A stretch of DNA of 63,402 nucleotides, counting the filler, from Octopus bimaculoides (lineage: Eukaryota), in the NCBI RefSeq assembly GCF_001194135.2. It is 6 parts of 6 records of this genome, joined end to end, with 100 filler letters (N's around TTAATTAATTAA, not from the genome) between each part and the next. Parts side by side here need not be neighbours in the genome. Positions count along the whole stretch, not along the records: positions 45,191 to 52,445 come from NC_068992.1; 5 more parts are not named here. One strand, written 5' to 3'. Under the pieces are notes generated by a model, which was given only the letters and a program-made list of their open reading frames with translations, was not told the origin of the DNA and did no database searches. Position 1 is the stretch's first letter. Every line of letters starts with the position of its first letter. Of the stretch, positions 1 through 63,402 are shown piece after piece. Position numbers and translations under genes: made by a program.

Positions 1-26650: not shown

Positions 26651-27586
26651 CAAAACCATTATAAGTACATACGTGTGTGTAATTGTGATCACGTAATATA
26701 AAATCAGAGTGAATTTTATATGTACTTAGAGGTCATTTCACATTTAATTAGGGTTCCGTCACAAAGTTTGTTCATTTTACTTTCAAATGCAAACAGAGCA
26801 AAATAACTCCCAGTAGACAGCAGTGGTGGCGTATAAAATAATCTGTCAGGACTATCAAAGGAATGCCACAGAGAATACCACTAGTTTTTGTCTTCGAAAT
26901 TTCGTCAAATAGCAGGTTTGTTTGAAAACCTTGCGTCTCAAGAAGTATAGCTACAACGGTTAGATGCTCACTGAAACATGTTTGACAGTATTTGACATAA
27001 ATATGTATACTAGACATTGATACTGAAGTAACTTTGATTCAGTTTCATTTAATAATGCGTACAGTGAATGAAAACCGTTCAATCGTTTCACATAAGATGA
27101 TGTTTGGATGCACATTTTCTTGAAGTTTATTTGGAATTGGCAACTATGAATGACAGAAGAGAGATTGCTTCCACTGAGAGATGTATGTTTGTTCTCTGCC
27201 AGGTTAGTAACTGACCAGATATGTTATTATTAAAGTCGGTTTCAATTTTCTTTCTTTTTTTTACCTTCTGAAAAGTTTATTTCCAAACAAGTTTTCTCTG
27301 AAATTATTTCAGCTACATTTTATTTCTATATTCATGAAATCGTATTTTCAGTATAATAACACAATTATTGATTTCTAACATAGGCACAACTCCATATTTT
27401 CTGAACAGGAAGTGGGGTTAATCACTTATAGTTAATGTTTTATTTTATCGACCCTAGAAGAAAGAAAGGTAGACAAAGTTGACTCGGTGCGATTTGAATT
27501 CATTATAAAGCGATGTAACTGGATATTACATCGTTTTATGACGGCTGTTGACGTAGAAAAAGGAAAGGACACATTAAATAATATAC

Positions 27587-27892
27587 GCACGACTCAGTGG
27601 CTAGAGCGTCGGGCTCACAGTCTTGGGGTAGTGAGTTCGATTCCTGAACTAGGCTGTGTGTTGTGTTCTTGAGCAACACACTTCATTTCACGTTGCTTCA
27701 GTTTACTCAGCTGTAGAAATGAGTTGCGACGTTACTAGTGCCAAGCTGTATCTGTCTTTACCTTTCCCTTGGATAACATCGGTGGCGCGAAGAGGGGAAG
27801 CTGGAATGCATGAGTGACTGCTGGTCTTCCATAACAAACTTGGTCGGACTTGTGCTATCCCATGGTCACTCATGACCGAAGGGGGTCTTTAC
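27587..27892 (+). mobile_element. tRNA-derived SINE with CORE-like central domain
   Basis: A box (ctcagtggctagagc), B box (gagttcgattcc), then tgtgttcttgagcaacacacttcatttcacgttgcttcagtttactcagctgtagaaatgagt. Confidence 0.7.
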
Positions 27893-27904
27893 CCCTACCC
27901 ACTA

Positions 27905-28218
27905 CACACTCCTAAGTATAAAATCGTTGGATTGCTTCATAGTTATTCAGTTATCTGATTAGGGAAATATTTCCTGTTTGGGGAATTCTTTATCCTTAAG
28001 TCTCTCGCCGTTTAGCCCAGCTTGAAGAATCCGTTTTGTGATTCTTTCTAGCAACATTCTAGTCACATGTTTGTAGTGCCAGAGCTGTCATCCTTCAATG
28101 CAGAGAAGTAGTGATTCTCTGATCTCTGAGCTACACTCTGTCGAGTAACGTTATTCCAAAGGTCCTTCTGAGGAATCCCATTCTGGCTGCTCGCATTCGC
28201 GATCGTATTATTTTGGCC
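27905..28218 (-). mobile_element. Decayed RTE-clade LINE C-terminal fragment
   Basis: RSRMRAARMGFLRRTFGITLLDRV matches the RTE QAAEMxFLRRIxGxTLLDRVR motif. Confidence 0.7.
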
Positions 28219-28220
28219 AT

Positions 28221-28430
28221 TACTCTTTTACTCTTTTACTTGTTTCAGTCATTTGACTGTGGCCATGCTGAAGCACCGCCTTTTAGTCGAGCAAATCGAC
28301 CCCAGGACTTATTCTTTGGAAGCCTAGTACTTATTCTATCGGTCTCTTTTGCCGAACCGCTAAGTTACGGGGACGTAAACACACCACCATCGGTTGTCAA
28401 TCAATGTTGGGGGAACAAACACAGACACAT
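28221..28430 (-). mobile_element. 3' half of the 52846-type SINE, cut by a gap
   Basis: cttgtttcagtcatttgactgtggccatgctg...cgaccccaggacttattc matches the 52846 copy. Confidence 0.8.
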
Positions 28431-29029
28431 ACATATATATATATAACTTCCCCTTATATATATATATANNNNNNNNNNNNNNNNNNNNNNNNNNNNNNNN
28501 NNNNNNNNNNNNNNNNNNNNNNNNNNNNNNNNNNNNNNNNNNNNNNNNNNNNNNNNNNNNNNNNNNNNNNNNNNNNNNNNNNNNNNNNNNNNNNNNNNNN
28601 NNNNNNNNNNNNNNNNNNNNNNNNNNNNNNNNNNNNNNNNNNNNNNNNNNNNNNNNNNNNNNNNNNNNNNNNNNNNNNNNNNNNNNNNNNNNNNNNNNNN
28701 NNNNNNNNNNNNNNNNNNNNNNNNNNNNNNNNNNNNNNNNNNNNNNNNNNNNNNNNNNNNNNNNNNNNNNNNNNNNNNNNNNNNNNNNNNNNNNNNNNNN
28801 NNNNNNNNNNNNNNNNNNNNNNNNNNNNNNNNNNNNNNNNNNNNNNNNNNNNNNNNNNNNNNNNNNNNNNNNNNNNNNNNNNNNNNNNNNNNNNNNNNNN
28901 NNNNNNNNNNTCTCTCCCCCCTATGACTTTCCCAGGATCAGTGGGCGGAGAAAATGAATGGATGAAATTCTTTATCCGTTTTTTTCCACTAATAAAAGTA
29001 CTTTTATACTCTCAAGATTCGAAAAATCT

Positions 29030-29560
29030 ATACTACTGATTCTGCGAACCATTGTTGCAGGACTTACGTGTGAAAGCTATATAATATGAAAATTCTTAGA
29101 TAAAACTTCACAAACTTTACATATATCAAATCAATAACTTTTTATAGAATACACTATAATAGCTCAGTTCTTTATGAAAAAAAAAAAACTGGAATAATCT
29201 CAATCCCAATTTCTTTTGAAGTTACAAATCTTTACTCTCAGATTTAGCAATCGAAGAAGGTTAGACGTACTTATAAAAATAATTGAAAATAAATGTCCCA
29301 AGAGCATTATTCTAGGAGCTATTAATTTGATTATGGTAAATAACAGTTTGTTTATTTTCCCGACAAGAGTTCAGCATCAGGATGGGAACAACAGTTCACC
29401 AACATATGTTGCCCTTTATTTGGTTACATGCGGCGATGGGGATCTACGCAGGCACTGTGAAAGAATATCTCGAAAAACTTTTCGGCCATACATTGAGAAG
29501 AAATACTTCTTAGGTGATCATGGGAAAAATAAGAAGAATTAAATAATTTTCACATCTTAA
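29030..29560 (+). mobile_element. Penelope-like element (PLE) reverse transcriptase relic
   Basis: Frame-shifted motifs LRTIVAGLTCE, ISFEVTNLYSQI (VSFDVTNLYTNI-like), LIMVNNSLF, MGT, SPTYVALY and YIEKKYFLGD occur in PLE order. Confidence 0.65.
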
Positions 29561-29880
29561 AACAACGTACATCCGGTTCTTTAATTCACAATACGATTCT
29601 ATCTAAAGTGCACTAATTGTAAAAGACTGAAAGGCTATAAATACAGCTAAAAATTGAGAAGTCGAAAACAATATTTAATATATGTATCATCTAACGCGTT
29701 CGAGCCGACAGAATCGTTCGCACGCCGGACAAAATATTAGCAGTATTTCGTCCGTCTTTACGTTCTCAGTACAAAAACCCGCCAAGGTCGACTTTGCCTC
29801 TCATCTTTTCGTGAGCACTGGGGTCAATGCAATCGAGTTTACTGGCCTTGTGCCAAAATTTGAAATCAATATATGTATCA

Positions 29881-30090
29881 TCTATATTATAATAAGAGCC
29901 GTGTTTCTCTGTCCGTCCGTCACACGCTATCTTGAGATCAAGATAATTTTCTAGTAGCTTATTTGGGAAAACAAAATTAAAAACAGTGAATTTACTCATT
30001 GGGTTCATAAATCTAACGTAAGAAAAAATATGGTTTGTGTCATTTTTTGGTGAAAATTAAATTTTTCCACACATGCCACTAAAAAAATAG
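29881..30090 (+). mobile_element. Helitron-like 5' end
   Basis: A|TCTATATTATAATAAGAGCCGTGTTTCTCTGTCCGTCCGTCACACG; no 3' end was found. Confidence 0.4.
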
Positions 30091-30689
30091 TCTTACAAGC
30101 CGGCATGAATGTTGATTAGTGTTTTTGTAAGCGAATCCAGAGTAGAGAACCTGTTACGTGTAAATACTGCATACATTGCTTATCAAGATAATGTAAAATA
30201 GCGGTGAACCTGTGAGCGCTGAAGAATTCTCTTAAATTCGCACAGTCTGCTTGCGACACCATTGAGTTGTAACGTTACAAATAGTAATACTAACTACCAA
30301 CGTTAACTTACAACTTGTTGGCTATGCTAACATAGGCCACTAAATTCACATAAACAACTGAACGACCAAACGAATATAATTAGTTCAGGAAATAAGTAAA
30401 ACCGAGTATTTACGTAAGGAATAACTGAATATGCACAACATATATTTGAAGTTAGTTGTACAGACAAGATAACTGTAAAATGTCTTTAGAGGCTGAGTGG
30501 CCGGAGTATCCACGTAATGTGTACATGAATGTATGTACTTACATATGTGTTGAGAATAATGTCATGATATTATAGATTATGCCTATGGTTTCTCGTATTC
30601 TTTAACTCCGAGGAGGATATCTACTGTCCACATTGTTAGCCGTACAAATAACTGAATTCGAAGAAAGCACAACCACATGGAGCACTCAG

Positions 30690-33130
30690 TAGGGGACGTG
30701 GTGGCGGGAGAGAACTAGAGTCGAAGAAGAGTCCTGGTAAAGAAATACATTAATTGCCTGGGTAGAAAGAAGCAACGAGGAAGAATGGGAAATAAAAGAT
30801 GACGTGGGAGTCACGGAGGATTCTTCTGATATGGAATCGCAATATAATACTTTATCTCCGCAGTTTCCTTGTCAAGATGATGTTTCAATTGAAAATGATA
30901 AAGGAGATTTTAGAACGTTTTTGCAAAGAAACAATTCTGGCTGTTTGAAGAAAATGGTTCCAGATAACTTGAAAGTGACAATAGTACAATATGGCCCTGA
31001 AAGATATCAAAATAAAAGCTGTCCGTTTACTAAGAAGGATGGGAGATCCCTTTCCAAATGGTGTTTTGAGAAAGTTTCTACAAACAGGAAAATTGGGAGA
31101 AGAAAAGGCTGTTATACTCTCCATACTGGGAAGATTTCTTCACTTTGAGAAAACTGAATTCGCGAATATCAGACTATGAGACAAGCCCTTCTCATGGAGT
31201 TCATATGTGCGAATACCCGAAATTCGTAGTTCGACTCTAATGGTTGACTACGAGAGATGATGAACTTCAACAGCAAATTTCTGATGAAATAAAAAAATTT
31301 GAAAAAATTTTTAAAAATGGAAAGCTATAATTGAATAGATTGTTGTCTTTGTATAATTTCTGGCAGAACAGAATTTGGTTTTACGTGGGCATCGACGAGA
31401 AAGAATATCTTAATTTATAGGACCCAGCCGAAGCGATGAAACATTTTAGCAACGATCAGAATTTTAGCCAAGTATAATGTAAACTTAGCAGAACACTTGT
31501 AAAGAGGGACAGAAAAACAGAGAAAAAAAAAACGTCACCTCCTGGTCTAGCAGAAGGCAAAGCGAAATAATCGATCTCTTTGGTGAAAACATCAAGAAAA
31601 ATATTCTGAAATTAAGGATACAAAATATTTTAGCATAATACTAGCTTCAACCCCAGATTTTACCCATAAAGATCAAGTTTCCGAAATTGTGTGTTACGTA
31701 GATATTGATGATAATAGAAAAATAGAAATAAAGGAGATATTTCTGAGATTTTTTCAAATCAACAAAAAAGATGCAGAAAGCTTGGAAAATATAATTTTAG
31801 TAAAATTGGAGAACAAAATTTCTATCAATGTGTCGCGACCAAGTATATGATAATGCATCTGTTATGGCTGGAGAGAAGGGAAGTGTGTGGAGGCGCAATG
31901 GCCCAGTGGTTAGGGCAGCGGACTCGCGGTCATAGGATCGCGGTTTCGATTCCCAGACCGGGCGTTGTGAGTGTTAATTGAGCGAAAACACCTAAAGCTC
32001 CACGAGGCTCCGGCAGGGGATGGTGGTGAACCCTGCTGTACTCTTCCACCACAACTTTCTCTCACTCTTTCTTCCTGTTTCTGTTGTACCTGTATTTCAA
32101 AGGGGCCAGCCTTATCACACTGTGTCACGCTGAATATCCCCGAAAACTACGTTAAGGGTACACGTGTCTGTGGAGGGCTCAGCCACTTGCACGTTAATTT
32201 CACGAGCAGGCTGTCCCGTTGATCGGATCGACTGGAACATTCGACGTTGTAAGCAACGGAGTGCCACTAAGAAGGGAAGTGTCCCCCAAAATTGTTGATG
32301 TTAATCAAAAAGTTGTGTTTGTGAATTACGAGGGTCAGAGCCTCAGTTTAGCTTATGTCTATTCAAGTGAGGCACGGCCTGTTTATTACATTATTCTAAG
32401 TTTTGGGAAAACTGTTTGCCTTTTTTTCTTCATCTACTTCTCTTTGAGAAATGTTAAAATCACTTATCTCTCGGACTGTAAAAAGACAGTGTGATAAAAA
32501 GCGACAGTTCCCACCATGATGATGTGAAAGCAATCTACGAAGAGTGCAACAATGTTATTTCAGACTTGGAGGAAAAAAGAATTTTTTAAGGATACCCATT
32601 CTCATGAAGGATTACTTCTGAAGTCTTTTCAACGATTCCTATTAAATTTTTTTTATTAAATTAAGTTTTTGCTACTCAATTTTATCATTAATGGAGAGTT
32701 TCAAAATGCTCGAAGGATTCGAAAATGGAGCTCCTAGAAGTTCCTTGTGCCTGAAAGAACTTATCCAAATCTTGGATTTGAAAAATGATAAAATTATCTA
32801 CATTGCTATACATTCAGTTAATGAATATTTGAAAAATGGGGGATACCAACTGTAAAACAAGGAGCGTAATGCCTGGAGAATCGACAGGAGTCAGTGGACT
32901 GACGGCACAACAAGATATGGATACGAGTAGAGTAACAGTAGAGGCTGTGAACCGATTAAAATCGAAATGGAAGACCGCAGTGTTCGCCATCGAAACTTCA
33001 GACATCGATTTTCTTTTCTTCAGAATTTGAATTCAGTTATAAGTAAGAGAAAGATTTTTTTAAATGTTATTTTCAGATTTTGCAGTTCATTATGATAATG
33101 ATGGGACAGTCATTGTGTTATGTGATGAAA
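30690..33130 (+). pseudogene. hAT transposase relic (DUF4371/ZMYM1-like type), interrupted by a SINE
   Basis: FLAEQNLVLRGH; NILATIRILAKYNVNLAEHL; EIKDTKYFSIILASTPDFTHKDQVS; CRDQVYDNASVMAGEKGSV; after the SINE, PKIVDVNQKVVFVNYEGQSLSL and LFAFFSSST. Many stops and frameshifts. Confidence 0.85.
31887..32269 (+). mobile_element. Young full-length tRNA-derived SINE with 13-bp TSD
   Basis: A box tggcccagtggttag, B box ggtttcgattccc; TSD agaagggaagtgt at 31874-31886 and 32270-32282. Confidence 0.9.
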
Positions 33131-33344
33131 TTATTGACTAAATGCAGTTTTCTCTGATCCGCAAAATGATCGATGTAATTTTCCAGGGGCTATTTCAGGG
33201 GCAATTTCACTTTTTTTAGAATTTTGAAACTAAAAGAGTTACATCATTTTTACCCAGTCAGAAAACAAGATTGGGAAGCTGTCATTTTGTGCAAGACATC
33301 ACGTGTTGTTGTCAACTGTTAACAAATGAAATACTGGCGGAATT

Positions 33345-33861
33345 CTGCTTCGCGCACACCATATAACCCCTGATAACTTTTATTTTTGGGAATTTACAGG
33401 AAACTTTGGCGAATTTGTATTCTACACACGAGAATTCATACGATTATGCAAAAATCAAAATTGAAATTCTTTTGGTGCGTGATTTAAGGCCTATTTAGCT
33501 GTTATTTTTAACACATCACATGACTAACTCATACCTCGTGTTTTAAGCATTTAAGCAGTTTAAAACGACCATGTGGCTTGACAGGACCACAACAGAGGGA
33601 TAAGCAGCTTGATAACTGCTTGGTTTGTTATTATGGAAACAGGCACCTCTATGTCTGTGGCTTTCAAGTGACTAAAATTACCCAAAATTCGCAACATTTA
33701 AAAGCTAACTCTTTATTTATTGATTTATGGCGAAAATGAATTCCATATCAATGATTACCATACAGAACTACACCAAAACACCCAATATGAAATCAATTGG
33801 AACAAACATTGAAGAAACTTAAAAGCAGCAGCCAAACAGAAACGATCCAACAACGGCAACC
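33345..33861 (+). mobile_element. Inverted second copy of the 22770 element
   Basis: Reverse-complement similarity to 22770-23270 along its length. Confidence 0.65.
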
Positions 33862-34933
33862 ACATTTTTCATTGTTCTATCCATGTACATGTGCGCGCAT
33901 GTACATGTGCGTGTGTGTACAACATTCTTGGAAGCATATCAAGAATTCCTGCCTGCAATGGGTGCATATGAACTGACTTAGGATAAAGAAAGGCAGACCA
34001 GAAGATAGAGTGTGGTGTAAGATAAAAAGATAGTAATGTTTATAAGTTATCTAATTATCAGTGTTTGTGTTACAGTTTTGTAAATTTTCTTTTATCAATT
34101 TTCATTGATAACAACTTAAAACCAGAAGGATATGTATAAGTATATATATATATACATATATACATATATACATATANNNNNNNNNNNNNNNNNNNNNNNN
34201 NNNNNNNNNNNNNNNNNNNNNNNNNNNNNNNNNNNNNNNNNNNNNNNNNNNNNNNNNNNNNNNNNNNNNNNNNNNNNNNNNNNNNNNNNNNNNNNNNNNN
34301 NNNNNNNNNNNNNNNNNNNNNNNNNNNNNNNNNNNNNNNNNNNNNNNNNNNNNNNNNNNNNNNNNNNNNNNNNNNNNNNNNNNNNNNNNNNNNNNNNNNN
34401 NNNNNNNNNNNNNNNNNNNNNNNNNNNNNNNNNNNNNNNNNNNNNNNNNNNNNNNNNNNNNNNNNNNNNNNNNNNNNNNNNNNNNNNNNNNNNNNNNNNN
34501 NNNNNNNNNNNNNNNNNNNNNNNNNNNNNNNNNNNNNNNNNNNNNNNNNNNNNNNNNNNNNNNNNNNNNNNNNNNNNNNNNNNNNNNNNNNNNNNNNNNN
34601 NNNNNNNNNNNNNNNNNNNNNNNNNNNNNNNNNNNNNNNNNNNNNNNNNNNNNNNNNNNNNNNNNNNNNNNNNNNNNNNNNNNNNNNNNNNNNNNNNNNN
34701 NNNNATATATATATGTATATATATGCACTTGTATGTATACATATGTATATGGATATGTGTGTGTGTCAGCGTGCATATCTGTCTTTTTGTTGGTATGTAC
34801 GTATGCTTTCTGTATTCTATCTATCTATCTATCTATCTATCTGTCTATCTGTCTGTCTGTCTGTCTGTCTGCCTGTCTGTCTGTTTGTCTGTCTGTCTGT
34901 CTATCTATCTATTTATCTATCTATCTCTGTGTG

Positions 34934-34983
<50 letters not shown>

Positions 34984-35855
34984 TATACGTGTGTGTGTGT
35001 GTGTGTGTAATCTTGCATGTATATATACACATATGCATGCAAGAATACACACACACACACACACACACACAAGCACTCGTACGCTCACGAATTTACACAC
35101 ACAAACACAGGCACATACACACACACATACAGAAGAAAAAAACAAAACTTGCAGCAATAACCTAAATTTCTGATGGAGCCTTAATAGGACGTGAGTTACC
35201 TCAAGAGCATCAGAATTTCCGACGTTCATGCTCCTCTCAAAAAGCATTTGTCTCTTCAGCAAATGTCGCAACAACTCCATTACGATATTCTTCGCTTCTT
35301 TATAATTTATGTGGAATAATCTAACGGTGAAAGATTCTGCTATAGTATTCCCTTTGTATTGGAACAGACAGAGTGTTCAGAAAATATCGATCTGGTGTGT
35401 TTGTCAGGAGAATATTTCCAGTGATTGGGCAGATAGAGATCGATATTTTACGAGAAGTCGCTAACACATTCGGCTCTTTCTCAAGGCCATTATCTCACTA
35501 TTTGATTACGCGCGCGCGCGCGCGTTCACGGTACGTGGGTGGCTGCTTGCTTGGGGACACGCTATATCTGCGCATTATAATATACATATATACATATACA
35601 TGCACACACACACGTACATGCATGCGTGTGTGTGTGTGTGTGTATGTACATACATACCTTATAATATATATCGTTTGTAAAAAGCATAAATCCGAAAGAA
35701 GCACACTCCAAGATGTAGAGCAGTATATATATATATATATATATATANNNNNNNNNNNNNNNNNNNNNNNNNNNNNNNNNNNNNNNNNNNNTTAATTAAT
35801 TAANNNNNNNNNNNNNNNNNNNNNNNNNNNNNNNNNNNNNNNNNNNNTATATATA

Positions 35856-35888
<33 letters not shown>

Positions 35889-35972
35889 GTGTGTGTGTGT
35901 GTTTATATATATATTTATATGATTGTATATATGTATGCATGCATGAATGTTTATATCTCTGTATGTATCTCC

Positions 35973-36006
<34 letters not shown>

Positions 36007-36824
36007 TTATATTCATATATATATACATTGTTACGTACATGCATACGTATATGCATAAACACACTTACGCACACATATACTACAAGAATCCAATATATAA
36101 ATAGTGTAAGTGGAAATGATCCCCTAGTAATTCAATGATAGATTGTCTAGACAACATTTATTACTACAATTATTTTTAGAGAGCGTATTACCATTTCTCG
36201 TATTTTCAGTTTATTTCAGTCAATTCAATTTTATGACCTCAAATTGCAAAAGTGAATGTAGCAAATGTCAAATTAGGAATCAGCATAGATCAATCAATCT
36301 TCCTACATCGATGGAAATGTGTAATTACAAGCGCTTGGTTTTACTCCATTTTATATGTACGGAATATTATTGAAACGTTTTGACATATCAAATACTTCCT
36401 TACTAAACTCTGGATATCTGCCGCTCTACAAAAACACTGTTATATTGAAACGTGAACATGAGTTTTTGTTAAAGAAATTACACAGAAGGAATAAAAGTAT
36501 GACTGATAATGCGAAATGTTGGTGTATTTATCGAAACATATCTTTTACATAATAACCACATTAATAGTACAGAGGACTAATCACATGGCTATGCGTCCGG
36601 ATTTATAACTGTACATAACAAAAATCGATCTCACTCCTTAGTGTATTATATTTCTCATCAATTTAATTTTGTATCACTAGCTGTTTCTTTTGATAAGAAT
36701 TATCATTATTAATAATGTGTTTCTCCTACAGTTGAACATTATTTTATGATTCAGCACTTTTGGTAAGTTGGTGAGGTATTTTAATCTCAAAGTGATACAT
36801 GTTATACATAAAAGCACAAAGACT

Positions 36825-36861
<37 letters not shown>

Positions 36862-38212
36862 GCTTTCAGAATCGTTAGAACGTCGGGTAAGATACTTAGC
36901 GGCATATAGTAAGTGTCTACGTTCTGAGTTCAAATTCTACCGACGCCATCTTTGCCTTTAACACTCTCTTGTACTGGGAGTAATATGACCAGTTTACACC
37001 CTCTCCCATCATTTCAGGCCTTGTGCCTATAGCAGAAAGGATGTTTAAATACTGAACTTCACAGTCGTAACCCAGATTTTCCATTCGCATATTATTTCAG
37101 AATACGCACTGAACTATAACAAAGGATCTTCAACTTAGACGTGATAATTTGTATGTAGTTTAGCTCCAATGAAGCTACAAAAGTTATGGTTATCAAATGT
37201 GATAATGTAAGGTGCATTGTAGATATAACTGCAAATTTATTAGAATTATTGAAGATTATTCTGATTTCACGGCTGCTAGCACTCGCTCTTGTACTATGCT
37301 TATGGTTAAACAAAACAATACCTCGGGGAGGCAACAATGAAACACATCCAAATATTAGGTTTTCTATTTTATGACAAATTATTGTTTACCAATTTTTGAG
37401 AGGGAAATTATTAGCAACACCCAAGTATGAACACAGAGCAACAATATCAGTGATTTGGACTGAAGGAATTGGCTCATATTAAACACTACAAACAAGTGTA
37501 CTGAACAGAACATTACAAATACAGAGAGTGCAGCAATTGTGTTCGTCTGCTGTACATGTAACAAATTCGGTTGCATCTAACAACATTATATAACATATAT
37601 ACGTAGAGACATTATATGCATGTATATTTATACATGAATATAAAGTTAAACATATGCACAAATAAATGAAATAAAAATATACGTGTACATATGACTAGAT
37701 TCTGAGCCTCTTTCAATCGTGTCGATGTCCACTTCCCCTCACTGGAAAGCAATTTCATTTTATCTAAACAAAATATGTTCAAAAATATACTAAAATAGGA
37801 TTTTTTCATGTCATTAGCGCACATATATCCGAAAGAAAACCGTTTGAAAATATGCTCCATAATCTTCTACGGAATTATCTTACGAAATTTATGATAGTTT
37901 CATATTATTTACTAAGAACAAACGTGTGATTTAATTACATTCTCACTATCATATGCATAAAACAGCGAAACATGGATGTGTCTGTAAATAAAATTATATC
38001 TGTTAAGTATAAATGAACGCGTTCTTTTGTTATTATTTGTCTCTCTTCCAGGACATATTCAAAATATATTTTAGGCGTTTACTGATTCGTATTCCTCCTT
38101 AATTACCTATGAAGACGCTCGTGAAGAATGAAAATGCCTTTTACTCTTCGAGCCTATGCTCTTCAACAGAAAGGAAGAGAAAATAAACAGACAATGAAAA
38201 AACATGTAGATT

Positions 38213-38244
<32 letters not shown>

Positions 38245-38310
38245 CGTTTGATTGTGTGCCTGTGTTTGTGTGTACGCACACACAAACACACACACTCACA
38301 CACACACACA

Positions 38311-38348
<38 letters not shown>

Positions 38349-39386
38349 TATATAGTACTGCATCAGCTGATTCAATTATCAGCAATCCACAGCACATACA
38401 CTCTGCTATTATGATACTATGAAGTAGTGCTCATTGAATGACAAGATATCCTTCTCTTCAAGACTGGATCAAAGAACTTTTCAGCATTAGCGAATATATA
38501 TATATTATTGATTGAAATCCATATGCAGAAATATCTTTTGAGTCACGCGTTAATAAACGTATGATACTCATTTCACACCAACTTATAATTTTATGTAGAA
38601 ATTACCTTCCATTTTATCAAATTAACGTTCTGTGTCATTCAGAAGAAATAGGTTTTTTTCCTTATCATTTGTGTCTGATTATGGCATTTCCCTTGTTGAT
38701 CATTTGGGAACTAACTACACTTCGTATATATCTAAATGTACTTTTGATTTCTCTCCGCCGTTCGATTCGGTTTATGTATTCAACATGTTGAATACCAACA
38801 TGTTGAATACCAACATGTTCTTCACCTTTATATATATATATATATATATGCATCTCATTCAACAGAGGTGTATTCAATGCTTTCCTTTTTTCGTTTCATT
38901 TACATATTATTGTTCTTAACCTGTTCTCATGGTCTTCGTAGCTTGTTTAAAGATGAATATTCCGTTAATAGTTCATGGATGATATATAAATCGACAGTAC
39001 GTCAGTAGAAGTAACTGATTTCACCACCACTATAAACAAAACATATTTTCAGCTTAGCTTTATGTTCTTCAAAATATACACATATATACACACACACACA
39101 CAAACATGATTCAGAGTGGTTCTTTAATATAGCACGTTCCATGTTATTCTTATCGAATGTTACTCTTATCGAATGCGTCGTTTGTAGTTCCTTTTTTATT
39201 CACATTGAATACATAGTATTGAACATATACAAAAAATATTATTATTGTTATTATTGTTATTATTATGTTGTTTTTTCTTCTTTCTTCAAATTTTCTTCCA
39301 TTTCTCGCCGAGGTCTTTCGTACACCTAGGGAAGAGAAACTCATTGTATGCATTCCCAAGTTATACACGCACTGGTGATGTATAAG

Positions 39387-39809
39387 TGCAGTACCAGGCA
39401 CTGGCTACGCCCTGATGTAGTGCAAGGGACTGACTGTGGCTTCATTCAGTACCAAGCACTAGAAATTTATCAATGCAGTACCAGGCACTGGCTCTCACGT
39501 CTTCTGATGTTAACTTATTGGAAGTGTTTCCATGTACAAGTTTTGTCTTGGTATAAAACATGGACTCTGATCATGAGCAGAAGTAGTGGGGGAGCATCAA
39601 TGCTTTGTGTTGACAGGAATTCTTTGAAGTTTGAATAATTCACCTCTGGCGGGCATGGATATTTCGTTCAAAATCCTAATACAAATTTTATTCAGGGATC
39701 TTTTCCGGGCGATGAGGTCTCGACCTGAGGAGAATTCGAATTGGCCCGACCTGAAAGAACATATGCTTTTTATCTTAATATGAGATCACTATGTTGGGCA
39801 CATGTGGCT
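39387..39809 (+). mobile_element. Partial copy of the non-tRNA repeat seen at 58519, with duplicated 5' end
   Basis: gcagtaccaggcactggct occurs twice; gagcagaagtagtgggggagcatca is shared with the 58519 copy. Confidence 0.75.
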
Positions 39810-40040
39810 AAAAATATAAGAAATATAATATGTTATGGGATTTTAAAATTCACACTGACAGATCAACAGAAGCTGAGAAGCTCCGTTTTATAGTTGGAAA
39901 GAAAGAAAAGAGTAATTGAATTTACAATCCCAAATGATGATAAAGTCAAAATGAGAGGTATAGAGAAAGAGAAAAGTACCAGGTCCTAGTCATTGAGTTA
40001 TCAAATCTGTGGAAAGTGTGGGAAAATAAGTTAATAATAA
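39810..40040 (+). mobile_element. Old R4/Dong endonuclease fragment
   Basis: YNMLWDFKIHTDR...IEFTIPNDDKVKMRGIEKEK. Confidence 0.65.
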
Positions 40041-40579
40041 TCTTAATCAATAGAGGATATGTTAATTATAATTATATTTAAAAATCTTTCTATATCGCAC
40101 AAGACCGCACTTTCCACTACCGTTGGTGTAAGGCTTCCACTTGGCCAAGATGCTCCAGTGAATCTTATAGCTCACAACGTTTTCTTTTATGGACGATATA
40201 TAACTGGATAACTTGGTTGTTTTCCCTTTTTCCCAGTGTATTTCGTGCATATACAGACTTACACACTGACACATATATATGCATGTATACATAGCTAAAC
40301 ACACACTCACACACCCATATATATATATGAATATACATGTATGAATGTATTTATATATATATATATATTATACATGCAATGTTAATTCTCTAAATGAAGT
40401 ATTAACAGTAACTGCACGATAAAGTGTAGTATATTGCCACTTAAGTGTGGCTGACCCCTGGGGGTGGATGTTACTGTTGCTTTTAGCCCCAGGAGGACAT
40501 CTCCTCCAGCTGGCTTATCGACACACTACTGTGTCCTGTTTGCCAAGGGAAGTTATCCCTCCCATCTTGATCTGTAGCA

Positions 40580-40624
40580 CGAACGGACCCGGGTTTCAGG
40601 GTTATTTCCCTTCGTCAGCGTCCG
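40580..40624 (-). ncRNA. Type I minimal hammerhead ribozyme (Penelope/retrozyme type)
   Basis: The minus strand reads CGGACG-CTGACGA-AGGG aaataa CCCT-GAAA-C ccgg G-TC/CGTTCG. It has a complete core, a 4-bp stem II, a short stem III with a palindromic CCGG loop, a GUC cleavage triplet and a 6-bp stem I (one G.U). Confidence 0.8.
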
Positions 40625-41218
40625 ATAGCCACTGATCTTAACATTGCTTGTTTTCACCTTTTCGATATCAGTGAAGAATTTCACTGTAAAAGTATATATA
40701 AGATTGCCAAGAATTTATCTCTCTCATCAAAGATCATGATGGGAGGGATAACTTCCCTTGNNNNNNNNNNNNNNNNNNNNNNNNNNNNNNNNNNNNNNNN
40801 NNNNNNNNNNNNNNNNNNNNNNNNNNNNNNNNNNNNNNNNNNNNNNNNNNNNNNNNNNNNNNNNNNNNNNNNNNNNNNNNNNNNNNNNNNNNNNNNNNNN
40901 NNNNNNNNNNNNNNNNNNNNNNNNNNNNNNNNNNNNNNNNNNNNNNNNNNNNNNNNNNNNNNNNNNNNNNNNNNNNNNNNNNNNNNNNNNNNNNNNNNNN
41001 NNNNNNNNNNNNNNNNNNNNNNNNNNNNNNNNNNNNNNNNNNNNNNNNNNNNNNNNNNNNNNNNNNNNNNNNNNNNNNNNNNNNNNNNNNNNNNNNNNNN
41101 NNNNNNNNNNNNNNNNNNNNNNNNNNNNNNNNNNNNNNNNNNNNNNNNNNNNNNNNNNNNNNNNNNNNNNNNNNNNNNNNNNNNNNNNNNNNNNNNNNNN
41201 NNNNNNNNNNNNNNNNNN

Positions 41219-41238
41219 TAGTAGTAGTAGTAGTAGTG

Positions 41239-41288
<50 letters not shown>

Positions 41289-41451
41289 CGTTTTTGCTAG
41301 CAATTCATATTTGTTTACTGCAATTTCTTATAACCAGGAGCAAGGCAACATTTTACATATTTGATGTGAATGTCTTCCTATTGATATTTCGCGTCATTGT
41401 TTCGCTCATTATTTCATTGTTATGACACTGCTGCAAACACTACTACTACTT

Positions 41452-41532
<81 letters not shown>

Positions 41533-41535
41533 ATG

Positions 41536-41611
<76 letters not shown>

Positions 41612-41630
41612 TAACAATAATAATAATAAA
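41219..41630. repeat. (TAG)n, (CTA)n and (AAT)n microsatellite cluster
   Basis: Read directly from the sequence. Confidence 0.95.
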
Positions 41631-42314
41631 TAACTCCAGCGAAAACCTAAAACTGCTACTATCTTTGTTCCTTCTTTGTTCCTTTTAATATTTGTCCGTT
41701 TTAGCATGAAGATATTTTTTCTTGTTTTTAATTTCATTACATTTATTCGCCGTTTTGTTCTCCTTGTTTTTACTCATGGACATTGTGTTCATTTCGCTTC
41801 TTCCGCCTTTCGTGATAAAAACATTTAATGACAGTAATTTCATTTTGTCTATCGCTTGCCAGGGTCTTTGCTTCTATTAACCATTATCAGTTCTGTTGCA
41901 GGAAACATTTGTTACTTTTCAACTGCGTGTTGTATGTCTTCTATTAAATTGAGTCAATAGTTTCGTTTCGTTGATTTATTTTTGTGCTTAATTTTTATTG
42001 TTTTCTTTCCCATTTCCTTGCCTGACATTTTTCCCTTTGTCTTGTGCGTAAATGTGCGACTGTGTGTGTATGTATGTAAGTTTCGATGCGAGCAGGCTTG
42101 CGTACATATATATATATATANNNNNNNNNNNNNNNNNNNNNNNNNNNNNNNNNNNNNNNNNNNNNNNNNNNNNNNNNNNNNNNNNNNNNNNNNNNNNNNN
42201 NNNNNNNNNNNNNNNNNNNNNNNNNNNNNNNNNNNNNNNNNNNNNNNNNNNNNNNNNNNNNNNNNNNNNNNNNNNNNNNNNNNNNNNNNNNNNNNNNNNT
42301 GTGTGTGTGTGTGG

Positions 42315-42353
<39 letters not shown>

Positions 42354-44981
42354 ATTATATTTATCGACGCTCTTGCTTTCATTTGATTTGTCAATTTGTT
42401 TATTTGGGCAGGCATTTTTGCTTAAATATTTTCTCCATCTCTGTCTCTCTGTCTCTCTCCCTGTCTCTTGTCTATGTTTCTATTTATTATATATATATAT
42501 GTCTCTGTGTTCGTGTGCGTGCTTGTTTTATATGTATGTATTTGTGTGTATAAGTATGTATGTATAGTTAATTTTATCATTTTTGTTTTGGCTCCACTTA
42601 ATATTGAATACGTTCTTAAATTTCGTGATGCATTGGAATTACATTGGTGAAAAGTTGCTTGTGTCCTTTTAGGTAATTCGAAATATTCGTTCCTGAAAAG
42701 CTTGGCTAAGCATGTTTCTGTCATGTAATGCATTTCCGTAAGCTGTCCGTTCCTATTATCACACGCGTCTTTGGCATTTATTTCTTCAGATTACTTTTGC
42801 GATAATTACAGCAGGCATCCATTTTCTTTCCCCTCCCATGCCTCTCACTCACCACACCTCTACTTTTATACTCTTTATCAGTATTTATTTTTTTGTTGAC
42901 TATCTCTTCCATTTTGTTATTGATGTTTTTGGGAGTAGGAAAATTACTGTGGCCAGTGTTGTTTTCCAGTATCTGAATTGTATCACGCTGAAAATGCATT
43001 TGCTAATGTCACTGCTCACAGAACGATAAACATTATCTAACGTTATATTTACAGTACAGAATTAATTGTATCTGTGTTTTATTGTTTTTCGTTGTTTTTT
43101 TTTCTTACTGTTCTTTTGTAGATCAAGTTTAGTTGCAATAGAACTGTTCTAATGTACACAAGGAGTCTATAGACTGACTTGTTACTTCCAACACAATATT
43201 TCTCATTGATACACCGTACAATTGTCAATAAATGTACGAAGAGAAACTTATTTGCTGTTAGCGGAAAAGTGGTGAGGTGTGAAATTTCTATTTCAGATAT
43301 TTCTCCTTCTTTATAGAAAAGATTTTAAAGCGACACATAGTTCAGAATTAGAACGGTGAATATATTTATCCCATTTTGAGGAAGGAAGGGCAATGTTAAA
43401 AAAGTCTTTGCTTTAGAGATATTGACACTGGTTGGATGGAAATAATCTCCCGAGGAATTGCAACACTGACGACTCTGCAAGATGTGACGGTGAAATGTCA
43501 GAGGCTAATGCTGGACCAAGCGTGAGAGTGAATCCACAGCATATATAAATCATGGTAGATTTTTATCACAAACTTCAAAAAGATGAAGTAGATATCGAGG
43601 GCTTCCGCATCCTCGTCACCCAAGACTGATACATGTTTTCGCTCCGAAAAGAACGGAATATCATGGTAACATCCGGCAGGATATGAACACAACACTTTCA
43701 AAATACTGCGGGGTAGTTTACTTGAAATTGTAAAGATTTTCATAATTTGCAAATTTCCTTTAGATATCTGAGGAAGGCAGATGCTGAAACATGGAGAATC
43801 ATCACGCATACTTTGGTACAAGGGTAGACATCAATGATAATGGTCGATTCAAGACACCCAACGTGTGATTGCCCTTTGCTATGTTTTAATTCGAAAGTTT
43901 GTTGGTACAAAATTTAAATCTGTGGAATGAAGTAACAGCAAATGTATCTTGCAAAACAAGTACAAAAACAAAGGTAAAATGCTACAAGGCTCGGTAATGG
44001 AACCTATGTCGTAAATACCCTGCGCATACCACAAAATATAAGACCATAGTTTCGTTTTTATACTAATACCTTGCTGAACAAGTTTTGGATCCAACAGAAA
44101 TCAGGTTGGTATTACAACGGCTTCGATGTATTGTTGATATATTAAAGGTACAAAATAAAATAATTAATGTTATTCTTGCTGACACAGTGTGAATAAATAA
44201 AGCATTGTAGAGTAAGACAATAGAGACATATATTTTCTTATTGTTAGTAATTTTGCTGACTACGAAGGAGAAATCATTATTATTTTACTTTTTCTCTTTC
44301 TCCACCTAATTATTATCATCGCCAACTTATAATAGGTGAAGTATATCATATATGTTTATTTATCATATATATGTATATACTTATTGTGTTTTCGTTCTAG
44401 GTCTTTGTTGGCACAGAATACTTTTCAAGAAAATGGCTGGTGAATGAGTTCAGATATATTTGTGATTTTCTTTGTGAAGATAAGCGAAAATACACTTAAT
44501 ATTTCAAACCAGTGTGTCTGGTAAATGACACAAAACCTACAAATCTCTCAGCTTTTAAATATACAAGTAAGTGCACACATATAATCGCACACAAGCATCT
44601 ACAGATACATCGACACACACAGTAACATATATATTATAAGAGAACGTGTATCAGTGGCTATATGTGCGCGCGCGCGCGCGCGTGTGTGTGTGTGTGAGTA
44701 TGAGTTTGTGTCATAATATAAGAACATTGTTATATTATATTTTTGTTACATAATGATAAACGTATCTGATATATACTTAAAATTCCGAGTAAAATGGATA
44801 TAAATGTGTATTATATGAAAATTTGGCCATCAAATGTGTCGCTCTAGGCTGGGCTATTAAGTATCCACTAAACCAGCTCGAGGTTAAACTAATTAAATTT
44901 TCATATTTTGATATACGCGCACATATACATACACATATGCATACATACGTGTATACATACATACATATATACATACACACA

Positions 44982-45045
<64 letters not shown>

Positions 45046-45046
<1 letters not shown>

Positions 45047-45090
45047 CTTTCTTTTATTAGCCACACAGGGCTGCACACAGAGGGGACAAA
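45046..45090 (-). repeat. 3'-tail-like repeat shared with 60095-60140 (tttgtcccctctgtgt..agccctgtgtggctaataaa)
   Basis: Two copies in opposite orientation, each ending in AATAAA followed by (TATC)n. The class is not established. Confidence 0.55.
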
Positions 45091-45190
45091 NNNNNNNNNN
45101 NNNNNNNNNNNNNNNNNNNNNNNNNNNNNNNNNNTTAATTAATTAANNNNNNNNNNNNNNNNNNNNNNNNNNNNNNNNNNNNNNNNNNNN
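45091..45190. other. Scaffolding gap with synthetic six-frame-stop linker (also 15664-15763, 35748-35847, 52446-52545, 59808-59907)
   Basis: Each is exactly 44 N + TTAATTAATTAA + 44 N. Confidence 0.95.
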
Positions 45191-45660
45191 AGAATCTGGC
45201 ATTCTGTAGCTGCCATAACGAAGAAACGGTGCACCAAATCCTGACAGACGTACAGTCCAGCGCTTGTCAACCAAGCAGTTTGAAGATTTGAGACGTCCAT
45301 GGGTCTTGATTTCAGATTTGTCGTGCAAAAATTCCATTCCGCAACATATGTCTTTTAAAAATGAAAATCCAAATGCCCATCCAATCTCAAAAGTTTCGTT
45401 GGCAAGTACATCCGCTATACTTCCCTTCTCAGCAATTTCCACGAACAAGCTGACGTTAGGATAAGTCAAACAGCATCCACCATATTGGATCAGATTACAA
45501 TGTCTAGTTTTCGTTAACTTGACCATGTCTGAAATAATCCTTTTATCATCAGGAGGAATTGTCCTACTATTAATCTTTTTCACATACCAGTCCTGATCGT
45601 ACCATCTATAAACTGCAACTTTTTTGCTAATAATACCTGTGTACCCCCCTGCCGTAACTA
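45191..45660 (-). other. Kinase-homology (pseudokinase) domain of receptor-GC type, incomplete
   Basis: WYVKK (VAIK lysine), RHCNLIQYGGCC, EIAEKGSIADVL, FSFLKDICCGMEFLH, HGRLKSSN (HRD replaced) and SGFG (DFG replaced). Confidence 0.85.
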
Positions 45661-48600
45661 ATCCCTCGGGTTTAGTTACTGTATCCCAGTCAATTATCCA
45701 TTGCTGAAACCTCACTCGCTTCGTCTTTCTGCCCAAAACTGTCACCAGGAAATAAGAAAAACACATCAGAAGAGTCAATCCTACACAGAGAGGTATTATG
45801 ATGCTCATAATATGAACGTCGCAAAACATTCCAATGTATAATATAGTAGTGCATTCACAAAGATTTGGTTTTTTGCATACACCAAAACGACATTTGTAGC
45901 ATATTGGTTGTTCACAAGTAACACCTTTATAGCCAGCATTACACACGCAAGTACCGTCAACCTTGCACACACCATGATTACATTGACATACAATTGTGTG
46001 ACAATACCTCCCAGCGAATCCGTCAAAGCATTCGCATTTGTTACCAGGACGACATATTCCTCGATCGAAAACATTAATATTGCCAGGGTCTTTTAATTTC
46101 TTACCACAGGCATAAAGGCAAGAATATGGTGGAACTATACTCTCTGTCCGCATATAAAGGATTGGTGGCCAATCTTCACCCTTTTTTGGCATCATTTTTT
46201 GTGTGTTGAGACCAACCATCCCTGATAAAGATATGTATCTTCGAGTGTTATGTGTCTTACCGATAGGAAATGCTACCAGTGCCGCAGTTTTATTGTGTGG
46301 AAGTATTTTCGATTCGTAAGGTATTTCTAATTGAATACCATCTTCCGATCTTTTAATACACTTTACGTAAGTTATAACTTTAGATTTCGGCAAATATGGC
46401 CAACGTGGGATTGGGTTAACTTGGGCCAGATAACCGAAATAACCAATCCTATCACCGTATGCATTTAAAGCTACTTTATCTGTTAGCCCATCTAGAGTTG
46501 TCTTACGCAAGAACCAGTTAACCTTCGCACCGCTAAATGTTAGTCGTTTATTGACAAGAATGGATAACGTTTTAGCATAAAGGTGCACGGCATCATAACC
46601 CAGTCCCATTAACGCTCCTATGTCAAAGGACCTATAACGAACTCTTCCACCTTTGTAAAGTACACGGTCTTCTTTAAAATAATAATTAAGAACTCGTTTC
46701 CAACTATCTGTTTGGTAACCTGATACATTGTAGGTCGAATCAAAGAGGTAGGTTCCAGTAAAAGCTAATGTGCATTCTAATTTTTTGTTACAAACCGAAT
46801 GGTTCTCAAATGGAAACTCGCGCGCGTATTTTTTCATTAAAACCCATTGGAATCCATGCAGAGAAGAAAGGTTCAAAAGATAGGCTTCTCGAAAGACGAT
46901 TGGCTGTATATGGAATGGGGCAAACAGAAAGATTACTTTCAGGTTACTCTTTTTCACTGGCCCCAAATCATTACTCAGCATACCATCTTGCAAATACTTG
47001 GGCTTCAAATTTTTCATTTCTTTCAGAATGATGTGATTTTGTATATTGATGTTGTATTTGATAGCCGTAGAATAGAATGAATTACTAAGTTCAATAGTCG
47101 AATATCGAATGATTACAATATCAGTCCAAAATCTTTCTTTGGCTGATTGAAACACGGAATTATAAAATTCCTCTTCAGTCCAAGTTAAACTGTTATAAAA
47201 TGGGTATGAATTTTTATCAGAGAATCCTCTGGAAGAGTCGATTGTCGAAATAAGTGGTATCATAAACTTCACTAAAAATGGACTAAAAACTTTAGCAACA
47301 TTTCCTGGAACAGAACTTATAACCAAACCAATATTACTTAAAATATTTTTTAAATCCCCAAGTTTTCTATAGGTTGCAGATTTTTCATTTGGAATATTGT
47401 ACGACTTTAATAGGAATTGTATTCCCTTTTTTTTTAACTCTGGAACAATAATACCATTGTTAACATCATTGATAGCGAATTGGATAAAAGAATTGATATG
47501 TGAGTCAATTTCTCTTCCAGCACCACTAAATCGAAGATCACCAAAATGTCCAATAGTGATGTTTCCTGTTATACGAAAAACCGGACTTGTGAAAGAAACA
47601 TGTTTCTTACCAGCGGGATATATTATTAGTTTGACGGAGTTGACCACTTCACATATAGATACTAATAAGTGGAATTTTCCTTCTGACATTACCCTGGTGT
47701 TTTCTTTTGTCAAACATATATTGGTTGGAACTGTATCAATAGATATGCGTGATTTGGAGTCAGGACCCGAAAAAATCCGACGTTCTGAGATATCCAGTGC
47801 TATCATACCCAGGCCGTTAAGTAAATGAGAACTAATAGGCACTTCTACAACATTTGTTACCTTATTTTTAAGTTCAGAATATAAACGTTTTGTTTTGCTG
47901 TCCATAATAATTTTATCTATATTTTGATGCAGTACCGAGAATTTCTTCGTGAAGACAACCGGTAGAATCTTTTCCTCTTCTTCTGATGTTAATCGTTGGA
48001 AAGTAATAAACTTTCTGTCACTGGACAACTGTCTTGCATGTTCGATGTCAAGGAAACATTCTGAACAAGCAGGAATTCTGCTCCATGGATCTCTTGCCAT
48101 GGTTAAAGTAATATTTAGTTGCAAATTTTCTGTAACGTCTAAAATTCGAATATCAGTAAATTTTGCCTTACCATCATTTGCTTGNNNNNNNNNNNNNNNN
48201 NNNNNNNNNNNNNNNNNNNNNNNNNNNNNNNNNNNNNNNNNNNNNNNNNNNNNNNNNNNNNNNNNNNNNNNNNNNNNNNNNNNNNNNNNNNNNNNNNNNN
48301 NNNNNNNNNNNNNNNNNNNNNNNNNNNNNNNNNNNNNNNNNNNNNNNNNNNNNNNNNNNNNNNNNNNNNNNNNNNNNNNNNNNNNNNNNNNNNNNNNNNN
48401 NATTACTAACCGGTGTGCAGGTTTTGTGACAGATATTGGTTTAGTGTCGATGAATATTTCATAATCTGGTATTTCGATCCTGAACAGTCGCATGGATGGA
48501 GGTACTATGGTATGTTCATGGTAAATCCAATCAAATATGAGTCTTCCATTAAAAATTTGTGATTCCATTAGAATGGAAGAATGCGGTGTATGACAACGAG

Positions 48601-48967
48601 TTTTTGCAAGATGTCTGTTATATCGCTCCGGATAATTCAACCACCATGCTGATTTCTGACACAATTTCCCGCCACTGTCTGCCCAGGTATCTTTCTTATT
48701 AATCTCACCAGATGGCAAAACAGCATAGCTGTCTATTGTAGCTGTCGTATTGAATTCTCCCTCTGCTAAAAAAGGTGTCCCGTTTGAATAATAGACAGAT
48801 ACAATAATAGGCTTGCTGATCATTTGATTGAGTGGCACTGAATAGTATAACTTTGCAGGATCATCGGGTATAATTGCAGGAGGATGGTAAAATTTTACAA
48901 ATTCTAAATGCAATTCTCCAGTCACAAACATCCAAGTGGAGATAAGAATGAGGCATGCAATTGTCAT
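45191..48967 (-). CDS. Receptor guanylyl cyclase-like / natriuretic-peptide-receptor-like single-pass membrane protein, 3'-truncated by an assembly gap
   Basis: ORF of about 1259 codons without stops, including a 217-N internal gap that keeps frame. Hydrophobic N-terminus MTIACLILISTWMFVTG with an in-frame TGA just upstream of the ATG. ANF-receptor-like segment from ITIGHFG...AINDVN, IPLIST...FSDKNSYPFY to GLTDKVALNAYGDRIG. Three EGF-like Cys repeats, TM helix IMSIIIPLCVGLTLLMCFSYFLVTVLG, then HGRLKSSNCLVDKRWTVRLSGFG, typical of the kinase-homology domain of receptor GCs. No cyclase domain is visible. Confidence 0.88.
45818..46122 (-). other. Three EGF-like repeats between the flytrap domain and the membrane
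   Basis: CLYAC...RGICRPGNKCECFDGFAGRYC; CQCNHGVCKVDGTCVCNAGYKGVTC; CYKCRFGVCKKPNLCECTTILYIGMFC. Confidence 0.85.
46418..47563 (-). other. ANF_receptor / type I periplasmic-binding (Venus flytrap) ligand-binding domain
   Basis: The motif order matches the ANF-receptor family: IG-rich first strand, AINDVN helix, IPLIS, SDK..YP, W.D.VII, D.V...A..L and G.T..V.....GDR. Confidence 0.8.
47564..48916 (-). other. Three tandem Ig/Big-like beta-sandwich repeats at the N-terminus of the receptor
   Basis: Each unit has a G-x-x-x-F-like motif (FNGRLIF, NDGKAKF, SEGKFHL) and ends in T/S-x-x-F/I-x-V/I (DTKPISVT, FTKKFSVL, TSPVFRIT). The distance from unit start to the Gly is about 85 aa in unit 2 (using the gap length) and 83 aa in unit 3. 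The fold assignment is an inference. Confidence 0.5.
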
Positions 48968-49076
48968 AGTTCATCGGATATTTCATGAAGAAAATGCGTT
49001 TGAATAATCATTTGTCGTTTGAAAGCATTGCACTTTTTCGATTTGAATATGAGAAACTAAATGCTAACCAGAGCGC

Positions 49077-49112
49077 CTGTGCAATTAAACAAAGAAATCT
49101 AATAAAAAAAAA
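49077..49112 (-). promoter_or_regulatory. Candidate splice acceptor 109 nt upstream of the receptor ATG
   Basis: The minus strand reads ttttttttattagatttctttgtttaattgcacag|gcgct, a T-rich tract ending in CAG|G. This implies an upstream non-coding exon. Confidence 0.4.
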
Positions 49113-49413
49113 TCTATCAACGTCTTTCTAAAACGCAACTTCATATGTTATACACTGACTTTTGATCTGATAATAAGCGTTTTTTTTTATTTTCTTTTTT
49201 TCATAATTTGAATTCCATATAAGATTGTTTCAGAGTAGCGTCTCTGATAAAAGAAAAATTTAAGAAAGCATCTTCGTGAATATGTATCACATCTGCATGC
49301 ACAAAATAGATGCACACACGCGCATGCTTTTGTGTATGTGTGTGTGTATTTGTGTGTGAGTGTGTGTCTGTGTGAATGTCTGTGTGTGTTCTCGCTATCT
49401 ATCTGTCTATCTG

Positions 49414-49453
<40 letters not shown>

Positions 49454-49866
49454 GCTATCTATCTCTCTCTCTCTCTCTCTTCGTATATATATNNNNNNNN
49501 NNNNNNNNNNNNNNNNNNNNNNNNNNNNNNNNNNNNNNNNNNNNNNNNNNNNNNNNNNNNNNNNNNNNNNNNNNNNNNNNNNNNNNNNNNNNNNNNNNNN
49601 NNNNNNNNNNNNNNNNNNNNNNNNNNNNNNNNNNNNNNNNNNNNNNNNNNNNNNNNNNNNNNNNNNNNNNNNNNNNNNNNNNNNNNNNNNNNNNNNNNNN
49701 NNNNNNNNNNNNNNNNNNNNNNNNNNNNNNNNNNNNNNNNNNNNNNNNNNNNNNNNNNNNNNNNNNNNNNNNNNNNNNNNNNNNNNNNNNNNNNNNNNNN
49801 NNNNNNNNNNNNNNNNNNNNNNNNNNNNNNNNNNNNNNNNNNNNNNNNNNNNNNNNNNNNNNNNNN

Positions 49867-50172
49867 CGTGCAAGTGGCTGAGCACTCCACAGACACGTTT
49901 ACCCTTAACGTAGTTCTCGGGGATATTCAGCGTGACACAGTGTGACAGGGCTGACCTTTTGAATTACAGGCACAACAGAAACAGGAAGAAAGAGTGAGAG
50001 AAAGTTGTGGTGAAAGAGTACAGCAGGGTTCGCCACCATCCCCTGCCGGTGCCTCGTGGAACGTTTAGGTGTTTTCGCTCAATAAACACTCACAAGGCCC
50101 TGTCTGGGAATCGAAACCGCGATCCTATGACCGCGAGTCCGCTGCCCTAACCACTGGGCCATTGCGCCTCCA
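49867..50172 (-). mobile_element. Young tRNA-derived SINE (31887 family), 3' end lost in a gap
   Basis: Near-identical reverse complement of the first 300 nt of the 50790 and 31887 copies. Confidence 0.9.
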
Positions 50173-50387
50173 GAAAGCATCCTAAAGATTATAGAAAACA
50201 GCAAATAGCTAGACAGTGAGACACAGAGAATCTGCGAACGCTCAGCTACGCAACTGGAGTGAAAAAGGGAGAGAAAGAAAGGAAAGCTGTCCCTGGGTCA
50301 GGTGTCAGCAGCAGGCAGGGGAAAAAGAGGGTTAGAAAGAGAGAGAGCGACAGAGAGAAAACAGGGGACGGAATATACACACACACT

Positions 50388-50428
<41 letters not shown>

Positions 50429-50789
50429 GCGCACACATACGCACACTCGAGCGCGCATGTACACACACAACTATATTTTTTCGTGGTCAAGCACCACATA
50501 GATCTAGTTAAATTCATTCACAGAATTTGCATTTTTTAAAAGGAAGTAAAAATCTGAAATTCGGTTATAATGAAGCAGTTTTCCACTCTTATTCCTGTGA
50601 AGTGGAAAAAAAATTGACGAAAACGTTACAGACGTTTAAAAATGGGGAAAAAATGTGTTTTTAGCGAATAGTGAGACAAAAATTTTCTGCATTGTAGTGG
50701 TGTCAACTTAGCGGTGTCAACTTTAAAATTGTCCCCTGTGAAAATTATAGTTTAGCGTCTGTGAAATGACATGTTACCTAATAATGTAT

Positions 50790-51180
50790 GTGGAGGCGCA
50801 ATGGCCCGGTGGTTAGGGCAGCGGACTCGCGGTCATAGGATCGCGGTTTCGATTCCCAGACCGGGCGTTGTGAGTATTTACTGAGCGAAAACACCTAAAG
50901 CTCCACGAGGCTCCGGCAGGGGATGGTGGCGAACCCTGCTGTACTCTTCCTCCACAACTTTCTCTCACTCTTACTTCCTGTTTCTGTTGTGCCTGTAATT
51001 CAAAGGGCCAGCCTTGTCACACTGTGTCACGCTGAATATCCCCGAGAACTACGTTAAGGGTACACGTGTCTGTGGAGTGCTCAGCCACTTGCACGTTAAA
51101 TTCACAAGCAGGCTGTTCCGTTGATCGTATCAACTGGAACCCTCGACGTCGTAAGTGACGGAGTGCCAACACCAACAACA
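50790..51180 (+). mobile_element. Young full-length tRNA-derived SINE (31887 family)
   Basis: A and B boxes, CAA tail, near-TSD acctaataatgt / acctaatattgt. Confidence 0.9.
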
Positions 51181-52667
51181 ACCTAATATTGTCAGCATGT
51201 ATCATCTTTCTGTTTCTTTGCCCCTTCATTGATTTCTATAATGTTTTGTATGTTTTTATTATTTTTAAATTTGTTATATTAATATATTTGTATGCATGTG
51301 TTTACGTTATGCGTTTTAAGAATTATGCATACTTTTCATGTGCATGTGATGTGTACTGTGGTACACGCAGCCAATTATATGCTAATATAATGTTTAACCA
51401 TAAGACTACAAGCTGACAGAATCATTAGCACACTGGGCAAATGCTTTACATTCTGAGTTCAAATTCCACCTAAGTTGACTTTGCTTTTCGTCCTTGGAGG
51501 GTGGATAAAATAAGTACCATTTGAATGTGTTACCAGTCCAGTTGACCATACAATTGGAATGAACATCTTAGAAACAGATGAAGATACATTTCCGTTAATT
51601 TTTGTTTACTAATGCACATCAACAAATGAGCCAATGAGGTAATCTCTGTGTGGTTGTTCAATTTGCTAGAAATAACAGCCAAATCTCCCTTAGACTATGC
51701 TCTAACATTTTAAAGATGAAAGACATTAAATAACGTTGCCCTATATCTTCAATAAAAAATACAGAATGGCTGAAAAACACAAAAAATGTAAACACAGAAA
51801 AATTTCACGAAATATATGTAAAATACATATGAAAAATATATGAAAATATGTAAAATATTAAGACAATTGACGAAAAATATCTACAATAAAATTCGAATTG
51901 ATAAATATAATTTTTTATTAAAACAAACCACGGGGGCGAAGTGATTCTCGTGGTGTGAAGAATCAACTCAACACAACGTGTGGGTGAAGTGAAGCACAAC
52001 ACAACTTGCGGTTATCATGGTAACAAGCTTTTAGTGCCTCACTGTCTGTTGATTGGCTAAAATTACCCGAATTTCCCCAATTTTAATTCCAAATAACATC
52101 AGATTCTTTAATTTACGAGATAAAGTAATTAGTTGAGCGAAATCAAAATTCAGAACTGCATCGATGCACCAAAATTGAGAAAAAAAAAATAGTTACAAGT
52201 GAAAAGTGAATAAAAAAAGTTTTCAATAAAACATCAAATACAAACACATTTCTTTTTATTGAAACAAATTTTCTGTTATACATGTAAGTATGGAAAGCTG
52301 AAGAAATACTGCATATGTTGAATTAAGACTAACAGTTTCATGAGGAATTTTCAAAATTAAAAACACAATTTTAAAAAAATCAGATGAGATCTAGTAGAAT
52401 GGTGGAATTGATTCCAAATGTTATTTATTTCAAGTTCATTTTGTANNNNNNNNNNNNNNNNNNNNNNNNNNNNNNNNNNNNNNNNNNNNTTAATTAATTA
52501 ANNNNNNNNNNNNNNNNNNNNNNNNNNNNNNNNNNNNNNNNNNNNATATACATATATATATATGTATATGTATGTATGTATCTATATATCTATATATAAA
52601 TATATCTATATATCTATGTATCTCTTTTACTTATTTTACTTATTTCAGTCATTTGACTGCGGCCATA

Positions 52668-52786
52668 TTATAATTGACACTAAATGTGTCTAGGGTGTAA
52701 AGAAACACCTACCATTACTAGATATAAGGGCTACACGTAATGTAGGTGTTTCTTAATAGCCTAGTCACATTTAGTGTCAATTATAA
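52668..52786. repeat. 119-nt near-perfect hairpin
   Basis: 27-bp outer stem with 1 mismatch, small internal loop, 18-bp inner stem with 1 bulge, 18-nt loop. Confidence 0.8.
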
Positions 52787-52845
52787 GTCTCCTAATTGGT
52801 AAAACATTGCAGCCTGCTGTTTATATAAATTTTAATTACATTCAT

Positions 52846-53231
52846 AGGCGCAGGAGTGGTTGTGTGGTAAGTACCTTGCTTACTCACCACATGGTTCCGG
52901 GTTCAGTCCCACTGCCTGGCACATTGGGCAAGTGTCTTCTGCTATGGCCTCGGTCCGACCAAAGCCTTGTGAGTGGATTTGGTAGACGGAAACTGAAAGA
53001 AGCCCGTCGTATATATGTATGTGTGTTTGTGTGTCTGTATTTGTACCCTCCACCATCGCTTGACAACCGATGCTGGTGTGTTTACGTCCACGTAACTTAG
53101 CGGTTCGGCAAAAAGAGAGCGATAGAATAAGTACTAGGCTTACAAAGAATAAGTCCTGGGGTCGATTTGCTCGACTAAAAGCGGTGCTCCAGCATGGCCG
53201 CAGTCAAATGACTGAAACAAGTAAAAGAGTA
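52846..53231 (+). mobile_element. Full-length tRNA-derived SINE (gggcaagtgtcttc...gactgaaacaagtaaaagagta family)
   Basis: A and B boxes at the 5' end. Other copies at about 55115-55190 plus 56140-56195, 56975-57030 and 57052-57300 (plus); 28221, 52625-52667, 57330-57450 and 57498-57832 (minus). Confidence 0.85.
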
Positions 53232-53783
53232 CGTATGAATGTATGTATGTATGTATGTACGTATGTATGTATGTATGTATGTATGTATGTATGTATGTAT
53301 GTATGTATGTATGTATGTATGTAGGTAGGTATGTATGTATGTGTGTCACCAAGCCGTGTCGAAATGTCGAAGGACTGACTAGGAACTTTAATGTTCCAAA
53401 CAAACTCGAAGAAAAAAAACTCAGAATATGAAAAATATCTCGAAGAAAAAAGTACAAAACTAGAACACAGATGTGTTTTCAATCTAACAGAGATACACAA
53501 ACACGCACACACACATACACGCGCGCGCGCATATACGAATATATATATATGTACATATAAACACATTGAAATATATAGATATATATATATATATGTGTGT
53601 GTGAGTGTGTGTGTGTATAATACACATATTACATGCAAGTATATTTTAGTGAGTGTATGTATACATATATATGTGTGTTTGTCTGGATATATATACACAT
53701 ACATACATACTTACGTACATACATACATGCATACATACATATACGTATATACATGTATACATATATACATATATATATATATG

Positions 53784-53829
<46 letters not shown>

Positions 53830-54428
53830 TAAAGAAATAGATAGACACTCTCACACACACACAAACACATATATATATATATATACGCACATATACGTAT
53901 ATANNNNNNNNNNNNNNNNNNNNNNNNNNNNNNNNNNNNNNNNNNNNNNNNNNNNNNNNNNNNNNNNNNNNNNNNNNNNNNNNNNNNNNNNNNNNNNNNN
54001 NNNNNNNNNNNNNNNNNNNNNNNNNNNNNNNNNNNNNNNNNNNNNNNNNNNNNNNNNNNNNNNNNNNNNNNNNNNNNNNNNNNNNNNNNNNNNNNNNNNN
54101 NNNNNNNNNNNNNNNNNNNNNNNNNNNNNNNNNNNNNNNNNNNNNNNNNNNNNNNNNNNNNNNNNNNNNNNNNNNNNNNNNNNNNNNNNNNNNNNNNNNN
54201 NNNNNNNNNNNNNNNNNNNNNNNNNNNNNNNNNNNNNNNNNNNNNNNNNNNNNNNNNNNNNNNNNNNNNNNNNNNNNNNNNNNNNNNNNNNNNNNNNNNN
54301 NNNNNNNNNTATGTATGTATATCTATCTATCTATCTATCTATCTACACAAATATATATATATGTATGTATATCTATCTATCTATCTACACAAACACACAC
54401 ACACGCACACATACACGCACACCCACAC

Positions 54429-54475
<47 letters not shown>

Positions 54476-56207
54476 CATATATACACAAATTTCTGGTTGC
54501 TTTACAAGCAGTTGTCAGTAAACTATGACATGGCCAACCCCTTAGTTACTTTCGTGCCCCACCAGAGGAACTCTTCTGGGAGTCCCTGGAGAGGGGAGGA
54601 GTAGGATGTGGAGGTGTGAGGGAGAGGGGGGTGTAATTAGGAGGCGAAGGAGCTGTGGGTTTGCTGTGTTGCGTTATCTCACACACAGTAGCTGAGAAGT
54701 ATGTTTTTACTAAAAAAAAAGAAATTCAAAAAAAAAAATTCACCAAAACTCCCTAAAAATACAACCCCCCCCCAAAAAAAAACGTCAAAATAAAAACAGA
54801 AAATGATGACATGACGTTACTATAGCAACAACAAAAACAACAACTGCTATAATAGCATACATACATGGTAGTATACAATAACAAGGACAAGGGCAACAAA
54901 CAATAATGTCAACAAAAACAATAGTAAAAAATACCCAATAACAAAATAATAATAATAATAAAAACAACAGCAAAAGCAACAAACAAGAATTTCAACAACT
55001 GAAGCAGTGAGAAAAAAATATCAACGCAGTAAGAAGAAGAATAACAAAAAAAAATGCAAAGAAAAATACGAAAGCAACATAAAATAACTGTGATAATAAT
55101 AACATACATAACGAGAAGGTGGTTAAGACGGTTGCTTGTGCAACGCCATGGTGCCGGGTTCAGTCCCCGCTGTGCAGCAGCTTTCTTTGGGGGGGGNNNN
55201 NNNNNNNNNNNNNNNNNNNNNNNNNNNNNNNNNNNNNNNNNNNNNNNNNNNNNNNNNNNNNNNNNNNNNNNNNNNNNNNNNNNNNNNNNNNNNNNNNNNN
55301 NNNNNNNNNNNNNNNNNNNNNNNNNNNNNNNNNNNNNNNNNNNNNNNNNNNNNNNNNNNNNNNNNNNNNNNNNNNNNNNNNNNNNNNNNNNNNNNNNNNN
55401 NNNNNNNNNNNNNNNNNNNNNNNNNNNNNNNNNNNNNNNNNNNNNNNNNNNNNNNNNNNNNNNNNNNNNNNNNNNNNNNNNNNNNNNNNNNNNNNNNNNN
55501 NNNNNNNNNNNNNNNNNNNNNNNNNNNNNNNNNNNNNNNNNNNNNNNNNNNNNNNNNNNNNNNNNNNNNNNNNNNNNNNNNNNNNNNNNNNNNNNNNNNN
55601 NNNNNNNNNNNNNNNNNNNNNNNNNNNNNNNNNNNNNNNNNNNNNNNNNNNNNNNNNNNNNNNNNNNNNNNNNNNNNNNNNNNNNNNNNNNNNNNNNNNN
55701 NNNNNNNNNNNNNNNNNNNNNNNNNNNNNNNNNNNNNNNNNNNNNNNNNNNNNNNNNNNNNNNNNNNNNNNNNNNNNNNNNNNNNNNNNATTTGTGTATA
55801 TGCATGTGTGCATATATATGTGTGTGCGCGTGTATGTCTGCGTGTATATATATACGTGTGTGTGTGTGTGTGTGTGTGTGTGTTTATCTAGTGTTATTGT
55901 GTATTTGTGTATATGCATGTGTGCATATATATGTGTGCGTGGGTATGTTTGCGTTTATATTTGTATTTATAGATATATATGGTTATGTGTGTGTGCGTAT
56001 GTGTGTGTGTGCATATGTGTGTGTGTGCGTATGTGCGTGTGTGTGTGTGTGTGTGCATATGTGTGTGTGTGCGTATGTGTGTGTGTGTGCGTATGTGTGT
56101 GTGTGTTTGTGTATATATAAGCGTGTGTGTGTGTGTGTGTCTCCCTGTAACTTAGCATTTCGGCAAAAGAGACCGATAGGATCAGTACAAGTCTTAAAAC
56201 AAATATA

Positions 56208-56555
56208 ACAAGAGTACTCAGAGAGCGCAAATCTCCGCCAAGGCAACACCAATGTCCTCTCAACGACAAACCAGAGATAATTTTTAAAATGAGAATATCT
56301 GAAATAAACTCGACTGCTCTCACAAATGAGAATACTAAAAATGAACCTGACCGCTCTCAAAAACTAAGTGAAAAAAAAAAAAGAACAGGAAAAAATAATC
56401 CAGAATCCTTGTCCGGTTTGTGATCGACCCCAACATCTAATCAGTTCGTGCCAGTTTCGAGGCCAAACATCATTGAAAGTTTCATCTGAATCCATCCAGC
56501 GGTTCTTGAGATATCTTGTCCATGGACAAACAAACAAACAAACAAACGCGACTGG
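56208..56555 (+). mobile_element. Helentron-associated / DINE-1-like non-autonomous element, 3' end missing
   Basis: aacaagagtactcagagagcgcaaatctccgcc start; core gaaagtttcatctgaatccatccagcggttcttgagatat followed by (ACAA)n, the usual layout of these elements. Confidence 0.55.
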
Positions 56556-57497
56556 TCCTCGCCATATATATCAATAACCTTTTACTACCACAGTCATTCA
56601 NNNNNNNNNNNNNNNNNNNNNNNNNNNNNNNNNNNNNNNNNNNNNNNNNNNNNNNNNNNNNNNNNNNNNNNNNNNNNNNNNNNNNNNNNNNNNNNNNNNN
56701 NNNNNNNNNNNNNNNNNNNNNNNNNNNNNNNNNNNNNNNNNNNNNNNNNNNNNNNNNNNNNNNNNNNNNNNNNNNNNNNNNNNNNNNNNNNNNNNNNNNN
56801 NNNNNNNNNNNNNNNNNNNNNNNNNNNNNNNNNNNNNNNNNNNNNNNNNNNNNNNNNNNNNNNNNNNNNNNNNNNNNNNNNNNNNNNNNNNNNNNNNNNN
56901 NNNNNNNNNNNNNNNNNNNNNNNNNNNNNNNNNNNNNNNNNNNNNNNNNNNNNNNNNNNNNNNNNNTCGACTAATATTCTCCATGACGGTGCTCCAGCAT
57001 GGCCGCAGTCTAATGACTGAAACAAGCCATTCAAATTAAAAACGTGGACACAGGCTTAGCTGTGTGGGTAAGAAGCTTTCATTGCACCCACATGGTATCA
57101 GGTTCAGTCTCACTGTGCGACGTCATATTGGACAAGTGTTTACGATTGCAGAACCGCAAGGCTGAACAACGCATTGTGAGCGAATTTGTAGATGGAAACT
57201 GCGTGGAAGCCTGTTGTATATTTATGTGTGCGTGCGTGTATATGTGTGAGTGAGTTTGTGAATGTGTGTTTTTCCCGACCACCACTTCACAACCCGGTTT
57301 AGTTGAAGAAATCAAATTCCAACTACTTATTTTTATTTTTAAAAGCTTGGTACTTATTTTATCGGTTTCATTTGCCGAACCGCTACTTTCCAGTGACGTA
57401 ATAAACATACAGCTATCGGTGGTCAAGCAGAAGTGAGGGAAGCACAAACACAACGATACACGCCAATATAGACATTTCTTTCTCATTTTTCATTCAT

Positions 57498-57832
57498 TTG
57501 TTTCAGTCATTTAACTGCGGCCATGCTGGAGCACCGCCTTTAATTGAACAAATCGACCCCAGGACTTATTCTTTGTCAGCCTAGTACTTATTCTAAGTTA
57601 GGGGGACGTGAACACACCAACATCAGTTGTCAAGCGATGGTGGTGGGGGGACAAACACACACGCACACACACTCACATACATACGACAGGCTTCTTTCAG
57701 TTTCCGTCATCCAAATCCACTCACAAGGCTTTGGTCGGCCCAAGGCTATAGTAGAAGACACTTGCTCAAGGTGCCACGCAGTGGGACTGAACCCAGAACC
57801 ATGTAGTTGGTAAGCAAGCTACTTACCACAGC
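57498..57832 (-). mobile_element. Near full-length copy of the 52846 SINE family
   Basis: Reverse-complement match to 52846-53231. Confidence 0.85.
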
Positions 57833-58387
57833 AGAAGTAACATTAATTATGACTATAATAATAATAATCCTTTCTAATATAGGCGCAAGGCCTGGATTTT
57901 GTGGAGAGAGGAACAGTCGATCACATCGACCCCAGTACTCGACTGGTACTTAATCTATCTTATCGTTCCCGAGAGGATGAAAGGCAAAGTCCTACCCGGT
58001 GGAATTTGAACTCAGAGCGTAAAGACGGACAAAATATCCCTATGCACTTTGCTCAGCGCGTTGATGATTCTGTCCGCTCGTCACCTTAATGATAATAATA
58101 ATGATAATAATAATAATAGTTTATGTAGGACTGAAGTAACTCAACAGAAGTTTTTTTATAGATATAGAGAGTAGAGTTTCTTTACTTGATTACGATTGAC
58201 ACAATCCATCACTAAGGTAAACATAGCTGACGTAATCCATCATCAAGGCAAACCCAATGACGAAAAGCGCGACTCGAAAGCGACAGTTATTTATTTGAAG
58301 TTGAACGATATTTCGGCATCTCATGTGCCTTCCTTGGTGATGGATTGTGTCAATCGTATAAAAGTAAAGAACTCTTCTCTCTATATC

Positions 58388-58468
<81 letters not shown>

Positions 58469-58518
58469 CAGCAGCAGCAGCAGCAGCAGCAGTGGTAGTA
58501 GTAGTAGTAGTAGTAATA

Positions 58519-59072
58519 ATGCCTTGATGCAGTACCAGGCCGTGGCTCTCATGGCTTCTGTTCTTAACTGATTGGAAGTGTTATCATGTACATGCTTCGA
58601 CTTAGTTTTAAAATGGGCTACAACAAATATTCCGCTCAATACCACAGATTTGCTTGTCAGTTGTTTGACCTTAGCCAGCTAAGCATGTCTCTAGTGGCTG
58701 ACGATATGTGCATCTCTGATCACGAGCAGAAGTAGTGGGGGAGCATCATAGCCATGTGTTGAGAGGAATTCTTTGGGGTTTCGATATTTCACTTTTGGAA
58801 ACATGGGTGTTTGGTTCATCATCCTTAAACAACTCTTATTCAGTAACCTTTGGAGCTGGATGGGCTACTCGACCAGAAGAAAATTCCAACAGGGCCCCAC
58901 CTGCGAGGTCATGCGCTGTTTATCTTGATATGAGATCACCATGTCGCGCACATATGGTTGTGATGCATGTGCCTGGTGTACCCTTATCAGATGGATAGTC
59001 ATGATGGGTATATTCGGCTTCGTATATTTGCATCCCAGTTTCACTTTGATGGCGCGCGCTGCTCTCTCACTC
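58519..59072 (+). mobile_element. About 550-bp non-coding interspersed element embedded in (AAT)/(AGT) repeats
   Basis: No pol III boxes seen. A partial copy lies at 39387 and a tail copy at 24777-24818; it ends ctctctcactc(AAT)n. Confidence 0.7.
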
Positions 59073-59121
<49 letters not shown>

Positions 59122-59340
59122 GAATTTCTTCATAAAGGCTGGCTATACTGTTGAAGCAAGGAGACCAAATATGATCGTAGGGGACAACAAAAACAGCAAC
59201 AAACAAACAAACAAACAAAATAACACTAGACAAAAAAAAAAAACAACTTTGTAGATAATAATAAAGTGGATACCAATATAATCAGGAAAATTGAAAAACA
59301 TGACAATCTACTCAGGGAGACGAAGAGGCGACGATTGATC
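59122..59340 (+). mobile_element. Old R4/Dong endonuclease fragment
   Basis: WNFFIKAGYTVEARRPNMIVGDNK...RKIEKHDNLLRETKR. Confidence 0.6.
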
Positions 59341-59399
59341 CCGTGGTTAAATCGTGTGCTGACTGGTGCAACTAACACACTACCTGCTAGTTGCAATAG

Positions 59400-59430
<31 letters not shown>

Positions 59431-60589
59431 GCATGCATGCATACACACTTACATACATAAATGCACATATCCATCCATCCATACGTACATTCTATTGTTA
59501 TGTATACATGCATGCATAAATGCATACATACACACACTCACACGTGCATACATATATACAAACATACGCACAGATATGCATACGTGCGTACATACATAAA
59601 AACATGAATGCATACATACATATATACTTACATGTCGTTAAAAGCACGAAATCGGGAGTAGTAAAGCAGTGAAGAGCTGACGAGCGAGTTATCTGCCTTT
59701 GATATTTTGTCCTGTACTTATCTCTCGAGTGTTTACATATTTTTCACTCGTTGGCGATGTCCTGTGCTTAATGAGCATTATATATATATATATATATATA
59801 AATATATNNNNNNNNNNNNNNNNNNNNNNNNNNNNNNNNNNNNNNNNNNNNTTAATTAATTAANNNNNNNNNNNNNNNNNNNNNNNNNNNNNNNNNNNNN
59901 NNNNNNNCGTAGGTTTTTCTTTCCACGGATAACCTCCCCATTTATTGGGAATTTTTTGTATTATTTCGTATTTTTTGTAAATACCCCAAATACCCCAAAC
60001 GTTTTGCGATGTTTTTTTTCATCGTTGTCCCCACTTTTGTTTTTTTTCTGCTTTGTTTTCGACCCCCTCGAAAAGAAAAACTCTACATTTGTATTTTGTC
60101 CCCTCTGTGTTGAGCCCTGTGTGGCTAATAAAGAAACCTATCTATCTATCTATCTCTCTGTCTATCTGTCTGTCTGTCTCCATCTCTGTCTGTTTCTCTC
60201 GCTCTCTCTCTCTCTCTATATATGTGTGTGTGTGTGTTACGTATAAAGTGCTGAGCATTATGCATGTAGCATTATGTATATAGGAATGCAGTATAATGCA
60301 TGTAATGTGTGTGTGTGTGTGTGTATGTGTGTGTGCGTGTTTGACTTTTGTATAGTAATATCTACAAACATTCACTGAAGGATCACTCAATACATTTGAG
60401 TAACTGCTTTAAGGGGAAAATGTCTCATAGTGTATATGTGTGTAAATGTATGATTTATGTGTGTTTGTGTCTTTATTACGTTAAATGTGGTGTCGTGAAG
60501 CCAGCTATATTACTGTCTGACCCTGTGGTAACCTATTTAACCACTGTTACTGTCAAACATTAGTTCAGATAGTTATACTGTGATCCCCC

Positions 60590-61340
60590 CAACCTACTCT
60601 CTTCCTCATGCCCCTCTTTCACTCATCTACCTTCTGTCTATATCTTGCTATCTCACTATCTCTCACACTCTATCGCTCCCCCTCTCTGTCTCCCACTATA
60701 TCCTGTCACAACCTATCTCACAGTATCTTTCTATGTCACTATTTCTCACACTACCTATCTGTCCTGTCTATCTACCTTTGCCACTATGTCTGTCTGTCTG
60801 TCTCTTTATCTCTCTCTGTCTCTTTCTCTCTCTCTCTCTATCTATCTATCTCGTCTTTCTTTCTCATACCTATTTCCCCTTTCTCTCTCTTATTCAAATT
60901 TCTATTTCCATTTTCTCTCCATTCCTTGTCTTACTGCTTTATATCACCTTTGCCGTGTCTCTCTTCTCCATTCTTCCTACCTCTTTCTCTCTCCCTCTCA
61001 CCTCTCTTATTTTACTATCTCGTTTCTTTCTCATTCTCCTTCACATACTTCTCACCTCTTGTTTTTCCTGTCTGTTCTCCGTCTCCCTTACATACCCTCT
61101 CTTTTACTCCTTCCGTATCTTTCTCCATTTCGGTTTTTTTTTCTTCATCGCTCTTGTCAGTCCTAGATCTCTCTTTCTCCCTCCCTCTCTCTCTTCCTCC
61201 TCTCCTCCTCCCTCTCTCTTTTTCTCTCATCCCATCATTCTCTTCTGTATATCTCTTCTCATGCTTTCCTTCTCACTCTCTCTCGTTCTCTTCCTTTCTT
61301 CTTTCCTCGTCGCAATATGTCTTTTCCTTCTCCCTTCAGT
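60590..61340. repeat. About 750-bp CT-rich polypyrimidine low-complexity tract
   Basis: Read directly; it explains the 277-aa and 371-aa L/S/F-rich ORFs. Confidence 0.9.
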
Positions 61341-61838
61341 ATATCTGTCTCCTCTATGTTCTACAAATTACAATGAGGACCGGATCCATTCATTTTCGTC
61401 TGTGCGCTTATAGGTACACTGCCCGCTTATATTTGCTTAATTTCTTTATCTTAAACATTCTTTTGAATTCGTACCTATTAACATTGAAAATCTATTATAT
61501 ACTGCGCTATAGATCCGCTATGCTGTGTGTCCTGTTTAGATGTCTGCCCATTATACTATGTAATCCATCATTCTATGTGCCCACGTCCATCATGCTATGT
61601 ACCAATTTTTACACATCCATCGTATTATGTACTCTCTTGTGTTATGCAACCAGTTTAGACGTATTATGTTGTGTACTTCACACATTTAGTATATATATGA
61701 TAGGGTATGTATATTTTGAGTAATAAAAAAATATTTGTAGAATTAATAAGGTATAGAAATCAGAACTGTTGGCATTCAATAAAACCATATTCCTTAATGC
61801 TTTTGTAAATATAAAGTAACCTCGTTATGTGTAACAGG

Positions 61839-63065
61839 CAGTGGTGGGCGCAGCTACCCAAAAAGTTAGCTTCGTTAACTGACTAATCCGCTAACTAAAA
61901 AAGTTAGCTTTGCAAACGCTAAGCTGCTAAACAAGTAAAAAAAACATCAATTAGCAGTAGCTAACGCTAACTGATGACTGCTAACTTTTATCATATGAAT
62001 TTAACCTCGGCTTGGTTTTGGGGCTTTAAACCCCTTAAAAACAGTCATAGAGATCTGAAATTTTTATGTTGTAACTTAGACAAAGAGCCAAGATCAGATG
62101 ATGATCAAGGTGTACGCAAGTAAATGAACAAATGAAATTAAAGATGATGAAAGGTGTACTACTCTGTCTGGGCCTTCTACATCGTCTCGACATGATACTG
62201 ATTGCCCCTTATAAATATCAGCCCCTCAAAGTTACCATCTGGTGGGGTGACCCTCTTGGCCATCAAAATATCTTTGCCCATAGAGAATAGGTGCTCAACT
62301 GCAGCATTGGATGGGATGGCGGTGTTAAAGTTTGTGAACAGGTTGATCAAGACTTGCTCACACAAAAAGCGACTTCAGTCAGGAGCTCCTTCAAGATGGC
62401 CTCCAGCCAGGTCTTCAAGTTTTGTGCCTTGGACTTCAGTGACCTCTGGTTCCTGCTCTTCCTGAACCGAGTGATGTTCCCGAAGAAATAATCTTTCTCA
62501 TCCTCATTGCTGGTGCTGCTGCCCTTCTCATTAGTCTCCATTAAGGCTCTCTCTATGATGGTTCGTTACTCTGCTAACCTGGCTGTTATTATACTTCTCC
62601 AACCAAAACAGGCAAAGCTTGGGGTGGAAGGTAGCAGCCAGCTGACTCCAGGTCTTCTGGGAGGAGTCGAAACCTTTTCATGATGTTTGCCAGTATCATG
62701 TCTATCAGAGGACTGCAATACAGGTGATGTTTGAAACATCTGGATCGGCAATAACCTCAGGAATGTCTGGCAAGATTTCACCTTTTTTACCAAACTGCAT
62801 AAATGCCTTGACAAAGTTTTTGCTGTTCTCCGTCGTGGTCCTGGTCACTTTGTGTTGCAGATGGAAATTGTAATGTGTGTCCACCATGGCTTGGGCGAGA
62901 ACATCAAAGTTGTGATATCTTTTGAGCCGAGAGTGGGCCAGGATGGCTTGTTATTTCGTGCGAGTCTTCAGGTCCAGCCTGTATGCCGTCATCCCCAGGT
63001 AGGACCTGTTGTGGGCTGACCAGCAGTCCATGGTGGTTGCTAACCAGGGAACATCCTTCAGCAAT
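61839..63065 (-). pseudogene. hAT (Ac/Tol2-like) transposon right half with internally deleted transposase
   Basis: ATTMDCWSAHNRSYLGMTAY; RLKRYHNFDVLA; KVTRTTTENSKNFVKAF; AATFHPK; dimerisation domain NTAIPSNAAVEHLFSMGKDIL; terminal CAGTGGTGGGC with many gctaac/gttagc subterminal repeats. Confidence 0.88.
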
Positions 63066-63194
63066 CTGCAATAAAGAAATGTTAAATTGTAAAGAGACAT
63101 AAGGTGTAGAGTTAAAAACTTTAAACTTGATGACAGGATAGAAATTTTGGAAAGAACACGAGAGTGCGAAGCCAAAAACAGCTGCCATTATTTA

Positions 63195-63253
63195 TAAGGT
63201 TAAGGAATTTATTAACAATTGAAACCCGTCAGTGACTTTCAGGACACCCTGTA
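63195..63253 (-). mobile_element. Tc1/mariner-like terminal inverted repeat
   Basis: The minus strand reads TA|CAGGGTGTCCTGAAAGTCAC, a Tc1/mariner-type terminus at a TA site. Confidence 0.5.
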
Positions 63254-63265
63254 TATATGCATATA

Positions 63266-63306
<41 letters not shown>

Positions 63307-63402
63307 AGAGGTATTATTTGTACATATATATGTAAAAGTATGTGTATATGTATGTATATATATCTGTATGTGTGTAAATATATATATATATATATATATA
63401 TA

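What the first reader, a model, noticed from the sequence alone, without database searches (positions are those of the whole stretch)
45191..48967. Orphan receptor with an unusual architecture: 3 beta-sandwich repeats + Venus flytrap + 3 EGF + TM + GC-type pseudokinase
Seen: the domain order in one ORF. Established: natriuretic-peptide-type receptor GCs normally have just a flytrap ectodomain joined by a short linker to the TM helix. Here about 450 aa of tandem repeats precede the flytrap, and an EGF stalk sits where class C GPCRs have their cysteine-rich domain. Inference: a lineage-specific receptor that could combine adhesion or matrix binding with small-ligand sensing, possibly sensory. 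This is the strongest candidate for an undescribed system in the window.
Basis: partly seen in the sequence, partly recalled or inferred. Interest (0 to 1): 0.8.

Follow-up and report, generated by a model that had tools for sequence, protein, structure and literature searches.

The report
Octopus receptor guanylyl cyclase, extended ectodomain
This is a real, intron-free Octopus bimaculoides gene for a cGMP-making cell-surface receptor that has three extra Ig-like domains in front of its ligand-binding flytrap and three EGF modules behind it. The layout is unstudied, but it is not octopus-specific: it also occurs in bivalves, probably a gastropod (only the front module was seen there), a centipede and another animal.

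Summary

Three corrections:
- **Assembly gaps.** The ORF is cut by gaps, not by biology. Gapless relatives carry one uninterrupted 1681-codon ORF. They have 85-86 codons where the window has 217 N. The ORF's end at 45191 is a second gap, and the cyclase C-terminus with its stop codon lies beyond it. This is a full receptor guanylyl cyclase, not a pseudokinase-only receptor.
- **Not repeats.** The roughly 480-aa N-terminal module is three different Ig-like beta-sandwich domains plus a small Cys-containing sub-domain (AF2 pLDDT 91). It has no Pfam or PDB sequence match, and the segments show no detectable similarity to each other.
- **Not lineage-specific.** Collinear homologues occur in bivalves, a centipede and an unidentified metazoan; from a gastropod only the front module was recovered. 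These are multi-exon where that could be checked. The copies in octopods and in one unidentified, probably cephalopod, source are intronless. In octopods they sit in clusters, with mosaic dS (gene conversion), conserved signalling domains and fast-evolving D3 and EGF segments.

No paper describing the architecture was found.

Verdict: an uncharacterised variant of a known receptor class.

The parts
48917..48967 (-). Start codon and signal peptide (MTIACLILISTWMFVTG)
   Evidence: First ATG of the ORF. Hydrophobic segment aa 1-21. The same N-terminus is found in the O. bimaculoides paralogue P0002, in O. sinensis and in O. vulgaris.
48402..48916 (-). N-terminal beta-sandwich domain D1 (aa 18-~174) and the first residues of D2, up to the gap edge
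   Evidence: No Pfam match. Aligns to residues 14-180 of the AF2 model of P0006 (pLDDT 91), an all-beta domain with two short helices. Conserved SPP..P.DP..YSVPLNQ and GG.LCQ motifs across molluscs and Strigamia.
48185..48401 (.). Assembly gap (217 N) hiding most of Ig-like domain D2
   Evidence: Gapless relatives have 85-86 codons here, in frame (QPP..V.ANHDF.VEVEIRD...GLDS...). This stretch of the profile also matches multi-repeat Ig-like bacterial proteins.
48101..48184 (-). Last strands of D2 (QANDGKAKFTDIRILDVTENLQLNITLT)
   Evidence: Maps to P0006 model residues 268-295. Contains the family's near-invariant G, F, I and T columns.
47942..48100 (-). Small Cys-containing sub-domain or linker (MARDPWSRIPACSEC...)
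   Evidence: Maps to model residues 296-345. Low confidence in the shallow model, but pLDDT 84-88 with two helices and short strands in the deeper one.
47570..47941 (-). Ig-like beta-sandwich domain D3 (...RRIFSGPDS...SICEVVNSVKL...)
   Evidence: Maps to model residues 346-469. Conserved in the Sinanodonta and Strigamia proteins. With the preceding linker it evolves fast (dN/dS about 0.95 against the O. vulgaris copy).
46385..47569 (-). Venus-flytrap (ANF_receptor / periplasmic-binding-protein-like) domain
   Evidence: Pfam PF01094, E 6e-16, aa 262-580 = 46445-47401. The single sequence has no PDB hit. The family profile hits GABA-B2, T1R, mGluR, the NMDA N-terminal domain and, weakly, NPR-C.
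46121..46384 (-). Conserved post-flytrap segment (about 88 aa) preceding the EGF stalk
   Evidence: Conserved across the family. dN/dS 0.28-0.31. No Pfam match.
45821..46120 (-). Three EGF-like modules, 6 Cys each (Cys at aa 689-728, 733-757, 762-788)
   Evidence: Sub-threshold Pfam EGF_TEN, EGF_2, JAG1-like_EGF2 and EGF_Teneurin matches at aa 706-790. Cys spacing shown. Present in every family member, including bivalve and centipede.
45731..45814 (-). Single transmembrane helix followed by RKTKRVR
   Evidence: Kyte-Doolittle maximum 2.35 over aa 778-819; basic residues on the C-terminal side.
45191..45730 (-). Juxtamembrane segment and N-terminal two-thirds of the kinase-homology (pseudokinase) domain, cut by the assembly gap at the piece edge
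   Evidence: Pfam PK_Tyr_Ser-Thr 4.7e-15; NPR1 KHD 4e-18; HGRLKSSNC and SGFG replace HRD and DFG. 1024 N follow in the genome record. Strong purifying selection (dN/dS 0.16-0.27).

Best explanation
The window holds most of a single-exon Octopus bimaculoides gene (chromosome CM046612.1, about 12.109-12.115 Mb, minus strand) for a complete type I receptor guanylyl cyclase of about 1680 aa.

Domain order: signal peptide, three non-identical Ig-like beta-sandwich domains with a small Cys-containing insert, a divergent Venus-flytrap (ANF_receptor) domain, a conserved about 90-aa segment, three EGF-like modules, a TM helix, a kinase-homology pseudokinase, a dimerisation helix, and a class III cyclase domain.

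Likely mechanism (inferred from the family): the receptor acts as a dimer. An extracellular ligand engages the flytrap, possibly helped or gated by the Ig-like module. The rigid EGF stalk and TM helix pass the change to the KHD and coiled coil. The paired cyclase domains then convert GTP to cGMP.

The gene belongs to an old, uncharacterised receptor-GC subfamily present in molluscs and at least one myriapod. In the cephalopod copies examined it has no introns, which suggests a retrocopy. In octopods it has been duplicated in clusters, with gene conversion between copies.
For: Shown by tools:
- Domain calls in the window.
- Locus identity and flanking assembly gaps.
- The cyclase C-terminus (…[15 protein letters not shown]…HKFK*) lies just beyond the 1024-N gap in the same orientation.
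- Uninterrupted 1681-codon ORFs in O. sinensis and O. vulgaris; 1619-1700-codon single ORFs in Argonauta and on two ENA contigs.
- The orthologue's dimerisation helix and cyclase domain align to human NPR1 over 242 residues (E 1e-75). FSDIV, KVE.I.D.YMVVSG and R.[13 protein letters not shown] are all conserved.
- dN/dS is 0.16-0.22 in the KHD and cyclase domain and 0.36 in the flytrap.
- AF2 model of the N-terminal module: pLDDT 91, pTM 0.82, all-beta domains. Foldseek matches only generic tandem Ig-like or macroglobulin-domain arrays.
- Family members with the same collinear ectodomain plus KHD in Sinanodonta and Strigamia. They score higher against the octopus KHD than insect Gyc76C-like proteins do (169 vs 103-107 bits).
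- Multi-exon homologues: the Sinanodonta gene spans 185 kb, and the unidentified metazoan locus L008 has collinear exons.
- At least three copies within about 28 kb in O. bimaculoides, and at least two copies within one 25-41 kb locus in O. vulgaris and Argonauta.
- dS varies from 0.03 to 1.2 along the gene. The Argonauta pair is 98-100% identical over the first 900 codons only.
Against:
- In the window itself, D2, the C-lobe of the KHD, the coiled coil and most of the cyclase domain are hidden in gaps. Intactness there is inferred from relatives.
- With tandem paralogues nearby, the scaffold could join pieces of different copies.
- Overall dN/dS of about 0.45-0.5 is high for a signalling receptor, and D3 and EGF are near 1.
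- Ligand, dimerisation and activity are all inferred.
- The KHD lacks the DFG Asp that NPR1 keeps, so its regulation may differ from NPR-type receptors.
Confidence: 0.8

Rival explanations
1. Decaying retrocopy: an intronless processed copy of a multi-exon receptor-GC gene that is no longer functional in O. bimaculoides.
For: Intronless structure, whereas bivalve and other metazoan homologues are multi-exon. dN/dS is about 0.5 overall and about 1 in D3 and EGF. One O. vulgaris neighbour copy has in-frame stops or a frame shift near codon 1448. No expression data.
Against: 1186 + 119 visible codons contain no stop. Every intronless copy examined in octopods and on the ENA contigs, apart from O. 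vulgaris copy A, keeps a full ORF. The KHD and cyclase domain are under strong constraint (0.16-0.22). Catalytic motifs are intact.
Confidence: 0.08
2. Scaffolding chimera: the pieces on either side of the N gaps come from different tandem paralogues, so the 'gene' as laid out does not exist as one molecule.
For: Three gaps fall inside or at the edges of the gene. Near-identical paralogues lie within 28 kb. The UniProt model of the neighbouring copy is also patchy.
Against: Order, orientation and frame of all three pieces match the gapless orthologues exactly. Their identities to O. vulgaris copy B are homogeneous (84%, 84%, 88%).
Confidence: 0.07
3. Cyclase-independent adhesion or scaffold receptor: the ectodomain (Ig-like + EGF) mediates cell-cell or matrix contact, with the pseudokinase as the signalling end.
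For: Ig-like and EGF modules are typical of adhesion proteins. Foldseek matches include adhesins and Ig-superfamily cell-adhesion molecules. The ORF in the window stops inside the KHD.
Against: The stop is an assembly gap. A conserved cyclase C-terminus follows. The cyclase is the most conserved part of the family (71% identity to P0006 against 39% for the N-terminal module).
Confidence: 0.05

Closest known systems
Natriuretic-peptide receptor guanylyl cyclases (NPR1/GC-A, NPR2/GC-B)
   Same: Type I topology. ANF_receptor-family ectodomain. A KHD with HG.LKS.NC. Dimerisation helix and cyclase domain that align over 242 residues at E 1e-75 with all catalytic motifs.
   Different: About 480 aa of Ig-like domains precede the flytrap, and three EGF modules plus a roughly 90-aa segment sit between the flytrap and the TM helix. 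The flytrap is so divergent that NPR-C is only a marginal profile hit (E 0.005). The DFG Asp is replaced by Gly. The ligand is unknown.
Sea-urchin speract receptor and insect Gyc76C (sources of the automatic names 'speract receptor-like' and 'Gyc76C-like')
   Same: Invertebrate receptor GCs. Gyc76C-like proteins are the nearest named non-family hits, at 35-38% identity over the intracellular half.
   Different: The Gyc76C-like proteins have no N-terminal module and no EGF modules in their Pfam annotation. Their ectodomains give no or negligible similarity. The speract receptor itself was not compared here; the 'speract receptor-like' label is an automatic annotation.
Class C GPCRs (mGluR, CaSR, T1R, GABA-B)
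   Same: A flytrap followed by a disulfide-rich rigid stalk before the membrane. The flytrap profile's best solved-structure matches are GABA-B2, T1R3, T1R2a and mGluRs (E 2e-6 to 1e-3).
   Different: One TM helix and a cyclase output instead of 7TM. The stalk is made of EGF modules, not the class C cysteine-rich domain. The similarities are weak and give no phylogenetic placement.
Uncharacterised database entries of the same family (Strigamia T1JDE2; Sinanodonta KAL3862181; Argonauta GAB1605771; O. bimaculoides A0A0L8GP16; O. sinensis LOC118765611)
   Same: The same collinear domain order, or for the truncated O. bimaculoides and O. sinensis models as much of it as the model covers.
   Different: None is functionally studied. 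Several gene models are truncated or fused. The non-cephalopod genes have introns.

Membership tests
Receptor (membrane) guanylyl cyclase | Extracellular ANF_receptor / periplasmic-binding-protein-like ligand-binding domain | tested here: met
   Pfam PF01094, E 6e-16, score 58.8 against a cut-off of 25.4.
Receptor (membrane) guanylyl cyclase | Single TM helix, type I topology with signal peptide | tested here: met
   Only hydropathy was used: an N-terminal hydrophobic segment and one TM helix followed by basic residues.
Receptor (membrane) guanylyl cyclase | Kinase-homology domain lacking the catalytic HRD Asp | tested here: met
   HGRLKSSNC aligned to NPR1 HGNLKSSNC. SGFG also replaces the DFG/DYG motif.
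Receptor (membrane) guanylyl cyclase | Dimerisation helix plus class III cyclase domain with metal-binding Asp x2, GTP-specifying Glu and Cys, and Asn and Arg | tested here: inconclusive
   In this gene only the last 119 codons are readable. They lie beyond a 1024-N gap, outside the window piece, and carry the Cys, Asn and Arg of [15 protein letters not shown]. The rest is hidden. All motifs are present in the O. sinensis orthologue, aligned to NPR1.
Receptor (membrane) guanylyl cyclase | cGMP synthesis on ligand binding | not testable with these tools
   Requires expression and an enzyme assay.
Natriuretic-peptide-receptor subfamily | Flytrap ectodomain joined to the TM helix by a short juxtamembrane hinge, with nothing N-terminal to the flytrap | tested here: not met
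   About 480 aa of Ig-like domains lie before the flytrap, and about 190 aa (conserved segment plus three EGF modules) lie after it.
Natriuretic-peptide-receptor subfamily | Flytrap closest to NPR ectodomains | tested here: not met
   The family profile hits class C GPCR flytraps at E 2e-6 to 1e-3 and NPR-C only at E 0.005. The single sequence gives no hit.
Class C GPCR | Seven-transmembrane domain after the flytrap and cysteine-rich domain | tested here: not met
   One TM helix, then KHD and cyclase.
   hhalign between D1, D2 and D3 profiles gives probability 9% or less and E 0.004-0.5. All three are nevertheless beta-sandwich-like in the AF2 model.

The most novel reading that the evidence does not exclude
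The Ig-like x3 + flytrap + EGF x3 receptor GCs are a previously unrecognised, ancient protostome receptor class. Its N-terminal module confers recognition of protein, cell-surface or matrix ligands. In cephalopods the gene was retroposed, tandemly amplified and diversified (fast-evolving D3 and EGF, gene conversion elsewhere) into a small sensory or gamete-recognition receptor repertoire, comparable in logic to nematode gcy genes or the octopus chemotactile receptors.
Probability: 0.25. Interest if true: 0.75.

Novelty: new variant of a known kind. Interest (0 to 1): 0.55.

Why it matters
Receptor guanylyl cyclases are textbook 'flytrap-TM-KHD-cyclase' proteins. Most invertebrate members are orphans.

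This subfamily adds a roughly 480-aa Ig-like module that no domain database describes, and an EGF stalk. It is conserved from molluscs to a centipede. That would extend the known ectodomain repertoire of the class and point to a different type of ligand, or to co-receptor or adhesion logic.

The cephalopod-specific features are intron loss, clustered copies (head-to-tail in some pairs), gene conversion, and rapid change confined to two ectodomain segments. These are the pattern often seen in sensory or reproductive receptor families, so they give a concrete candidate set for cGMP-based sensing in octopus.

The finding also flags mis-built gene models (truncated or fused) in four public cephalopod annotations.

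Tried and rejected
- **RNA-seq and read support.** There is no expression or gap-spanning evidence.
- **First AF2 model.** With a 6-sequence alignment it was poor (pLDDT 57.7), and its Foldseek result was only generic. It was replaced by a 17-sequence run.
- **Second word-indexed homologue search.** Run with a diverse N-terminal-module profile, it returned only two Strigamia proteins. Distribution therefore rests mainly on the exhaustive HMMER search.
- **N-terminal module against Pfam** at E up to 5, and the module profile against PDB sequences at E up to 1: nothing.
- **Internal-repeat hypothesis.** Rejected by hhalign.
- **Single-sequence flytrap against PDB.** No hit. Only the profile gave weak hits.
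- **Literature.** Eight searches and three papers inspected found no description of a receptor GC with Ig-like or EGF ectodomain modules, nor of these octopus genes. The library excludes most subscription journals, so absence is not proof.
- **Rfam and tRNA scans of the piece.** Nothing.
- **Source organism of locus L008.** An adjacent RPS6-like ORF only says 'metazoan'.
Full report
**What is in the window**

The usable piece (45191-52445) is Octopus bimaculoides chromosome CM046612.1, about 12.10-12.12 Mb, from assembly GCA_001194135.2. On the minus strand an ORF starts at the ATG at 48967. It runs 188 codons plus 2 nt to an N run at 48185-48401, then resumes for 998 codons with no stop, down to the piece edge at 45191.

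Features of the ORF:
- The first 17-21 residues are hydrophobic, consistent with a signal peptide.
- Pfam finds nothing in the first 188 aa.
- In the 998-aa part Pfam finds ANF_receptor (aa 262-580, E 6e-16), sub-threshold EGF models over aa 706-790, and the protein-kinase fold over aa 859-984.
- Eighteen cysteines between aa 689 and 788 fall into three 6-Cys EGF-like modules.
- One strong hydrophobic helix (aa 792-818) is followed by RKTKRVR.
- The kinase-like part is closest to the kinase-homology domain of human NPR1 (E 4e-18). It reads HGRLKSSNC where kinases have HRD, and SGFG where they have DFG.

**The gap, tested first**

As written, 566 nt + 217 N = 783 = 3 x 261, so the frame is preserved. 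The gap length is only an estimate, so this alone means little.

The better test is comparison with gapless relatives:
- O. sinensis (L004 8801-13846) and O. vulgaris (L007 25742-30787) each carry one uninterrupted 1681-codon ORF.
- Both window pieces align to these ORFs collinearly and in one frame.
- 85-86 codons lie between the two window pieces in those ORFs.
- The two Argonauta hians genes and two genes on ENA contigs are likewise single ORFs of 1619-1700 codons.

The flanks are therefore very probably continuous. The gap hides about 255-258 nt, which encode most of the second N-terminal domain.

**The ORF's end is also an artefact**

Position 45191 is followed in the genome record by 1024 N. 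Immediately beyond this gap, on the same strand, lie 119 codons that are 85-88% identical to the C-terminus of the orthologues' cyclase domain (…[38 protein letters not shown]…HKFK), ending in a stop codon. The orthologues have 293 codons in place of that gap.

The protein is a complete receptor guanylyl cyclase, not a receptor ending in a pseudokinase. The orthologue's dimerisation helix and cyclase domain align to NPR1 over 242 residues (E 1e-75). The conserved motifs are:
- FSDIV, which carries the first metal-binding Asp;
- KVESISDSYMVVSG, which carries the GTP-specifying Glu and the second Asp;
- [16 protein letters not shown], which carries the specifying Cys and the Asn and Arg.

Assigning roles to these residues rests on established knowledge of class III cyclases.

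**The N-terminal module**

It spans about 480 aa in complete relatives. It has no Pfam match even at E 5, and its profile has no PDB sequence match.

AlphaFold2 results:
- A 6-sequence alignment gave a poor model (pLDDT 57.7).
- A 17-sequence alignment of diverse family members gave pLDDT 91.1 and pTM 0.82.

The confident model has these parts, in P0006 numbering:
- a roughly 155-aa beta domain, D1 (residues 14-168);
- a roughly 115-aa Ig-like domain, D2 (180-295);
- a small helix/strand sub-domain containing the conserved C..C pair (300-345);
- a third Ig-like domain, D3 (346-455).

Foldseek against the PDB returns only generic tandem Ig-like or macroglobulin-domain arrays, all at low TM-score: alpha-2-macroglobulins, complement C4/C5, bacterial adhesins and S-layer proteins, filamin, nectin-like 5.

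Profile-profile comparison of D1, D2 and D3 finds no significant similarity between them. 'Three beta-sandwich domains' is right; 'tandem repeats' is not. The start of D2 (QPP..V.AN..F.V.V.I.D…G.DS) also matches many-fold repeated units in giant bacterial proteins, such as a Bdellovibrionales protein with 14 stretches. This places D2 in a broad, poorly catalogued Ig-like class.

Mapped to the window:
- D1 is about 48446-48910.
- D2 runs from about 48410 through the gap to 48101.
- The insert is 47942-48100.
- D3 is 47570-47941.

**The flytrap**

The single sequence has no PDB hit. A family profile gives weak hits, in this order: GABA-B2 (2e-6), T1R3 and T1R2a, mGluRs, the NMDA-receptor N-terminal domain, and NPR-C only at 0.005. 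The domain is a divergent member of the ANF_receptor superfamily. By sequence it is not specifically NPR-like.

**Distribution**

An exhaustive HMMER search of 1.84 billion representative proteins with the N-terminal-module profile gave 208 hits at E of 0.001 or better. Apart from the bacterial Ig-repeat proteins, the named eukaryotic hits are:
- cephalopods;
- the bivalves Sinanodonta woodiana (N-terminal module + ANF + EGF + KHD; partial) and Tegillarca granosa;
- the gastropod Gigantopelta aegis;
- the centipede Strigamia maritima (T1JDE2: N-terminal module + ANF + EGF + KHD + cyclase, 1836 aa; also T1IH60 and T1IKU7).

Segment-by-segment BLAST shows that the bivalve and centipede proteins match the octopus protein in the N-terminal module, the flytrap, the linker plus EGF, and the KHD. 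Their KHD scores are higher than those of insect Gyc76C-like proteins (169 vs 103-107 bits).

An unidentified metazoan (ENA ERZ18545498, L008) has collinear exons for D1-D2, D3, EGF, KHD and cyclase spread over about 10.5 kb. The Sinanodonta gene spans 185 kb.

The architecture is therefore old, at least molluscs plus a myriapod, and is not cephalopod-specific. NCBI and UniProt label the members automatically as 'speract receptor-like', 'atrial natriuretic peptide receptor 1-like', 'guanylate cyclase' or 'uncharacterized'. I found no paper describing this architecture or these genes. The library is incomplete, so this is not proof of absence.

**Features specific to the cephalopod copies**

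*No introns.* Every copy examined in octopods, and on the ENA contigs of unidentified (probably cephalopod) origin, is a single ORF. This contrasts with the multi-exon relatives. An origin by retroposition is an inference.

*Clustered copies.*
- O. bimaculoides has at least three copies within about 28 kb: the window gene; the A0A0L8GP16 copy about 8 kb upstream in the same orientation; and a third copy ('speract receptor-like', P0171), which sits head-to-head with the second.
- O. vulgaris has two copies within 25 kb, whose RefSeq models are fused.
- Argonauta has a head-to-tail pair plus a distant paralogue.

*Selection.* Against O. vulgaris copy B, dN/dS by region is:

| Region | dN/dS |
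|---|---|
| KHD | 0.16 |
| Cyclase tail | 0.22 |
| Post-flytrap segment | 0.28 |
| Flytrap | 0.36 |
| D1 | 0.53 |
| Linker + D3 | 0.95 |
| EGF (96 codons only) | 1.24 |

These values are; one search gives similar values against O. sinensis.

*Gene conversion.* dS itself ranges from 0.03 to 1.2 along the gene between copies. The Argonauta pair is 98-100% identical over the first 900 codons and 79-93% identical afterwards. This is a gene-conversion mosaic, and it also makes strict orthology assignments unsafe.

**Mechanism (inferred)**

By analogy with solved receptor GCs, the receptor works as a dimer. Ligand binding to the ectodomain reorients the EGF stalk and TM helices. The pseudokinase and coiled coil relay this change. 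The paired cyclase domains then make cGMP.

What the Ig-like module adds is unknown. The high pTM suggests that it packs rigidly rather than dangling. Possible roles are ligand capture, a co-receptor or adhesion contact, or autoinhibition of the flytrap.

The pattern of constraint is conserved signalling parts with two fast ectodomain segments and a tandem family. It fits a receptor facing variable ligands, whether sensory, reproductive or immune. That remains a hypothesis.

**Rivals**

- A dead retrocopy is unlikely, given the long intact ORFs across species and the strong constraint on the KHD and cyclase domain.
- A scaffolding chimera of neighbouring paralogues cannot be excluded without reads. 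It is disfavoured by the homogeneous 84-88% identity of all three pieces to one O. vulgaris copy.
- A cyclase-less adhesion receptor is refuted by the downstream cyclase fragment.

**Surroundings**

The 3.5 kb upstream of the ATG holds:
- (TG)n, (CTAT)n and (AC)n microsatellites;
- a 374-N gap;
- an inverted pair of a roughly 306-nt element with a tRNA-like end, other copies of which lie in neighbouring loci.

No Rfam family or tRNA gene was found.

**Verdict**

The interpretation needs three corrections: this is a full cyclase, the N-terminal domains are not repeats, and the layout is not lineage-specific. The gene belongs to an uncharacterised, widely distributed variant of a well-known receptor class, with an interesting cephalopod-specific genomic history.

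Noticed in passing
window 49867-50172 and 50791-51095: Inverted pair (95% complementary, 618 nt apart) of a roughly 306-nt dispersed element. One end looks tRNA-derived (SINE-like). Further copies at 89-95% identity lie in L001 and L006, with weaker ones in O. sinensis and O. vulgaris. The left arm abuts the 374-N gap.
   Followed up: partly
window 49329-49480 and 50377-50469: Microsatellites (TG)n, (CTAT)n and (AC)n in the intergenic region upstream of the gene. They account for several spurious low-complexity ORFs in the ORF list.
   Followed up: no
L002 1365-6224 vs 10001-14869 (Argonauta hians): The tandem pair is 98-100% identical at nucleotide level over the first roughly 900 codons (N-terminal module and flytrap), then only 79-93% identical from the EGF stalk onward. 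There is a sharp gene-conversion boundary near the end of the flytrap.
   Followed up: partly
L007 5632-10675 (O. vulgaris copy A) and RefSeq models P0169, P0170: Copy A shows two in-frame stops near codon 1448 and an HSP frame shift at about 9962-10014. This is either a pseudogene or an assembly error. The NCBI 'speract receptor-like' models of 2241 and 1866 aa fuse parts of neighbouring copies, with a cyclase domain preceding a flytrap.
   Followed up: partly
L001 1002-1307; L006 2-4429 and 8199-13162 (O. bimaculoides): Two further family copies lie within about 28 kb of the window gene, both interrupted by assembly gaps. UniProt A0A0L8GP16 (1235 aa) skips D2 and most of the KHD and cyclase domain because of them. 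Argonauta RefSeq models start at an internal Met although the ORF and signal peptide extend upstream.
   Followed up: partly
L008 7054-9393 (ENA ERZ18545498, unidentified metazoan): Next to the multi-exon homologue lie an intronless RPS6-like ORF lacking its first roughly 49 residues (probably a processed pseudogene) and a Tc5-type transposase ORF.
   Followed up: no
window 45191-45610 (KHD) and all family members: The DFG-equivalent motif is GFG (SGFG, TGFG) throughout the family, including bivalve and centipede, whereas NPR1 keeps an Asp (TDYG). The pseudokinase may not bind Mg-ATP in the canonical way.
   Followed up: partly
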